A stretch of 64,000 bases of DNA from Flavobacteriales bacterium (lineage in GTDB: Bacteria; Bacteroidota; Bacteroidia; Flavobacteriales_F; PHOS-HE28): NCBI GenBank assembly GCA_016710015.1, contig JADJLR010000002.1, forward strand, positions 416,365 to 480,364. The letters run 5' to 3'. Positions 1 through 64,000 of this stretch are shown one piece after another (the first letter of the stretch is position 1; every line of letters begins with the position of its first letter). The notes below the pieces were generated by a model that ran no database searches, was not told the origin of the DNA, and saw only the letters and a program-made list of their open reading frames with translations. The position numbers were made by a program, and so were the translations under genes.

Positions 1-162
1 GCCTACAAGTGTACCGCGTATTATCACCCTGCCGCCGAACGTACCTTGTTGTGGAACGATGCCGATCTGGGTATCGACTGGGGCATTGCAGACCCGATCA
101 TCAGCGCGAAGGACAAGGAAGGAATGGCCTTCAAGGCGTTGAGAACGCAAGCACAGCGTTGA
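1..162 (+). CDS. rfbC: dTDP-4-dehydrorhamnose 3,5-epimerase, C-terminal fragment (5' end outside window)
   Basis: Frame 1 reads AYKCTAYYHPAAERTLLWNDADLGIDWGIADPIISAKDKEGMAFKALRTQAQR then TGA at 160-162. This matches the conserved RfbC C-terminal motif (YxPxxExxLxWNDPxLxIxWP). Confidence 0.6.
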   Translation, partial: AYKCTAYYHPAAERTLLWNDADLGIDWGIADPIISAKDKEGMAFKALRTQAQR

Positions 163-164
163 CG

Positions 165-1247
165 ATGTACAGTCCCACACAGCTGTTCCTGATCTACTCC
201 GGGCTGTTCTTCGCAGCGTTGGTTTTCAGCTTGTTGATCAACTCGGTATTCATGCGTTTCGCACGTACATTGGGCATGCGTGAAGAAGATCAGAATTTGG
301 TGCGGTGGAGCAGTACCGCGAAGCCCTCCTTTGGTGGGATCTGCTTCTACATCCTGTTCTTGGCCTCCTTTTCCCTGTACGGGGTGATCTTCCCCGGACT
401 AAGCGTTGATGCCTTACGCCCGGATCTCCTCGGCTTGCTTGCCGCCACCTCACTGGGGTTCCTGATGGGGTTGGCCGATGATGCCTACAACACCAACCCG
501 GTACTGAAGTTCCTCGCCCAAGTGGCCTGTGGTGGGATACTCATCGCAAGCGGCTCTTGCATCGACCTCTTCGATTCCCAATGGGCCAACGTGGCACTCA
601 CGTTGTTCTGGGTGGTGGGGATGATGAATTCGATCAATATGTTGGACAATATGGACGGGATCACCACCTCGGTCTCCATCGCCGTGCTGATCGCAGGTCT
701 GATGTCCATGCTCGTCATCGGTCCAGTGGATCCCGTGTACATGGTCCTTCTGGTAGGTACCATGGCGGCACTCACTGGCTTCCTGTTCTTCAACTGGAAT
801 CCCTCGCGTATGTACATGGGCGATACGGGTAGCCAATTCCTCGGAGTGTTCCTCGCCTTTGTGGGGATCCGTTTCTTTTGGAATGCACCGAGCATTGAAG
901 GCCATTGGGAACCGATCAGGCAAGTGATCAGCGCCATCACGTTGTTCCTGCTCCCGATCGTCGATACCACGGTGGTGACGATCACGCGCATCAGGCGCGG
1001 TCGTTCACCCTTCGTCGGTGGCCGGGACCATACCACACACCACTTGAGCTATGCGGGATTCAGCGATGGACAGGTCGCCTTGGTCTTCATCGGCCTATCC
1101 CTCCTACACGTGTTCCTTACCTTCGTCATGGCCCGATACATTCCGGTGTGGCAGAACATTCACACCACGATCTTCGTTTCGTATGCGATCCTGTTGTTCC
1201 TGACCCTGTTCATCCTTACCCGAAGAACACACGCACCGAAGCCATGA
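165..1247 (+). CDS. glycosyltransferase family 4 (MraY/WecA-like) undecaprenyl-phosphate sugar-1-phosphate transferase
   Basis: ATG at 165 sits 2 nt after the rfbC stop. The protein is multi-TM and carries the MraY/WecA motifs DDAYNTNPVLK, NSINMLDNMDGI and MGDTGSQFLG. The upstream part of the ORF (9..164) overlaps the rfbC tail and is rejected. Confidence 0.85.
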   Translation: MYSPTQLFLIYSGLFFAALVFSLLINSVFMRFARTLGMREEDQNLVRWSSTAKPSFGGICFYILFLASFSLYGVIFPGLSVDALRPDLLGLLAATSLGFLMGLADDAYNTNPVLKFLAQVACGGILIASGSCIDLFDSQWANVALTLFWVVGMMNSINMLDNMDGITTSVSIAVLIAGLMSMLVIGPVDPVYMVLLVGTMAALTGFLFFNWNPSRMYMGDTGSQFLGVFLAFVGIRFFWNAPSIEGHWEPIRQVISAITLFLLPIVDTTVVTITRIRRGRSPFVGGRDHTTHHLSYAGFSDGQVALVFIGLSLLHVFLTFVMARYIPVWQNIHTTIFVSYAILLFLTLFILTRRTHAPKP

Positions 1248-2209
1248 CTCCCTTACCGAACACCCTCCGTATCCTATTGCGCACCTCCTTGTGGGCCTTG
1301 CTCCTGCTGGGTGGTTCCATAGCCTTGCACCTGTTCACGTACTCCTCCTTCGTAGTAGACAATGACCTGGACCACCAACGCGATTTCAACGATGGGTACA
1401 AGGTCTTCTCCCTTACCCTTCCCAACGAACTATTGTTCTGTGGGAAAAAGGTACCCTTGGAACGGTTGGATGTGCGCGAGCGCTTGGATCGGGAATTGCT
1501 TGTGAACACCTACTGGCAGAGCAACACCTTGCTGGCACACAAGCGCGCCTCACGTTGGTTCCCTTTGATCGAGCGGATCTTGAAGGAAGAAGGCGTGCCC
1601 GATGACATGAAGTACATCGCCGTGATCGAAAGTGGGTTGATGAACGTGATCTCACCGGCCGGTGCCACCGGCTACTGGCAATTCATGAAGGAGACCGCCT
1701 TGGGCCATGGGCTGGAGGTGAATGCCGAAGTGGACGAGCGCTACCATGTGGAGAAAAGCACCTACGCCGCGTGCAAATACTTGAAGAATGCCTACGGGAA
1801 GTACAACGATTGGGCCTTGGCCGCTGCTTCGTACAACTTGGGCCAAGGCGGTGTGGACAAGCAACTCGGTCGCCAAAAGCGCGATAGTTATTTCGACCTG
1901 CTTTTGAACGATGAGACCGCTCGTTACGTCTATCGTATTCTCGCCATGAAAGAGATCCTGCGCGACCCGGAGCGCTATGGGTTCCACCTGCGCAAGAAGG
2001 ACCTTTACGCACCCTACCGCACCCGCGTGGTGGAAGTGAATGGAGCCGTTACCGATCTGGCGGACTATGCCATTGCACAAGGAACGGACTACAAGACCTT
2101 GAAGCTATTGAACCCTTGGCTGCGCGAGAACCGCTTGACCAACCGCGAGGGCCGCACCTATGCGGTATTGCTCCCCGCTGCGGATTTCGATACCGTTGAG
2201 CCTCATTAG
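1244..2209 (+). CDS. lytic transglycosylase (SLT/MltD-like domain) protein with N-terminal signal/anchor
   Basis: ATG at 1244 overlaps the upstream stop (ATGA). The N-terminus is hydrophobic ([17 protein letters not shown]). The SLT catalytic region reads [24 protein letters not shown]...[11 protein letters not shown]. Confidence 0.8.
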
Positions 2210-2237
2210 ACCGCCCAGTGATCCTTTGTATACGGAC

Positions 2238-5084
2238 GTGAAGAAGCAGGAGGACGAACAACCCGTATCGGTTGCAGGTGATGAGTATGTTGAGGTGCTC
2301 GGTGCGCGTGTACACAATCTGAAGAACATCGATGTGCGAATTCCACGCGATAAACTCGTGGTGATCACCGGCCTGAGCGGAAGCGGAAAGAGTTCACTTG
2401 CCTTCGATACCATCCATGCGGAAGGCCAGCGCCGGTACATCGAGACCTTCAATGCCTATGCCCGCCAATTCCTCGGCGGGATCGAACGGCCGGATGTGGA
2501 CCTGATCACTGGTCTCAGTCCCGTGATCGCGATCGAACAAAAGACGATCAGCCGCAACCCGCGCAGCACGGTGGGCACCATCACAGAGATCTACGACCTG
2601 CTCCGCCTGCTCTATGCGCGCGTGGCCGACGCGTACAGCTACCTCACCGGCGAGGCCATGGTGCGGTACAACGACCGCCAGATCGTGGAACTCATCAGCG
2701 AAGCCTACGAGGGCCGGGAAGTGTTGATCCTCGCACCGATCATCCGCGGACGAAAAGGTCATTACCGGGAACTCTTCGAACAGTTCCTAAGGCAGGGTTT
2801 CCTACGCGCTCGAGTGGACGGCAAAGTGATCGACCTCACAACACGTCCGCGTTTGGACAGGTACAAGGTCCACGACATCGAGTTGGTGATCGACCGGCTG
2901 AAGGTGAAGAGCGGTGATGCGAAGCGCTTGAACGAAGCTTGCGCCATCGCCATGAAGTACGGGAAGGGCAATTTGATGGTGGTGTCCGTGAAGGACGATG
3001 AAGCGCGCTACCTAAGTCGCCACTTGATGTGCCCCACCAGCGGCATCGCATACGAAGAACCCGAACCGAACCTCTTCAGCTTCAACTCCCCGTACGGCGC
3101 CTGTCCCAAATGCAGCGGTCTAGGCCAAGTGACGGAGGTGGCCATGGACAAGATCGTGCCGGACCGGAAGAAGAGTGTGAAACGTGGTGCCCTTGTTCCA
3201 CTTGGCACTTTCAAGAACTCGTGGATCTTCAAGCAGATCGAAGCGGTGTTGTCCTCCTTCGGACATGACCTCAACACACCGCTGGAAGAAATGGAGGACA
3301 CCGTGCTGGTGGCCCTGCTGAATGGCTTGGACGAACCACTGAAGGTGAGCAGCAGCATTGGGCTGAGCGACCGGCAGGTGCAATTCGACGGCATCATCCC
3401 CTTCATCTTGGAACAAGCGGAAGGTGGACCGAAGTCCGCGCAGAAATGGGCCGCTGGCTTCACGCACATGGTCACCTGTCCGGAGTGCAACGGAAGCCGG
3501 TTGAAGAAGACATCCATGTACTTCCGCTTGGATGGCAAGAACATCCATGAGCTGGCCAGCATGAGCATCGCCGATCTGCATGCCTTCATGTCCGGACTGG
3601 TCGAGCGGCTCGATGAGAAGAAAGCGGTGATCGCACGGGAAGCGGTGAAAGAGATCACGGCCCGGAGCAGTTTCCTGCTGGATGTCGGTTTGGACTACCT
3701 GATGCTGGATCGCAGTGCCCGAACACTCTCCGGAGGGGAGGCGCAACGGATCCGCTTGGCCACGCAGATCGGCAGCGAACTTACCGGTGTACTGTATATC
3801 CTGGATGAACCAAGCATCGGCCTGCATCAGCGCGACGACCAACGCTTGATCGCCAGCCTGCGCAACTTGCGCGATGCGGGCAACAGCGTGATCGTGGTGG
3901 AGCACGATAAAGAAATGATGTTGAGTGCGGACCACTTGATCGACATCGGCCCTGGCGCTGGCGAACACGGTGGGCGCATCGTGGCACAAGGTGCTCCTCG
4001 GGAACTCTTACTCGGCGAAAGCACCACGGCCAAATACCTGCGAAACGAGATCCGCATCGAGGTACCGAAAGAACGCCGTGCGGGTAGCGGCGAACGGATC
4101 ACCCTGCGCGGTGCATCCGGCAACAACCTGAAGAACGTGGATGTGGACCTTCCGCTCGGCAAGTTCATTTGTGTAACGGGGGTGAGCGGTAGTGGCAAGA
4201 GCACCCTGATCGGAGACACCCTCTACCCCATCCTCAGCAAGCACTTCTACCGCAGTGATGCACACCCCTTGGCCTACACCGCCATCGAAGGACTGGAACA
4301 CATCGATAAGGTGATCGAAGTGGACCAAAGTCCGATCGGGCGCACCCCGCGCAGCAATCCGGCCACATACACCGGTCTGTTCGATCACGTCCGGGAACTC
4401 TATGCCGCCCTTCCCAGCGCAAAGATCCGCGGCTACAAGCCGGGGCGGTTCAGCTTCAACACGGCGGGTGGACGTTGCGATACGTGCAAGGGTGCGGGAG
4501 TTCGGTCGATCGAAATGAACTTCCTACCCGATGTGAGTGTGCCCTGTGAAACCTGCCGTGGCAAACGCTTCGACCGGGAGACGCTGGAAGTGCGCTACAA
4601 AGGCAAGAGCATTGCCGATGTCCTAGCCATGCCTGTAGAAGAGGCCATGATACACTTCTCCGAGATCCCGCAACTCGCATTGAAATTGAGGACCCTTCTC
4701 GATGTGGGGTTGGGTTACGTGAAACTGGGACAAAGCAGCACCACCCTCAGTGGAGGCGAGGCGCAACGCGTGAAACTCGCCACCGAACTGAGCAAGCGCG
4801 ATACAGGCAGCACCTTCTACATCCTGGACGAACCGACCACCGGCCTACATTTCGAGGACGTGAAACAACTGATCCATGTGCTGGATCGCCTCGTGGATCA
4901 TGGCAACACCGTGTTGGTCATCGAGCACAACCTCGACATCGTGAAGGTGGCGGACCATGTGATCGACATGGGACCCGAGGGCGGGGAAGGTGGTGGCGAG
5001 GTGGTTGCACGTGGCACGCCCGAAGAAGTGGTCCATATGGGCCGTGGATATACCTTTCCCTACCTGAAAGCAGAACTCAACTAG
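2238..5084 (+). CDS. uvrA: excinuclease ABC subunit A
   Basis: Hallmark UvrA sequence is present: [35 protein letters not shown]. There are two ABC ATPase modules (LSGGEAQR twice) and zinc-finger Cys clusters (CPxC...CxxC); length is about 950 aa. The start is uncertain: the ORF opens at 2160, and an in-frame GTG at 2238 is chosen. Confidence 0.93.
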
Positions 5085-5125
5085 TGCGGGATCAGAACCG
5101 CGCAGACACGAACCACCATACCCTT

Positions 5126-5857
5126 ATGGCCAAGACCCCAGCAGCCCATCACGACAGTGAACGCCGCATCAAGAAATCCTTCAAACGCAAAGGTTGGAGT
5201 GAAGTGAAAGCCAACGACAGTTGGGCCATCTTCAAGATCATGAGCGAATTCGTTGAAGGCTTTGAAGCCATGCAACGGATCCGCCCGTGCGTGAGCATCT
5301 TCGGTAGCGCCCGGACCAAACCCGATGCCCATGCATACGCGCTGGCCGAAGAGATCGCTTACCAACTCACCGGCAACGGCTACGGCGTGATCACCGGTGG
5401 TGGGCCGGGCATCATGGAGGCGGCGAACAAAGGCGCGCAACGAGGTGGTGGCACCAGTGTGGGCCTCAACATCGACCTGCCGTTCGAACAACAGCCCAAC
5501 CCATACATCGACAAGGAAAAGAGCCTCGACTTCGATTATTTCTTCGTGCGCAAAGTGATGTTCATCAAATACAGCCAAGGTTTCATCGTATTGCCCGGTG
5601 GTTTCGGCACATTGGATGAACTTTTCGAAGCCCTCACCCTGATCCAGACCCAGAAGATCGGCCGCTTCCCCATCATCCTAGTGGGCAAGAAATACTGGCA
5701 AGGCCTCTACGACTGGATCAAGACCACCATGGGCGAGCAGTACAAGAATGTGAATGCCGAGGACCTGGACCTGTTCAGCATCGTGGACAAACCGGAGGAT
5801 GCCGTGAAGGCCATCAACGCCTTTTACAGCAAGTACATGCTGAAACCGAACTTCTAA
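5126..5857 (+). CDS. LOG family protein (TIGR00730 Rossmann fold; cytokinin riboside 5'-monophosphate phosphoribohydrolase-like)
   Basis: Carries the GGGPGIMEAANKGA and PGGFGTLDELFEALTLIQT motifs. ATG at 5126 (MAKTPAAHH); the ORF also opens with GTG at 5084, overlapping the uvrA stop. Confidence 0.85.
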   Translation: MAKTPAAHHDSERRIKKSFKRKGWSEVKANDSWAIFKIMSEFVEGFEAMQRIRPCVSIFGSARTKPDAHAYALAEEIAYQLTGNGYGVITGGGPGIMEAANKGAQRGGGTSVGLNIDLPFEQQPNPYIDKEKSLDFDYFFVRKVMFIKYSQGFIVLPGGFGTLDELFEALTLIQTQKIGRFPIILVGKKYWQGLYDWIKTTMGEQYKNVNAEDLDLFSIVDKPEDAVKAINAFYSKYMLKPNF

Positions 5858-6094
5858 GCCGAAGCGGAATTTGGCATGGGGCGGGTTTGAAGGATCCCTC
5901 CACGGGCCAACAGGAAATGGGTGGTCCGTTCGACCAATGACGCTGCCAAGGGGGCCTTTCTGACGTTCCACCAGAACGAAATAGCCTTCCCGTCAACAAG
6001 TTCCTGTTGGTATCGCTAAGTTCGCAGACACATTACACCCCGCACGTCCCGATACTTTTGGACGCACCGGGGGTAACCCTAGCGAACATCAACC

Positions 6095-7561
6095 ATGGCG
6101 CATCAATTGGTACTTCTGATCAACCTGCTCGGGCTCCTGCTCATCGATCCATTCTTCCTAGCGGATATCAGCATCACGCAGAACGTTCCCACCAACATGG
6201 TACCGGGGAGTGAGGTTCGCGTGACCGTTACGGTGAGCAAGGCCGATCTGAGCGGATTCGCCAAATTGCAATTGGACCTCCCTCCGGGACTCACCGTCAC
6301 GGCCATTGAGACCAAGGGCGCTTCCTTCACCTTCGCCGACCAGAAAGCGAAGTTCATTTGGATGGCCTTGCCGAGCACTCCCAGCTTCAAGGTGAGTTAT
6401 ACCCTGACCTCCGATGCAACAGTAAGTGGCAACCTCGCCATCCAAGGGAGACTGTCCTACATCGAGGACAATGAGCGCAAGACCTTCGATATGCCCACGG
6501 CCACCATCGACTTCGGTGTCGGCGGAGCCGTTCAGGTTGCCGAGACCACGACCAATGAAGAGCCCGATGCGCAGGACCTCGTTTCGGCGGGAGCTGGCGC
6601 ACCTCTTGGCACCTCCGTGATGGCCGTGATCGACCAAGCGGACGGGGTGGCCCCTATTCAAGGCATGGGAGGTGTTACCGGCACCCGTACCATCACACCC
6701 GTGTCAGCGAATGAAATGCTCGTGGAGGTGATCATCAAGAAAGGCGAGATCCGTGGGTTCGGCAAGTTGCAGGAGACCATTCCACAGGGGTTCAGTGCTC
6801 TTGAAAAGACCAGTACGGAAGCCATCTTCACCACGCAGGACCGGGCGGTGAAATTCGTATGGCTCAACTTGCCTGCTGCTGCGGAGGTGCGCGTGGTGTA
6901 CAAGTTGCGCGCGAATGAACGTCCAGAAGGAGAATACAGCATTGATGGTGAATTCGGATACTTGCTGAACGACGAAACGCAAAAGGCGGTATTGGGCACA
7001 TCGAAGTTCTTTATCGGTACTCGGGCCCTCGCAGGTATGGAAGGCGATGCCAGCAGCATGGACACCATGGCAAATGTGGATCCAGCTATGGCTCAACGAG
7101 AGAGAGAGGCCAAAGAAGCTGCTGCCAAGGAAGTTGCTCGTGAAGCCGCCGCCCGCGAAGCCGAAGCCAAGCGCTTGGCAGAGCAGCGCGCACGGGAGGA
7201 AGCGGTCGCCGCCCAACAGTCCAAGCCGGTCGTAGAGCCGAAGACCACCCCACGCATTCCAACGCCGGAGACCGGGATCGTGTACAAAGTGCAGATCACT
7301 GCAGGCCATCGGGAGGTGGGCAAGAGTTACTTCAGCATCCGCCACCGTTACACGGGAGCTTTCAGCGTGGAGCGCCACCAAGGCTGGATCAAATACGTGA
7401 CCGGTCGTTTCGGTTCATACAGCGAAGCACGTGATCAACGCGTAGGCTATGTAGCTGCGGGGCACCAATTCCCTGGGCCTTTTGTAACAGCCTATAACAA
7501 CGGCGATCGGATCACCGTACAAGAGGCCCTTCTCCTGAGCAACCAGAAGTGGGTGCAATGA
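6095..7561 (+). CDS. hypothetical envelope protein: internally duplicated ~100-aa N-terminal domain, Ala/Glu-rich helical linker, C-terminal SPOR-like domain
   Basis: Two homologous segments: GSEVRVTVTVSKADLSGFAKLQLDLPPGLTVTAIE...KAKFIWMALP and EVIIKKGEIRGFGKLQETIPQGFSALE...AVKFVWLNLP. The linker reads AKEAAAKEVAREAAAREAEAKRLAEQRAREEA. The C-terminus (IVYKVQITAG...WIKYVTGRFGSYSEARDQ) fits the SPOR peptidoglycan-binding fold. Confidence 0.6.
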   Translation: MAHQLVLLINLLGLLLIDPFFLADISITQNVPTNMVPGSEVRVTVTVSKADLSGFAKLQLDLPPGLTVTAIETKGASFTFADQKAKFIWMALPSTPSFKVSYTLTSDATVSGNLAIQGRLSYIEDNERKTFDMPTATIDFGVGGAVQVAETTTNEEPDAQDLVSAGAGAPLGTSVMAVIDQADGVAPIQGMGGVTGTRTITPVSANEMLVEVIIKKGEIRGFGKLQETIPQGFSALEKTSTEAIFTTQDRAVKFVWLNLPAAAEVRVVYKLRANERPEGEYSIDGEFGYLLNDETQKAVLGTSKFFIGTRALAGMEGDASSMDTMANVDPAMAQREREAKEAAAKEVAREAAAREAEAKRLAEQRAREEAVAAQQSKPVVEPKTTPRIPTPETGIVYKVQITAGHREVGKSYFSIRHRYTGAFSVERHQGWIKYVTGRFGSYSEARDQRVGYVAAGHQFPGPFVTAYNNGDRITVQEALLLSNQKWVQ

Positions 7562-7582
7562 TGTGACCTTGAAACGGAACGA

Positions 7583-9685
7583 ATGCCCAAATACCACGGT
7601 CTTAGCAACCTGTTCCGTTCCGTCCTCGGCCTTTCGCTGGCCTTCTTCTTGTCCCCTTCTCTTTCCCTTGCCCAAGCGGATAGCACAGCACTGCCGCCGG
7701 GTATCTCGGCTCCCAAGGAGGAACTCCCGATCAAATTGAAGCCCACTTTCGGGATCGGTCCGGGCATGCTCGCATTCTATGGCGATGTTGGCAACGATCA
7801 CAGCGCATACAGCCCGTTGGTGACCCGTGTTGGGTACGAGTTGCGGGCCACCACCCCGATCACCCCTTGGCTCGAAGGCGGCATCTATGCCCTGCACGGC
7901 CGACTCGGCGTGAACGAACGCAGCCTTACACGCAACCTCAACTTCGAGTCGCGCATTACCACGGGGGGGGTGCAGTTCCGTTACAATTTCCTGCAACTCC
8001 TCAACCCGTCTAGGGTGGTTGAACCTTACGTGACCGTCGGATTCGAATCCGTTGAATACCTGACCAAGACCGATCTCCGCGACGCACAAGGCCGCACCTA
8101 CCACTACTGGAGCGACGGCACCATTCGGGACATCGACGAGCAAGCATTGAATGCGGGCGATGCCGTGTTGATCCAGCGCGATCACACCTACGAAAGCGAT
8201 GTCCGCGAATCCAACCTCGATGGATTCGGGAAGTACCTCGAGCGCACTTGGGCCGTCCCGGTGGGCATCGGTGCGCGAATGGACATCGGACACGGATTCG
8301 ACTTCCGCATGGGGGCCACCATGCACTTCACCCTCACCGACCTTATGGATGGTGTCACCGAAGAAAGCGTGAACGACCGTAAGGGTACCGTCGGCAACGA
8401 CCGCTTCCTCTTCACCTCCTTCTCCATCGGTTATACCATCCCGATAGAACGTGGGTCAAAGAAGACCAAAAAGACCCCACTCTCCAGTGAAGAGGTGGAC
8501 GTGCTGGCGTGGATGGGTGATGAGGACTCCGATGGTGTGCAGGACATTTACGACAAGTGCCCTTATACGCCCGCAGGCGTGGCCGTTGATGCATTTGGCT
8601 GTCCGTTGGATGGTGATGCGGATGGTGTTCCGGATCATCTGGATGATGAATTGGATTCCGCACCTGGTGCCTTTGTGGATGCGCACGGCGTTACCGTGAG
8701 CGACGAAGGCTTGCTGAAAGGCTGGCTGGCCTACAAGGATTCGGGCAATGTGAATTACGTGACTTCCCGCGTGGAGTCCTTCGGCCCGATGAAGCCCAAG
8801 GTGGTGCCCGTGAAACGGGTGTACGTGGTGAAGGTGGGTTCGCAAATGGAGAAGATCAGTGAAGAGGTGATCCAGAAACTCCTGAGCCTGCCCGATATCC
8901 GAACCGTGGAAAATGGCGATACCACTTTCTTCGTGGTGGGCAGCTATGACAAGATCCCCGAAGCGCTGCGTCGGGAATTGGATCTGCGTAGTCTGGGTGT
9001 GGAAGGCGTGGTGATGGCCGAGGAGAACGGTCGTTTGATCGATGTGAGTGAGGAGACCGACCCGTTGCGCGTAGAAACTGGATCAGTGCCGAATACCCCA
9101 CCACCCGTTGGCGAGATCATCATCCGTGTCCAGCTCGGCGCTTTCCGCTATCCGTTATCGCGCAACATCTTCGTGGGTATCAGCGATCTGGTCACGATCA
9201 AGGGTGATGATGGTCTCACGCGATACTACACCGGTTCCTTCACGGAGGTGAATCCTGCCGCGCAACACAAGGTGAACATGTTGCTGAGAGGCTTCAACGG
9301 TGCATTCCTAGTGGCCTTCCGCGATGGTAAGCGGATCAGCATGAAGGATGCGGGAGCCAGCCTGACCGGACCCGAAGACCTCCGCAACGTACCTAGCGGC
9401 AGCATCGATAAGAGCCTGTTGCGTTACCGTGTGCAAGTAGGCACCTTCGTGGGTAACGTACCGATCGAAACCATGGGCCGAATGATCGAAATGGGCGATA
9501 TCCGTCCGATCACCAGTTCCGATGCCGTGCGCTACTTCTACGGGCAGTTCAAGGATCGCAAGTCCGCTGAGGATGCCAAGATCGCGATCCAGAAGGAAGG
9601 CTTCACCGATGCCTTCGTCGTAGGCGACATGAACGGCTACATTATCCCAGCGGAGGATGCCGATGGGTTGATGAAGCAACCATAG
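7583..9685 (+). CDS. outer-membrane beta-barrel protein with thrombospondin type-3 (TSP3) Ca-binding repeats and three SPOR-like domains
   Basis: Signal peptide MPKYHGLSNLFRSVLGLSLAFFLSPSLSLAQA. The N-terminus is OmpA-like barrel in character. The TSP3 run reads DSDGVQDIYDKCPYTPAGVAVDAFGCPLDGDADGVPDHLDDELD. Three C-terminal modules each open with a YxVxVGxF-type motif (YVVKVGSQ, IIRVQLGAFRY, RYRVQVGTFVG). The gene lies 22 nt downstream of the previous gene and is likely co-transcribed. Confidence 0.65.
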   Translation: MPKYHGLSNLFRSVLGLSLAFFLSPSLSLAQADSTALPPGISAPKEELPIKLKPTFGIGPGMLAFYGDVGNDHSAYSPLVTRVGYELRATTPITPWLEGGIYALHGRLGVNERSLTRNLNFESRITTGGVQFRYNFLQLLNPSRVVEPYVTVGFESVEYLTKTDLRDAQGRTYHYWSDGTIRDIDEQALNAGDAVLIQRDHTYESDVRESNLDGFGKYLERTWAVPVGIGARMDIGHGFDFRMGATMHFTLTDLMDGVTEESVNDRKGTVGNDRFLFTSFSIGYTIPIERGSKKTKKTPLSSEEVDVLAWMGDEDSDGVQDIYDKCPYTPAGVAVDAFGCPLDGDADGVPDHLDDELDSAPGAFVDAHGVTVSDEGLLKGWLAYKDSGNVNYVTSRVESFGPMKPKVVPVKRVYVVKVGSQMEKISEEVIQKLLSLPDIRTVENGDTTFFVVGSYDKIPEALRRELDLRSLGVEGVVMAEENGRLIDVSEETDPLRVETGSVPNTPPPVGEIIIRVQLGAFRYPLSRNIFVGISDLVTIKGDDGLTRYYTGSFTEVNPAAQHKVNMLLRGFNGAFLVAFRDGKRISMKDAGASLTGPEDLRNVPSGSIDKSLLRYRVQVGTFVGNVPIETMGRMIEMGDIRPITSSDAVRYFYGQFKDRKSAEDAKIAIQKEGFTDAFVVGDMNGYIIPAEDADGLMKQP

Positions 9686-9783
9686 ACCGGAAACGAAGAC
9701 ACGATCGATCTCGGATGCAATAGCGTCCAGATAATAGTCGTTCGGAATGCGTGGCACTACCTTGCCGCTTCATCTCCACCGTC

Positions 9784-12700
9784 ATGCACACCCGATCCTG
9801 GCCACGCCTTGTCAGCGCTGCTACGCTTACCGTATGGCTCTTCACTGGATGCCGAGATCACGGAGTTGTTGCACCGGATGCGGCCTACACACCATACATC
9901 CCGGCCTTCACCGCAGGCCACATCAGCGCAACCTCCCCGATCCTGGTCCGCATCGCGGATGGTCAACAATGGCGCGATTCCTCCAATGCAGCGATCCAGG
10001 GCCTGTTCGACTTGAGCCCCTCGGTAAAGGGAAGCGTGACGTGGAAAGACCAGAGTACACTCGCCTTTGTGCCGAACGAACGCCTTCAGCAAGAGGAAAC
10101 CTATACCGTCACCTTTCACCTTGGGGATCTGATCGTGTTGCCCACAGGTTTGGATGATTTCCGATGGCAGGTCAACACGGTCCGCCAGAGCCTCGATGTG
10201 CGCGTGAGTGACATGCAGTCCCTTTCGGCGTCCGACCTTACGTGGCAGCGGCTGATCGTCGCGGTGCATTCGGGCGATGTGATCGGAAAGGAGGTCGGCA
10301 GTTGCTTCACCGTTACACAAGGCGGACGAACGTTGGCCTTGAATTGGGTCCACGAACCGAACGGTCGTTTCCATACATTCTCCGTAGATAGTGTGCAGCG
10401 CGGCGAAACTGCCAGCACCGTAGAGATCAGCTGGAACGGAAAGCGTATAGGTGCCGCAGAGGAAGGCATGCTCCCCTTTTCCGTTCCGGCCATCGGTGAT
10501 CTGGCCTTGATCTCCGCGATCACGGATTCCGAAGGGGAACAGAGCGCGACCCTGCTCTTCTCCGATCCCTTGGATGCTTCACAGAACATGGATGGTTTGG
10601 TGGGCATATCCGGATCCGACGGGATCCGCCTTTCGGTGGAGGGGAACAAGCTGATGCTTTACCCAACCGAGCGCCTCAGCGGCGATCGGCAAGCTTATGT
10701 GGCGGCCGCCATCCGCAATGTGAACCGAAGACCACTGGGCAAGGACATCACGGTGGAACTCACCTTCGAGGAACTCAAACCGGCCGTTCGGATGGTCGGG
10801 AAAGGCGTGATCCTCCCCTCTTCTGATGGTCTAGTGATGCCCTTCGAAGCCGTGAATCTCAAAGCGGTGGATGTACGCGTGGTGAAGATCTACGAAAGCA
10901 ACATCACCCAATTCCTGCAACGCAATGCACTGGATGGCGCGAACGAATTGGCACGCGTTGGTCGACTCATCACACGCAAGACCATTCCGCTGAATACCGC
11001 CGATGCACCGGATCTGGGGCGCTGGAACACGTTCTACTTGGATCTCGCCGAGCACATGAAGGCCGAACAAGGCGCGATCTATCGGGTGGAACTCTCCTTC
11101 ACCCGAAAGCACTCCGTTTATCCGTGTACCAATGCCGATGACGCGACGGTCGAGCTGGAACGGGAACGCACTTGGGAAGAGGAACAGGCCGCCTACGATC
11201 AGGTCCAGGACTACTGGTATTACGACGACTACTATTACGAGGACTACGACTATCGCGAACGCGAGGACCCGTGTACGCCTTCCTACTTCGCGAACAACCA
11301 TTCCACGGCGCGCAACATCCTGGCCTCGGACCTGGGCTTGATCGCAAAGGGCGGCAACGATGGTTCCCTGTTGATCGCGGTGAGCGATCTACGGACCACT
11401 GCACCACTGTCTGGCGTGAAGCTGGATGTGTTGGACCTCCAGCGCAAGAGCCTCGGCCAAGCCGTTACCGATGGAGAAGGACTGGCCACCTTTCCCAACA
11501 ACACCCACAAGCCCTTCCTCGTGGTGGCCAGCAAAGGTAGCCAACGCGGCTATTTGCGGTTGGATGACGGATCCTCGCTTTCCGTAAGTGAATTCGATGT
11601 GCAGGGCGCTGCGATCGATCGCGGGCTGAAGGGTCTTCTGTACGGGGAACGCGGCGTTTGGCGTCCCGGTGATTCGCTCTACCTCGCTTTCATGTTACAA
11701 GATGCACAACACAAGCTCCCGAAGGATCATCCAGTGGTACTGGAGCTTACCGATCCCCGGGGCCGGATCGACCAGAAGCATGTGCGCACCGCATCGGTGA
11801 ATGGCGTGTACGCATTCCGCATGGCGACCTCCACGGATGCACCGACCGGCGTTTGGCATGCGCGGGTGGTGGTCGGTGGCACGAGCTTCCACAAGAGCCT
11901 TCGGATCGAAACCGTGAAACCGAATCGCCTCAAGATCCACATGGACCTGGGCGAACGTTTGACCGTTGCGGATAGCAAAGGCGTTACCCTCCGCTCGATC
12001 TGGCTGCACGGCTCGCCCGCTAAAGGGCTCAAGGCACGAGTCACCGTGACCATGTCTGCAGCCGCGCCGGTGTTCAAGGGTTTCAAGGAATTCACCTTCA
12101 ACGATCTGCGGACCTCCGTTCCCCAAGAAGAACAAGTGGCATACGATGGTGTGTTGAACGACCAGGGCGAAACGCGTTTCGACATGGACTTGCAACCCGG
12201 ACGGAACGCCCCAGCCATGGTGAATACGAACATCGTAACGCGCGTGTTCGAAGCCGGAGGTGATGCCAGCATGGATCGCACCTCGGTACCCTACTACCCG
12301 TATGTGAGCTACGCCGGGATCCGCCTCCCGGAAGCATTCAACGCATGGGGTGGTCTGGTCACGGACACCACCTACCAATTCGCGATCGCCGCAGTGGATG
12401 CCCATGGCGCACCCCTTTCCGGACATGCCCTGAAAGCGCAAGTGTACAAGTTGAAACAGAATTGGTGGTGGGATGGCGATCTGGAAGGCGATGCCAATTA
12501 CATCAGTTCGCCGAGCGTTGAATTGCGGCAGGAATTCGAGCTGGTGACCGATCCCAAAGGCCGAACGACGCTCAAGTTCCGGGTGGATCGTCCGGATTGG
12601 GGGCGTTTCGCTGTGCGCGTTTCCGATCCAGCTAGCGGACATTCAAGTGCCGTTCAATTGTACTTGGATTGGCCGGGTTGGGAGGGCCGCTCACGCCGCG

Positions 12701-15360
12701 AGGATCCCGACCAAGCCGCCAGACTCAGCTTCAACAGCGACAAGGAGAAGTACCATGTGGGAGACAACGCTACTTTGATCATCCCCTCCAGCGGAACCGG
12801 GCGCGCGTTGGTGAGCTTGGAAACGGGAAGTCGCTGTTTGGATGCGGTCTGGGTGGAGTTGAAGACGAAGGAAACACGGTATTCCTTCCCGGTGACCGCC
12901 GACATGGCACCGAACGTGTACGCGCACGTAACCGTCGTACAGCCACACGCACGCACGCTCAACGACCTGCCCATTCGGATGTACGGTGTGATCCCCATCC
13001 TAGTGGAAGATGCTGCAACACATCTCGCGCCCGTGATCACCATGGCGAAGGAGGTGAAGACCGATGTGCCGTTCACAGTTGAAGTGAGCGAGCAGAACGG
13101 TGATCCCATGACCTATACGTTGGCCATTGTGGACGAAGGTCTGCTGGACCTTACCCGATCCAAGACACCCGATCCGTGGAACCACTTCTACGCCCGGGAA
13201 GCATTGGGTGTGCGCACCTGGGACCTCTATGATCACGTGATAGGTGCGTTCGCGAAACAGATCGCACGAGTGTTGGCCTTGGGTGGTAGCGACGATGCCG
13301 GACCCGCGGAGAATGCCAAAGCCAACCGGTTCAAGCCAGTGGTGAGGTACGTGGGGCCCTTCACCTTGCAACGGGGAAAGAAGGCCAAGCATGAATTCAC
13401 CATCGCCAATTACGTCGGATCCGTACGCGTGATGGTGGTTGCTACCGATGGCGACAAAGCGTACGGCAATGCGGAGAAGGCGGTCCCGGTGAAGAAGCCA
13501 TTGATGGTGCTCGCCACACTCCCCCGAGTGCTTTCACCCGGTGAGGTTGCTGATCTGCCCGTGACCGTCTTCGCCATGGATCCTAAAGTGAAGGACGTTC
13601 GCGTTCGCTTGGAACCGAATGAATTCCTGATCCCCGAAGGACCATTGGAGAAGACGATCCACTTCAGTTCCACCGGTGATCAAGTGGTCCGCTTCAAGGT
13701 TCGCGTGAAGGAAGCGATCGGTGTTGCGAAAGTGAAGGTGAGTGTTTCCGGTGCCGGAGAAAGCGCTTCCGAACGCATTGAATTGGATGTCCGTTTGCCG
13801 AATTTGCCTGCAACAGAAGTCACGGAAGTGTTACTGGAACCGGGTAAAAGTTGGAGTGCAGCACCTGTGCCTTTGGGTGTGGCAGGCACCAACAGTGCTT
13901 ACTTGGAAGTGAGTACGATACCTCCTGTGGACCTCGGCCGGCGCCTACAGTATCTGGTGGATTATCCGCACGGATGTTTGGAACAGACCACGTCGAAGGT
14001 CTTCCCGCAACTCTACATCGGTAAGGTGATGGAACTGCCTGCGCGCTTCCAACAGAGCATGCGCGCCAATGTGGAAGCAGGGCTGCAAAAGATGGCGCAG
14101 TTCCAGCGAAGTGATGGATCCTTCAACTACTGGCCCGGTGGCGATCATTACGATGATTGGACATCGATCTATGCAGGGCACTTCATGGTAGAGGCCGAAC
14201 GTGAAGGTCTGAAGACCGTGGGTCGCACCTTGCCGAATTGGCTCGCCTATCAGCGGAAGGCTGCGCGGGACTGGCAGGCAAGACAGCAGAATGGTTGGTC
14301 GATCGAATCCACTCAGTTCATTCAGGCCTATCGCCTCTATGTGCTCGCGTTGGCCAAACACCCCGAACTGGCGGCGATGAATCGCTTGCGCGAACAAGGA
14401 TCACTCAGCACACGCTCCCGTTGGATACTCGCCGCCGCCTACGCGCAGATCGGTCAATTGGATGCTGCAAAGAGGCTCACATTGGCCAGCGAACTTTCGA
14501 TCCCGGCCTATTCGGAAATGGGATATACCTACGGCAGTGCGTTGCGTGACGAAGCCATGATCGCCCTCGCCTTGATGCACATGGACGAGACCGCCAAGGC
14601 AGCGGGAATGGTGCAACGCATTTCCAAGGACCTCAGTAGTGGTGGCTGGTACAGCACCCAGAGCACGGCATTCGCGCTGCTGGCTGTTGCCCGTTTTGCG
14701 GAGAAGAGCCAGTTGGACAAGGGCCTTTCCTTCAAACTGGAACTTGAGGGCAAAGCCACCGACCGTTTCACCGAGAAAGCGATCAGCCGTGTTGAGCTCG
14801 CCACGCCGAATGGAAAGGACCACGTGAAGGTGACGAACACCGGCAAGAACCTCCTGTACGTGCGTTTGGTCCGCAACGGAACGCCATTGGCCGGTGCAGA
14901 GGATCCCACATCGAGCGGGTTGAATATGCAGGTCGAATACACGCTGATGGATGGTAAGCGTGTGGATCCCGCACGGATCGAACAAGGCACGGACTTCAAG
15001 GCCACGGTGCGCATCATGCATCCCGGGGTGGCAGCGAACTACCAGCAATTGGCGCTGACCAACGTCTTCCCTTCCGGTTGGGAGATCCGGAACAACCGCT
15101 TGGAGGGAAGTGAAGGGGCCATCGCCGCATCCAGTTACACTTACCAGGATCTGCGCGATGATCGCGTGATGACCTACTTCGACCTCTGGCGTGGAAAGTC
15201 CGTGACCTATGAAGTGATGCTCAACGCAGCCTATACCGGGCGCTACTATCTACCCGGTGCGTTCTGCGAAGCGATGTACGACCTTACGATCAATGCACGG
15301 ACCATGGGTCGGTGGGTGGAAGTAGTGCCATCGGGCGAACCATCAGCGGCGCAACAGTGA
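9784..15360 (+). CDS. bacterial alpha-2-macroglobulin family lipoprotein (thioester-containing)
   Basis: The lipobox LTVWLFTGC follows ATG at 9784. Intact thioester motif GCLEQ (YPHGCLEQTTSKVFPQLY). Size is about 1860 aa with MG-domain-like repeats. It is immediately followed by pbpC, the classical A2M–PBP1C pairing. Confidence 0.9.
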   Translation: MHTRSWPRLVSAATLTVWLFTGCRDHGVVAPDAAYTPYIPAFTAGHISATSPILVRIADGQQWRDSSNAAIQGLFDLSPSVKGSVTWKDQSTLAFVPNERLQQEETYTVTFHLGDLIVLPTGLDDFRWQVNTVRQSLDVRVSDMQSLSASDLTWQRLIVAVHSGDVIGKEVGSCFTVTQGGRTLALNWVHEPNGRFHTFSVDSVQRGETASTVEISWNGKRIGAAEEGMLPFSVPAIGDLALISAITDSEGEQSATLLFSDPLDASQNMDGLVGISGSDGIRLSVEGNKLMLYPTERLSGDRQAYVAAAIRNVNRRPLGKDITVELTFEELKPAVRMVGKGVILPSSDGLVMPFEAVNLKAVDVRVVKIYESNITQFLQRNALDGANELARVGRLITRKTIPLNTADAPDLGRWNTFYLDLAEHMKAEQGAIYRVELSFTRKHSVYPCTNADDATVELERERTWEEEQAAYDQVQDYWYYDDYYYEDYDYREREDPCTPSYFANNHSTARNILASDLGLIAKGGNDGSLLIAVSDLRTTAPLSGVKLDVLDLQRKSLGQAVTDGEGLATFPNNTHKPFLVVASKGSQRGYLRLDDGSSLSVSEFDVQGAAIDRGLKGLLYGERGVWRPGDSLYLAFMLQDAQHKLPKDHPVVLELTDPRGRIDQKHVRTASVNGVYAFRMATSTDAPTGVWHARVVVGGTSFHKSLRIETVKPNRLKIHMDLGERLTVADSKGVTLRSIWLHGSPAKGLKARVTVTMSAAAPVFKGFKEFTFNDLRTSVPQEEQVAYDGVLNDQGETRFDMDLQPGRNAPAMVNTNIVTRVFEAGGDASMDRTSVPYYPYVSYAGIRLPEAFNAWGGLVTDTTYQFAIAAVDAHGAPLSGHALKAQVYKLKQNWWWDGDLEGDANYISSPSVELRQEFELVTDPKGRTTLKFRVDRPDWGRFAVRVSDPASGHSSAVQLYLDWPGWEGRSRREDPDQAARLSFNSDKEKYHVGDNATLIIPSSGTGRALVSLETGSRCLDAVWVELKTKETRYSFPVTADMAPNVYAHVTVVQPHARTLNDLPIRMYGVIPILVEDAATHLAPVITMAKEVKTDVPFTVEVSEQNGDPMTYTLAIVDEGLLDLTRSKTPDPWNHFYAREALGVRTWDLYDHVIGAFAKQIARVLALGGSDDAGPAENAKANRFKPVVRYVGPFTLQRGKKAKHEFTIANYVGSVRVMVVATDGDKAYGNAEKAVPVKKPLMVLATLPRVLSPGEVADLPVTVFAMDPKVKDVRVRLEPNEFLIPEGPLEKTIHFSSTGDQVVRFKVRVKEAIGVAKVKVSVSGAGESASERIELDVRLPNLPATEVTEVLLEPGKSWSAAPVPLGVAGTNSAYLEVSTIPPVDLGRRLQYLVDYPHGCLEQTTSKVFPQLYIGKVMELPARFQQSMRANVEAGLQKMAQFQRSDGSFNYWPGGDHYDDWTSIYAGHFMVEAEREGLKTVGRTLPNWLAYQRKAARDWQARQQNGWSIESTQFIQAYRLYVLALAKHPELAAMNRLREQGSLSTRSRWILAAAYAQIGQLDAAKRLTLASELSIPAYSEMGYTYGSALRDEAMIALALMHMDETAKAAGMVQRISKDLSSGGWYSTQSTAFALLAVARFAEKSQLDKGLSFKLELEGKATDRFTEKAISRVELATPNGKDHVKVTNTGKNLLYVRLVRNGTPLAGAEDPTSSGLNMQVEYTLMDGKRVDPARIEQGTDFKATVRIMHPGVAANYQQLALTNVFPSGWEIRNNRLEGSEGAIAASSYTYQDLRDDRVMTYFDLWRGKSVTYEVMLNAAYTGRYYLPGAFCEAMYDLTINARTMGRWVEVVPSGEPSAAQQ

Positions 15361-15366
15361 TCGCCG

Positions 15367-17685
15367 ATGGGATCCGGTAGGCGCAAGGTGTTGATCACCA
15401 TCGCTGCCTTTGGTGTGCTCTTCGTTTGGGCGCGTTGGGGACCGATGGACCCCTTGTTTCAGAAACCCCGAAGCACCGTTCTGCTGGACCGGGACGGAGA
15501 CTTGCTCGGTGCCACGGTGGCGTTGGATGGTCAGTGGCGCATGCCTCCGAGCGATTCGGTACCGCATCGTTTCGAAACGTGTTTGCTCGCTTTCGAGGAT
15601 CGGCACTTCCGCTCCCACCCCGGCATCCACCTTCCTTCACTGATCCGTGCGGCAAAACAGAATTGGCATGCCGGTCGCATCGTCAGCGGGGGAAGTACGA
15701 TCACCATGCAAGTCGCACGCATGGCCCATGGCGATCGGCCGCGAACGGTCTGGAACAAGGCGGTGGAGATTTGCGCGGCTTTGCGCTACGAGGTCCGGTT
15801 TTCGAAGGACTCCATCCTTGCGCTGTATGCTGCCAACGCGCCATTCGGCGGGAATGTGGTCGGACTTGAGGCCGCTGCTTGGCGCTGGTTCGGTCGATCA
15901 CCGGACCAACTGGGTTGGGCCGAATGTGCCGCACTCGCCGTGCTCCCCAACGCACCGGCACGGATCCATCCGGCACGGCAACGCGATGCACTACGCGACA
16001 AACGTGATCGCTTGCTGGAGTACTTGCGCGATACCGGAGTACTCGATAGCATGACCTGTTCGCTGGCCCGTGCAGAACCCCTCCCGGAGCGACCGATCGA
16101 CCTACCCCGATCGGCTCCGCACGCCCTAGCGACCTTGGAGTTATCCGGTCATCGTGGCCAGCGCATCACCAGTACGCTCGACCCGGATCTACAGCGCCGC
16201 GTCACCGCGATCGCCGACCGACATGGACCGATCCTTCGTGCGAACGAAGTACACAACGCGGCAGTGCTCATTCTCGATGTACCCAGCGGAAAGGTCCTCG
16301 CCTATATCGGCAACCTTCCGCAAACCTCGGCCGAACATGCTGGAGAAGTCGACATCATCCAAGCCCGACGTAGCACTGGAAGCTTGTTGAAACCCTTCCT
16401 CTATGCGGACATGCTGCAATGCGGCGAAATGATGCCCGACCAGCTTGTTGCCGATCTGCCCACGCATTACCAAGGCTTCTCACCCAAGAACTTCGACGCC
16501 CGGTTCGACGGTGCTGTACCAGCGGCAGCCGCACTCGCCCGCTCGCTCAACGTTCCAGCCGTGCGTGCATTACACCGCCATGGCATTGAACGCACCTTGC
16601 GCATGCTACGCGCCATGGGACTGGAACATGTGGACCGTACGGCCGAGAACTATGGCCTTTCGTTGATCATCGGTGGTGCGGAAAGCACACTTTGGGAACT
16701 CACCGGCGCATTCGCCTCCATGGCGCGGACGGTTCTTGTTCCATCGGAAGTAGAACCAGTCCATGCGCCGCAGCTTGTGGAAGGCGAGTACGCTTCGGCT
16801 ACCTCAGCGGTTCTTTCAGCAGCATCCGCATACCATACGATCCAAGCCCTGCATGCGGTACACCGCCCAGGCTCGGAATCTGGCTGGCAGTATTTCGCGG
16901 ATCCGAAATACATCGCTTGGAAGTCCGGAACCAGTTTTGGCCACCGCGATGCTTGGGCCATCGGGTTCACCGACCGGTTCGCTGTCGGAGTGTGGACGGG
17001 GAATGCAGATGGTGAAGGCCGGCCCGGACATACGGGTACGTTGGCCGCAGCGCCGATGCTCTTCGACGTGTTCGACCTGTTGCCCAATGGTCACGGGTTC
17101 GACACGCCATTCGATGGCATGGAACGCACTGCGGTCTGCCGAGCCACTGGATTCCGCGCTGGTCCGGATTGTCTCCCTGTCGATACGCTTTGGGTGATCC
17201 GCGAAAGCGAACGCACAGCACCGTGCCCCTATCATCATCGCATTTTGGTGAATGCAACGGAGGATCACCAAGTTGGTCCGGACGCGCATGGACATTGGGT
17301 GAATTGGTTCTCCCTTCCACCGGCCATGGAACACTACTACCGAAAGGTCCATCCAGAGTACCGACCACTGCCGCCTGCCCCAAGTGGTCCGCGCGAAACC
17401 CCCATGGAACTGATCTACCCAGGCCCCGATGCACGCATCCACATCCCGGTGCAACTGGATGGAACCTTTGCCCAGGTGGTACTGATGGCCGCACATCGCG
17501 ATCCATCTGCTCTCTTGAACTGGGACTTGGATGGCGAATTCGTAGGACGCACACAGAGTGAACATGAACTCGTAGTGGATCTGGTCACCGGGCCGCACCG
17601 ATTAACTTTGACCGATCAGCAAGGTCTTTCGTTGACCGCCACTTTCCACGTGGTCCGAAGCGACACCCAGCAGCAGAACGAATGA
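15367..17685 (+). CDS. pbpC: penicillin-binding protein 1C (bifunctional glycosyltransferase/transpeptidase)
   Basis: GT51 motifs EDRHFRSHPGI and GGSTITMQVARM. Transpeptidase motifs include WKSGTS (KTG) and SxxK/SxN-type regions. It starts 7 nt after the A2M stop. Confidence 0.9.
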   Translation: MGSGRRKVLITIAAFGVLFVWARWGPMDPLFQKPRSTVLLDRDGDLLGATVALDGQWRMPPSDSVPHRFETCLLAFEDRHFRSHPGIHLPSLIRAAKQNWHAGRIVSGGSTITMQVARMAHGDRPRTVWNKAVEICAALRYEVRFSKDSILALYAANAPFGGNVVGLEAAAWRWFGRSPDQLGWAECAALAVLPNAPARIHPARQRDALRDKRDRLLEYLRDTGVLDSMTCSLARAEPLPERPIDLPRSAPHALATLELSGHRGQRITSTLDPDLQRRVTAIADRHGPILRANEVHNAAVLILDVPSGKVLAYIGNLPQTSAEHAGEVDIIQARRSTGSLLKPFLYADMLQCGEMMPDQLVADLPTHYQGFSPKNFDARFDGAVPAAAALARSLNVPAVRALHRHGIERTLRMLRAMGLEHVDRTAENYGLSLIIGGAESTLWELTGAFASMARTVLVPSEVEPVHAPQLVEGEYASATSAVLSAASAYHTIQALHAVHRPGSESGWQYFADPKYIAWKSGTSFGHRDAWAIGFTDRFAVGVWTGNADGEGRPGHTGTLAAAPMLFDVFDLLPNGHGFDTPFDGMERTAVCRATGFRAGPDCLPVDTLWVIRESERTAPCPYHHRILVNATEDHQVGPDAHGHWVNWFSLPPAMEHYYRKVHPEYRPLPPAPSGPRETPMELIYPGPDARIHIPVQLDGTFAQVVLMAAHRDPSALLNWDLDGEFVGRTQSEHELVVDLVTGPHRLTLTDQQGLSLTATFHVVRSDTQQQNE

Positions 17686-18197
17686 AGTGGCCCCTTTTCC
17701 TCCTGTTCATCTTTCCAACTTTCGCGCTATTCGCCCAACCCGATACGCTCTGGGTGCCGGATCACGGCGTGTTGAAGCCCTATGGCGTAACCTACGATCC
17801 GGTGCGGATGGATGCCCAGTACAAGCGGATCGGCCGATTCGTTCAGGATACAGGGCGTATTGCGGTGGAGATGGACTACAAGCGCGGCTTCCCATCCGGG
17901 GTGTTCCGTGCTTTCTATCCGGATGGTCGCCCGTTGATCTTCGCGGTGTACGGCTGGAAAACGCTCCACGGCGATTGGACCGAGTATGCCGAGGACGGTA
18001 GCGTATCCTTGAAAGGACAATACCGCCAAGGGCTGCGTGATGGTCCTTGGGCCTTCCGAAAGGACGAGGTCCTGGGCCACTACAAGAAGGGACAGAAACA
18101 CGGCGAGTGGAAATACTACGCGAATGGCATCACTATACGTACGGAGAAGTACAAGAGGGGCAGCCTGAAGCGGAAGCGCAACTTCGACCGCAATTGA
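17682..18197 (+). CDS. secreted MORN-repeat protein (YwqK-family-like)
   Basis: ATGA overlap with the pbpC stop. Signal peptide MKWPLFLLFIFPTFALFAQ. MORN-variant repeats (YPDGRPLIFAVYGWKTLHGDWTEYAEDGSVSLKGQYRQGLRDGPWAF...GQKHGEWKYYANG). Confidence 0.6.
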   Translation: MKWPLFLLFIFPTFALFAQPDTLWVPDHGVLKPYGVTYDPVRMDAQYKRIGRFVQDTGRIAVEMDYKRGFPSGVFRAFYPDGRPLIFAVYGWKTLHGDWTEYAEDGSVSLKGQYRQGLRDGPWAFRKDEVLGHYKKGQKHGEWKYYANGITIRTEKYKRGSLKRKRNFDRN

Positions 18198-18271
18198 CAA
18201 CCTTGCACGACATTTCTATCCCTTCGGGGCAACCTGGCACGCGTTTGGCGCGTTCCAAAGCTTTACAGCCC

Positions 18272-19885
18272 ATGCATAGCCGTTTCCTCTTTCTGCGTCA
18301 CCACGCCGTGATCGCCCTGTTAGCGCTTCCATTTCTTAGCACTGCTCAGCACGACGATCCACTCACCAGCGGAAAGATCGGATCCTTGCTCTACCACATT
18401 GACCGCATGTACGTGGATGATGTGGACAAACAGAAGTTGGTGGATGCCGCCATCGTGAGCATGCTGGAAGAACTCGATCCGCATTCCATCTATATCCCGA
18501 AGGAGGACCTGGACGAAGTGAACGAACCCTTGAAAGGAAACTTCGAGGGAGTTGGCATTCAGTTCAACATCGTGCGCGATACCATCTACGTGGTGGATGC
18601 CATTGCAGGGGGCCCTTCCGAACGTATCGGCATACGTGCCGGTGATCGCGTAGTGACCATAGACCAAGAGAACGCTGCGGGTATGAACTTCAAGAACAGC
18701 GATGTGATGAAGCGGCTCCGGGGCAAAAAAGGCACGAAGGTGGATGTCACGATCCTGCGGAAAGGGACCTCCACTCCATTGGATTTCACCATCACCCGGG
18801 ACAAGATCCCCATCTACAGCGTGGAAGCCAGTTATATGGCAAAACCCGGCGTGGGCTACATCAAGGTGAGTCGTTTCAGTGCCACCACCATGAAGGAGTT
18901 CCGCGAACATCTTTCCGAATTGAAAGAAACAGGTATGAAGGACCTGATCCTGGACCTGCAAGGGAATGGTGGTGGCTATCTCCGCACCGCCATCGAAATG
19001 GCCGACGAATTCCTCGGGGACCGCAAGCTGGTGGTGTACACCGAAGGACGGACCTCCCCGCGCGAAGACACGTACTCCACGAAGGAAGGTCTATTCGAGA
19101 AAGGCCGGTTGGTGGTGTTGGTGGATGAAGGCTCCGCAAGTGCCAGCGAGATCGTCAGCGGTGCGATCCAGGACTGGGACCGTGGCTTGATCATTGGCCG
19201 CCGCAGTTTCGGGAAAGGTCTGGTGCAACGACCGGTCATGCTCTCCGACGGTTCAGCTGTGCGCCTTACGGTATCGCGCTATTACACCCCATCGGGTCGG
19301 TCCATCCAAAAGTCCTATGAGAATGGTGTGGAAGCCTATCAGCGGGAAAAGATCGAGCGCCTACGCAAAGGCGAACTCACCTCTGCGGATAGCATCCATG
19401 CGGCAGACACCGTGAAATATTACACCATGAACAAGCGCGTGGTTTATGGCGGTGGCGGGATCATGCCGGATGTGTTCGTGCCGATCGATACCACGCTGAG
19501 CTCGGAGTACTTCGGTCAGTTGGTACGCAAGGGCATCCTCAACACCTTCGCTCTGGAATTCGTGGACAAGGAGCGGGCGAAGTTGCTACAGCGCTACACC
19601 GATATCGATGCCTTCATCCACGAATTCCATGTGGATGCGGTGTTGACCAAGGCATTGGAGGATGCGGCCAACAAGGAGGGTGTGGTCCCGGATCCGGAGC
19701 ACATGGCCCATTCGATGGACCTGATCGAATTGCGGCTTAAAGCATTGATCGCACGCGACCTTTGGAACACATCCGCGTATTGGCAGGTGATCAATGCCAA
19801 CAACCCAGTGGATCGCAGCTTCCAACGCGCCTTGGAGTCGCTATCTGATGATTCGTTCCACCGCTATGGCATGATAAAGCCCTGA
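18272..19885 (+). CDS. ctp: carboxyl-terminal processing protease (S41 peptidase, tail-specific protease family)
   Basis: Signal peptide (MHSRFLFLRHHAVIALLALPFLSTAQ). PDZ region GIRAGDRVVTIDQE. S41 catalytic block LILDLQGNGGGYL...VLVDEGSASASEIVSGAIQDWDRGLIIGRRSFGKGLVQ. The ORF opens at 18047, but ATG at 18272 gives the signal peptide. Confidence 0.9.
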   Translation: MHSRFLFLRHHAVIALLALPFLSTAQHDDPLTSGKIGSLLYHIDRMYVDDVDKQKLVDAAIVSMLEELDPHSIYIPKEDLDEVNEPLKGNFEGVGIQFNIVRDTIYVVDAIAGGPSERIGIRAGDRVVTIDQENAAGMNFKNSDVMKRLRGKKGTKVDVTILRKGTSTPLDFTITRDKIPIYSVEASYMAKPGVGYIKVSRFSATTMKEFREHLSELKETGMKDLILDLQGNGGGYLRTAIEMADEFLGDRKLVVYTEGRTSPREDTYSTKEGLFEKGRLVVLVDEGSASASEIVSGAIQDWDRGLIIGRRSFGKGLVQRPVMLSDGSAVRLTVSRYYTPSGRSIQKSYENGVEAYQREKIERLRKGELTSADSIHAADTVKYYTMNKRVVYGGGGIMPDVFVPIDTTLSSEYFGQLVRKGILNTFALEFVDKERAKLLQRYTDIDAFIHEFHVDAVLTKALEDAANKEGVVPDPEHMAHSMDLIELRLKALIARDLWNTSAYWQVINANNPVDRSFQRALESLSDDSFHRYGMIKP

Positions 19886-19932
19886 CGCTCTGGAAGTACC
19901 CACAAGAACGCACAGGCTGTTAACGGCCTGTT

Positions 19933-19968
19933 AAGCCCCAGCATGTTTGTTGGGGCTTGTCTTATTTT
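19933..19968 (+). terminator. rho-independent terminator downstream of ctp
   Basis: AAGCCCCA-(10 nt loop)-TGGGGCTT 8-bp stem followed by GTCTTATTTT. Confidence 0.5.
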
Positions 19969-20009
19969 CGCGCCCAGAACAAACTCCATTCGACGAAAAC
20001 CGTACTCCG

Positions 20010-20540
20010 ATGAAAGACAAGATCCAGATCGCATTGCTCAGTGTCATCGCCATTGCCTTGGTGGTTCTCGCCGTAGGTCAATTCACTGGGGATAAGCAAG
20101 AGGGCAGCATCGTGGCAGCGAACTCCGTGAATTCCGTTGCGGCCAGTGTAGATCCCAACAAGCCGATCGACCCGACCTTCGACCCGCTCTCTACCGCCAC
20201 CCCTCCGGTGGACAACACGCCGAAGACCACGGTGAACTTCGCCAATTACGAGCACGACTTCGGCAACATCAAGCAGGACAGCGAGAACAAGTACGTGTTC
20301 AGCTTTACGAACACAGGCACCGAGCCCTTGATCATCGAGACCGCGAATGGTTCGTGCGGATGCACCGTGCCGAACTACCCGAAAGCACCGATCGCACCAG
20401 GTGCGACCGGCGATATCGAAGTGGTTTACAAGCCAGGCAAGCAGGAGAACGCACAGACCAAGACCGTGACGGTGATCGCCAATACCGAACCCAAGGAGAC
20501 CACCTTGCGGATCAAGGCGAACGTGGCGAAAGTGGGCTAA
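20010..20540 (+). CDS. DUF1573 domain protein (N-terminal membrane anchor)
   Basis: MKDKIQIALLSVIAIALVVLAV anchor. DUF1573 signature FANYEHDFGNIKQDSENKYVFSFTNTGTEPLIIETANGSCGCTVPNYPKAPIAPGATGDIEVVY. Confidence 0.75.
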   Translation: MKDKIQIALLSVIAIALVVLAVGQFTGDKQEGSIVAANSVNSVAASVDPNKPIDPTFDPLSTATPPVDNTPKTTVNFANYEHDFGNIKQDSENKYVFSFTNTGTEPLIIETANGSCGCTVPNYPKAPIAPGATGDIEVVYKPGKQENAQTKTVTVIANTEPKETTLRIKANVAKVG

Positions 20541-20556
20541 GCCAAACGAATCCATT

Positions 20557-20594
20557 AACGCAGAACGCCGCTCCAACGAGCGGCGTTCTGCGTT
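20557..20594. terminator. 17-bp perfect inverted repeat (bidirectional terminator-like hairpin) between convergent genes
   Basis: AACGCAGAACGCCGCTC caac GAGCGGCGTTCTGCGTT. It lies between the DUF1573 stop (20540) and the PCD stop (20609). There is no flanking T-tract, so it may act as an intrinsic terminator or an RNA stability element. Confidence 0.45.
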
Positions 20595-20608
20595 CCACAG
20601 TAGATCCT

Positions 20609-20848
20609 TCAGCCGACCAAGGCATCGATCGCAGCAGCCAACTTCCGATCCTTTTCGGTGATCATCCCGCCTGCATCGTGGGTACTCAACGCGATCTCCA
20701 CCCGGTTGTACACGTTGGTCTATTTCGGGTGGTGATCCTGCTTTTCCGCCACCAGCGCAACGCGTACCATGAATGCAAAGGCCGCGCTGAAGTCCTTGAA
20801 GTCGAAGCTTCGGCGAAGTTCATTGTCCTGTTCGGTCCAGTGGCTCAT
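20609..20848 (-). pseudogene. phhB: pterin-4-alpha-carbinolamine dehydratase (PCD/DCoH) with in-frame amber stop at the conserved Trp codon
   Basis: Minus-strand translation: [78 protein letters not shown]. Canonical PCD reads ...[32 protein letters not shown]. The TAG (20720-20722, plus strand 'cta') sits where TGG (W) is expected. The start ATG overlaps the stop of the upstream S46 peptidase (ATGA). Confidence 0.75.
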
Positions 20849-23061
20849 CGGTGTATGGGTAGTTCGATCAGGTGGGGCGCGTCGGTATGCTTGACCAATT
20901 GCATTTCGGCGATGAGGTGCTTGGCACCGGCGAATTTGTCGATGATGAAGAGCACGTACCGCGCATCTACACAGATGTTGCGGCACTTCTCCGGATCGAA
21001 CTGGATGTCGCTCATGGTGCTTTCCCATGTGCGATCGAAGTTCAATCCGATGAGCTCGCCACGCCCATTCAGCACAGGACTGCCGCTGTTGCCTCCTGTC
21101 GTATGCAGCGAGGAGGTGAAACAGACCGGCACCGTCCCGTTCACCGCATAGTCGCCGTAGTCCTTGGCGGCATGCAACTCCAATAAGCGCGCAGGCAAGT
21201 CGAATTCCACATCGCTTGGAATATACTTCTGAACCACCCCGTCCAACGTGCTGAAGGGTTCGTAGACCACTGCGTCTCGCGGTTCGCTGCCCTCCACTCT
21301 ACCGTACGACAAGCGAAGTGTGCTGTTCGCATCGGGCCACCACGTGCGGTCCGGGTCCATATCCATCCGACCTTTCACATAAGCGCGCATGGTCGCCTCG
21401 ATCCGGTCTCCCAAGCGTGCATGCTCGGGCCGAACCTGTTGCAGGAAGGAATCATAGAGACTACGGGAGGCCAAGAAGGCCGGATCCTTCTGCATCACTC
21501 TCGTGAACTTCTTGGGCGACGCGTTCAAGACGGTCTCCAATTTCTTCTGGTCAACCAACACACTACGTGCGTACAGGTCATCGACCCAGGCATTGGCGTC
21601 GCCCTTGAACTTGGTATCGATCCCTGTGAATATGGCAGGTTGTAAAGAGGCCGGAACACCAGCGCGATAGATCGGTAACAGGGCTTTGAACACCCCCTTG
21701 TCCACCTCTACATCGTAGTCCTTGAAATAGCCGATGAGCGCATCCCTCCGTGCCTTCACAACATCCTGTCGTTTGCCCTCTCGAAGCAACCGATCACCCT
21801 CCTCGATCAATTCGCGGTACCCATCCGCGAAGCGTAGGATCTCGGGTCCGTAGTACACCATTTCGACGAAAAGGTCACGTGCAGTGGCGTAGCGTACATA
21901 GCTCTTGTGGTCTCCCTCGAGCGCCGTCATATGGTCCACGAGATCCGTGCGGTTCCGTTTGTGCGCTTCATCCACGAATGCCGCCTCTTCCATTCTCTTC
22001 TTCTCCCACGTATGCAGTTCCCGCAAGCCGCGCAGTTCACCGATCCATTTCTTATATGCATTACTGATGCTCGATTGTTTGTCGGCGTATTGGATCCGTA
22101 TGCGATCACTGGAACGCATGGCCGCATCGATCACCGAAAGGCTCGCTTCCCGCATCTTTATCCGCAAGGGATCGGAAACGTTCATCACGTAGTCCACCGC
22201 ATAGGAACTGATGTAGCGCTGAGTGCTTCCTGGGAACCCGTATATCATCGCGAAATCGCCCTCTTGTACACCGCTCATGCTGATAGGCAGCACGTGGCGA
22301 GGTGCGAATGGCACGTTGGCATCACTGGGTTCCGCTGGCAAATTATCCGGCCCAGCATAGATCCGGAAAAGACTGAAATCCGCATTGTGTCGCGGCCACA
22401 TCCAGTTGTCCGTATCACCACCGAACTTGCCGATGGAACTTGGTGGTGCACCCACCAACCGCACGTCCCGGAATGTTTCCGTGATGATCAAGAAGTATGA
22501 ATTGCCATAGTTGAAAGGCCGAACGACAGCTTGGTAGTGCGTACCGACCACGGCTTCGTTGGTGATGCCCAAAGCGATCTCCGCCACGTGCAGCCGCCGT
22601 TGCGCCTCGGTGCTCACTTCGCGGTCCACGAGTCCGGCAAGGATCTGAGCGGTGACATCCTCCATACGAATGACGAAGGTGGCGGTGAGGCCCGCATTCT
22701 TCAATTCAGACTTTCCATCGGCAGCCCAGAAGCCGTTCTTCAGGTGATCGTGTTCCAAGCTGCTCTGCTCCTGGATAGCACTGAAGCCACAGTGGTGGTT
22801 GGTGAGGATGAGACCTTGCCCGCTGATCACCTCCGCCGTACAACCACTACCGAAGAGCACAATGGCATCCTTGATACTGCTGTGGTTGATGCTGTACAGG
22901 TCCTCGGCGGAGATCTGCAAGCCTGCGCTTTGCAGGTCGCTTTTGATGCTCTTGAGCAAGGTGGGTACCCACATGCCTTCGTGGGCGAATGCGCCAACAC
23001 TGAACAGTGCGGCGGTAAAGGAGAAAACACGTAGTGACCGATGAATGTTGTTTGAACGCAT
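20845..23061 (-). CDS. S46 family serine peptidase (dipeptidyl-peptidase 7/11-like)
   Basis: Signal peptide, then [18 protein letters not shown] (catalytic His region). [21 protein letters not shown] (catalytic Ser). About 738 aa. Confidence 0.9.
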
Positions 23062-23316
23062 TCCACAAAGGTCGGTTCTTCAGGCATTCAACCCTAGACG
23101 AGCATGCTCACGGGGTTTCCGCAGCTTAAGGACCCGCGAACCAATACTACGAGTAGTGAAGGTGCCTGCTAGACAAGTATCCGGAACCGTGCAGCTCTAA
23201 GCAAATCCCTGCATCGCTCGTTGGGAATGTGCATCATCTGTGATCGGGATCCGATCATTCTTTTACGAATATCAATACTGGTCCATACTTTCATCCTGCA
23301 TTGCAATTGAACCCGG

Positions 23317-25776
23317 ATGAAGTACAAGCACTTAGTGATAGGAATTCTGACATGGTGCTGCCTATACCCGATGCTTGGCCTCGGTCAGGATCTCACATTG
23401 CAAAGTGGTTGGCCAGGGGCCAACGGGCATATCCGAGCCATGGTCCTTGATCCTGCAACCGACGTGCTCTATGTTGGAGGGACCTTCACTGAAGTGGACG
23501 GCTCGCCAAGGACTAGACTGGCCGCCTTTGATGCCGTGACCGGTAACCTTCTCCCGTGGTCGCCGTCGGCAAATGACGGTGTCTTTGCCATGGCCATTCA
23601 TGATGGCACGTTGTACATCGGGGGTGATTTCACTGAACTTGCTGGCGAAGTCCGAGGCCGTTTGGGTGCTTTCGACCTTGCCACTGGCGATCTGACGACC
23701 TGGGCACCCAGCGTGAACGCTACTGTATTCAGCATCCTCGCTGGCAGCATTGCCATCCACGTGGCCGGTGACCTGACCGTCGCCAATGGTGTTACCCGAA
23801 ACCGCGTTGGCGCTTTCCACCCCACAACAGGAGCGCTACTTCCTTGGAACCCGAATGTGACCGGGTTCGTTCGTACACTGCTCCGTGATAACAGTTCGAT
23901 CTTGATCGGAGGCACCTTCACCCTTGTGGGAGGCCAAGCCCGGACCATGCTGGCCGAGGTGGATGACGCCATTGGTACGTTGTCACCATGGGATCCTGCG
24001 CCCAACGGTACCGTGCTTTCCTTGATCATGCATGGCGGAACGGTGTATTGCGGAGGTAGCTTCACGTCCATTGGTGGCATACCACGCACCTCACTTGCAG
24101 CCATCGACCGCGCCACTGGAATACCGACTTCTTGGGCACCCTCGGTCAATGGAGCGGTGAATCAATTATGTATCTGGAACGATAACCTGATCATTGGCGG
24201 CTTCATGTCCCAAGTACAGGGTCTGGCGAACCAGCATTTGGCTTCGTATTCGATCGCTACGGGAGTGCTCAATACACCGCCGCCTGCTCCATCCTCTACG
24301 GTCTATGCTATGGTGGTTCACGGTGACGAACTATACACTGGTGGCGTTTTCACCCTGATCAACCCGAACATCCCGCGCTTACGCTTCGCGGCATGGAGCC
24401 TTTGTCAACCCACCACGTGGTATGCCGACGGGGATGGTGATGGACTTGGGGACCCTAGCGTTCAAGAGGTTGCGTGCACTGCGCCCACCGGCTTCGTGGG
24501 CAACAACGACGATTGCAACGATAGTGATCCGGAGCTCCTAGGGCCCACGCTGTGGTTCGCGGATAGTGATAACGACGGCGCCGGAGATGCGAACATGACC
24601 ACATTAGCGTGCGTCGCGCCGCCCGGATATGTGCACAATAGCGATGACTGCGACGACGGCGACCCCGAACTGATCAGCCTTACGATCTGGTATTTGGATG
24701 GTGATGGCGATGGCTACGGGAACATCTTCGCCCCGACCCAACTGGCTTGCGGCGCACCCGCAGGCTATGTGGACAACCCCGATGATTGTAACGATTCGAA
24801 CCCGAACATCCACACCATCCGGAATTGGTTCGCGGATACCGACGAGGACGGTTTCGGAGACCCCTTGATCCCACTTAGCGCCTGCAACCAGCCTCCTGGC
24901 TTTGTGGCCGATTCCACCGACTGTGACGACGACGACCAGCTTTGGTTCATCGGGGCAGCATGCGATGATGGCGACCCAGCTACGGAAGGCGATGTGGTCG
25001 AAGCGGATTGTGTCTGTCGGGGATCGGGGGTCCAAGTGGAGGTGCGTGTCTGGTTGGAAGGGGCGTACACCCCCGGAAGCCTGATGTCCGCTTCCCTTTT
25101 CCAGAACGGTCTGATCCCTTTGACGGAACCCTATACGGCATTGGGCTACACCCATATCGGTGGTGGCGGCGAAACCACCACAATGCAAATGCTCGACCCC
25201 TTCCCTGGCACGGATGAACACACCGCCGTGGATTGGGTAGTGCTGGAATTGAGGGATCAGAATCAACCATCATTGATCGTGGCAACCCAATCATGCATCC
25301 TTCGACGGAACGGACTGATCACCCGGACGGACGGCTTGGACCTACCAGTATTCATGGTGGCCGCTGATGTATACTTCGTTGCCGTGCGGCACAGAAACCA
25401 CCTGGGGTTTCATAGTCTATTCCCTGTGAACCTCGGAGTACCGATCCCCCCAGTCGTGGATTTCGCATCCGGCCAAACCGCGACAGCCGGCACCAATGCC
25501 CTCAAGCCCATGGGGCAGCGCATGGTAATGTGGTCCGGTGATGCGCAATTCGATCGGAATCTGAAGTACACCGGATCGGCGAACGACCGAGATCTGATCC
25601 TACAACGCATCGGTGGCATAGTACCAACGAATACGGTGAGCGGATACTATCCAGAGGATCTGAATTTGGATGGTCAGGTCCGATACACCGGCACGAACAA
25701 CGACCGGGATCTGATCCTACAGAACATCGGAGGAGTGGTACCTACCACCATCCGCTACGACCAACTCCCGAACTAG
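23317..25776 (+). CDS. secreted multi-repeat protein: ~9 beta-propeller-like ~47-aa repeats, MopE-like putative metal-binding repeats, C-terminal dockerin-like duplicated Ca-binding motif
   Basis: Signal peptide MKYKHLVIGILTWCCLYPMLGLGQ. Repeats L(L/T)PWxPxxNGxVxxxxxxGxxLYxGGxFTxxxGxxRxxLAAxD. Four or five W(Y/F)ADxDxDGxGD...C blocks (WYADGDGDGLGD, WFADSDNDGAGD, WYLDGDGDGYGN, WFADTDEDGFGD). The tail carries two copies of NDRDLILQ(R/N)IGG(I/V)VPT, each preceded by a D-x-D/N-x-D-G-like segment. Confidence 0.65.
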   Translation: MKYKHLVIGILTWCCLYPMLGLGQDLTLQSGWPGANGHIRAMVLDPATDVLYVGGTFTEVDGSPRTRLAAFDAVTGNLLPWSPSANDGVFAMAIHDGTLYIGGDFTELAGEVRGRLGAFDLATGDLTTWAPSVNATVFSILAGSIAIHVAGDLTVANGVTRNRVGAFHPTTGALLPWNPNVTGFVRTLLRDNSSILIGGTFTLVGGQARTMLAEVDDAIGTLSPWDPAPNGTVLSLIMHGGTVYCGGSFTSIGGIPRTSLAAIDRATGIPTSWAPSVNGAVNQLCIWNDNLIIGGFMSQVQGLANQHLASYSIATGVLNTPPPAPSSTVYAMVVHGDELYTGGVFTLINPNIPRLRFAAWSLCQPTTWYADGDGDGLGDPSVQEVACTAPTGFVGNNDDCNDSDPELLGPTLWFADSDNDGAGDANMTTLACVAPPGYVHNSDDCDDGDPELISLTIWYLDGDGDGYGNIFAPTQLACGAPAGYVDNPDDCNDSNPNIHTIRNWFADTDEDGFGDPLIPLSACNQPPGFVADSTDCDDDDQLWFIGAACDDGDPATEGDVVEADCVCRGSGVQVEVRVWLEGAYTPGSLMSASLFQNGLIPLTEPYTALGYTHIGGGGETTTMQMLDPFPGTDEHTAVDWVVLELRDQNQPSLIVATQSCILRRNGLITRTDGLDLPVFMVAADVYFVAVRHRNHLGFHSLFPVNLGVPIPPVVDFASGQTATAGTNALKPMGQRMVMWSGDAQFDRNLKYTGSANDRDLILQRIGGIVPTNTVSGYYPEDLNLDGQVRYTGTNNDRDLILQNIGGVVPTTIRYDQLPN

Positions 25777-25830
25777 GAGGCGCGAATATCTCGTACGGAA
25801 CCTTCAACCCCATGGCCCCGTTGAAAGGCC

Positions 25831-27408
25831 ATGGACCCACGCACCTTGGTCATGCTTTTGGCACTGGCCGGAAGCCAGCTGCATGCGCAGGACTTTGTTC
25901 TGGACCCTTCATTCGGAACAAATGGCGTGGCCTATCAGCCTGGTCCGGAGCCATACAGCGGCGCATCTCCGCTTGTTATGGAGACCCTTCCCGATGGTGG
26001 ATTCCTCAGCCTGCATAGTGCAGGTGTGGACGCTATAAAGGTCATGCGCTGCACGCCGAACGGCAAACCGGATAGCAGCTTCGCGATCAATGGGCACTTC
26101 ATCCTCGCTCCGCCTTCCATCGGACTAATCCCTTCAGGTATGGTGGTGCGGCCGGATGGGAAGATCATCATTACCGCGACCGGCCTTTTTCAAGGCACGA
26201 ACGATCCGAAAATCTTCATCTGTCAACTCCTGCCGAACGGAGTGCCGGATCCTTCCTTTGGAGTGGACGGCGTTCTCTACTACAATATGCCCGTGTACCA
26301 GATCCTTCGGGACGCAGTGCTTCAGACGGACGGGAAGATCTTGGTGGCCGGCGGTTCGTCCGGCTCCATGTTCGTAAGCCGTTTCCTACCCAATGGGGAT
26401 CTGGACCTATCCTTCGCCACGAACGGTATCGGACTATACAACCCACCCGGCGTAACGGCTTCGGCCAAAACGATCGCCTTGGGTCCTGATGGTAGCATCT
26501 ACGTTGGCGGTTTCAAATCCATTGGTGCTGATGCCTCGGCATGGGTCGTGGCAAAGGCCGCCCCGAACGGTGTCCTCGATCCGTCATTCGGCGATGGCGG
26601 TATCTTCTTCTTGGACCACGTGCCCGACCAATCCACCATGTCCAACAAACCGGAGTGCATCATGGACCTGATGGTACTGGATGACGGTTCGCTGATCGCG
26701 GGTGGCTATGTGGCACTTTCCGACACTTGGGAACGCTTGGCCATAATGAAATTGGATGCTTTCGGCCAAGCCGTGCACGAATTCGGTGATAACGGACGGA
26801 TCTATGCCGGCACACTTCCAGAGGGCCGGTACTTAGGCAAAGAGTTGGTGTATGACCCTACCGGGTTATTCATCTTGGTCGGATCGATGCTTACCTTGGA
26901 CAATAGGAAGGAGGTTGTGATCCTGGCCTTCGATGGGATGGGCACTGTGCTGGATCAGAATGGCAGCAACGCGCCATTTCAGTTTCAGCCTGAGGTCCAG
27001 ATGCAGTTGACCACTTGCGGCACCTTCGACCTTCAAGGCCGATTGATCGTGGCCGTGAGCCATTGGAACCAACCCGAAGGCAGATCATCCTTCATCGCAT
27101 TCAACTTCGATATCAATGTCGGCTCGAATGAATTCCCGGAAAACTCCATCGGCCTTTCCGCTTGGCCCAATCCCACCTCGGGTCAATTGAGTATTTCCTA
27201 TGACCTGCAGGCTGCTTCCAAGGTATCCGTAGATTTATTGGATGTATCCGGACGAACGGTGGAGCGGTCACTCACGAACGCGCACAGGAGCTCAGGTGCG
27301 CAATTGGAACACCTGTCCCTCGACCCCTCCCTATCCAGTGGCACGTACCACCTCAGGGTACGGACCGGAGCTGGCTCCTGGACACGAACAGTTGTTATCG
27401 ATCGGTAG
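25831..27408 (+). CDS. delta-60 repeat beta-propeller protein with T9SS type A C-terminal sorting domain
   Basis: Signal peptide MDPRTLVMLLALAGSQLHAQ. Repeated DPSFG(x)NG / DSSFAINGH / DLSFATNG motifs (TIGR02608-like). C-terminus reads WPNPTSGQLSISYDL...VDLLDVSGRTV...SGTYHLRVRTGAGSWTRTVVI (Por_Secre_tail). Confidence 0.8.
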   Translation: MDPRTLVMLLALAGSQLHAQDFVLDPSFGTNGVAYQPGPEPYSGASPLVMETLPDGGFLSLHSAGVDAIKVMRCTPNGKPDSSFAINGHFILAPPSIGLIPSGMVVRPDGKIIITATGLFQGTNDPKIFICQLLPNGVPDPSFGVDGVLYYNMPVYQILRDAVLQTDGKILVAGGSSGSMFVSRFLPNGDLDLSFATNGIGLYNPPGVTASAKTIALGPDGSIYVGGFKSIGADASAWVVAKAAPNGVLDPSFGDGGIFFLDHVPDQSTMSNKPECIMDLMVLDDGSLIAGGYVALSDTWERLAIMKLDAFGQAVHEFGDNGRIYAGTLPEGRYLGKELVYDPTGLFILVGSMLTLDNRKEVVILAFDGMGTVLDQNGSNAPFQFQPEVQMQLTTCGTFDLQGRLIVAVSHWNQPEGRSSFIAFNFDINVGSNEFPENSIGLSAWPNPTSGQLSISYDLQAASKVSVDLLDVSGRTVERSLTNAHRSSGAQLEHLSLDPSLSSGTYHLRVRTGAGSWTRTVVIDR

Positions 27409-27670
27409 TATCAGTGCCATCGGTTGGTAACTGCTCACGCGCAGGTCCCGGTTCCAGCGGCGCATCGACCACTTCCGAGAGGAACCAAGCCAAGAGCACG
27501 ATCAGCAAGAGTGCCAAGAAGGCCTTGGGATCCCGGTATATCGGCAATTTGGGCCGTTGGACAGCGCGATGGTAGTTGTGCAATAGGCGCTTCGGATCCT
27601 TCAAGCGTTCGATCTCCTTCGCTGTGGGCTCCGGCCTTCCTTCCGGGGTTATGTGGTAACGTCGTTTCAT
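27395..27670 (-). CDS. small single-pass membrane protein, putative anti-sigma factor partner of the upstream ECF sigma
   Basis: ATGA overlap with the sigma-factor stop. 91 aa with one TM helix (AFLALLLIVLLAWFL), a basic N-terminus and a short acidic C-tail. Its 3' end overlaps the convergent gene (25831..27408) by 14 nt. Confidence 0.45.
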   Translation of the reverse strand: MKRRYHITPEGRPEPTAKEIERLKDPKRLLHNYHRAVQRPKLPIYRDPKAFLALLLIVLLAWFLSEVVDAPLEPGPAREQLPTDGTDTTDR

Positions 27671-28203
27671 GCCCGTTGTGAAAGGTAGGTGCGTAGCGTG
27701 GCAAGGACCCGATGTGTCCGCATCTTGGCCGCATCCTCAGCGATCCCTAGGACCTGGCCGATCTCTTGGAAACTAAGTCCATCCATGTACCGGAGTTCGA
27801 CCAGGTGTGCCTTGGCCTCATCCAATCGACCCATCGCCTGTGCCAATCGTGCCAGCTCTTCCTCGACCGGCGGCATTCCAATTTCCTCCGTCAACCCCAA
27901 GACTTCCGCGAAGCTCATTTCCACCAAGATCTCTTTCCGTTTCCTCCAATACATGCGCACTTCGTTCAGCGCGATCCGATACAACCAAGCCCTGAACGGT
28001 AGGCCGCGATCCGTATAGCGAGGCAGCGCCAGCATGGCCTTCAGGAAAGCATCCTGTGTGATATCAGCGCTCCGCTGACGGTCCCTGATGCGTCGCTCCA
28101 CGAAGCGATAGATGTCCCCGAAGTACCGCTCGTACAACGGCGTAAAACGCTGTGGATCGGCCTTGGCGGCTCGTATGGCCGCAGCCTCGCTTTCGGGATC
28201 CAT
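27667..28203 (-). CDS. RNA polymerase ECF-type sigma-70 factor
   Basis: Region 2 motif FTPLYERYFGDIYRFVERRIRDRQRSADITQDAFLKA. Region 4 motif LVELRYMDGLSFQEIGQVLGIAEDAAKMRTHRVLATLR. Confidence 0.9.
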   Translation of the reverse strand: MDPESEAAAIRAAKADPQRFTPLYERYFGDIYRFVERRIRDRQRSADITQDAFLKAMLALPRYTDRGLPFRAWLYRIALNEVRMYWRKRKEILVEMSFAEVLGLTEEIGMPPVEEELARLAQAMGRLDEAKAHLVELRYMDGLSFQEIGQVLGIAEDAAKMRTHRVLATLRTYLSQRA

Positions 28204-28350
28204 TCGGTGGGTTCGGTAATGGAATGCACTCCGGTGGAAAAGGTAACACGCTATTCGGCGATGCCATGTAGGAGTTCGTCGAAACCTTAAAGCGTTTTAC
28301 CCGTTCCAAGGGCTAACTCAAAATCGGCCAAGACGGTCCATACGAGATAA

Positions 28351-31300
28351 ATGATCCTCTGGATGCCCATTGCTCATAGGCGATCCCTGCTCCTAGTCAT
28401 ACTCCTGACCCATCTACTGCTAGCCGGTGCCGCTAGTGCCCAGTCCTATGTCTGGCAATGGGGACACTCGCTATCCAGCAGCGATAAGGAGGAGGTGACC
28501 GGGGTCGCGATGGACAATGCCTCAGGTGCGTCATACGCTTGTGGATATACAGAAGGAAATGGTCTTATCGGCGGATCAAGCGGGACCGTTGGAGGAAACG
28601 TGGATGCCTTCGTAATGAAGTACGACCAGAACGGCGTCCGTGAATGGGCGTTTACTCCAACAAGCCTGAATGATAGCAGAGCTACAGGTATTGCCTTGGA
28701 TGCCGCTGGGAATATCTATGTCTGTGGTTGGTTCAAAGGGGTTATTGACATTGCAGGTAACTCCGCGCTGGGAACAGGCTTATTGTCCAGTTCCGGCAAC
28801 ATAGACTGGTTCATCGCATCCTTTTCACCGAACGGAATACTGAGGTGGAAGGCCAAGCTCGGAGGATCCGGGGACGACCTTCCTGCCGGCATCGCCGTTT
28901 CAGGGGATCAGGTCTCCGTGTTCGGGACCGTCAAAGGGCGGATCACGACCTCGTTCGGATCCATTTCAAACAGTCTGCCCTCCGGCAAAGAGAACTTGGT
29001 GATCGTCAGTTATGGATTGAACGGGACCGGCCAGTGGCTGATCTCCGGAGGAAGTGGCGATGATGAGATCCCACGATCCATCGCTAAGGACGCGAGCCGT
29101 GTGTTCGTGGCATTCAGGGCGAAGAACAACCCCTTCAGATGGTACGATCCAGCAGGTGCGGTCCTATCAAGTCACTCCAATTCGACGGACAAGGAAGTGC
29201 GGATTTCCGCGTTCAGCATCAGCGCTGCACACTTATGGACCACTTCCCTTTTCGAAAATGACAACGTGGACATTAGTGGGGCGGGCATGGCGGCGGGCTG
29301 CGATGCGCTCTACTATTCCAGCATCAGTCATTCTCCCTGCACATTCCCGGGAGTTGGCGTGGTCAACACCGGTACGCATGATTTCTTCTACCTCGGTCGC
29401 ATCGACCCGAACACCGGTCTATTTCAATGGGTGACCACCGGCACTACGACCGGTTCCACCCATACCATAGGAGGAACAGGAATAGCGATCGGAAGAGCAG
29501 GAGCGGTGCATGTGGTCGGCAACTTCAAGGACGATGTTTCGATCGATGGAAATACGTTGTTGTCAAGTACAGGTAAGGTCCAACCGTTCGTTGCCACCTT
29601 CCGGTCCTCCGGCATCCTCGTCCGGAACGACAAACTGACCAGTTCCAAGGATGCTTGGGGGGCATGTATTGCTTCTGACGCACAAGGAAGGCTCGCCATA
29701 GGAGGGCGCTTCAACACGAATATCTCGAGCAGTACGATTCCATTGACGGGACCTTCCAATGACAACGGTTACCTTTTCAAGGGTTCCATTGCCAATTTAG
29801 GCGGTGCCGAACCCTCTGCTTGGACCCCGCCTGGGACCATGTGTTCGAATGCGGGTCCATTTTCGTTGAATTCCTTGCTCATAGCCTACGGGAGCGGACC
29901 AGCAGTATCTGTCGCTAATTCCAGCAATGTGGTCTCGCCAAATGGAGCGCTCGGTGCCGTACTTGGCAGCTACGCACAGTTCAACACCGCTGGTGGGCAT
30001 ATCACCGTAGACCTTGGGGTCACAGTACCCTCCGGAACGACGATCAGTGTACTCTGGCGCACATCAGGAGCATCAGCCTCTGCGAACATCCTTTCCGGAA
30101 CAACCACCAGCCCGACAGCTTCTGCAGGCACGATCAGCACGGCCTCCAATTCGGCGATCTATTCGGATATCACGCTGTCCGGTCCTGCGCGATACATCAG
30201 GCTCCAACGTCCAAGTTCGGGCAGCTCGAATTTCGAAGTGGACGGTATCTACTACAGTTTCGGCAATGACCTTAGCGGCACATGGTCCGGACCAGGCGTG
30301 TCCGGATCCACCTTCAACCCTGCGGGACTGTCCGGAGCCGTTGCGTTGACCTATACCGTCGGCAGCGGATCCTGTGCATCGTCCACGACCGATTCCATCC
30401 AAGTGACCGCAGCTCCGAACGCAGGTACGAACGGAACGCTGTCGACGTGCAGTGGTTCACCAGCAGCCAGCTTATTCGCACAATTGGGTGGTACTCCGCA
30501 GACCGGTGGCATCTGGTCGGGACCAAGCCCAGTAGTCGGTGGCATGTTCGATCCGAGCAACATGAGCCCCGGCAACTACATGTACACCGTTGCTCCGACA
30601 GGTATTTGTGCGGGTTCGGCCACAGCATCGGCCTCTGTGACGGTCGGTGCCACCCCGAGTGGTGGCACCTTCACTGGGAATGGGGTGGTTTGCCCTTCCC
30701 CAGCGACCGGTACGCTGACGATAACCGGATATAGCGGCACGATCGTTCGTTGGAGGGTATCAACGAACGGCGGCACGCTTTGGACCTCGATCGGCTCCAC
30801 AAATTCCAGCATCACGTGGAGCAACCTCACCGGTCCAACACAGTACATGGTGGAACTAAGCCAACCCGGTTGTGGAACTGGTTTCAGTCCGGTGGCCACA
30901 CTGACGCCGCAAGACATGATCGCACCATCGATCATTTGCCCGGCGGTCGCCCCGATCCAAACCGCTTACGCCACGCCCTCATGCTCCATGCAAGTTCCCG
31001 ACTTCAGGACCTTGTACACTGCATCGGACAATTGCACGGCCACACCGACCATCGTCCAGGATCCGGCGGCGAACACATTCGTACCATTCGCGGAATACTT
31101 GTTGGTCCAACTGAAAGCCGTGGACGCGGCCGGAAATGGTTCCGCATCGTGCATGGCTACCATCATCGGTGTGGATACACTTCCTCCGACCTATAGCTGT
31201 CCAGGGGATGTGAATATCAATACCGATCCAGGTGCCTGCGGTGCAAGTCGCACGTTCTCGCCTATCGGATATTCGGACAACTGTTACGGGAATGGTAATT

Positions 31301-34300
31301 CGGAAGCGCTCTACCTCGCTCCCGGGAACGTGAGCCAGACGCCACTCTCGATATTCGACCCGACGGATTGGGTAGATATCACCGCGACCCCAACTCAGAC
31401 CCTTTCATTGGGTGATCATACGGTAGCCTATGTGCACGAGAACGGCGTTGAGGACGTAGTGCTTTGTTCGCAGATCATTCGAGTGACAGATTCACAACCT
31501 CCACAGATCTCCTGTCCAGCGGGTGTTCTGGCAATCACCAACACCGGTTGTACCGCTACTGGTGTCGCCCTCGGTACGCCGGTGTCTAGTGACAACTGCG
31601 GTGTGGCTTCCGTAACGAACGATGCTCCGGCCGTCTTCCCGATCGGTGTGACCACCGTGACCTGGACCGTGACCGACAACGCTGGATCGACCGCTACCTG
31701 CACACAGACCGTCACCGTGAGCGACAACGTGCCACCTACGATCACCTGCCCGGCCGACGTTGCCGTGAACACCAACAGTGGTTGTACCGCTACTGGTGTC
31801 GCCCTCGGTACGCCGGTGTCTAGTGACAACTGCGGTGTGGCTTCCGTAACGAACGATGCTCCGGCCGTCTTCCCGATCGGTGTGACCACCGTGACCTGGA
31901 CCGTGACCGACAACGCTGGATCGACCGCTACCTGCACACAGACCGTCACCGTGAGCGACAACGTGCCACCTACGATCACCTGCCCGGCCGACGTTGCCGT
32001 CAACACCAACAGTGGTTGTACCGCTACTGGTGTCGCCCTCGGTACGCCGGTGTCTAGTGACAACTGCGGTGTGGCCACCGTGACGAACGATGCTCCGGCC
32101 GTCTTCCCGATCGGTGTGACCACCGTGATCTGGACCGTGACCGACAACGCTGGACTGACCGCTACTTGCACACAGACCGTCACCGTGAGCGACAACGTGC
32201 CACCTACGATCACCTGCCCGGCCGACGTTGCCGTCAACACCAACAGTGGTTGTACCGCTACTGGTGTCGTCCTCGGTACGCCGGTGTCTAGTGACAACTG
32301 CGGTGTGGCTTCCGTGACGAACGATGCTCCGGCCGTCTTCCCGATCGGTGTGACCACCGTGATCTGGACCGTGACCGACAACGCTGGACGGACCGCTACC
32401 TGCCACAGACCGTCACCGAGGACACGCCACCTCGCCGGCCGACGGCTGGAACACCAACAGTGTCCGTGTCCCGCGGGTAACACGGGCCCTCGCGCGCTCT
32501 GTGCGCCACCATGCCGGACCGACAACGCTGGACTGACCGCTACTTGCACACAGACCGTCACCGTGAGCGACAACGTGCCACCTACGATCACCTGCCCGGC
32601 CGACGTTGCCGTGAACACCAACAGTGGTTGTACCGCTACTGGTGTCGCCCTCGGTACGCCGGTGTCTAGTGACAACTGCGGTGTGGCTTCCGTACGAACA
32701 TGCTCCGGCTCTCGTCCGCCGGCAGTACTGGTGTGCCTCGGTACGCGGTGTCTAGTGACAACTGCGGTGTGGCTTCCGTGACGAACGATGCTCCGGCCGT
32801 CTTCCTGGTGTGACACCGGATCGGACCGTGACCGACAACGCTGGATCGCCGCTACCTGCCACAGACCGTCACCGTGAGCGACAACGTGCCACCTAGATCG
32901 CCTGCCCGGCCGACGTTGCCGTCAACACCAACAGTGGTTGTACCGCTACTGGTGTCGCCCTCGGTACGCCGGTGTCTAGTGACAACTGCGGTGTGGCTTC
33001 CGTGACGAACGATGCTCCGGCCGTCTTCCTGATCGGTGCGACCACCGTGACCTGGACCGTGACCGACAACGCTGGACTGACCGCTACTTGCACACAGACC
33101 GTCACCGTGAGCGACAACGTGCCACCTACGATCACCTGCCCGGCCGACGTTGCCGTCAACACCAACAGTGGTTGTACCGCTACTGGTGTCGCCCTCGGTA
33201 CGCCGGTGTCTAGTGACAACTGGGTGTGGCCTCTGCCGTCGTGGACCGAGTGACACTGCCACCACTCCCTGCCGTGCCCCAGGGTGTCCCTGGTGTCGTC
33301 CTCGGTACACCGGTGTCTAGTGACAACTGCGGTGTGGCTTCCGTGACGAACGATGCTCCGGCCGTCTTCCCGATCGGTGTGACCACCGTGACCTGGACCG
33401 TGACCGACAACGCTGGACTGACCGCTACTTGCACACAGACCGTCACCGTGAGCGACAACGTGCCACCTACGATCACCTGCCCGGTCGACGTTGCCGTCAA
33501 CACCAACAGTGGTTGTACCGCTACTGGTGTCGCCCTCGGTACGCCGGTGTCTAGTGACAACTGCGGTGTGGCCACCGTAACGAACGATGCTCCGGCCGTC
33601 TTCCCGATCGGTGTGACCACCGTGATCTGGACCGTGACCGACAACGCTGGACTGACCGCTACTTGCACACAGACCGTCACCGTTTCGGATGCGACGGCCC
33701 CTTCTGCTGACTGTCAGAATATTACCGTTCAACTTGATGCAAGCGGTAGCGCTACCATCACGCCTGCTTCCATTGATGGCGGCAGTAGCGATAACTGTAG
33801 TGGCTTTACTCTGAGCGCTTCTCAGACTGTCTTCAACTGTAGCCATATTGGAGTAAATACCGTGACACTCACCGTTACGGATGCTTCCGGCAACGTGGGT
33901 ACGTGCGATGCGATCGTAACCGTGGAGGACACCATCGATCCCACTATCACTTGCCCAGGAGATCAAACCGTACAACTGGCATTCGGTAGCACCGGCACTT
34001 GGTATGTACCTGTCATCAACGCGAATGACAATTGTGGAATTTCAGCGATCGCCCCAGCCGTTACGGACAGTTTGTGGCTCACTGCCGGAACGCATGCACT
34101 CGCCTATACAGCTTATGATGCAGCCGGGAATTCCTTTGAATGTGATTTTGAAGTGACAGTAGACATCTTAGATTGCTTTGGAACGCCAAATGGTACCGCA
34201 TTCCTTGACAACTGCGCAACATGCGTGGGTGGCAACACCGGTGAAGTAGCTTGCGTGCAAGACTGCAACGGTGACTTCGGCGGTACGGCATTCCTTGACA

Positions 34301-37300
34301 ACTGCGCAACTTGCGTGGGCGGCAACACCGGTGAAGTAGCTTGCGTGCAAGACTGCAACGGTGACTTCGGCGGTACGGCATTCCTTGACAACTGCGCAAC
34401 TTGCGTGGGTGGCAACACCGGTGAAGTGGCTTGTGTGGCTGACTGCAACGGTGACTTCGGTGGTACCGCATTCCTCGACAACTGCGCAACTTGCGTGGGT
34501 GGCAACACCGGTGAAGTGGCTTGTGTGGCTGACTGCAACGGTGACTTCGGCGGTACGGCATTCCTCGACAACTGCGCAACCTGCGTGGGTGGCAACACCG
34601 GTGAAGTAGCTTGTGTGGCTGACTGCAACGGTGACTTCGGCGGTACGGCATTCCTCGACAACTGCGCAACCTGCGTGGGTGGCAACACCGGTGAAGTAGC
34701 TTGTGTGGCTGACTGCAACGGTGACTTCGGCGGTACGGCATTCCTCGACAACTGCGCAACCTGCGTGGGCGGCAACACCGGTGAAGTAGCTTGTATCCAA
34801 GACTGCAACGGTGACTTCGGCGGTACGGCAGTCCTCGACAACTGCGCAACCTGCGTGGGCGGCAACACCGGTGAAGTAGCTTGTATCCAAGACTGCAACG
34901 GTGACTTTGGCGGAACGGCATTCCTCGACAATTGCGCAACCTGCGTGGGCGGAAACACCGGTGAAGTAGCTTGTATCCAAGACTGCAACGGTGACTTCGG
35001 CGGTACGGCATTCCTCGACAACTGCGCAACTTGCGTGGGTGGCAACACCGGTGAAGTAGCTTGTGTCCAAGACTGTAACGGTGACTTTGGCGGTACGGCA
35101 TTCATCGACAACTGCGCAACCTGCGTGGGTGGCAACACCGGTGAAGTAGCTTGTATCCAAGACTGCAACGGTGACTTCGGCGGTACGGCATTCATCGACA
35201 ATTGCGCAACCTGCGTCGGTGGCAACACCGGTGAAGTAGCTTGTGTGGCTGACTGCAACGGTGACTTCGGCGGAACAGCATTCCTCGACAACTGCGCAAC
35301 TTGCGTGGGTGGCAACACCGGTGAAGTAGCTTGTGTGGCTGACTGCAACGGTGACTTCGGCGGAACAGCATTCCTCGACAACTGCGCAACTTGCGTGGGT
35401 GGCAACACCGGTGAAGTAGCTTGTGTGGCTGACTGCAACGGTGACTTCGGCGGTACGGCATTCATCGACAATTGCGCAACCTGCGTCGGTGGCAACACCG
35501 GTGAAGTAGCTTGTGTGGCTGACTGCAACGGTGACTTCGGCGGAACAGCATTCCTCGACAACTGCGCAACTTGCGTGGGTGGCAACACCGGTGAAGTAGC
35601 TTGTGTGGCTGACTGCAACGGTGACTTCGGCGGAACAGCATTCCTCGACAACTGCGCAACCTGCGTCGGTGGCAACACCGGTGAAGTAGCTTGTGTGGCT
35701 GACTGCAACGGTGACTTTGGCGGAACAGCATTCATCGACAACTGCGCAACCTGCGTGGGTGGCAACACCGGTGAAGTAGCTTGTGTCCAAGACTGCAACG
35801 GCGACTTTGGCGGCACAGCATTCCTCGACAACTGCGCAACCTGCGTGGGCGGCAACACCGGTGAAGTGGCTTGTGTCCAAGACTGCAACGGCGACTTCGG
35901 TGGAACGGCATTCCTTGACAACTGCGCAACTTGCGTGGGCGGCAACACCGGTGAAGTAGCTTGTGTGGCTGACTGCAACGGTGACTTCGGCGGAACAGCA
36001 TTCATCGACAACTGCGCAACCTGCGTGGGTGGCAACACCGGTGAAGTAGCTTGTATCCAAGACTGCAACGGTGACTTCGGCGGTACGGCATTCCTCGACA
36101 ATTGCGCAACCTGCGTGGGTGGCAACACCGGTGAAGTAGCTTGTGTGGCTGACTGCAACGGTGACTTCGGCGGAACAGCATTCCTCGACAACTGCGCAAC
36201 CTGCGTGGGTGGCAACACCGGTGAAGTAGCTTGTATCCAAGACTGCAACGGTGACTTCGGCGGTACGGCATTCCTCGACAACTGCGCAACTTGCGTGGGT
36301 GGCAACACCGGTGAAGTAGCTTGTATCCAAGACTGCAACGGTGACTTCGGCGGAACAGCATTCATCGACAACTGCGCAACCTGCGTGGGTGGCAACACCG
36401 GTGAAGTGGCTTGTGTCCAAGACTGCAACGGCGACTTCGGTGGAACGGCATTCCTTGACAACTGCGCAACTTGCGTGGGCGGCAACACCGGTGAAGTAGC
36501 TTGTGTGGCTGACTGCAACGGTGACTTCGGCGGTACGGCATTCATCGACAATTGCGCAACCTGCGTGGGCGGCAACACCGGTGAAGTGGCTTGTGTCCAA
36601 GACTGCAACGGCGACTTCGGTGGAACAGCATTCATCGACAACTGCGCAACCTGCGTGGGAGGTAACACCGGTGAAGTAGCTTGTGTGGCTGACTGCAACG
36701 GTGACTTCGGCGGTACGGCATTCCTTGACAACTGCGCAACTTGCGTGGGTGGCAACACCGGTGAAGTAGCTTGTGTGGCTGACTGCAACGGTGACTTCGG
36801 CGGAACAGCATTCCTCGACAACTGCGCAACCTGCGTCGGTGGCAACACCGGTGAAGTAGCTTGTGTGGCTGACTGCAACGGTGACTTCGGCGGAACAGCA
36901 TTCATCGACAACTGCGCAACCTGCGTGGGTGGCAACACCGGTGAAGTAGCTTGTATCCAAGACTGCAACGGTGACTTCGGCGGAACAGCATTCATCGACA
37001 ACTGCGCAACCTGCGTGGGCGGCAACACCGGTGAAGTGGCTTGTGTCCAAGACTGCAACGGCGACTTCGGTGGAACGGCATTCCTTGACAACTGCGCAAC
37101 TTGCGTGGGTGGCAACACCGGTGAAGTAGCTTGTGTCCAAGACTGCAACGGTGACTTCGGCGGTACGGCATTCATCGACAATTGCGCAACCTGCGTGGGC
37201 GGAAACACCGGTGAAGTAGCTTGTGTGGCTGACTGCAACGGTGACTTCGGCGGTACAGCATTCATCGACAACTGCGCAACCTGCGTCGGTGGCAACACCG

Positions 37301-39096
37301 GTGAAGTAGCTTGTGTCCAAGACTGCAACGGTGACTTTGGCGGCACAGCTTTCATCGACAATTGCGCAACCTGCGTGGGTGGCAACACCGGTGAAGTGGC
37401 TTGCACCGCTGACTGCAACGGTGACTTCGGCGGTACGGCACTTCCAGGCACGACCTGTGACGACAACAATGCCAACACGGTAGGTGACACATGGAACACA
37501 AGCTGCGCGTGTATCGGAACACCGATCAACTTCGATTGCGAAGGCGTTAGTGGCGGAAGTGCTTCACCCGGAACCGCTTGTGACGATCAAAACGAAGGCA
37601 CCATCAACGACATCTGGACCGCAGATTGCCAGTGTAGCGGAACGATCGTATCGTGCAGCAGTGATGCAGGTGCCGACCAAAGCACGTGTGCAACAGCATT
37701 GAATTTGAACGCGAGCGGCATAGGTTCATGGAGTGGTCCGGGGTTCGTGACCATATCTGAGATCGACTCTCCTCAGTCCTTGATAACGTGTACCGTCCCT
37801 GGCACCTATACACTTGTTTGGACCGTAAGCATTCCAGGCTGCACGGCGACGGACGACGTAGAGGTGACCTTCCATGGAACACCGGATGCTTCATTCACCT
37901 ACGCGAGCACCACGATCTGCTCCGATGGCTCCATCATATCCCCTTCCACCTCCACCACGGGCGGCACGTTCATGGCACCGACCGGGCTAGCGATCAACGC
38001 TAGTAGTGGCGCTATCGATCCGAGCAACAGTGAGCAAGGCAGCTATGAAGTCACCTACACGTTGGATGGCACTTGTCCGATAAGCTCCATGCAAGTGATC
38101 ACCGTGAATGATGCATTGGACCCTTCTTGGGCCGCTCCGCAATCGGTCTGTGCAAACGCAACGATCATCTCTTTGGACGAATTGATCACCGGTGATGGTG
38201 GCGGTATCTGGAGTGGACAGGGCGTGAATGCAGCTATGTTCGACCCCGCAGTAGTAGAGGGTAGCTCGTTGGTGACCTATACCGTTGGCTCGGGTAGCTG
38301 CGAACAGAGCAGCAGTGCTACGATCGTTGTGACTCCGGCACCGCAAGCCAATGGAGGAGCCGATGCATTCACGTGTGATCCCGAATACCAATTATCGGCG
38401 AACGCTTTCGGTGGAACCGGGATATGGAGTACCGATGGCATGGCCCAATTCCTGCCAAATGCCTCCGACCCGAACGCGATCGTGACCGGAGCAGGTCCCG
38501 GAACGTATGTCCTCTTCTGGACGGTCTCCAATGACGTTTGCTCTTCCACGGACACGATACGGATCACATTCCTCGACCCGGCCACCGACCTGACCATCGA
38601 TGCCGGACAAGACCAGATCTTGGAGGTAGAGACCAACACATTCTTGGAAGCGACCACCACTCCTGGAGCGAATGTGACATGGACCCTACTGAATGGATCC
38701 GGGTCCATCGCAACGCCGAACGCGGCTCAAACCGACGTTCATGGCTTGGGTATCGGTCCCAATACATTCATCGCCACGGTGTCATTGGGTCAATGTATCG
38801 GTACATCGGATACGATCGTCGTGCGGGTGAAGGATCTATTCATTCCACAAGGTTTCTCACCGAACGGGGATGGCGACAACGACCTGTTCGAAGTGACCGG
38901 CATGGCGGCCTATCCGGGAAGCGAACTGATGATCTACAACCGTTGGGGGCAAGAAGTGTTCTCCGACCCAGCCTATGCCAACGGTTGGGGCGGAAGGTCC
39001 AAGAATGGAAGCGACCTACCCAATGACACCTATTTCTACCTGCTGAACCTATCTGACGGAACCGCGTACAACGGCTTCGTAGTCATCAAACGATGA
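28351..39096 (+). CDS. giant SprB-like cell-surface adhesin with T9SS type B (gliding motility-associated) C-terminal domain; reading frame disrupted within the HYR array (about 32400-33300)
   Basis: Signal peptide MILWMPIAHRRSLLLVILLTHLLLAGAASAQ. N-terminal beta-propeller-like repeats, then HYR (hyalin-repeat) domains (DNVPPTITCPADVAVNTNSGCTATG...SSDNCGVASVTNDAPAVFPIGVTTVTWTVTDNAG). Next come 36 x 30-aa Cys-rich repeats, PKD/SprB-like domains, and the C-terminus KDLFIPQGFSPNGDGDNDLFEVTGMAAYPGSELMIYNRWGQEVF...NDTYFYLL (TIGR04131-type). Three ORF pieces (28351..32781, 32972..33253, 33226..39096) are joined by degraded repeat copies. A PorP/SprF gene follows immediately. Confidence 0.75.
31490..33690 (+). 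repeat. tandem 240-bp (80-aa) near-identical HYR-domain coding repeats, ~9 copies, three of them degraded by indels
   Basis: The string gtgccacctacgatcacctgcccggccgacgttgcc recurs at a 240-nt period (e.g. 31729, 31969, 32209). The junk segments 32395-32520, 32690-32900 and 33205-33300 are recognisably the same repeat with many small deletions. Confidence 0.8.
34167..37440 (+). repeat. 36 tandem copies of a 90-bp unit encoding a 30-aa four-cysteine repeat DCNGDFGGTAF(L/I/V)DNCATCVGGNTGEVAC(V/I)(Q/A)
   Basis: Counted from the translation: 36 DCNGDFGG occurrences plus a degenerate first copy (DCFGTPNG). DNA copies differ mainly at third codon positions (ggc/ggt, acg/acc/aca, ctt/ctc, gta/gtg, tgc/tgt). 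The peptide varies only at V/I, Q/A and L/I/V. Confidence 0.9.
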
Positions 39097-40016
39097 GGAC
39101 CAAAGGACATATCCTCCTTGTCGTAGCCATGATCTGCGGGAAGCAAATGACCGGTCAACATACGCCATTGACAAGCCAATACCTGTTCAACGGATTGGTG
39201 ATCAATCCCGCCTATGCTGGCAGTCGTGATGCATTGGCGGCCAACCTCACCTATCGTCATCAATGGGCCGGTCTCGATGGTGCCCCGGTGACCCAGATCG
39301 CCAGCATCCATGCTCCAGTGGCCCGACGGAAGGTGGGTTTGGGACTCCTATTGTACAACGACAAGATCGGCGTGAGCCAAGAGACCGGTCTCTTTTCGAA
39401 CTACGCGTACCGTGTGCGGTTCAGAAATGGGAAACTCTCCTTCGGACTGGGTGCCGGCCTCACCTTCCTACGCAGCCAATGGTCGACCTTGGCGATCCAG
39501 CAGACCTCGGACATTTCCTTCGCCTCGGATACGCGTAGCGCCATTCGTCCCAACTTCAGTACAGGGGCCTTCTACTACACCAAGAATTGGTTCGTTGGAG
39601 TCTCCGCTCCTTTCCTGATCGTACACCGTTACTCGGTGAACAACGATGGCTGGAAGCTCTCGGACAGCCGTGGAGATCTGCAACCTATGCTAACGGGCGG
39701 GTACGTATTTGAACTTTCCCGGGAAGTGAAACTGAAACCGAGCACCTTGGTCCGTTACCGCACAGCGACCGGGGTTCAAGCCGACCTTAGCACGAACCTG
39801 ATCTACCAGGATCGGATCTGGTTGGGAGCATCATACCGCTCCGGAGATGCCTTCGTTGCCTCGCTCGAAGTGCTGCCCACACCCCAGTGGAGACTCGGAT
39901 ATGCGTATGATCTGGGAATGTCCAAACTACGTGCAGCTCATTTCGGTTCGCATGAGGTGATGCTCCAATATGAATTCGGCTACCGTATCCGAGTAAAAGA
40001 CCCTCGCTCATTCTAA
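39093..40016 (+). CDS. sprF: PorP/SprF family type IX secretion system membrane protein
   Basis: ATGA overlap with the adhesin stop. The N-terminus reads HTPLTSQYLFNGLVINPAYAGSRDALAANLTYRHQWAGLDGAPVT, typical of TIGR03519. It is about 300 aa with beta-barrel character. Confidence 0.85.
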   Translation: MRTKGHILLVVAMICGKQMTGQHTPLTSQYLFNGLVINPAYAGSRDALAANLTYRHQWAGLDGAPVTQIASIHAPVARRKVGLGLLLYNDKIGVSQETGLFSNYAYRVRFRNGKLSFGLGAGLTFLRSQWSTLAIQQTSDISFASDTRSAIRPNFSTGAFYYTKNWFVGVSAPFLIVHRYSVNNDGWKLSDSRGDLQPMLTGGYVFELSREVKLKPSTLVRYRTATGVQADLSTNLIYQDRIWLGASYRSGDAFVASLEVLPTPQWRLGYAYDLGMSKLRAAHFGSHEVMLQYEFGYRIRVKDPRSF

Positions 40017-42206
40017 ATGCTTCGCAAGCTCTCCATAGCCTTCGTGTTGCTCGCCAATGTTGGTGTGGCTCAGGAGTCCCATGAGGTAATGCCCCTAGCA
40101 CTTGGCAACATGACGGAGGACTATGCGCCGGTCTTTCTGGATTCGGGTTTCGTTATGAGTTCCATCCGGGAGACCGAAGCCACCATCGCATTCAAGGACG
40201 CAGAAACCGGCCGACCGCTTGCCGACCTATACTGGGTCCCCCTGATGGACAATGTACCGGGCACTCCGGTCCTCTTCAGTGCGAACCTAACAACACCGGT
40301 GAACGAAGGTCCAGCTGCATTCACACACGGTGGTAAAACGATCTGCTACACCCGGAATGTGACACTTCCGAAGAAGTTATCCAACCTCCGCGCATCGAAT
40401 TCCCAACTCGGACTCTTCTTCTCCGATCTGGAGAACGGGACCTGGTCTTTGCCGATCCCTTTCATGCACAATAGCACCAAATACTCGGTGATGCACCCAG
40501 CGATCAGCATCGATGGCAACACCCTGATATTCGCCAGTGACATGCCAGAGGGCCTTGGTGGCATGGACCTCTACCGCAGTACTCGAACCGTCGAGGGCTG
40601 GTCCACGCCGGAGAATCTCGGTGCTGCGATCAATGGCCCGAACAACGATGTATTTCCCTCCTTCGGTCCGAACGGTGCCTTGTACTACTCCAGCGACCGG
40701 ATCGGCGGAATGGGCAAACTGGACCTCTACATGGCTCCGCGCAACGGTCCTACTTGGAGTGATCCGACCGCCCTGCCAGCCCCGATCAACTCTCCGGGGA
40801 ACGACATGGGGATCACCTTCCGCGCCGATGGACGCAATGGTTACTTCAGTTCGAACCGAAGTGGGACGGATCGGATCATGTCCATGAAGTGGACCGTTCC
40901 GAAATTCCGGGACTGTGCACCTCAAGAGCGAAACAATTACTGTTACGCCTTCCGAGCCAAGAAGCATGCCGCCACAAGTTCACTCCCGCTTGACCACGTT
41001 TGGGAACTTGGTGACGGTACCCGCACCACCGGTTTGGTCGCCGAACACTGCTACGACCAGCCAGGCACCTACGTCGTACGCTCCTTGCTCGTGGATCGCA
41101 AGACCGGGGATGTCTTCCATCAACTCAAGGAGCACGAGTTGGTGATCGATGATGCCCAGCAAGCTTGGATCTCATCACCGGATACGGTGCGCACTGGACG
41201 TGCGATGGCCTTGGATGCATTCAATAGCCACCTGACCGAATGGGAACCCTCGGAATACCATTGGGATATGGGAAATGGCTCAGTCCTTCAAGGCGAGAAG
41301 ATCCAGCATACGTTCCGGATACCTGGAGTGTATGAAGTCAAATTGGATATTCTTTCCCAACCGGATGCCAACGGTGCGATCGCCAACCAGTGCAACACCC
41401 GAACCGTGGTGGTCTTGGATCGCTTCCACGATCAGGAGGACCTGACCGTGGTGGCCACCTACCAAGATGTCATGGGGGCCACACACACGTTCGAGTACCA
41501 AGAATTGCCCTTTGATCAATTGGGTATGGCCATGGATGAGATGGCGGATGCTACCTTCTCCGTGGAACTCTTTGCATCGAAGGATCGGATCAGCTTGGAC
41601 GATCCGAAATTCATGGAAGTCCGCAAACTGTATAGGGTGGTGGAACGTTTCGATCCGGAACGCGGCGTGTACACCTATTCAGTAGGTGAGACCAGTGATC
41701 TGGAAGAGCTTTACAAAGTGTTCAAGAAGGTGAAGGAGTTGCAATTCCTGGATGCCGAAGTATTCCAACTGCAACCCGAGAAGTTGATGGACCTGAGCAA
41801 ACTCGATCTTGCCTCGATCGAAGAGTTGAATCATTCGAAACTGCGGACCAATGCGATCCACTTCGCGTACAAAAGCGCGGATATCGGATCGGGGTCCGAG
41901 GAGACCTTGGACCAGATCATCGGATTGCTCCGTCAACACCCGGAATTGAAGTTGGTGATCGAGGCGCACACGGACGACATTGGAAACAACGCATACAACA
42001 TCGACCTTTCCCAACAGCGTGCGCAGTCCGTACTCAGTTATCTGGAGGAACACGATGTTTCTCCGGACCGGTTGATCCCCGTGGGCCATGGAGAGAACCA
42101 GCCCATGGCGAGCAACAAGACCGAAGATGGGCGCAGTCAGAACCGTCGTGTGGAATTCCGCATGACCGTTAAGGGCGAGGATCAGGCGTTCCAGAAGACC
42201 CGCTGA
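40017..42206 (+). CDS. OmpA family protein with PD40 (TolB-like WD40) repeats and PKD domains
   Basis: Signal peptide MLRKLSIAFVLLANVGVAQE. PD40-like repeats (GGMDLYRS, GKLDLYMA, NGYFSSNRSG). PKD-like blocks (WELGDGTRTTG...GTYVVRS; WDMGNGSV...GVYEVKL). C-terminal OmpA domain reads IHFAYKSADIGSGSEETLDQIIGLLRQHPELKLVIEAHTDDIGNNAYNIDLSQQRAQSV...NRRVEF. Confidence 0.8.
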   Translation: MLRKLSIAFVLLANVGVAQESHEVMPLALGNMTEDYAPVFLDSGFVMSSIRETEATIAFKDAETGRPLADLYWVPLMDNVPGTPVLFSANLTTPVNEGPAAFTHGGKTICYTRNVTLPKKLSNLRASNSQLGLFFSDLENGTWSLPIPFMHNSTKYSVMHPAISIDGNTLIFASDMPEGLGGMDLYRSTRTVEGWSTPENLGAAINGPNNDVFPSFGPNGALYYSSDRIGGMGKLDLYMAPRNGPTWSDPTALPAPINSPGNDMGITFRADGRNGYFSSNRSGTDRIMSMKWTVPKFRDCAPQERNNYCYAFRAKKHAATSSLPLDHVWELGDGTRTTGLVAEHCYDQPGTYVVRSLLVDRKTGDVFHQLKEHELVIDDAQQAWISSPDTVRTGRAMALDAFNSHLTEWEPSEYHWDMGNGSVLQGEKIQHTFRIPGVYEVKLDILSQPDANGAIANQCNTRTVVVLDRFHDQEDLTVVATYQDVMGATHTFEYQELPFDQLGMAMDEMADATFSVELFASKDRISLDDPKFMEVRKLYRVVERFDPERGVYTYSVGETSDLEELYKVFKKVKELQFLDAEVFQLQPEKLMDLSKLDLASIEELNHSKLRTNAIHFAYKSADIGSGSEETLDQIIGLLRQHPELKLVIEAHTDDIGNNAYNIDLSQQRAQSVLSYLEEHDVSPDRLIPVGHGENQPMASNKTEDGRSQNRRVEFRMTVKGEDQAFQKTR

Positions 42207-42327
42207 TCACGCCTCGCGTACAACACGGTTCGACGACGACCGGAGTTCCTGAAGCTTTCGGTCATTGTTCCACGAATGGTCCGCAGATCGTTCCGCTCAA
42301 CCCCATCGTGGTGGATACCTTAGCTGC

Positions 42328-45300
42328 GTGTCACCTTCGAACCGCATCTTGGCCCACCTGATCTTCTTGTGTGCTTCGGTCCAAGCGACCGTGGCCCAGA
42401 CGGGTCTTCAATTCATCCAGAATCGTGGGCAATGGCCGGATGCAGTGACCTATCGTGCGGACGCACCCTCGGCCACGGTCTGGGTCGAACGCAGTAGCTT
42501 GTTGATCGATCGGTACGATGCCACCGCCATGGAGCACTTGGCCCATGCGCATACGCACGGTGGTGAAGTCCCGCGAACCGTTGCTCATCATGCACTCCGG
42601 TTGGGCTTTGCAGGCGCGAACCCAGACCCGATCATCGAACCGTTGGGTATTCGACCGGGGGCGTACAACTACATCCTCGGTAATGATGCCTCCCGTTGGG
42701 TGGGCAAGGCACATGCATTCGGTGCCTTGGTGCAAAAGGACATCTACCCTGGGGTGGACCTGCGCATTCGGGCAAAACACACCGCGTTGAAATACGACCT
42801 ACTCCTTGCAGCCGAAGCGGAGGTGGGAAAGATCCTTCTTCACTATGAAGGAGCCGAACGCATCGAGCTGACCCCGGACCGGCTGATCATCCACACCGCA
42901 CTGGGCGCTCTTACCGAAAGTATTCCACTGGCTTACCAAGAGATCGCTGGGGAACGCCGACACGTCGAATGCACCTATCGCAGGGTTGGTGATCTCATCG
43001 GTTTCGAACTTGGTGTACACGACCCTACTGCACCCGTGGTGATCGACCCGACCCTTGTCTTCAGTACGTATTCCGGTTCGTTCGCCAACAATTTCGGTTA
43101 CACCGCTACTTTCGATCGCAATGGATTTCTGTACAGCGGCAGCACGGCGTTCGGTCAAGGCTATCCGACCACCACGGGAGCCTATCAAGTTTCGCATGCC
43201 GGTGGTGATGGCTTGTTCGACGGGACCGATATCGCCCTTACGAAGTACGACACCACGGGCACCTTCCTCATCTGGAGCACGTACCTGGGCGGAAGCAGCG
43301 ACGAACTACCCCACAGTTTGATCGTGAACGGGAACGACGAGGTCTTCGTGTACGGCACCACCAGTTCGCCTAATTTTCCCACTACTGCCGGGGCGTTCGA
43401 TGGCACCTTCCATGGTGGCCCGCCCGTGGACCTCACCAACGGACTGGGTGCCGATATGCCGAACGGTGCGGACATGATCGTGGCACGCTTGAGCGCAGAT
43501 GGTTCGCAATTGCTGGCGAGCACCTACCTCGGTGGTTCTGGTACCGATGGATTGAATACAGCGGCAGGGCTGAAGTTCAACTATGCGGATGAAGTACGCG
43601 GAGAGGTGTTGCTGGATGCCAACGACAATGTGTACATCGCGAGTTGCACGGCATCGCCCGACATGCCAGTGACCATCGGCAGCATCCAACCCGTGTATGG
43701 TGGCGGTGCGCAGGATGGCGTGGTGGTGAAGATGGACGCTTCACTCACTTCGGTGATCTGGGGCAGCTACTTCGGCGGAACTGCTGCCGATGCCATCTAC
43801 AACATCGAATTGAACAGTGCAGGAGCATTGTACGTGACAGGTGGAACGCGTAGCACGGACCTGCCCGTCACCTCTGGAGCGTATCAAAGCACCTTCCAAG
43901 GCGGCACTGCGGACGGATTCGTTGCGTTGATCGGTGGCAATGGAGCCACCTTGCTCGCTAGTAGCTATTTCGGCACCAGCGGATATGACCAATGCTACTT
44001 CGCCGAGCTGGATCAGGAAGGCCAAGTGTACCTCTTCGGTCAAACCACTGCGGTCGGAAATGTCCTGATCGTGAACGCGCCGTACAACGTTCCGAACGCA
44101 GGTCAATTCATTTCGAAAATGGATCCTGGCCTCACAGCGATCCAGATCAGCACCCGATTCGGTCAAGGCGATGGCATTCCGGACATCTCCCCGACCGCAT
44201 TCTTGGTGGACTATTGCGACAAGATCTACGTGAGTGGTTGGGGTAGCGCGATCCAAGGTGGACAGTTGAGCACGGCCGGGTTACCGGTAACTCCCGATGG
44301 CTTTCAACAAACGACCGATGGCAACGACTTCTACCTCGCGGTCTTTGACATCGATCTCTCGGACCTGTTCTACGCCACCTACTTCGGCGGCGGCACCAGT
44401 GCCGAGCATGTGGATGGAGGCACCAGCCGATTCGACCGACGTGGTCGAGTTTACCAAAGTGTTTGCGCCGGATGTGGCGGAAATTCCGACTTCCCGATCC
44501 AACCGAACCCCGGTGCGTGGAGCCCCACGAACAATAGCGGTTTCTGCAACAACGGCGTTTTCAAGTTCGATTTCGACCTACCGATCGTTGTGGCGGACTT
44601 CGGATCGAGCACCAACTGCCTGCCTACGCCGATCACCTTCAACAACCAGAGCTACGGTGCCACGGACCATGCTTGGCAATTCGGTGATGGCACGAGCAGC
44701 ACGCTTCCCTCGCCGAGTCACCTTTATGCCGCTCCGGGTGTGTACACCGTGACCTTGATCGCGAGCAATGCATCAACGTGCAACCTGAGTGATACAACGA
44801 CCCAGCAGATCGTGATCCTGGGCGACGGCAACCTTGAACTTCCGGACACGACCATTTGTTCGGGCGGATCCGTTCAGATCGGCATCCTGCCCATCGCCGA
44901 TCCGAGCGTGACCTATCAATGGTCCCCATCGCAAGGGTTGTCCAACGCAACAGCTTCGAATCCCTTCGCTTCGCCCATACAGACCAATACGTATGCCTTG
45001 ACGATCAGCAACGGAACGTGCAGCACCACCGCGCGACAAACCGTGATCGTGAGCACGGGTGCGATCGATGCCGGCGCGGAACAACTCCTTTGCGGACCCG
45101 ACCCGGTCACGACCCTTGTGGCGAACGGTTTCGGAAGTATCCATGCGTTCCAATGGTCCAGTACCGCCACATTCTCCGATACACTGAACGCACCCATCGC
45201 AGATAGTACAGCGCTCGTGATGCCGCTTCGTGATACGTGGTACTTCGCACGCGCATTGGATCAGGCATGTAGCGCCGTGGATAGTGTACTCCTCCGCGTT

Positions 45301-46071
45301 TCGCTTGCAGTCCCTCTCCTTTTCGGTGACAGCACGATCTGCACATCGGATATCGCGACGTTGGAGTTGTCCGGTATCGATCCGGGTTCCACGATCACTT
45401 GGGAACCGACCGATGGGATCATTTCCGGACAAGGGACCACCAGTGTACAGGTCGCACCGGAGGAGACCATGGGCTTTGGTGTTACCGTATTATCCCCGCT
45501 CGGATGCATCTGGAATGCAACCACTATCGTCGTGGTTTCGCCACTGGATGGCACCTCGGTGATCGCTACGGCCACGCCCTCGCTCGTACTTCCCGGCGAA
45601 AGCGTTCAACTTCAAGCTTTCCCAACCGATGCGGCGAGTTATTCCTGGTCACCGACCGCACCACTCAACACGCCGAACATCGCCACTCCCATAGCAACGG
45701 TCACAGCAAGCACGCTGTTCACGGTGACCGTTTCCGATGGCATTTGCACCAAGGATGCCTTCGTTCGGGTAGAGGTCCACGACCTCCGTTGCGCCGACCC
45801 GGATATTTTCGTTCCGAACACTTTCACCCCGAATGGCGATGGGAACAATGATGTCCTTTACGTGCGTGGTCGAGCGGTGGAACGCCTGAATTTCGAACTG
45901 TTCGATCGATGGGGTGAGTTGATCTTCCAGACCACCGATCTCACGCGCGGATGGGACGGTACGTACAAAGGGAAACCCGTCGACCCTGCGGTCTTCGTGT
46001 ATCACCTGACCGCATATTGCATCGATGGGCAGCGCTACTTCACAAAAGGAAACGTGACCGTTCTGCGATGA
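42328..46071 (+). CDS. T9SS type B C-terminal domain protein with SBBP beta-propeller repeats and PKD domain
   Basis: In-frame GTG at 42328 gives a signal-like N-terminus (VSPSNRILAHLIFLCASVQATVAQ); the ORF opens at 42265. SBBP-type repeats (YLGGSSDELPHSLIVNGNDEVFVYGTTSSPNFPTTAGAF and others). PKD region (GDGTSSTLPSPSHLYAAPGVYTVTLIASN). C-terminus reads DIFVPNTFTPNGDGNNDVLYVRGRAVERLNFELFDRWGELIF...FVYHL. Confidence 0.8.
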   Translation: MSPSNRILAHLIFLCASVQATVAQTGLQFIQNRGQWPDAVTYRADAPSATVWVERSSLLIDRYDATAMEHLAHAHTHGGEVPRTVAHHALRLGFAGANPDPIIEPLGIRPGAYNYILGNDASRWVGKAHAFGALVQKDIYPGVDLRIRAKHTALKYDLLLAAEAEVGKILLHYEGAERIELTPDRLIIHTALGALTESIPLAYQEIAGERRHVECTYRRVGDLIGFELGVHDPTAPVVIDPTLVFSTYSGSFANNFGYTATFDRNGFLYSGSTAFGQGYPTTTGAYQVSHAGGDGLFDGTDIALTKYDTTGTFLIWSTYLGGSSDELPHSLIVNGNDEVFVYGTTSSPNFPTTAGAFDGTFHGGPPVDLTNGLGADMPNGADMIVARLSADGSQLLASTYLGGSGTDGLNTAAGLKFNYADEVRGEVLLDANDNVYIASCTASPDMPVTIGSIQPVYGGGAQDGVVVKMDASLTSVIWGSYFGGTAADAIYNIELNSAGALYVTGGTRSTDLPVTSGAYQSTFQGGTADGFVALIGGNGATLLASSYFGTSGYDQCYFAELDQEGQVYLFGQTTAVGNVLIVNAPYNVPNAGQFISKMDPGLTAIQISTRFGQGDGIPDISPTAFLVDYCDKIYVSGWGSAIQGGQLSTAGLPVTPDGFQQTTDGNDFYLAVFDIDLSDLFYATYFGGGTSAEHVDGGTSRFDRRGRVYQSVCAGCGGNSDFPIQPNPGAWSPTNNSGFCNNGVFKFDFDLPIVVADFGSSTNCLPTPITFNNQSYGATDHAWQFGDGTSSTLPSPSHLYAAPGVYTVTLIASNASTCNLSDTTTQQIVILGDGNLELPDTTICSGGSVQIGILPIADPSVTYQWSPSQGLSNATASNPFASPIQTNTYALTISNGTCSTTARQTVIVSTGAIDAGAEQLLCGPDPVTTLVANGFGSIHAFQWSSTATFSDTLNAPIADSTALVMPLRDTWYFARALDQACSAVDSVLLRVSLAVPLLFGDSTICTSDIATLELSGIDPGSTITWEPTDGIISGQGTTSVQVAPEETMGFGVTVLSPLGCIWNATTIVVVSPLDGTSVIATATPSLVLPGESVQLQAFPTDAASYSWSPTAPLNTPNIATPIATVTASTLFTVTVSDGICTKDAFVRVEVHDLRCADPDIFVPNTFTPNGDGNNDVLYVRGRAVERLNFELFDRWGELIFQTTDLTRGWDGTYKGKPVDPAVFVYHLTAYCIDGQRYFTKGNVTVLR

Positions 46072-47105
46072 GTAAGTGCAGGTGGCATCCAACAATCGGT
46101 GCGGGTATTTTCGTCGCTTCACTCGCTATGGGCACAGCATGTCGAGTCCACGCGCAAGACATCCATTTCTCGCAATTCTTCAATTCCCCATTGGCATCGG
46201 GCCCTGGTGCGATCGGTACGTTCGAAGGGCAGTATCGTTTCAACGGGATCTTTCGGCAACAGTGGCGTTCGGTGACCATTCCTTATCGCACATTCGCTTT
46301 CGGTGCGGATGCGGCTGACGTGGGCGGCATCGGCGGCCTAGGTGTAGGCGCGTGGATCTACAATGACCGCGCTGGGGATAGCCAACTGGACCAATTCCAC
46401 TTCAGCATGGGTGCAAGTTGGACCGAACACTTCGGTGCCGATCGCGATCACGCTCTGACCGGCGGTGTGCAATTCGGAATCACCAACCTTTCACTCGATC
46501 CTTCCAGTCTCACCTTCGACAGCCAGTACAATGGGTACTATTTCGACCCCAACTCCGCCACCAATGAGCGGATCATTCGCGATGCAAAAACGCATTCCGA
46601 TCTCCACGCAGGACTTGTCTACCGCTTCAACATGGATCATCGCAAAGGTGTGCAGGTAGGGTTCAATGCATTCAACCTCACCACGCCGAACATCGACTTT
46701 CTCGGCGGTCCCTACACCGCGTTGGATGTGCGCACCAGTAGTCACTTGATGCTCTGGTTCCCTATAGCGAAGAAGCTGGACCTACGACCGATGTTGCAGT
46801 ACATGGCACAAGGGGAATTCCAGGAATTCGATATCGGATCGAATGTGCGCTACATCCTTCTGGATCGATTTGGCCTGTTACGTGCACTTTCCGTCGGACT
46901 GCATTACCGCGCCGCCGATGCCGGATACGTGTACGCCGGGTTGGAATACGACGATTGGACCTTTGGGATGAGCTACGACATCAACACGAGTTCGCTCGTG
47001 CCAGCCAGCCGGAACCGTGGTGCCATCGAACTCACGGCGATACGGATCCTGCGTAAAAGGCCGGTCGTTCCAGTACGCTTCAAAGCTTGTCCCACTCAGC
47101 TCTGA
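46068..47105 (+). CDS. PorP/SprF family type IX secretion system membrane protein
   Basis: ATGA overlap with the upstream stop. Reads MSKCRWHPTIGAGIFVASLAMGTACRVHAQDIHFSQFFNSPLASGPGAIGTFEGQYRFNGIFRQQW, the PorP/SprF N-terminal signature. Confidence 0.8.
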   Translation: MSKCRWHPTIGAGIFVASLAMGTACRVHAQDIHFSQFFNSPLASGPGAIGTFEGQYRFNGIFRQQWRSVTIPYRTFAFGADAADVGGIGGLGVGAWIYNDRAGDSQLDQFHFSMGASWTEHFGADRDHALTGGVQFGITNLSLDPSSLTFDSQYNGYYFDPNSATNERIIRDAKTHSDLHAGLVYRFNMDHRKGVQVGFNAFNLTTPNIDFLGGPYTALDVRTSSHLMLWFPIAKKLDLRPMLQYMAQGEFQEFDIGSNVRYILLDRFGLLRALSVGLHYRAADAGYVYAGLEYDDWTFGMSYDINTSSLVPASRNRGAIELTAIRILRKRPVVPVRFKACPTQL

Positions 47106-47108
47106 AAA

Positions 47109-49343
47109 ATGCGCTCGTTCGCTCGTATCACCACGCTCCTCCTTTTCGCTTGCACGAATGCTTGGGTGAGCGGGCAATCGGTGCAGCAATGGATCCTGTG
47201 GGGCGATGCGTCCATGGCTCGTTCTGAATTCTATGGTGCCTCACGATTCTATGCCGATGCCTTGGAGTTGGAACCCGGACGCATGAGCTTGCAATGGAAA
47301 CAAGCCGAAGCATGCAGACTGAGCAACCAGTACGACAAGGCCGCTGATCTGTACGAAGTGGTGTACCGAAAAGACGCCGGGCGGACCTACCCCGAGGCCT
47401 TGCGTTGGCTCGGTGAAATGCAGCTCTGCGATGCACGCTACGACGATGCGGAACGAACGTGGAACAAGGTGTTGCAGAAGGAGAAGGACAAATCATCGAC
47501 CATGGCCCTTCGTGCGAATGAAGCGATCAAGGGTTGCACATTAGCGAAGCAAGAGGGAGACCAGAACATTTTACTGGAACACCTTCCCGAACCACTCAAC
47601 TCGTTCTCCAGTGAATTCGCCCCACGCATCGGACCGGACTCGGTGCTCTACTTCTCCAGCCTGCGCGGCGACCTGAAGAGCGACGGGGAAGTGAAGGATA
47701 GCACCACCTATTTCACACATCTCTTTCCTGCAAAGGAATCGAACGGAACTTGGACCATCGGCGATCCGCTTCTCGATGAACGGCAACCGTGGAACAGCGC
47801 GAATGCGACATGGACAAGGAACGGGAAGTCGATCTTGTACACACAATGTGATAGCGCGAACAATTGTGTGATCCATTATGCGCCATTCACCAAGACCGGC
47901 CTATTGGGCACACCGCAGATGGGCTTGGATGGCGGAAGCAGTACGCAGCCGATGGTGGTCGCTGAAAATGATACGGAATGGCTGTACTTCGTAAGTGACC
48001 GGCCAGGCGGTGAAGGAGGAATGGACATTTGGCGTGCCCGGATCCTAAATGGCACAGCTGTTGATCCACGACCACTCGGACCACCGGTCAATTCGCCAGG
48101 AAATGAGTCGAGCCCGTGGTACGATGCCAGCAACGGCCAATTGTGGTTCGCCTCGGATTTTCACGCTGGCCTAGGTGGTTTCGACATCTTCCACAGTACT
48201 TGGAACGATACGTTCGATGCGCCTGTGAACGCCGGAATGCCGATCAACTCACCGGCCAATGATCTGTATCCGGTATACAACAGCACCACCGGTGAAGGTT
48301 GGTTGACCAGCAACCGCAAAGGCTCCTTCGCGGCGAAGGGCGAAACATGCTGCAACGACCTGTATCGTTTCGCGAAGCGTGTGTTACCAACGGGGCCGTT
48401 CGTTACCGTTACGACATTGGATACTTCCGTGATCGCATCGCTCCCTACGTACGATCCACAAACCGTCGTAGAACGTCTCCGCAGTGCGCAGCCGCTGGTC
48501 CTCTATTTCCACAACGACGAACCTGAACCGCGCTCACGTGCAACGCGCACCAAGCAGACATACGGAGCCACATTCGAAGCGTACGAAGCGTTGTTCCCAA
48601 CGTACATGAAGGAAAACGAAGCTCCTGATGCGATCGTCGACTTCTTTGCCCAGCTGGTTCGAGCAGGTCGCTCCCGGTTGGATACCCTGATCGTGGATCT
48701 GGCCCTTGCTTTGGAAGATGGCCACAACGTGACCTTGGATGTTCGCGGACATGCTAGTCCGTTGGCTCAGAACGACTACAACGTCGATCTGTCCCGTCGT
48801 CGCATAGAGAGCCTACGGATGCACTTATCGAACGCCAACGATCGTGCTTTGCAGGCCTACTTGGATAGCACCGCAGCGAACGGGGTGATCCTTCGCCTTC
48901 GTCCACTTCCCTTCGGTGAAGACCGATCGGCCCCGGGGGTTAGTGATGCACTTTCCGATGTGAAGCGGTCGGTATACAGTGTGGAAGCGGCGCAGGAACG
49001 CCGGATCGAAATAGCGCAGATCACGGTCGAACCCGTTAAGGAACACGAATTCATTCAGCGCTTTTCCATCGGGACGGTGACACGCGGAAGGCCAGAACCG
49101 TTCGACGTACCCGTGAAGAATGAAAGTGGGCAAACATTGACCTTGATCAGCGGGAATGCCGGTTGTGAGTGTATTTTAGTGGACCGACTACCACCTCCGA
49201 TCGAACCCGGTGGAACAGGCATTCTTCGCATCAGCTATTCAGGCAGATCGCTTGTCGGTCCCCTTGACCGAACGATCACGTTCCAAACGAATGACTTACC
49301 ATCGCGATTCGAGATCATCATCACAGGACTTGTCCAACCATAG
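47109..49343 (+). CDS. OmpA family protein with N-terminal TPR-like region, PD40 repeats and C-terminal DUF1573 domain
   Basis: Signal peptide MRSFARITTLLLFACTNAWVSGQ. TolB-like repeats (GGMDIWRAR, GGFDIFHS). OmpA-like segment NVTLDVRGHASPLAQNDYNVDLSRRRIESL. The C-terminus (GNAGCECILVDRLPPPIEPGGTGILRISYSG) resembles DUF1573. Confidence 0.75.
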   Translation: MRSFARITTLLLFACTNAWVSGQSVQQWILWGDASMARSEFYGASRFYADALELEPGRMSLQWKQAEACRLSNQYDKAADLYEVVYRKDAGRTYPEALRWLGEMQLCDARYDDAERTWNKVLQKEKDKSSTMALRANEAIKGCTLAKQEGDQNILLEHLPEPLNSFSSEFAPRIGPDSVLYFSSLRGDLKSDGEVKDSTTYFTHLFPAKESNGTWTIGDPLLDERQPWNSANATWTRNGKSILYTQCDSANNCVIHYAPFTKTGLLGTPQMGLDGGSSTQPMVVAENDTEWLYFVSDRPGGEGGMDIWRARILNGTAVDPRPLGPPVNSPGNESSPWYDASNGQLWFASDFHAGLGGFDIFHSTWNDTFDAPVNAGMPINSPANDLYPVYNSTTGEGWLTSNRKGSFAAKGETCCNDLYRFAKRVLPTGPFVTVTTLDTSVIASLPTYDPQTVVERLRSAQPLVLYFHNDEPEPRSRATRTKQTYGATFEAYEALFPTYMKENEAPDAIVDFFAQLVRAGRSRLDTLIVDLALALEDGHNVTLDVRGHASPLAQNDYNVDLSRRRIESLRMHLSNANDRALQAYLDSTAANGVILRLRPLPFGEDRSAPGVSDALSDVKRSVYSVEAAQERRIEIAQITVEPVKEHEFIQRFSIGTVTRGRPEPFDVPVKNESGQTLTLISGNAGCECILVDRLPPPIEPGGTGILRISYSGRSLVGPLDRTITFQTNDLPSRFEIIITGLVQP

Positions 49344-49345
49344 CC

Positions 49346-50065
49346 ATGGAACTCCTCCTTCTCTCCAACTCCACTTTGCCCGGCGAAGCTTACTTCGCTT
49401 GGCCAAAACCTCATGTTCAACCGTTCCTCACAGGGAAACGTCGCATCGCATTCGTCCCGTTCGCGGCCGTGGATGAGCAGCAAGATGCATACGTGGAACG
49501 CATGTCCGATCTGTTCGGTGAATGGAATTGCGAAACCATCGGCCTGCATCGGGAAAGCGATCCGGTAAAGACCTTATCCACCTGCGATGCGGTCGCCATC
49601 GGTGGCGGGAATTCCTTCCTCCTGATCCGTTCGTTGTACCGCAGTGGCTTGATGCGCGCACTTCAACCACTGGTGAAAGAGGGTATGCCGTACCTCGGCT
49701 GGAGCGCCGGCAGCAATGTGGCCTGCCCCACCATCATGACCACGAACGATATGCCGATCGTGGAGGCCCCTTCGCTGAAGGCCTTGAACCTGATCCCGTT
49801 CCAGATCAACCCGCATTTCACAGAAGCTACCATTGCAGGCCACGGAGGCGAAAGTCGGTCCCAACGGATCGCGGAGTACTTGGCCATGCACCCGCACATG
49901 CCTGTGGTCGGCTTACGCGAAGGATCGCTCTTGCACGTCCACAAGGACCAGATGGAGTTGATCGGCAAGGACATGACGATCTTCCGCAGAGGATCCGAAC
50001 CCGAAGTGATCACCGCCGGGACCAAGTTGCGCATCGACCTACGTCCTCTGGCCCCTGCTCACTGA
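49346..50065 (+). CDS. pepE: dipeptidase E (S51 peptidase, alpha-aspartyl dipeptidase)
   Basis: Reads RIAFVPFAA...AVAIGGGNSFLLIRSLYRSGLMRALQPLVKEGMPYLGWSAGSNVACPTIMTTNDMPI, the S51 catalytic Ser/His region. Confidence 0.85.
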   Translation: MELLLLSNSTLPGEAYFAWPKPHVQPFLTGKRRIAFVPFAAVDEQQDAYVERMSDLFGEWNCETIGLHRESDPVKTLSTCDAVAIGGGNSFLLIRSLYRSGLMRALQPLVKEGMPYLGWSAGSNVACPTIMTTNDMPIVEAPSLKALNLIPFQINPHFTEATIAGHGGESRSQRIAEYLAMHPHMPVVGLREGSLLHVHKDQMELIGKDMTIFRRGSEPEVITAGTKLRIDLRPLAPAH

Positions 50066-50166
50066 CAACGGACCCTTCACAACTCGATCAACAGAGTTCA
50101 CCAGTCCGGCCTCACGGCTCCGGTTCTTTGTACATCGCTTCCAACGAAGCGTGAACTGAACGACCG

Positions 50167-51105
50167 ATGCCGACCCCAACAGAAGACGCTCCGGGAGCAC
50201 TCCTCACCTTTCTGCGCGTTCTCGGCATGGACCTGTTGATCCTATTGAAGATCGTGGCCGTCCTTGCCGCAGCATGGTTGGTGGAAAGGATCACGTACCT
50301 GATCCTGCGCCGCGGCTATGCCCGTCGTAAGGCGAGAGGCCGTGATGAATTCACCCAATACCGGTTCTTGCGCAATGCGGTGCGAACCGTTGTGGTGGTT
50401 TGCGCCTTCTTCGCCGTGGTGTACACCATACCTGCTTTGCGTTCCTTCGCTTTCACACTTTTCGCTGGTGCTGGCTTGTTGGTCGCGATCCTAGGCTTTG
50501 CCGCACAGAAGGCATTCAGTGATATCATCAGCGGCATCTTCATTGTTGCGTTCAGACCGTTCCGCGTGGGCGATGTGATCCAAGTAGGCCAGCAAGGTCT
50601 TTTCGGCACCGTGGAGGACATCAACTTGCGACACACCACCTTTCTCACTTTCGAGAATCGCCGAGTGGTGATCCCCAACTCGATCATCGGTGAGGAACGT
50701 ATCGTGAACAGCAGCATCCGCGATGAATCCACGTGCCAATTCGTTGAGATCCCCGTGGCCGTGAATGCGGATCTGGAAAGGGCAAGGTCCATCATGCAAC
50801 GCGTTGCGAAGGCTCATCCCGCGCAATACGACAACCGTTCGGTGGAAGAAAAGGCCGCTGGTGAGCCGGAGGTCGCTGTTCGCGTGGTGGACATCAAGGA
50901 TGGAGTGGTCAACCTGCGTGCGTATGTATGGGCTGCGGACCCGGTCACCGCTCGCGTGATGCGCTACGATCTGACCGAACGGATCCTGATCCAGTTCGCG
51001 CAAGAACACATCCCGATCGCCGTGCCCATTCAGCATTTCGTGCAGCAGAATCCGTTCCGAACACTCGCCACCGGAGCGGTCGACATTCAACAAGACGATC
51101 AATAG
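50167..51105 (+). CDS. mscS: mechanosensitive ion channel family protein (MscS-like)
   Basis: TM helices, then the MscS core GFAAQKAFSDIISGIFIVAFRPFRVGDVIQVGQQGLFGTVEDINLRHTTF. Confidence 0.85.
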   Translation: MPTPTEDAPGALLTFLRVLGMDLLILLKIVAVLAAAWLVERITYLILRRGYARRKARGRDEFTQYRFLRNAVRTVVVVCAFFAVVYTIPALRSFAFTLFAGAGLLVAILGFAAQKAFSDIISGIFIVAFRPFRVGDVIQVGQQGLFGTVEDINLRHTTFLTFENRRVVIPNSIIGEERIVNSSIRDESTCQFVEIPVAVNADLERARSIMQRVAKAHPAQYDNRSVEEKAAGEPEVAVRVVDIKDGVVNLRAYVWAADPVTARVMRYDLTERILIQFAQEHIPIAVPIQHFVQQNPFRTLATGAVDIQQDDQ

Positions 51106-51148
51106 AGCCGCTGTTCTGGACCAACCTTTTGTAGGCAAGAAAGACACG

Positions 51149-52210
51149 ATGAAGAAAGTCCGCCTCCGATCCGAAAAAGCAGGTCTACCGCCGGGTGCCT
51201 TCGTTCGTGTGGGTCATGGGTCAGGATCAAATACGCTTATTCGTTTGTTCGAGTATGGCACCGATCGCGTGGTGGAGAGGCAACTCGACTCGATCGATGT
51301 ACCTGACACACTGGAAAATGGGTGCGCGAATGCGTGGATCGACATCGACGGGTTGAACGACGATGGGCTACTGCTCTCCATTGGAGAACGCTTCGACCTG
51401 CACCCACTGTTGCTGGAAGATGTATTGAACACGGATCACCGGCCCAAGGTGGAGGAGTACCATGATACCCTCTTCGTGGTGACCAAGATGCTCGCACTGG
51501 ATGAGGAGACCGGTGGTATCCTAAGCGAACAGATCTGCTTCATACTACGCAAAGGACTTGTGATCTCGTTCCAGGAACGTCCGGGCGATGTGCTTGAACC
51601 CATTCGTGAACGCCTGCGCATGGACACCGGTCGCGTGCGTCGAGCCGGAGCAGATTATCTTCTCTATTCGCTCCTCGATGTGATCGTGGACAACTACTTC
51701 CAGATCGTGGAGGATCTGGGTGGACGGATCGAAGCCCTTGAGCGCAAAGTGATGCTGAAGCCCGGCAACGAAGACCTGCTCACCATCCAAGAGTTGCGCA
51801 CTGCGCTGATCGGCGTGAACCGTTATGTGACCCCCACGCGGGAACTCGCTGGGCGGTTGAATACGCTGCAAAGCCCACTCATTGATAAAAGTACCAGGCG
51901 GTACATCAACGACCTACAGGACCATACGGTGTACATCGCCGAAACGATCAACACGGACCGCGAGATCCTGACCAGTTTGGAGAATACGTACCACGCCGGG
52001 CAGAACGCACGGATGACGCAGGTGATGAAGCTGCTGACCGTGATCAGCACCATCTTCATTCCGCTCACCTTCATCGTGGGTGTGTTCGGGATGAATTTCA
52101 GGTACATGCCCGAGTTGGAATGGCACTATGGCTACCCTCTGGTGATGCTGGCCATGGCCGTGATCACCGGGCTGATGCTCCTCTGGTTCCGCAAGCGGAA
52201 ATGGCTCTGA
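51149..52210 (+). CDS. corA: magnesium/cobalt transporter CorA
   Basis: C-terminal two-TM region with the GMN motif (GVFGMNFRYMPELEWHYGYP). Length 353 aa. Confidence 0.9.
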   Translation: MKKVRLRSEKAGLPPGAFVRVGHGSGSNTLIRLFEYGTDRVVERQLDSIDVPDTLENGCANAWIDIDGLNDDGLLLSIGERFDLHPLLLEDVLNTDHRPKVEEYHDTLFVVTKMLALDEETGGILSEQICFILRKGLVISFQERPGDVLEPIRERLRMDTGRVRRAGADYLLYSLLDVIVDNYFQIVEDLGGRIEALERKVMLKPGNEDLLTIQELRTALIGVNRYVTPTRELAGRLNTLQSPLIDKSTRRYINDLQDHTVYIAETINTDREILTSLENTYHAGQNARMTQVMKLLTVISTIFIPLTFIVGVFGMNFRYMPELEWHYGYPLVMLAMAVITGLMLLWFRKRKWL

Positions 52211-52518
52211 GGGCTCCTCTCCTCGGACCCCGGCGATCGAATTTCTCCGAGGAGTGTCGGCGCATTGTCCTGTCCTTTTACTTTGCACCGTGACGAACCG
52301 CGAACACAACCTTCCTTCCAAGGCCCCACCTAACTGTGGAATGACCTTGCATTGGGCTGTGGACGGCACCTGTTGCGCATCCTTCGCTTTCAGCTGATGG
52401 GCATTCGCGTGTCCTTCTGCTATGGGATGGCCCAGTTCCCCAACGCTTCGAACCGCTCACGCTTCCTTCTGATCACCCTGCGGACCTTGGCCCACCTTGA
52501 TGGACCGAGCGATCGCAC

Positions 52519-53961
52519 ATGGCCAATCCCCGCCTTTCACGCACTATGAAAACACGCTACGTCGACTTGATCGAGCAGACCTTCGATTTCCCGAAGGACG
52601 AGTTCACCTTGGACGATGACAACTTGGTCTGGAACGATCTGCCTCTGGTCCAGTTGATCGAAAAACACGGCACACCACTCCGCATCACGTACTTGCCGAA
52701 GATCGGCGAGAAGATCGAGTTCGCCCGCGACCGCTTCAAGAAAGCCTTTGAGACGCATGCGTATAACGGCACCTATGAATACTTCTACTGCACCAAGAGC
52801 AACCATTTCCAATACGTGATCGATAAGGTATTGGACAAGGGCGTGAATCTGGAGACCAGCAGTGCCTATGATCTGGAGATGATCGAATTGCTCATCGAGC
52901 GGGGACGGATCACCAAGGAAGCCACCATCCTGTGCAACGGGTTCAAGGATGCGCGCTACATACAAGGTATCGGCAAGCTTGCCAACCGGGGGTTCAACGT
53001 GGTGCCCATCATCGACAACATGGCGGAGATCCAACTGTTGGACGAAGTGATCGAGGGGAAGTGCGACATCGGGATCCGCATTGCTGCGGAAGAGGCTCCG
53101 AAATTCGAATTCTACACCAGCCGGTTGGGGATCGGGTACAAGGACATCATCCCGTTCTATATGCGCAACATCAGCAAACAGAAGAAATTCCGTTTGAAGC
53201 TGATGCACTTCTTCATCAACACCGGCATCACCGATACTGCGTACTACTGGAACGAGTTGAGCAAGTGCGTGAACGTGTACTGCGACCTGTGGAAGCTCTG
53301 CCGAACCTTGGACACACTGGATATCGGCGGTGGATTACCCATCAAGAACAGCCTCAATTTCAGCTTCGATGTGGATTACATGATCAGCGAGATCGTCGGG
53401 CGTATCAAGGACATCTGCGAGGAGAACAAAGTGCAGGAACCGAACATCTTCAGCGAATTCGGATCCTTCACCGTGAGCGATAGCGGTGCCACATTCTTCA
53501 GTATCGTGTACCAGAAGAAGCAGAACGAGAAGGAACGGTGGAACATGATCGATGGGTCCTTCATGACCACCTTACCGGACACATGGGCCATCAGCAAACG
53601 GTTCATCATGTTGCCCGTGAACAATTGGAACGACGAGTACGAACGCGTCTTCCTCGGTGGCATGACCTGCGATAGCGACGACTATTACAACAGCGAGCAG
53701 CATATAAACGCCATCTACCTGCCCAAGTACCAAGAGGAACGGCGCCAATACATCGGCTATTTCAATACCGGGGCATACCAAGATACCCTAGGCGGCTTCG
53801 GTGGTATCCAACACTGCCTGATCCCCAAGCCCAAGCACGTGTTGATCGACCGGTTGCCGGACGGCACCCTCACCGACCGCATCTTCGCTGAACAGCAGAC
53901 CGCCGAACGCATGCTGCAATTGTTGGGCTACTTACCGATGGAAGAGGAGGTGAAGAAGTAA
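52519..53961 (+). CDS. speA: arginine decarboxylase (short Bacteroidota-type, PLP fold III)
   Basis: Reads DLIEQTFDFPKDEFTLDDDNLVWNDLPLVQLIEKHGTPLRITYLPKIGEKIEFARDRFKKAFE...YEYFYCTKSNHFQYVIDKVLDKGVNLETSSAYDLEMI. The alternative start is ATG at 52546. Confidence 0.85.
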   Translation: MANPRLSRTMKTRYVDLIEQTFDFPKDEFTLDDDNLVWNDLPLVQLIEKHGTPLRITYLPKIGEKIEFARDRFKKAFETHAYNGTYEYFYCTKSNHFQYVIDKVLDKGVNLETSSAYDLEMIELLIERGRITKEATILCNGFKDARYIQGIGKLANRGFNVVPIIDNMAEIQLLDEVIEGKCDIGIRIAAEEAPKFEFYTSRLGIGYKDIIPFYMRNISKQKKFRLKLMHFFINTGITDTAYYWNELSKCVNVYCDLWKLCRTLDTLDIGGGLPIKNSLNFSFDVDYMISEIVGRIKDICEENKVQEPNIFSEFGSFTVSDSGATFFSIVYQKKQNEKERWNMIDGSFMTTLPDTWAISKRFIMLPVNNWNDEYERVFLGGMTCDSDDYYNSEQHINAIYLPKYQEERRQYIGYFNTGAYQDTLGGFGGIQHCLIPKPKHVLIDRLPDGTLTDRIFAEQQTAERMLQLLGYLPMEEEVKK

Positions 53962-53973
53962 CGAACTCCATGA

Positions 53974-54022
53974 TGAGTGACGAGTGGCGAGTGGCGAGTG
54001 ATGAGTGGCTAGTGGCGAATGA
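53974..54022. repeat. seven tandem copies of a degenerate heptamer (GAGTGGC) in the speA–DHS intergenic region
   Basis: gagtgac gagtggc gagtggc gagtgat gagtggc tagtggc gaatgac, about 85 nt upstream of the DHS-like start codon. Confidence 0.7.
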
Positions 54023-54107
54023 CCAGCTTTGTGGACACCACATGCCACTTGATCCTCGACCCATCCTTTGCATTTCCACTTCCCCCTCTATATTCGACCC
54101 CTGAACG

Positions 54108-55082
54108 ATGAGCAACACGCGACCGATATCGGCCTTCATGGAGAAGCACTACCTGCACTTCAATGCAGCAGCGCTCGTGGATGCCGCGAAAGGATACAAG
54201 GCCCATTTGGCACAAGGTCGCAAAATGATGGTGACCTTGGCCGGTGCAATGAGTACCGCTGAACTGGGCAAGAGCTTGGCCGAAATGATCCGCCAAGGGA
54301 AGGTGGACATCATCAGTTGCACGGGTGCGAATTTGGAGGAGGATGTGATGAACCTCGTGGCGCACGACCATTACGAGCGAGTACCCAACTACAGGGACCT
54401 GACCCCGCAACAAGAACGGGCACTGCTGGACCGTGGCATGAACCGCGTCACTGACACTTGCATTCCGGAACATGAGGCCTTCCGTCGTTTGGAAAAGCAT
54501 GTGGTGGACCTGTGGACCGCCGATGACAAGAGCAGGAACCGTCGATTTCCGCACCAGTACTTCTACGAAATGATCAACTCTGGCGTACTGAAGCAGTATT
54601 ACCAGATCGACCCGAAGAACAGTTGGATGGTGGCCGCAGCAGAGCGCAACCTGCCTATCATCTGCCCCGGATGGGAGGACAGTACCTTGGGCAACATCTT
54701 CGCTGGCCATTGCATGGTCGGCGATTGCAAACCCGGCATGATGAAGAGCGGGATCGAATACATGATGTTCCTAGCGGATTGGTACACGAACAATTGCGGT
54801 GTTGAGGGCATCGGTTTCTTCCAGATCGGTGGTGGTATCGCAGGGGACTTCCCGATCTGTGTAGTGCCCATGCTCCAACAAGACCTGCAACGCGAAACGC
54901 CGTTCTGGAGCTACTTCTGCCAGATCAGCGACAGCACCACGAGCTACGGCAGTTACAGCGGCGCTGTACCCAATGAGAAGATCACGTGGGGAAAACTCGA
55001 TATCGACACCCCGAAGTACATCATTGAAAGCGATGCTACTATTGTAGCACCACTCTTATTCGCGTACGTCCTTGATATGTGA
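54108..55082 (+). CDS. deoxyhypusine synthase family protein (homospermidine-synthase-like)
   Basis: Reads LAGAMSTAELGKSLAEMIRQGKVDIISCTGANLEEDVMNLV and GWEDSTLGNIFAG, the DHS-like fold. It is adjacent to speA, a polyamine context. Confidence 0.85.
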   Translation: MSNTRPISAFMEKHYLHFNAAALVDAAKGYKAHLAQGRKMMVTLAGAMSTAELGKSLAEMIRQGKVDIISCTGANLEEDVMNLVAHDHYERVPNYRDLTPQQERALLDRGMNRVTDTCIPEHEAFRRLEKHVVDLWTADDKSRNRRFPHQYFYEMINSGVLKQYYQIDPKNSWMVAAAERNLPIICPGWEDSTLGNIFAGHCMVGDCKPGMMKSGIEYMMFLADWYTNNCGVEGIGFFQIGGGIAGDFPICVVPMLQQDLQRETPFWSYFCQISDSTTSYGSYSGAVPNEKITWGKLDIDTPKYIIESDATIVAPLLFAYVLDM

Positions 55083-55471
55083 CCAAACGCCTGCGCCGGG
55101 CCTCGGTGCTTGAAACCATGCAACGCCTGATCCGCTCCTTCAATACCTTGACCGATGCGCTCAAGGAAACCCTACAGGAACAATACCCTGATGGGATCGA
55201 CACCACGCACATCAAGACGATCCCCACCGCCAAGGGCGAAGTCCTACGGGTGATCGAACTGCTTACGGCAGATGCCATGTACCTGATCAAGATCAACCCG
55301 GAGAGTCGGGAAGAGATCGAACAGTTCCTGGATCAGGATGACGGCGGTTCGGATGACGGTGACGAGATGGAAGGCAACGACGAGCTGGAAGGTGCCGACG
55401 ATGCAGACGACGATGATCCCGATGATGATGTGGCGGACGATGCAGGAGATGACGACGATGATGAAGATTGA
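55079..55471 (+). CDS. hypothetical protein with ~80-aa N-domain and extreme poly-Asp/Glu C-terminal tail
   Basis: GTG at 55079 overlaps the DHS stop (GTGA); the alternative ATG is 55118 (MQRLIRSF). The tail reads DQDDGGSDDGDEMEGNDELEGADDADDDDPDDDVADDAGDDDDDED. Confidence 0.5.
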   Translation: MTKRLRRASVLETMQRLIRSFNTLTDALKETLQEQYPDGIDTTHIKTIPTAKGEVLRVIELLTADAMYLIKINPESREEIEQFLDQDDGGSDDGDEMEGNDELEGADDADDDDPDDDVADDAGDDDDDED

Positions 55472-55571
55472 CCGGTTCATTACTTGAATACCCGAACGCC
55501 TCCGCTAACAACGGGGGCGTTCTTACTTTCGGTGCAAGCAACGCCATAGCTCCAAAGATCGGCGCACGCAA

Positions 55572-55988
55572 ATGACCGGACCATTCCACCTCGCCTTCGC
55601 CACCACGGACCTCAAACGCATCAGAGCCTTCTACGGCAAGTTCCTTGGCTGCAAGGAGGGCCGCAGCGCCGAGACCTGGGTGGACTACGACTTCTTCGGT
55701 CATCAACTCACGATCCAAGAGGTACCCAAATTGATCAAGACCGCTCGGATCTACAACCCCAAGAGCAGCATCCCAAGCACGCATTGGGGCATCGTGCTGC
55801 CATTGGCCGACTGGAGAAAGCTGCGCGACAAATTGAAGAAGGTGGGCGTGAAGTTCTACATCGAACCCGGCGTGGTGATGAAGGGCCAAGTAGGCGAACA
55901 ACGCAGCATGTTCATCGAGGACCCTGACGGCCATGCCATCGAGTTCAAGGCCTTCGAGGACGCTGGCGATCTCTTTCGTCGATCATGA
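55572..55988 (+). CDS. VOC family (glyoxalase/bleomycin-resistance/dioxygenase fold) protein
   Basis: Reads FHLAFATTDLKRIRAFYGKFLGC...HAIEFKAF, a typical VOC beta-alpha-beta-beta-beta module. Confidence 0.75.
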   Translation: MTGPFHLAFATTDLKRIRAFYGKFLGCKEGRSAETWVDYDFFGHQLTIQEVPKLIKTARIYNPKSSIPSTHWGIVLPLADWRKLRDKLKKVGVKFYIEPGVVMKGQVGEQRSMFIEDPDGHAIEFKAFEDAGDLFRRS

Positions 55989-56182
55989 CGGCAAGAGGTG
56001 CCATTGTACTTCTCCTTTTCGGCCTTGGCGTCGGGATCATTGGTAATTTGTTCAAGATCCAACATTGGCCGAATGCCGGACCGATCCTCATCGCAGCCTC
56101 GTCCATGCAAGCGATCGCCGTCTTCATTCTCATCCTGAAGGTTTCCCGCTACCCCGGTTCCAAGGAATTCCTGGACCGATGA
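55985..56182 (+). CDS. small two-TM membrane protein, hypothetical
   Basis: ATGA overlap with the VOC stop. 65 aa with two hydrophobic helices (IVLLLFGLGVGIIGNLF; ILIAASSMQAIAVFILIL). Confidence 0.45.
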   Translation: MTARGAIVLLLFGLGVGIIGNLFKIQHWPNAGPILIAASSMQAIAVFILILKVSRYPGSKEFLDR

Positions 56183-56191
56183 GCACCAATG

Positions 56192-56218
56192 AAAAAGGCA
56201 CCTGACCGGTGCCCTTTT
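56192..56218. terminator. bidirectional rho-independent terminator
   Basis: AAAAAGGCACC tgac CGGTGCCCTTTT: GC stem flanked by an A-tract and a T-tract, between convergent genes. Confidence 0.6.
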
Positions 56219-56241
56219 ACAATTCGGATCGTTTCGTTCTT

Positions 56242-56637
56242 TCAGTAGGTCCGGTGCGCGGCGAGCAAGCCATCAGCATCGTACTGCTTGCCGTGTCGAA
56301 GCTTTCCGTTGTGGTAGGTCAACTGGCCCAAGGGTTCGTCGGCCTCCGTGCGGAATTCCCAAACCCCTTGCCGCTCGCCTTCCTTGAACCCGGCTTGTGT
56401 GATCAGCGCACCCGTGTCCGTGTATTGCTTCCACACACCATCCCTCCGGCCTTGGTGGAAACATCCGATCTCATTCACCTTGCCGTTCTCGTGGTAGGTA
56501 ATGAAATGGATCCGTTCGTCCTCGGTGTAGCGAGTAGCGCGCAATGTCCCGTCCGGCCAATACTCTTGGCTGAGCAATTCCTGTGCGCTGAGACCTGTGC
56601 CCAAACCGAGGAAAAGAAGAAAGAGCAAGTGCTTCAT
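56242..56637 (-). CDS. secreted MORN-repeat protein (YwqK-family-like)
   Basis: Signal peptide MKHLLFLLFLGLGTGLSAQ (ATG at 56637; the ORF opens at 56685). Repeats read YWPDGTLRATRYTEDERIHFITYHENGKVNEIGCFHQGRRDGVWKQY...GERQGVWEF. Confidence 0.6.
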   Translation of the reverse strand: MKHLLFLLFLGLGTGLSAQELLSQEYWPDGTLRATRYTEDERIHFITYHENGKVNEIGCFHQGRRDGVWKQYTDTGALITQAGFKEGERQGVWEFRTEADEPLGQLTYHNGKLRHGKQYDADGLLAAHRTY

Positions 56638-56782
56638 GGTCCTGTGTTCCACCTTGGAATTCTTCGAAAGTAAGGATTGTTTCATACCGAGTTAACATGG
56701 ATCTAACATTGGAATTCGGCTGATCGATCCCGTTCTGAACCCGTTGAGCACCCTACTTTAGTCGGCCTTCCCGCAGCTACGC

Positions 56783-58237
56783 ATGGTCTTCAGTTCACCG
56801 GTCTTCTTGTTCCTCTTCCTGCCGGTGGTGTTGCTGTTGGTGCTATCTGCCGGTACGCTGAAGGCGCGGAACACGATCCTCACGATCGCCAGCCTCTTCT
56901 TCTACGCATGGGGAGAAACGCTGTATGTGGTGGTGATGCTCGGCAGCATCTTGCTGAACTACCTGATGGGCCTGTGGCTCGGGGCAGCATCCACAAGTTC
57001 CGGAAGGAAGATCGCCATCACGGTGGCGGTGGTCTCCAACCTCGGCCTGCTTGCATGGTTCAAGTACGCCAATTTCATTGTGGACAATCTGGCCATCCTG
57101 TTGGATGGTTTCGATATCAGCATGACCACGATCGATCCCGTTCAGCTACCGATCGGGATCTCCTTCTTCACTTTCCAGAGCCTGAGCTATGTGATCGACG
57201 TGTACCGCCGAGAGGTGCCCGAGCAACGAAAGCTGGGGAACCTGGCGCTCTACATTTCCCTCTTTCCCCAGCTGATCGCTGGACCGATCGTCCGCTATCA
57301 AGACGTGATGGACCAGATCGACGACCGCAGGATCGACTTGGAAGGATTCGCCATCGGTGCCCGGCGCTTCATCATCGGCTTGGGCAAGAAACTCCTGATC
57401 GCCGACCACGCCGCACGCGTTGCCGATACGATCTACGCGATCCCCGAAGGTGCCATGCCGGTGAGCGTCGCATGGCTGGGCGCACTGGCGTACAGCATCC
57501 AGATCTACTTCGACTTCAGCGGATACAGCGATATGGCCATCGGCTTGGGACGCATGTTCGGTTTCCACTTCTTGGAGAACTTCAATTTCCCGTTCATCGC
57601 GCGCAGCATTCGGGAATTCTGGCAGCGTTGGCACATCTCGTTAACGACGTGGTTCCGCGACTACGTGTACATCCCCTTGGGTGGTAGCCGAGGAACCACA
57701 TTGATGACCTACCGGAACCTACTGGCCATCTTCTTCTTCACCGGTCTATGGCATGGCGCCAGTTGGAACTTCGTGATCTGGGGACTCTTCCACGGCATGT
57801 TCCTGGTGATCGAACGACTGGGTTGGCAAAAGATCCTCGACAAGCTCCCTGCACCATTCGGCATCGTGTACATGATGATTGTCCTCAATGTGGCTTGGGC
57901 ACTCTTCCACACCAACGACTTGGAGAGCGCTTGGAACTATATGCGCAGTATGTTCGGAACGAATCCGCACGGCATCGGCATCAACTATCTCTCTTTCTAC
58001 CTCAGCAACGACTTCGTCGTGGTGATGATCCTCGGTGCCCTAGCAAGCACTCCGCTTCTCCGGACGGTCCTAGCGCGGATGAAGGTCGGTCTCGCCGAGC
58101 GCTCTGTGCGGGTCCGCGCATTCTCCCGGAGCATGTATGCCATCAGCGATGTGAGCGTGCATGCGCTGATCCTGTTGTTGTGCGCGATGCATATGGCGAG
58201 CAACACCTATGCACCGTTCATCTACTTCCGCTTCTAG
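56783..58237 (+). CDS. MBOAT family membrane-bound O-acyltransferase (AlgI/DltB-like)
   Basis: N-terminus MVFSSPVFLFLFLPVVLLL. Conserved His region FWQRWHISLTTWFRDYVYIPLGGSR. Multi-TM. Confidence 0.9.
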   Translation: MVFSSPVFLFLFLPVVLLLVLSAGTLKARNTILTIASLFFYAWGETLYVVVMLGSILLNYLMGLWLGAASTSSGRKIAITVAVVSNLGLLAWFKYANFIVDNLAILLDGFDISMTTIDPVQLPIGISFFTFQSLSYVIDVYRREVPEQRKLGNLALYISLFPQLIAGPIVRYQDVMDQIDDRRIDLEGFAIGARRFIIGLGKKLLIADHAARVADTIYAIPEGAMPVSVAWLGALAYSIQIYFDFSGYSDMAIGLGRMFGFHFLENFNFPFIARSIREFWQRWHISLTTWFRDYVYIPLGGSRGTTLMTYRNLLAIFFFTGLWHGASWNFVIWGLFHGMFLVIERLGWQKILDKLPAPFGIVYMMIVLNVAWALFHTNDLESAWNYMRSMFGTNPHGIGINYLSFYLSNDFVVVMILGALASTPLLRTVLARMKVGLAERSVRVRAFSRSMYAISDVSVHALILLLCAMHMASNTYAPFIYFRF

Positions 58238-58240
58238 GCC

Positions 58241-60631
58241 ATGAAGCTGATCAAACGCATCCTCCCCTTCTTGATCGGGCTCGCCGTTTTCGGCTGGACC
58301 TGGGAGCACACGAAAGCTCCTCCGGAGCCACGTGAGGATGTGCGGATCACCCTGTCGATCCGGTCGGATGTTACGGATGACATTGAGCTGTTCTTCGATA
58401 CGAGCGGTACCGGATTCCATACCGAAGCCTCCTTGCGGCGAAAGCTGCTCTCGTCCATCGCCCTGCAAGAGTTGAGCTTCAGCCTCCCGCGAATGGACAG
58501 CTTGCATGGGCTACGGATCGACCCTGGGGACCACCCGATCCTGTTGGAGTTGCAATCGTTACGGATCGATGGACCCTATCGGAGCACGACATGGGATGCG
58601 CAGGACATCATCGAACGATTCGTGGTGACGAACCAGATGGATACACTGGCCTTCGACCCGATCACGAAGTCGGCGCTATTGCCATGCAAAGGGAACGACC
58701 CTTTCATGACCACGGGAGCATCACTGCCGATGGGTACGCGAGAGGTACTCTCCCCGGCGCGTCCGGTCATGCTGGCCTTCGTGAAGGCCGCCCTAGCGGG
58801 GATCCTGGCCGCACTCCTTACCGCGCTGCTTCTGTCCATGCGGTGGCGAGTACCCGACCTTCGGAAGATCATCGCAGGGCGTTCCTTGCCGGTTTCGCTG
58901 TTCGTGCTCCTATGCGCTGGTTCGATCTTTTTCGCGGTGTGCTCCTTCGTCAGCGGGATCCGGATCATTGACAAGGACAAGGAGATCCACGTGTTCGGCA
59001 CCTGGCACAAGGCTGATGAGGTGCAGGTGTATTATGCCGAACGACCGGACACCTTCGATAAGTACCACTACGCTGGGCGATCCGTGGTCCCCAATCGCTC
59101 CCCACAATTGGTCCGATTCACTTTCGCATCGAGCACCAACCTCCGGCACTTGCGCTTCGACCCGGGGATGTCGCAGGATTCCATTTGGCTTGACAGCTTG
59201 CGATTGACCAGCGGAAACGCCTCGATCACTTGGCTACCCGAGGCCATGAAGGATCGTTTCGCCACGAATGAATACGTTGCCGATGTGCAGATCGTTGACG
59301 ACCGCTTGCTCATCATCACCAAAGGCAACGACCCGTTCTTCCGGATCACAGAGGACGTGGGGCCCTTGTTCATCGAGCTGAACGGGAAGAGCGGGAACGG
59401 ACCTGCCCCTTTCATCATCGCCGGCATAGCCGCGCTATTCTTCCTCTTCGGTTCGGGCCAGGCCTTGGCGCGTTGGTTGCGTAGCCCAGATGCACACCAT
59501 TCCGACATGATCATTGCCTGGGTCTTCGCCGTCGTGGTGGCTGCACCGCTGATCACGATGTTCACGGACACGGAGCCCGTGCTGGAGAACACTGAGAAAC
59601 GCACCCTTGCCGAACGGCCCGAGTTCGAATTGCACCGTGCCTTGGATTTCCCGATCGAGTACACCACCTACTTCGCCGAGAATTTCGGGCTTCGCAAGGT
59701 GCTCTTCCGTTGGAATTCGTTGTTCAAGGCGCTTGTACTGCGCACCTCACCACTACCGGAGCGCACGCTCTTCGGCAAGGATGGTTGGATGTTCTATGTG
59801 CAACCCGGTGCCATGGAGAAGTACCAAGACATCTGCGACATCAACGATCAGGATCTGGAACGCGTGGCCACACGACTCGAATTGCGCCGCCAATGGCTAG
59901 CGGGACAGGGCATCCACTATGTCCTCTTCGTTCCTCCGGAGAAATCGGCCGTTTACAATGACAAGCTCCCGGACCGCATTCACCGCTTCGGGACCCCGAG
60001 CTGTTTGGACAAGTTGCTCGTTTTGCTGAAGGAACGGACCCAGCTACAGGTGGTTGATATACGTGATACACTTCGCAGCGCGCGGGCGAAGCACGATGTG
60101 TACTACACCACCGATACGCACTGGAACCCGATCGGGGCATGGTACGGCTACAAGGAATTGATCGGTGCTTTGAATGCCGTCGACACCGCGATCACACCTC
60201 CAAAGCCGTTCACAGCATTCACCTTCCAACCGAAGGAGAACGACGAAGGTGATCTGGCCGTCATGATCGGCCTCAACGACATCTTCACACGCGTATCGCC
60301 GATGATGGCCCCGAAGGACTCGCTCTTAGCACGTGATGTAGCAGTGGGTTCGTTCGCGAAGAGCGGTTTCTTCAAATACACACCGATCGCCAAAGAGATC
60401 CCAGGAAGCACCAAACCCCGGCTGCTCATGTTCCGGGATTCGTTCGCCGTGTATATGATCCCGTACCTGAGCGAGCATTTCAGTCACAGCACCTATGTGT
60501 GGACCCCGATCTTCCTTCCAGACGTGGTGATCGAAGAGCGACCGGATGTCGTGGTACATGAAGTGATGGAATTGTACTTGTCCGATCTCTTGGAAGACGA
60601 CCTCGACCTTCCCCCTACGCAGCTGCCTTAA
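58241..60631 (+). CDS. AlgJ/AlgX-like (DHHW/SGNH-type) acyl-transfer partner protein with long N-terminal extension
   Basis: It starts 4 nt after the MBOAT stop. C-terminal DVYYTTDTHWNPIGAWYGY (D-x-H-W catalytic motif of AlgJ/AlgX-type proteins). The N-terminal 400 aa contain an internal duplication (LRIDPGDHPILLELQSLRIDG / LRFDPGMSQDSIWLDSLRLTSG) and TM segments. Confidence 0.65.
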   Translation: MKLIKRILPFLIGLAVFGWTWEHTKAPPEPREDVRITLSIRSDVTDDIELFFDTSGTGFHTEASLRRKLLSSIALQELSFSLPRMDSLHGLRIDPGDHPILLELQSLRIDGPYRSTTWDAQDIIERFVVTNQMDTLAFDPITKSALLPCKGNDPFMTTGASLPMGTREVLSPARPVMLAFVKAALAGILAALLTALLLSMRWRVPDLRKIIAGRSLPVSLFVLLCAGSIFFAVCSFVSGIRIIDKDKEIHVFGTWHKADEVQVYYAERPDTFDKYHYAGRSVVPNRSPQLVRFTFASSTNLRHLRFDPGMSQDSIWLDSLRLTSGNASITWLPEAMKDRFATNEYVADVQIVDDRLLIITKGNDPFFRITEDVGPLFIELNGKSGNGPAPFIIAGIAALFFLFGSGQALARWLRSPDAHHSDMIIAWVFAVVVAAPLITMFTDTEPVLENTEKRTLAERPEFELHRALDFPIEYTTYFAENFGLRKVLFRWNSLFKALVLRTSPLPERTLFGKDGWMFYVQPGAMEKYQDICDINDQDLERVATRLELRRQWLAGQGIHYVLFVPPEKSAVYNDKLPDRIHRFGTPSCLDKLLVLLKERTQLQVVDIRDTLRSARAKHDVYYTTDTHWNPIGAWYGYKELIGALNAVDTAITPPKPFTAFTFQPKENDEGDLAVMIGLNDIFTRVSPMMAPKDSLLARDVAVGSFAKSGFFKYTPIAKEIPGSTKPRLLMFRDSFAVYMIPYLSEHFSHSTYVWTPIFLPDVVIEERPDVVVHEVMELYLSDLLEDDLDLPPTQLP

Positions 60632-63600
60632 AGGGCGATCTGGAAATCATGTACACCCCGGGAGAGATTCGGGTTGTAGCACGGATCATCCTTCACATAG
60701 CCGCTCCAGCGTTCCTTGAAGAGGCCCACTTCGCGCAGGTGCCTTTCGTAGCTCTCCTTGGTCATGTGTGGATGCCCGCGTGTGAGCGATTCGTAGTGGT
60801 ACAAGGAAACATCCGGCACGTACACATTGCTGTAGCCCGCCTCGCGTAAGCGCAGACAGAGGTCAACGTCGTTGTACTCCACGGTGAATTCCGCTTCCCA
60901 TCCGCCGATGCGCTCGAGCTTGGTGCGCTCTACCATCATGCATGCGGCCGTAACGGCGCTGTTGTTATTCACCGTGTTGATGTAGTTGAAATAGCCCGGA
61001 CCGTCCTTGTGGTAGCCTACGAAGGTGTGACCGGCCACACCACCGAGTCCAATGATGACGCCCGCATGCTGGATCGTGTCGTTGTGGTAGAGCAGCTTCA
61101 CCCCCACCGCTCCGATCGACGGCCGTTGCGACCACTCGTGCATGATCCGCATCCAATTCGCATGGATCACCTCGGTATCGTTGTTCAGGAAGAGGATCTG
61201 GTCACCGCTGGACTTCGAGATCCCGAAGTTCATCAAGGCCGAGAAGTTGAACGGCACGTTGTGTTCGTACCACTTGAATCTCTCCGGCTGCAAGCGTTGC
61301 ATCTCCTTCATGAAGGCAAAGAATGCCGGCTCCTTGCTGTTGTTGCTCACCACGATCACTTCGAAATCCGGATGATCGGTCAAGTTGAACAAGGAATGCA
61401 CGCAGGTGGCGAGCACCTCAGTCATGTCCTTCGTGGGAATGATCACGCTCACCTTGCCGCGCAATGGGGCCGTGAACCGGATCCCGTAGCCCCGGTAGCC
61501 GGGTAAGAAGGAGACCTCTGCTGGTTCATCCCTACGTTGCAAAGCTTCCGTAAGCGCATTGCGCGCAGCTTGATAGGCGTAGGGCTTCACCTCTTCACTT
61601 CGTGCCGCGCTCGCAGCATGGATGCGCCAGTGGTACAGCACGCGCGGCACATGTTCGATACGCTTGGCTTTTTCAGTGGCCCGAAGTATCAGATCGTAGT
61701 CCTGACTGCCTTCGAATCCTTCGCGGAAGCCTCCGACCGCATTCACCAAGGATGTACGCATGACGACCAAGTGCCCGAAGTAGTTCCGAGACAATAGATG
61801 GTCCTGACACCACTGTGGCTTGAAGTGCGCATCGCTGTGCCGCCCCTCCTCATCCACTTTGTCCTCGTCGGTGTATATGATGTCCGAATCAGGCTTCATA
61901 TTGATGCGCTTGATCACGTGATACAGCGCATCCGGTGCGAGCAGATCGTCGTGGTCCATGAAGGCGATGAACTCCCCGTTCACCAGTTCCAACGCACTGT
62001 TGCTCGCTTTGCTGATGTGACCGTTCTCCGTGCGGAACACCACATGGATCCTCGGATCCTCCTTCATCCAGCGCTCAATACACTTGCGCACCTCGGCGTT
62101 CGGCGATCGATCGTCTGCGATGCAGAGTTCCCAATCCGCGTACACTTGATCCACAACGGAACGGATGGCAGCGTCGAGCAGCGCGATCGGCGGATCGTAC
62201 ACTGGCATGACCACGCTGATCAAGGGGCGTTCCCGGAACAAGTCGATCTGCTCTCTCTGATCATCGAGGTCACTGGCCCGTGCGAAGTGTTTGACCATCC
62301 ATTGCTCATACGGGTCTCCTGAAGGCACCATGGCATTGCGCATCTGCTCGTTGCCCAGAAGGATCCGCACCGGCTGATCCTCGGTCATGAGGTACATGGC
62401 CCGGAAGAACTTCGCCAAGAACTTGCGCACGATCCGCCGGCCTTTCTCCGAAACGAGGAATGTGATCCTCTTGATCCATCGGAAGCCGGACTTCGAAGTA
62501 CCACTGGAGGTGCGCAACAAGGCCCGCATCTTGTTGTAGCCCTTGCGCAATCGCCAGAGCTTACTGCTTTCAATGGCCTTGATACGCTCCTCGTACTGGC
62601 CGATGAGCCCTTGCAAGGCCTTGGTATGTTCGCGGTGCGCCGTGAGCGCTTGCATCAGTTTATCGGTCTCCCCCACCAAGCGATGCGCTTCGACCACCAA
62701 GATCTCCTTCTCCTTCGCAGCCTGTTCAGCTTCATTCCGTACTGCTTGTATGGTACGAGATAGCTCTTCTACCTTCTCCAAGCGCGCTCGAGATCCGGTC
62801 TCTGCACTGGCGATACGTCGTTCAAGCTCCGCCTCTTTTGCACGCCACTTAGCATACAGATCGCGTTGTGCAACGACTAGCTCTTCTACGCGTTCAATAG
62901 CCTCCTTTGCGCGTTGTTGAGCTTCGACGAGAACAAGTCCCGATCGTTGCTCCGCCGCTTTCGCATTTCGCAGCTCCGACCCCAACCCTTTCAGCAGTTC
63001 TTCGGATCGTCTCCATTGCGTACGATCGTTCGCTTGGATACGGTGCAATTCAGACACCACGGTATCCACATGATCGGCGTAGACCGCACGATGCCTGCTC
63101 ACGATGAGGTTGAGGATCCGTTGCCGCGTATCCGGCTCTGATGCCCGACCGATCAAGGATCCCTCTCGAACTCGGTAGTGGAACAAAGCACCGGGGATGT
63201 GATGGAACCCGTGCCCAGCGATCATCAAGCGTAGCCAAAGCTCCCAGTCTTCATAGCCATCACGCATTTCCTCGTCGAATCCCCCTACCGCATCGAAAGC
63301 GGAACGGCGCACGATCGCACAAGCGTCAACACGATTCCCGACGAGTTCTTCCGCGAGAGTGGGGACCCGCTGTTCCACGACCCCTGATCGGTCACCGAAC
63401 TCCAACTTGTCACTGAAGACGACCGCCACTTGGGGATCCGCCTCCATAACGGGGAATGCGCGCTCCGGATATTCCTGATCGATCCGGTTATCGGCATCCA
63501 AGAATAACAAGTACGGGGCAGTGCTGACTTGGACCCCAGCGTTGCGTGCAGCGGATAGGCCTCGGTTCGGCGTATCGATGACCCGGAATCCTTGTGCCCG

Positions 63601-63783
63601 CAAAGAATCGAGTACCTCTAGCGTATGCGTCTCGGTCGAACCGTCATTGACGATCACCACACCGGCTCCGCTGGATCGCGCCGGACCCAAACTCTCCAAG
63701 GCTTCGGTGAGGAATCCCCCATCGTTGAAGCATGGTATGATGACATCCACCGCATCTACCATCGATCTTCCTTTCGAAGTCAT
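60628..63783 (-). CDS. multidomain glycosyltransferase: three GT2 (GT-A) domains separated by a ~200-aa coiled-coil
   Basis: GT2-1: VDVIIPCFNDGGFLTEALESL...LFLDADN. Coiled-coil: LRNAKAAEQRS...EELVVAQRDLYAKWRAKEAELERR.... GT2-2: ISVVMPVYDPPIALLDAAIRSV...FMDHDDLLAPDAL. GT2-3: VSVIIPTKDMTEVLATCVHSL...FLNNDTEV. ATGA overlap with the downstream ABC gene. Confidence 0.85.
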   Translation of the reverse strand: MTSKGRSMVDAVDVIIPCFNDGGFLTEALESLGPARSSGAGVVIVNDGSTETHTLEVLDSLRAQGFRVIDTPNRGLSAARNAGVQVSTAPYLLFLDADNRIDQEYPERAFPVMEADPQVAVVFSDKLEFGDRSGVVEQRVPTLAEELVGNRVDACAIVRRSAFDAVGGFDEEMRDGYEDWELWLRLMIAGHGFHHIPGALFHYRVREGSLIGRASEPDTRQRILNLIVSRHRAVYADHVDTVVSELHRIQANDRTQWRRSEELLKGLGSELRNAKAAEQRSGLVLVEAQQRAKEAIERVEELVVAQRDLYAKWRAKEAELERRIASAETGSRARLEKVEELSRTIQAVRNEAEQAAKEKEILVVEAHRLVGETDKLMQALTAHREHTKALQGLIGQYEERIKAIESSKLWRLRKGYNKMRALLRTSSGTSKSGFRWIKRITFLVSEKGRRIVRKFLAKFFRAMYLMTEDQPVRILLGNEQMRNAMVPSGDPYEQWMVKHFARASDLDDQREQIDLFRERPLISVVMPVYDPPIALLDAAIRSVVDQVYADWELCIADDRSPNAEVRKCIERWMKEDPRIHVVFRTENGHISKASNSALELVNGEFIAFMDHDDLLAPDALYHVIKRINMKPDSDIIYTDEDKVDEEGRHSDAHFKPQWCQDHLLSRNYFGHLVVMRTSLVNAVGGFREGFEGSQDYDLILRATEKAKRIEHVPRVLYHWRIHAASAARSEEVKPYAYQAARNALTEALQRRDEPAEVSFLPGYRGYGIRFTAPLRGKVSVIIPTKDMTEVLATCVHSLFNLTDHPDFEVIVVSNNSKEPAFFAFMKEMQRLQPERFKWYEHNVPFNFSALMNFGISKSSGDQILFLNNDTEVIHANWMRIMHEWSQRPSIGAVGVKLLYHNDTIQHAGVIIGLGGVAGHTFVGYHKDGPGYFNYINTVNNNSAVTAACMMVERTKLERIGGWEAEFTVEYNDVDLCLRLREAGYSNVYVPDVSLYHYESLTRGHPHMTKESYERHLREVGLFKERWSGYVKDDPCYNPNLSRGVHDFQIAL

Positions 63784-64000
63784 GTGGGAATACCCAAGAG
63801 TTCGTGGTAGTACATCCCGACTTCATGTGTGGTACCGACCTTCACGATGGTTCCCGCTTCCACGCATGCTGCGCGATCACAGATCCGTTGCACCTCGCCC
63901 AACATGTGCGAAACAAAGACGATCGTACACCCCTTTGCCTTCAGTGCCTCGATCCGCCGATAACACTGCTGCTGAAACGCCACATCGCCCACGGCCAACA
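63780..64000 (-). CDS. ABC transporter ATP-binding protein (Wzt/TagH-like polysaccharide exporter ATPase), C-terminal part; 5' end outside window
   Basis: Reads ...KGCTIVFVSHMLGEVQRICDRAACVEAGTIVKVGTTHEVGMYYHELLG (D-loop/H-loop region of an ABC NBD); the stop TGA overlaps the GT start. Confidence 0.7.
   Translation of the reverse strand, partial: LAVGDVAFQQQCYRRIEALKAKGCTIVFVSHMLGEVQRICDRAACVEAGTIVKVGTTHEVGMYYHELLGIPT

What the first reader, a model, noticed from the sequence alone, without database searches (positions are those of the whole stretch)
54108..55471. Deoxyhypusine-synthase-like gene translationally coupled to a protein with a 45-residue poly-Asp/Glu tail, next to arginine decarboxylase
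speA (52519..53961) and a DHS-like (homospermidine-synthase-type) gene form a polyamine-biosynthesis pair. A 130-aa ORF overlaps the DHS-like stop by GTGA. It consists of a small folded-looking N-domain followed by DQDDGGSDDGDEMEGNDELEGADDADDDDPDDDVADDAGDDDDDED. A strongly polyanionic tail coupled to polyamine (polycation) synthesis is suggestive of a polyamine-binding or buffering protein, or a chaperone. This is speculative inference from gene context and composition only.
Basis: inference. Interest (0 to 1): 0.5.

Follow-up and report, generated by a model that had tools for sequence, protein, structure and literature searches.

The report
Acidic-tailed small protein beside homospermidine synthase
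A real, strongly conserved but uncharacterised small protein (a folded 73-residue head plus a disordered, very acidic tail) is made from the same transcript as the enzyme for the polyamine homospermidine in Flavobacteriales, yet its relatives in other Bacteroidota lie elsewhere in the genome, so a polyamine role is plausible but unproven.

Summary
The three ORFs exist. speA-like (52519-53961) and the DHS-like gene (54108-55082, SpeY-type homospermidine synthase, catalytic WGK lysine kept) form a known polyamine pair.

The small ORF is a real gene, but its start is ATG 55118 (117 aa), not the GTG that overlaps the DHS stop. The 'GTGA translational coupling' is therefore not supported. Co-transcription is still likely: there is a 35-nt gap, no promoter-like site in between, and a terminator-like hairpin after it.

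The protein defines a large family with no Pfam, NCBIfam or PDB match (at least 8,000 sequences). It has a beta-alpha-beta-beta-beta-alpha head and a disordered tail (median 54 aa, 48% D/E).

In Flavobacteriales it sat immediately 3' of the DHS-like gene in every locus where it was found (32 of 80 DHS loci, plus four independent look-ups). In Cytophagales and other lineages it lies in five unrelated contexts with no polyamine gene nearby. Chryseobacterium, Chitinophaga and Sphingobacteriia DHS loci lack it.

Best guess (about 0.3): an electrostatic binder or buffer of homospermidine and Mg2+. Rivals: a general nucleic-acid-mimic factor, an enzyme regulator, or a hitch-hiker gene. The finding is moderately interesting and function is untested.

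The parts
52519..53961 (+). speA-like alanine-racemase-fold PLP decarboxylase (480 aa), probably arginine decarboxylase, the first step towards putrescine and homospermidine
   Evidence: PF02784 1.2e-17. The best NCBIfam hits are the speA models NF003763 and TIGR01273, below their cut-offs. An ortholog lies directly 5' of the DHS-like gene in 29 of the 32 loci that also carry the acidic ORF. In some loci an agmatinase gene sits between them.
54067..54096 (+). Bacteroidota-type promoter-like element (TTTG-N18-TATATTCG) just 5' of the DHS-like gene
   Evidence: It is the only such match on the + strand in 52200-55700 and was also picked by the sigma-70 scan. The TATATTCG block is conserved in relatives L011 and L012. 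This is a pattern match only, and the consensus is taken from PMC6847099.
54108..55082 (+). Deoxyhypusine-synthase-like gene (324 aa), a SpeY-type homospermidine synthase candidate
   Evidence: PF01916 3e-41. The catalytic Lys of the WGK motif aligns with that of human DHS. The protein is 72-95% identical across Bacteroidota.
55118..55336 (+). Folded N-terminal domain (residues 1-73) of the small acidic protein, starting at the true ATG
   Evidence: 116 of 120 homologues start here. AF2 gives beta-alpha-beta-beta-beta-alpha with pLDDT of about 85, and the same topology for a 35%-identical Flavobacterium member. No Pfam, NCBIfam, PDB-sequence or fold match was found.
55337..55471 (+). Disordered D/E-rich tail (44 residues plus stop codon)
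   Evidence: The tail has 28 D/E of 44 residues and no basic residue. pLDDT is 48-60. Its sequence is not conserved but its composition is. Across the family the tail has a median of 54 aa, 48% D/E, 4.7% K/R and a mean net charge of -20.
55494..55522 (+). Terminator-like hairpin (11-bp stem, 8 G-C pairs) followed by a T-rich run, closing the DHS-acidic transcription unit
   Evidence: The count of such sites is not above the shuffled expectation, so this is suggestive only.
55572..55988 (+). VOC/glyoxalase-fold gene (138 aa), a frequent but not universal downstream neighbour
   Evidence: PF00903 1.4e-9. It lies downstream of the acidic ORF in L001-L006, L008, L011-L013 and L016, and is absent there in most Flavobacterium loci.

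Best explanation
Shown:
- 55118-55471 encodes a cytoplasmic 117-aa protein of a large, undescribed Bacteroidota family. It has a compact beta-alpha-beta-beta-beta-alpha head and an intrinsically disordered polyanionic tail.
- In Flavobacteriales the gene is fixed as the last gene of the homospermidine operon: (speA)-(agmatinase)-DHS-like speY-acidic gene.

Inferred mechanism:
- The tail carries about -29 charge here and about -20 on average across the family. It acts as an electrostatic binder of the cell's small polycations, meaning the operon's own product sym-homospermidine (3+) and probably Mg2+.
- Being made in step with the synthase, it buffers the free polyamine pool or takes product off the enzyme.
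- The conserved head docks it to a partner that is still unknown. That partner is probably not the synthase itself.
For: Real gene and family:
- 462 close and at least 7,995 distant homologues were found, none with a Pfam domain.
- Two independent AF2 models give the same fold.

Operon:
- Same strand, with a gap of 6-50 nt in nearly all loci and 35 nt here. No promoter-like site lies in the gap, and a hairpin follows the gene.

Synteny:
- The gene sits immediately 3' of DHS in 32 of 80 DHS loci. All of these are Flavobacteriales, and 29 of them also have speA adjacent.
- It also sits there in every reverse look-up from Flavobacteriales members, at 30-35% head identity.

Tail:
- The tail keeps its composition but not its sequence, as expected for a charge-based function.

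Context from papers and prior knowledge:
- Homospermidine is the major polyamine of Flavobacterium at 20-27 umol per g dry weight (PMC8570120).
- DHS-like SpeY makes homospermidine (PMC9992855).
- Acidic disordered tails bind polyamines (alpha-synuclein; my own knowledge).
- A Mg2+ channel gene, corA, lies upstream in the window's clade.
Against: - The family is not tied to polyamine genes outside Flavobacteriales. Five other contexts have no DHS or speA within 5-6 kb.
- DHS enzymes of lineages without the adjacent gene are just as conserved and show no discriminating columns, so the enzyme does not need this protein.
- Millimolar homospermidine far exceeds what a normal-abundance protein could bind, so only the free pool could be buffered (inference).
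- Some members carry Lys-rich blocks inside the tail, and most have short hydrophobic motifs. Both suggest protein-protein contacts rather than pure ion binding.
- No binding, expression or phenotype data exist.
Confidence: 0.3

Rival explanations
1. General polyanionic nucleic-acid mimic. The head docks on a nucleic-acid-binding machine or protein (RNA polymerase, nucleoid or ribosomal proteins). The tail competes with DNA or RNA, as the delta subunit of Firmicutes RNA polymerase or sigma-70 region 1.1 does. Co-expression with polyamine synthesis in Flavobacteriales would then reflect joint tuning of nucleic-acid charge balance, not polyamine binding.
For: - The architecture (folded head plus long acidic tail) parallels delta (PMC7749165).
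- The Bacteroidota housekeeping sigma lacks the acidic region 1.1 (PMC6847099).
- The family extends beyond Flavobacteriales (at least Cytophagales and other unassigned lineages) and is mostly monocistronic outside Flavobacteriales.
- The Cytophagales subfamily is conserved between an ECF sigma gene and uvrA.
- Hydrophobic short motifs lie in the tail.
- The head is conserved within clades but diverges fast between them.
Against: - The head is not a HARE-HTH domain and matches no known RNAP-binding fold.
- The IMG label 'RNAP subunit delta' appears to rest on tail composition only.
- No rpo gene neighbourhood was seen.
- This reading does not explain the very stable position after speY in Flavobacteriales.
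Confidence: 0.25
2. Hitch-hiker. The gene has a function unrelated to polyamines and merely became fixed behind speY in an ancestor of Flavobacteriales, using that promoter for constitutive expression.
For: - Linkage is confined to one order. Elsewhere the gene lies in five unrelated contexts.
- DHS shows no co-adaptation.
- The head evolves about three times faster than DHS.
Against: The arrangement survives across several families and down to 25-33% head identity, with flanks that differ completely. Gene order between functionally unrelated genes rarely persists that long.
Confidence: 0.2
3. Regulatory partner of the pathway enzymes, an antizyme-like feedback device. The head binds SpeY or SpeA, and the tail senses free homospermidine and changes enzyme activity or stability.
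For: Strict adjacency to speY in Flavobacteriales and likely stoichiometric co-expression. There is precedent for protein regulators of polyamine enzymes (antizyme; my own knowledge).
Against: - SpeY is strongly acidic (net about -16) whether or not the partner is present, so tail docking is electrostatically unfavourable.
- No DHS column distinguishes loci with and without the gene.
- DHS is 75% identical where the head is only 30% identical.
- The family exists unlinked to the pathway elsewhere.
Confidence: 0.12
4. Protein substrate. The DHS-like enzyme transfers an aminobutyl group to a conserved lysine of the small protein (Lys58 in the YLxK motif), a bacterial counterpart of eIF5A deoxyhypusination.
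For: The enzyme keeps the catalytic lysine of true DHS and is unusually conserved. Lys58 is nearly invariant across the family. The gene adjacency recalls enzyme-substrate pairs.
Against: - Lys58 sits at the end of a beta-strand, not on an extended loop able to enter the DHS tunnel.
- The hairpin-tip Lys39 is not conserved.
- Equally conserved DHS genes occur without the small gene.
- Bacterial DHS-like SpeY is reported not to be involved in deoxyhypusine formation (PMC9992855).
Confidence: 0.04

Closest known systems
SpeA-SpeY (DHS-like) homospermidine pathway of bacteria (Anabaena, Pelagibacter; PMC9992855)
   Same: Decarboxylase plus DHS-like gene cluster, with agmatinase in some related loci. 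The PF01916 fold and the catalytic WGK lysine are present. The host group has sym-homospermidine as its major polyamine.
   Different: No small acidic gene was found described with these clusters in the papers searched. The Bacteroidota enzyme scores far below the NCBIfam equivalog cut-offs (114 bits against 450), so it is a distinct clade whose activity has not been assayed.
RNA polymerase delta subunit (RpoE) of Firmicutes
   Same: Small cytoplasmic protein with a folded N-terminal domain of about 70-90 aa and a long disordered D/E tail. Some database entries for this family even carry that name.
   Different: The N-domain of delta is a HARE-HTH winged helix. Here the head is beta-alpha-beta-beta-beta-alpha with no Pfam hit. 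The phylum and gene context differ, and there is no evidence of RNAP binding.
Acidic disordered tails that bind polycations (alpha-synuclein C-terminus with polyamines; calsequestrin-type cation buffers)
   Same: A low-complexity D/E-rich disordered segment whose composition, not sequence, is conserved.
   Different: These are eukaryotic and unrelated in sequence. None is encoded in a polyamine biosynthesis operon.
Pfam DUF5659
   Same: Five of 28 family members give weak hits over the beta-beta-beta-alpha part of the head. The best is 23.1 bits against a cut-off of 23.6.
   Different: The hits are sub-threshold. The window's protein gives no hit, and DUF5659 itself has no known function.

Membership tests
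Deoxyhypusine synthase superfamily (PF01916), SpeY-type homospermidine synthase | PF01916 domain above the gathering score | tested here: met
   142 bits against a cut-off of 27, covering residues 17-320.
Deoxyhypusine synthase superfamily (PF01916), SpeY-type homospermidine synthase | Catalytic lysine of the WGK motif (human Lys329) | tested here: met
   Query NEKITWGKL aligns with human DEAVSWGKI.
Deoxyhypusine synthase superfamily (PF01916), SpeY-type homospermidine synthase | Clustering with putrescine-forming genes (arginine decarboxylase, agmatinase) | tested here: met
   speA is adjacent in the window. speA-agmatinase-DHS occurs in L008, L009 and L063.
Deoxyhypusine synthase superfamily (PF01916), SpeY-type homospermidine synthase | Score above an NCBIfam equivalog cut-off (homospermidine biosynthesis protein NF001980, or the DHS models) | tested here: not met
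   113.9 bits against 450. All DHS equivalogs are also below their cut-offs.
Deoxyhypusine synthase superfamily (PF01916), SpeY-type homospermidine synthase | NAD-dependent formation of homospermidine from putrescine | not testable with these tools
   This needs an enzyme assay. It is supported only indirectly by homospermidine being the major polyamine of Flavobacterium.
RNA polymerase delta subunit (RpoE) | HARE-HTH N-terminal domain (PF05066) | tested here: not met
   No Pfam hit for the window protein or for 28 family members. The predicted fold is beta-rich, not a winged helix.
RNA polymerase delta subunit (RpoE) | Long polyanionic C-terminal tail | tested here: met
RNA polymerase delta subunit (RpoE) | Binding to RNA polymerase | not testable with these tools
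   This needs a pull-down or cryo-EM.
eIF5A / EF-P-type substrates of lysine modification | Invariant lysine at the tip of an exposed beta-hairpin in an SH3/OB-like domain | tested here: not met
   The hairpin Lys39 is replaced in many members. The nearly invariant Lys58 lies in a strand. There is no eIF5A or EF-P Pfam hit.
LysW-type amino-group carrier proteins | Strictly conserved C-terminal Glu and a zinc-ribbon core | tested here: not met
   The C-terminal residue varies (D 160, N 111, E 77, F 18 and others). No Cys motif is present.
Pfam DUF5659 | Score above the gathering cut-off (23.6 bits) | tested here: inconclusive
   The best member reaches 23.1 bits. Five of 28 members give weak hits, and the window protein gives none.

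The most novel reading that the evidence does not exclude
The small protein is a dedicated physical partner of the homospermidine machinery. It would be either a polyamine-sensing, antizyme-like regulator whose polyanionic tail reads the free homospermidine level, or the first bacterial protein substrate of a DHS-like enzyme (aminobutylation of the conserved Lys58). Either way it would be a previously unknown layer of polyamine homeostasis in Flavobacteriales.
Probability: 0.15. Interest if true: 0.8.

Novelty: new variant of a known kind. Interest (0 to 1): 0.45.

Why it matters
How bacteria control free polyamine levels is poorly understood. No bacterial protein is known whose job is to bind or sense polyamines intracellularly in step with their synthesis.

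A family of more than 8,000 small acidic-tailed proteins has no annotation, no recognisable fold and misleading database names ('DNA primase', 'RNAP delta'). It is fixed in the homospermidine operon of an ecologically dominant order. That makes it a concrete, cheap target, because F. johnsoniae genetics are available.

If the protein binds or senses homospermidine, it would define a new homeostasis device. If instead it is a delta-like or region-1.1-like factor, it would bear on the unusual Bacteroidota transcription apparatus. Either outcome would also correct current annotations.

Tried and rejected
- Pfam, NCBIfam and PDB-sequence searches of the small protein and of a 28-sequence profile gave nothing above threshold.
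- The GTG/GTGA overlapping start was rejected from homologue N-termini.
- Tail-to-enzyme electrostatic docking was rejected. DHS is net -16 with the partner and -14.5 without it, and no discriminating columns exist.
- The carrier-protein (LysW-like) idea was rejected because the C-terminus is variable.
- An Rfam scan of 52200-55700 found no riboswitch or leader RNA.
- Literature searches for the family, for DUF5659, for DHS in Flavobacteria and for acidic-tail polyamine binders in bacteria found no description of this protein.
- The F. johnsoniae ribosome-profiling supplements could not be mined because they hold no product names.
- A complex prediction for SpeY plus the small protein was not attempted. 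The tool folds single chains and returns no interface metrics.

Full report
**1. What is in the sequence**

- 52519-53961 encodes a 480-aa alanine-racemase-fold PLP decarboxylase (PF02784 1.2e-17). Its best NCBIfam hits are the speA models, below their cut-offs.
- 54108-55082 encodes a 324-aa PF01916 deoxyhypusine-synthase-family protein (3e-41). The lysine of its WGK motif aligns with the catalytic lysine of human DHS.
- The third ORF, as listed, runs 55079-55471 from a GTG that overlaps the DHS stop.
It has 29 D/E in 45 residues and no basic residue, and it is the only such acidic run in the window.

**2. The start codon and the 'coupling'**

- A search of the 130-aa ORF found 462 homologues (E <= 0.01), all from uncultured Flavobacteriales. 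116 of the 120 listed begin at the methionine that corresponds to ATG 55118 (MQRLIRSF...).
- In the closest relative (L011, DHS 95% identical) only 7 nt separate the DHS stop from that ATG.
- The gene is therefore 55118-55471 (117 aa), and the GTGA overlap is an artefact of taking the longest ORF.
- Co-transcription still looks likely. The gap is 35 nt here and 6-50 nt in nearly all related loci.
- The only Bacteroidota-type promoter-like element on this strand (TTTG-N18-TATATTCG, 54067-54096) lies just before the DHS gene and is conserved in L011 and L012. A terminator-like hairpin follows the small gene at 55494-55522.
- These are pattern matches, not proof. No Rfam element lies in the region.

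**3. Anatomy of the small protein**

- Residues 1-73 are almost invariant within the window's clade, with 48 invariant columns among 20 sequences. The tail varies freely in sequence and length but stays D/E/G-rich and usually ends in DDDED.
- AlphaFold2 gives a beta-alpha-beta-beta-beta-alpha head (pLDDT about 85) and a disordered tail.
- An independent model of a 35%-identical Flavobacterium pallidum member gives the same topology.
- The head has no Pfam, NCBIfam or PDB-sequence match and no significant structural neighbour.
- GC3 of the head (0.74) matches the neighbouring genes.

**4. Size and spread of the family**

- An exhaustive phmmer search of the head against 1.8 billion representatives found 75 clusters at 28-50% identity. 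These are small proteins, nearly all with acidic tails.
None carries a Pfam domain. They include cultured Polaribacter, Flavobacterium, Tenacibaculum, Gramella, Salegentibacter and Paenimyroides.
- A divergent subfamily of at least 1,404 proteins belongs to Cyclobacteriaceae and other Bacteroidota.
- Over 435 complete sequences the tail has a median of 54 aa, 48% D/E, 4.7% K/R and a mean net charge of -20. The head itself is net -3.5. The C-terminal residue is variable.
- The few 'basic' tails are frame-shifted copies of the GAY-rich DNA.
- Database names for members ('DNA primase', 'RNA polymerase subunit delta', 'coaBC') have no domain support.

**5. Synteny, both directions**

Starting from the small protein:
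- In Flavobacteriales, members always lie immediately after the DHS-like gene, while the flanks differ completely.
- Examples are the window's clade (L001-L006), F. pallidum (speA-DHS-acidic), Polaribacter huanghezhanensis (speA-agmatinase-GNAT/CN-hydrolase-DHS-acidic-VOC) and a further lineage (speA-agmatinase-DHS-acidic).

Starting from the enzyme:
- 80 DHS loci from species-representative genomes were scanned with an HMM of the head.
- 32 have the small gene directly 3' of DHS. All 32 are Flavobacteriaceae, Crocinitomicaceae, Cryomorphaceae or unclassified Flavobacteriales, and 29 of them have speA directly 5'.
- 48 loci lack it within 5 kb, and only 3 of these have speA adjacent. They include Chryseobacterium and other Weeksellaceae, Chitinophaga, Sphingobacteriia, Ohtaekwangia and Kapaibacteria.

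Outside Flavobacteriales the family sits in five unrelated places, with no DHS or speA within 5-6 kb:
- an ECF sigma gene (divergent), then the acidic gene, then uvrA (conserved in six loci);
- NfeD, then the acidic gene, then CotH;
- between a pseudouridine synthase gene and a hut-operon arginase-fold gene;
- two contexts beside a two-component system.

The linkage to polyamine synthesis is therefore real, deep and exclusive within one order. It is not a property of the family as a whole.

**6. Does the enzyme 'know' the small protein?**

- DHS proteins are about equally acidic with the neighbour (net -16.3) and without it (-14.5). No alignment column separates the two groups apart from one Ile/Val position.
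- DHS is 74-78% identical between the window and Flavobacterium, where the head is only 25-33% identical.
- This argues against an obligate enzyme subunit and against electrostatic docking of the tail on the enzyme.

**7. Background from the literature**

- Bacterial DHS-like SpeY makes homospermidine from putrescine and is reported not to be involved in deoxyhypusine formation (PMC9992855).
- sym-Homospermidine is the major polyamine of Flavobacterium at 20-27 umol per g dry weight (PMC8570120).
- The Bacteroidota housekeeping sigma lacks the acidic region 1.1 (PMC6847099).
- Firmicutes delta is a folded domain plus an acidic tail that helps recycle RNA polymerase (PMC7749165).
- Ten literature searches found no paper that describes the acidic family.

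**8. Interpretation**

The speA/DHS-like pair is an ordinary, known homospermidine module. The added value is the third gene.

My preferred mechanism (confidence about 0.3) is a charge-based one. A disordered polyanion made in step with the synthase binds free homospermidine, and probably Mg2+, thereby buffering the free pool or drawing product away. The head anchors it to an unidentified partner.

Points in favour:
- the operon is stable in Flavobacteriales;
- selection acts on the tail's composition only;
- acidic tails are known to bind polyamines.

Points against:
- relatives elsewhere are unlinked to polyamine genes;
- the enzyme is indifferent to the small protein's presence;
- the stoichiometry is unfavourable;
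- some tails contain Lys-rich or hydrophobic motifs.

Rivals are a general nucleic-acid-mimic, delta-like or region-1.1-like factor (0.25), a functionally unrelated hitch-hiker (0.2), an antizyme-like regulator (0.12) and a protein substrate of the DHS-like enzyme (0.04). None is excluded by computation. The decisive experiments are listed separately.

**9. Verdict**

The polyamine context and the conservation are right. The coupling mechanism is wrong, the generality across Bacteroidota is wrong, and the function is untested.
- The enzyme pair is already known.
- The small protein is an undescribed family that resembles known 'folded head plus polyanionic tail' proteins only in architecture, so I rate it a new variant of a known kind.
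- Interest is moderate at 0.45.

Noticed in passing
window 53975-54018: A tandem array of a 7-nt unit (GAGTGGC, 6.3 copies, 81% matches) lies in the speA-DHS spacer. It is absent from the same spacer of the closest relatives L011 and L012.
   Followed up: partly
window 54108-55082; L011-L090: The DHS-like protein is unusually conserved, at 72-78% identity between Flavobacteriales, Chitinophagales, Sphingobacteriales and Kapaibacteria. Yet it scores far below every NCBIfam DHS or homospermidine equivalog cut-off.
   Followed up: partly
window 55572-55988; L001-L006, L008, L011-L013, L016: A VOC/glyoxalase-fold gene follows the acidic gene in the window's clade and in Polaribacter, but not in most Flavobacterium loci. 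Its role is unknown.
   Followed up: partly
window 51149-52210; L011, L012, L018: A CorA Mg2+ channel gene sits just upstream of speA in the window and in three related loci. This places the two main small cellular cations (Mg2+ and polyamine) in one neighbourhood.
   Followed up: no
L091-L096, gene at 6001-6393 (53-445 in L096): In Cyclobacteriaceae-type genomes the family member is conserved between a divergently transcribed ECF sigma factor gene (217 aa) and uvrA. This holds in six loci with otherwise different flanks.
   Followed up: partly
L036 (Flavobacterium suzhouense) tail; P0242 and relatives (Paenimyroides): Some members carry a Lys/Ser-rich block (for example KSKKPSKKKSVKKK) in the middle of the acidic tail. 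Most Flavobacterium tails have a conserved hydrophobic motif (VVEPIxxIKGLD) after the head.
   Followed up: no
P0004, P0009 (homologues of window 55118-55471): A few database homologues have Arg-rich instead of Asp-rich tails. These look like frame-shift errors in the GAY-repeat DNA rather than real variants.
   Followed up: no
L050, L019: Contigs labelled 'Bifidobacterium breve' MAG and 'Chryseobacterium gleum' MAG carry the DHS-acidic gene pair in the arrangement seen only in other Flavobacteriales. L050 also has speA upstream and a Flavobacterium-like acidic protein. This probably reflects binning contamination.
   Followed up: no
family-wide (P0199, P0225, P0257, P0282, P0128 etc.): Public names for family members ('DNA primase', 'DNA-directed RNA polymerase subunit delta', 'phosphopantothenoylcysteine synthetase/decarboxylase') have no domain support and seem to be annotation artefacts.
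   Followed up: partly
[not shown]
   Followed up: no
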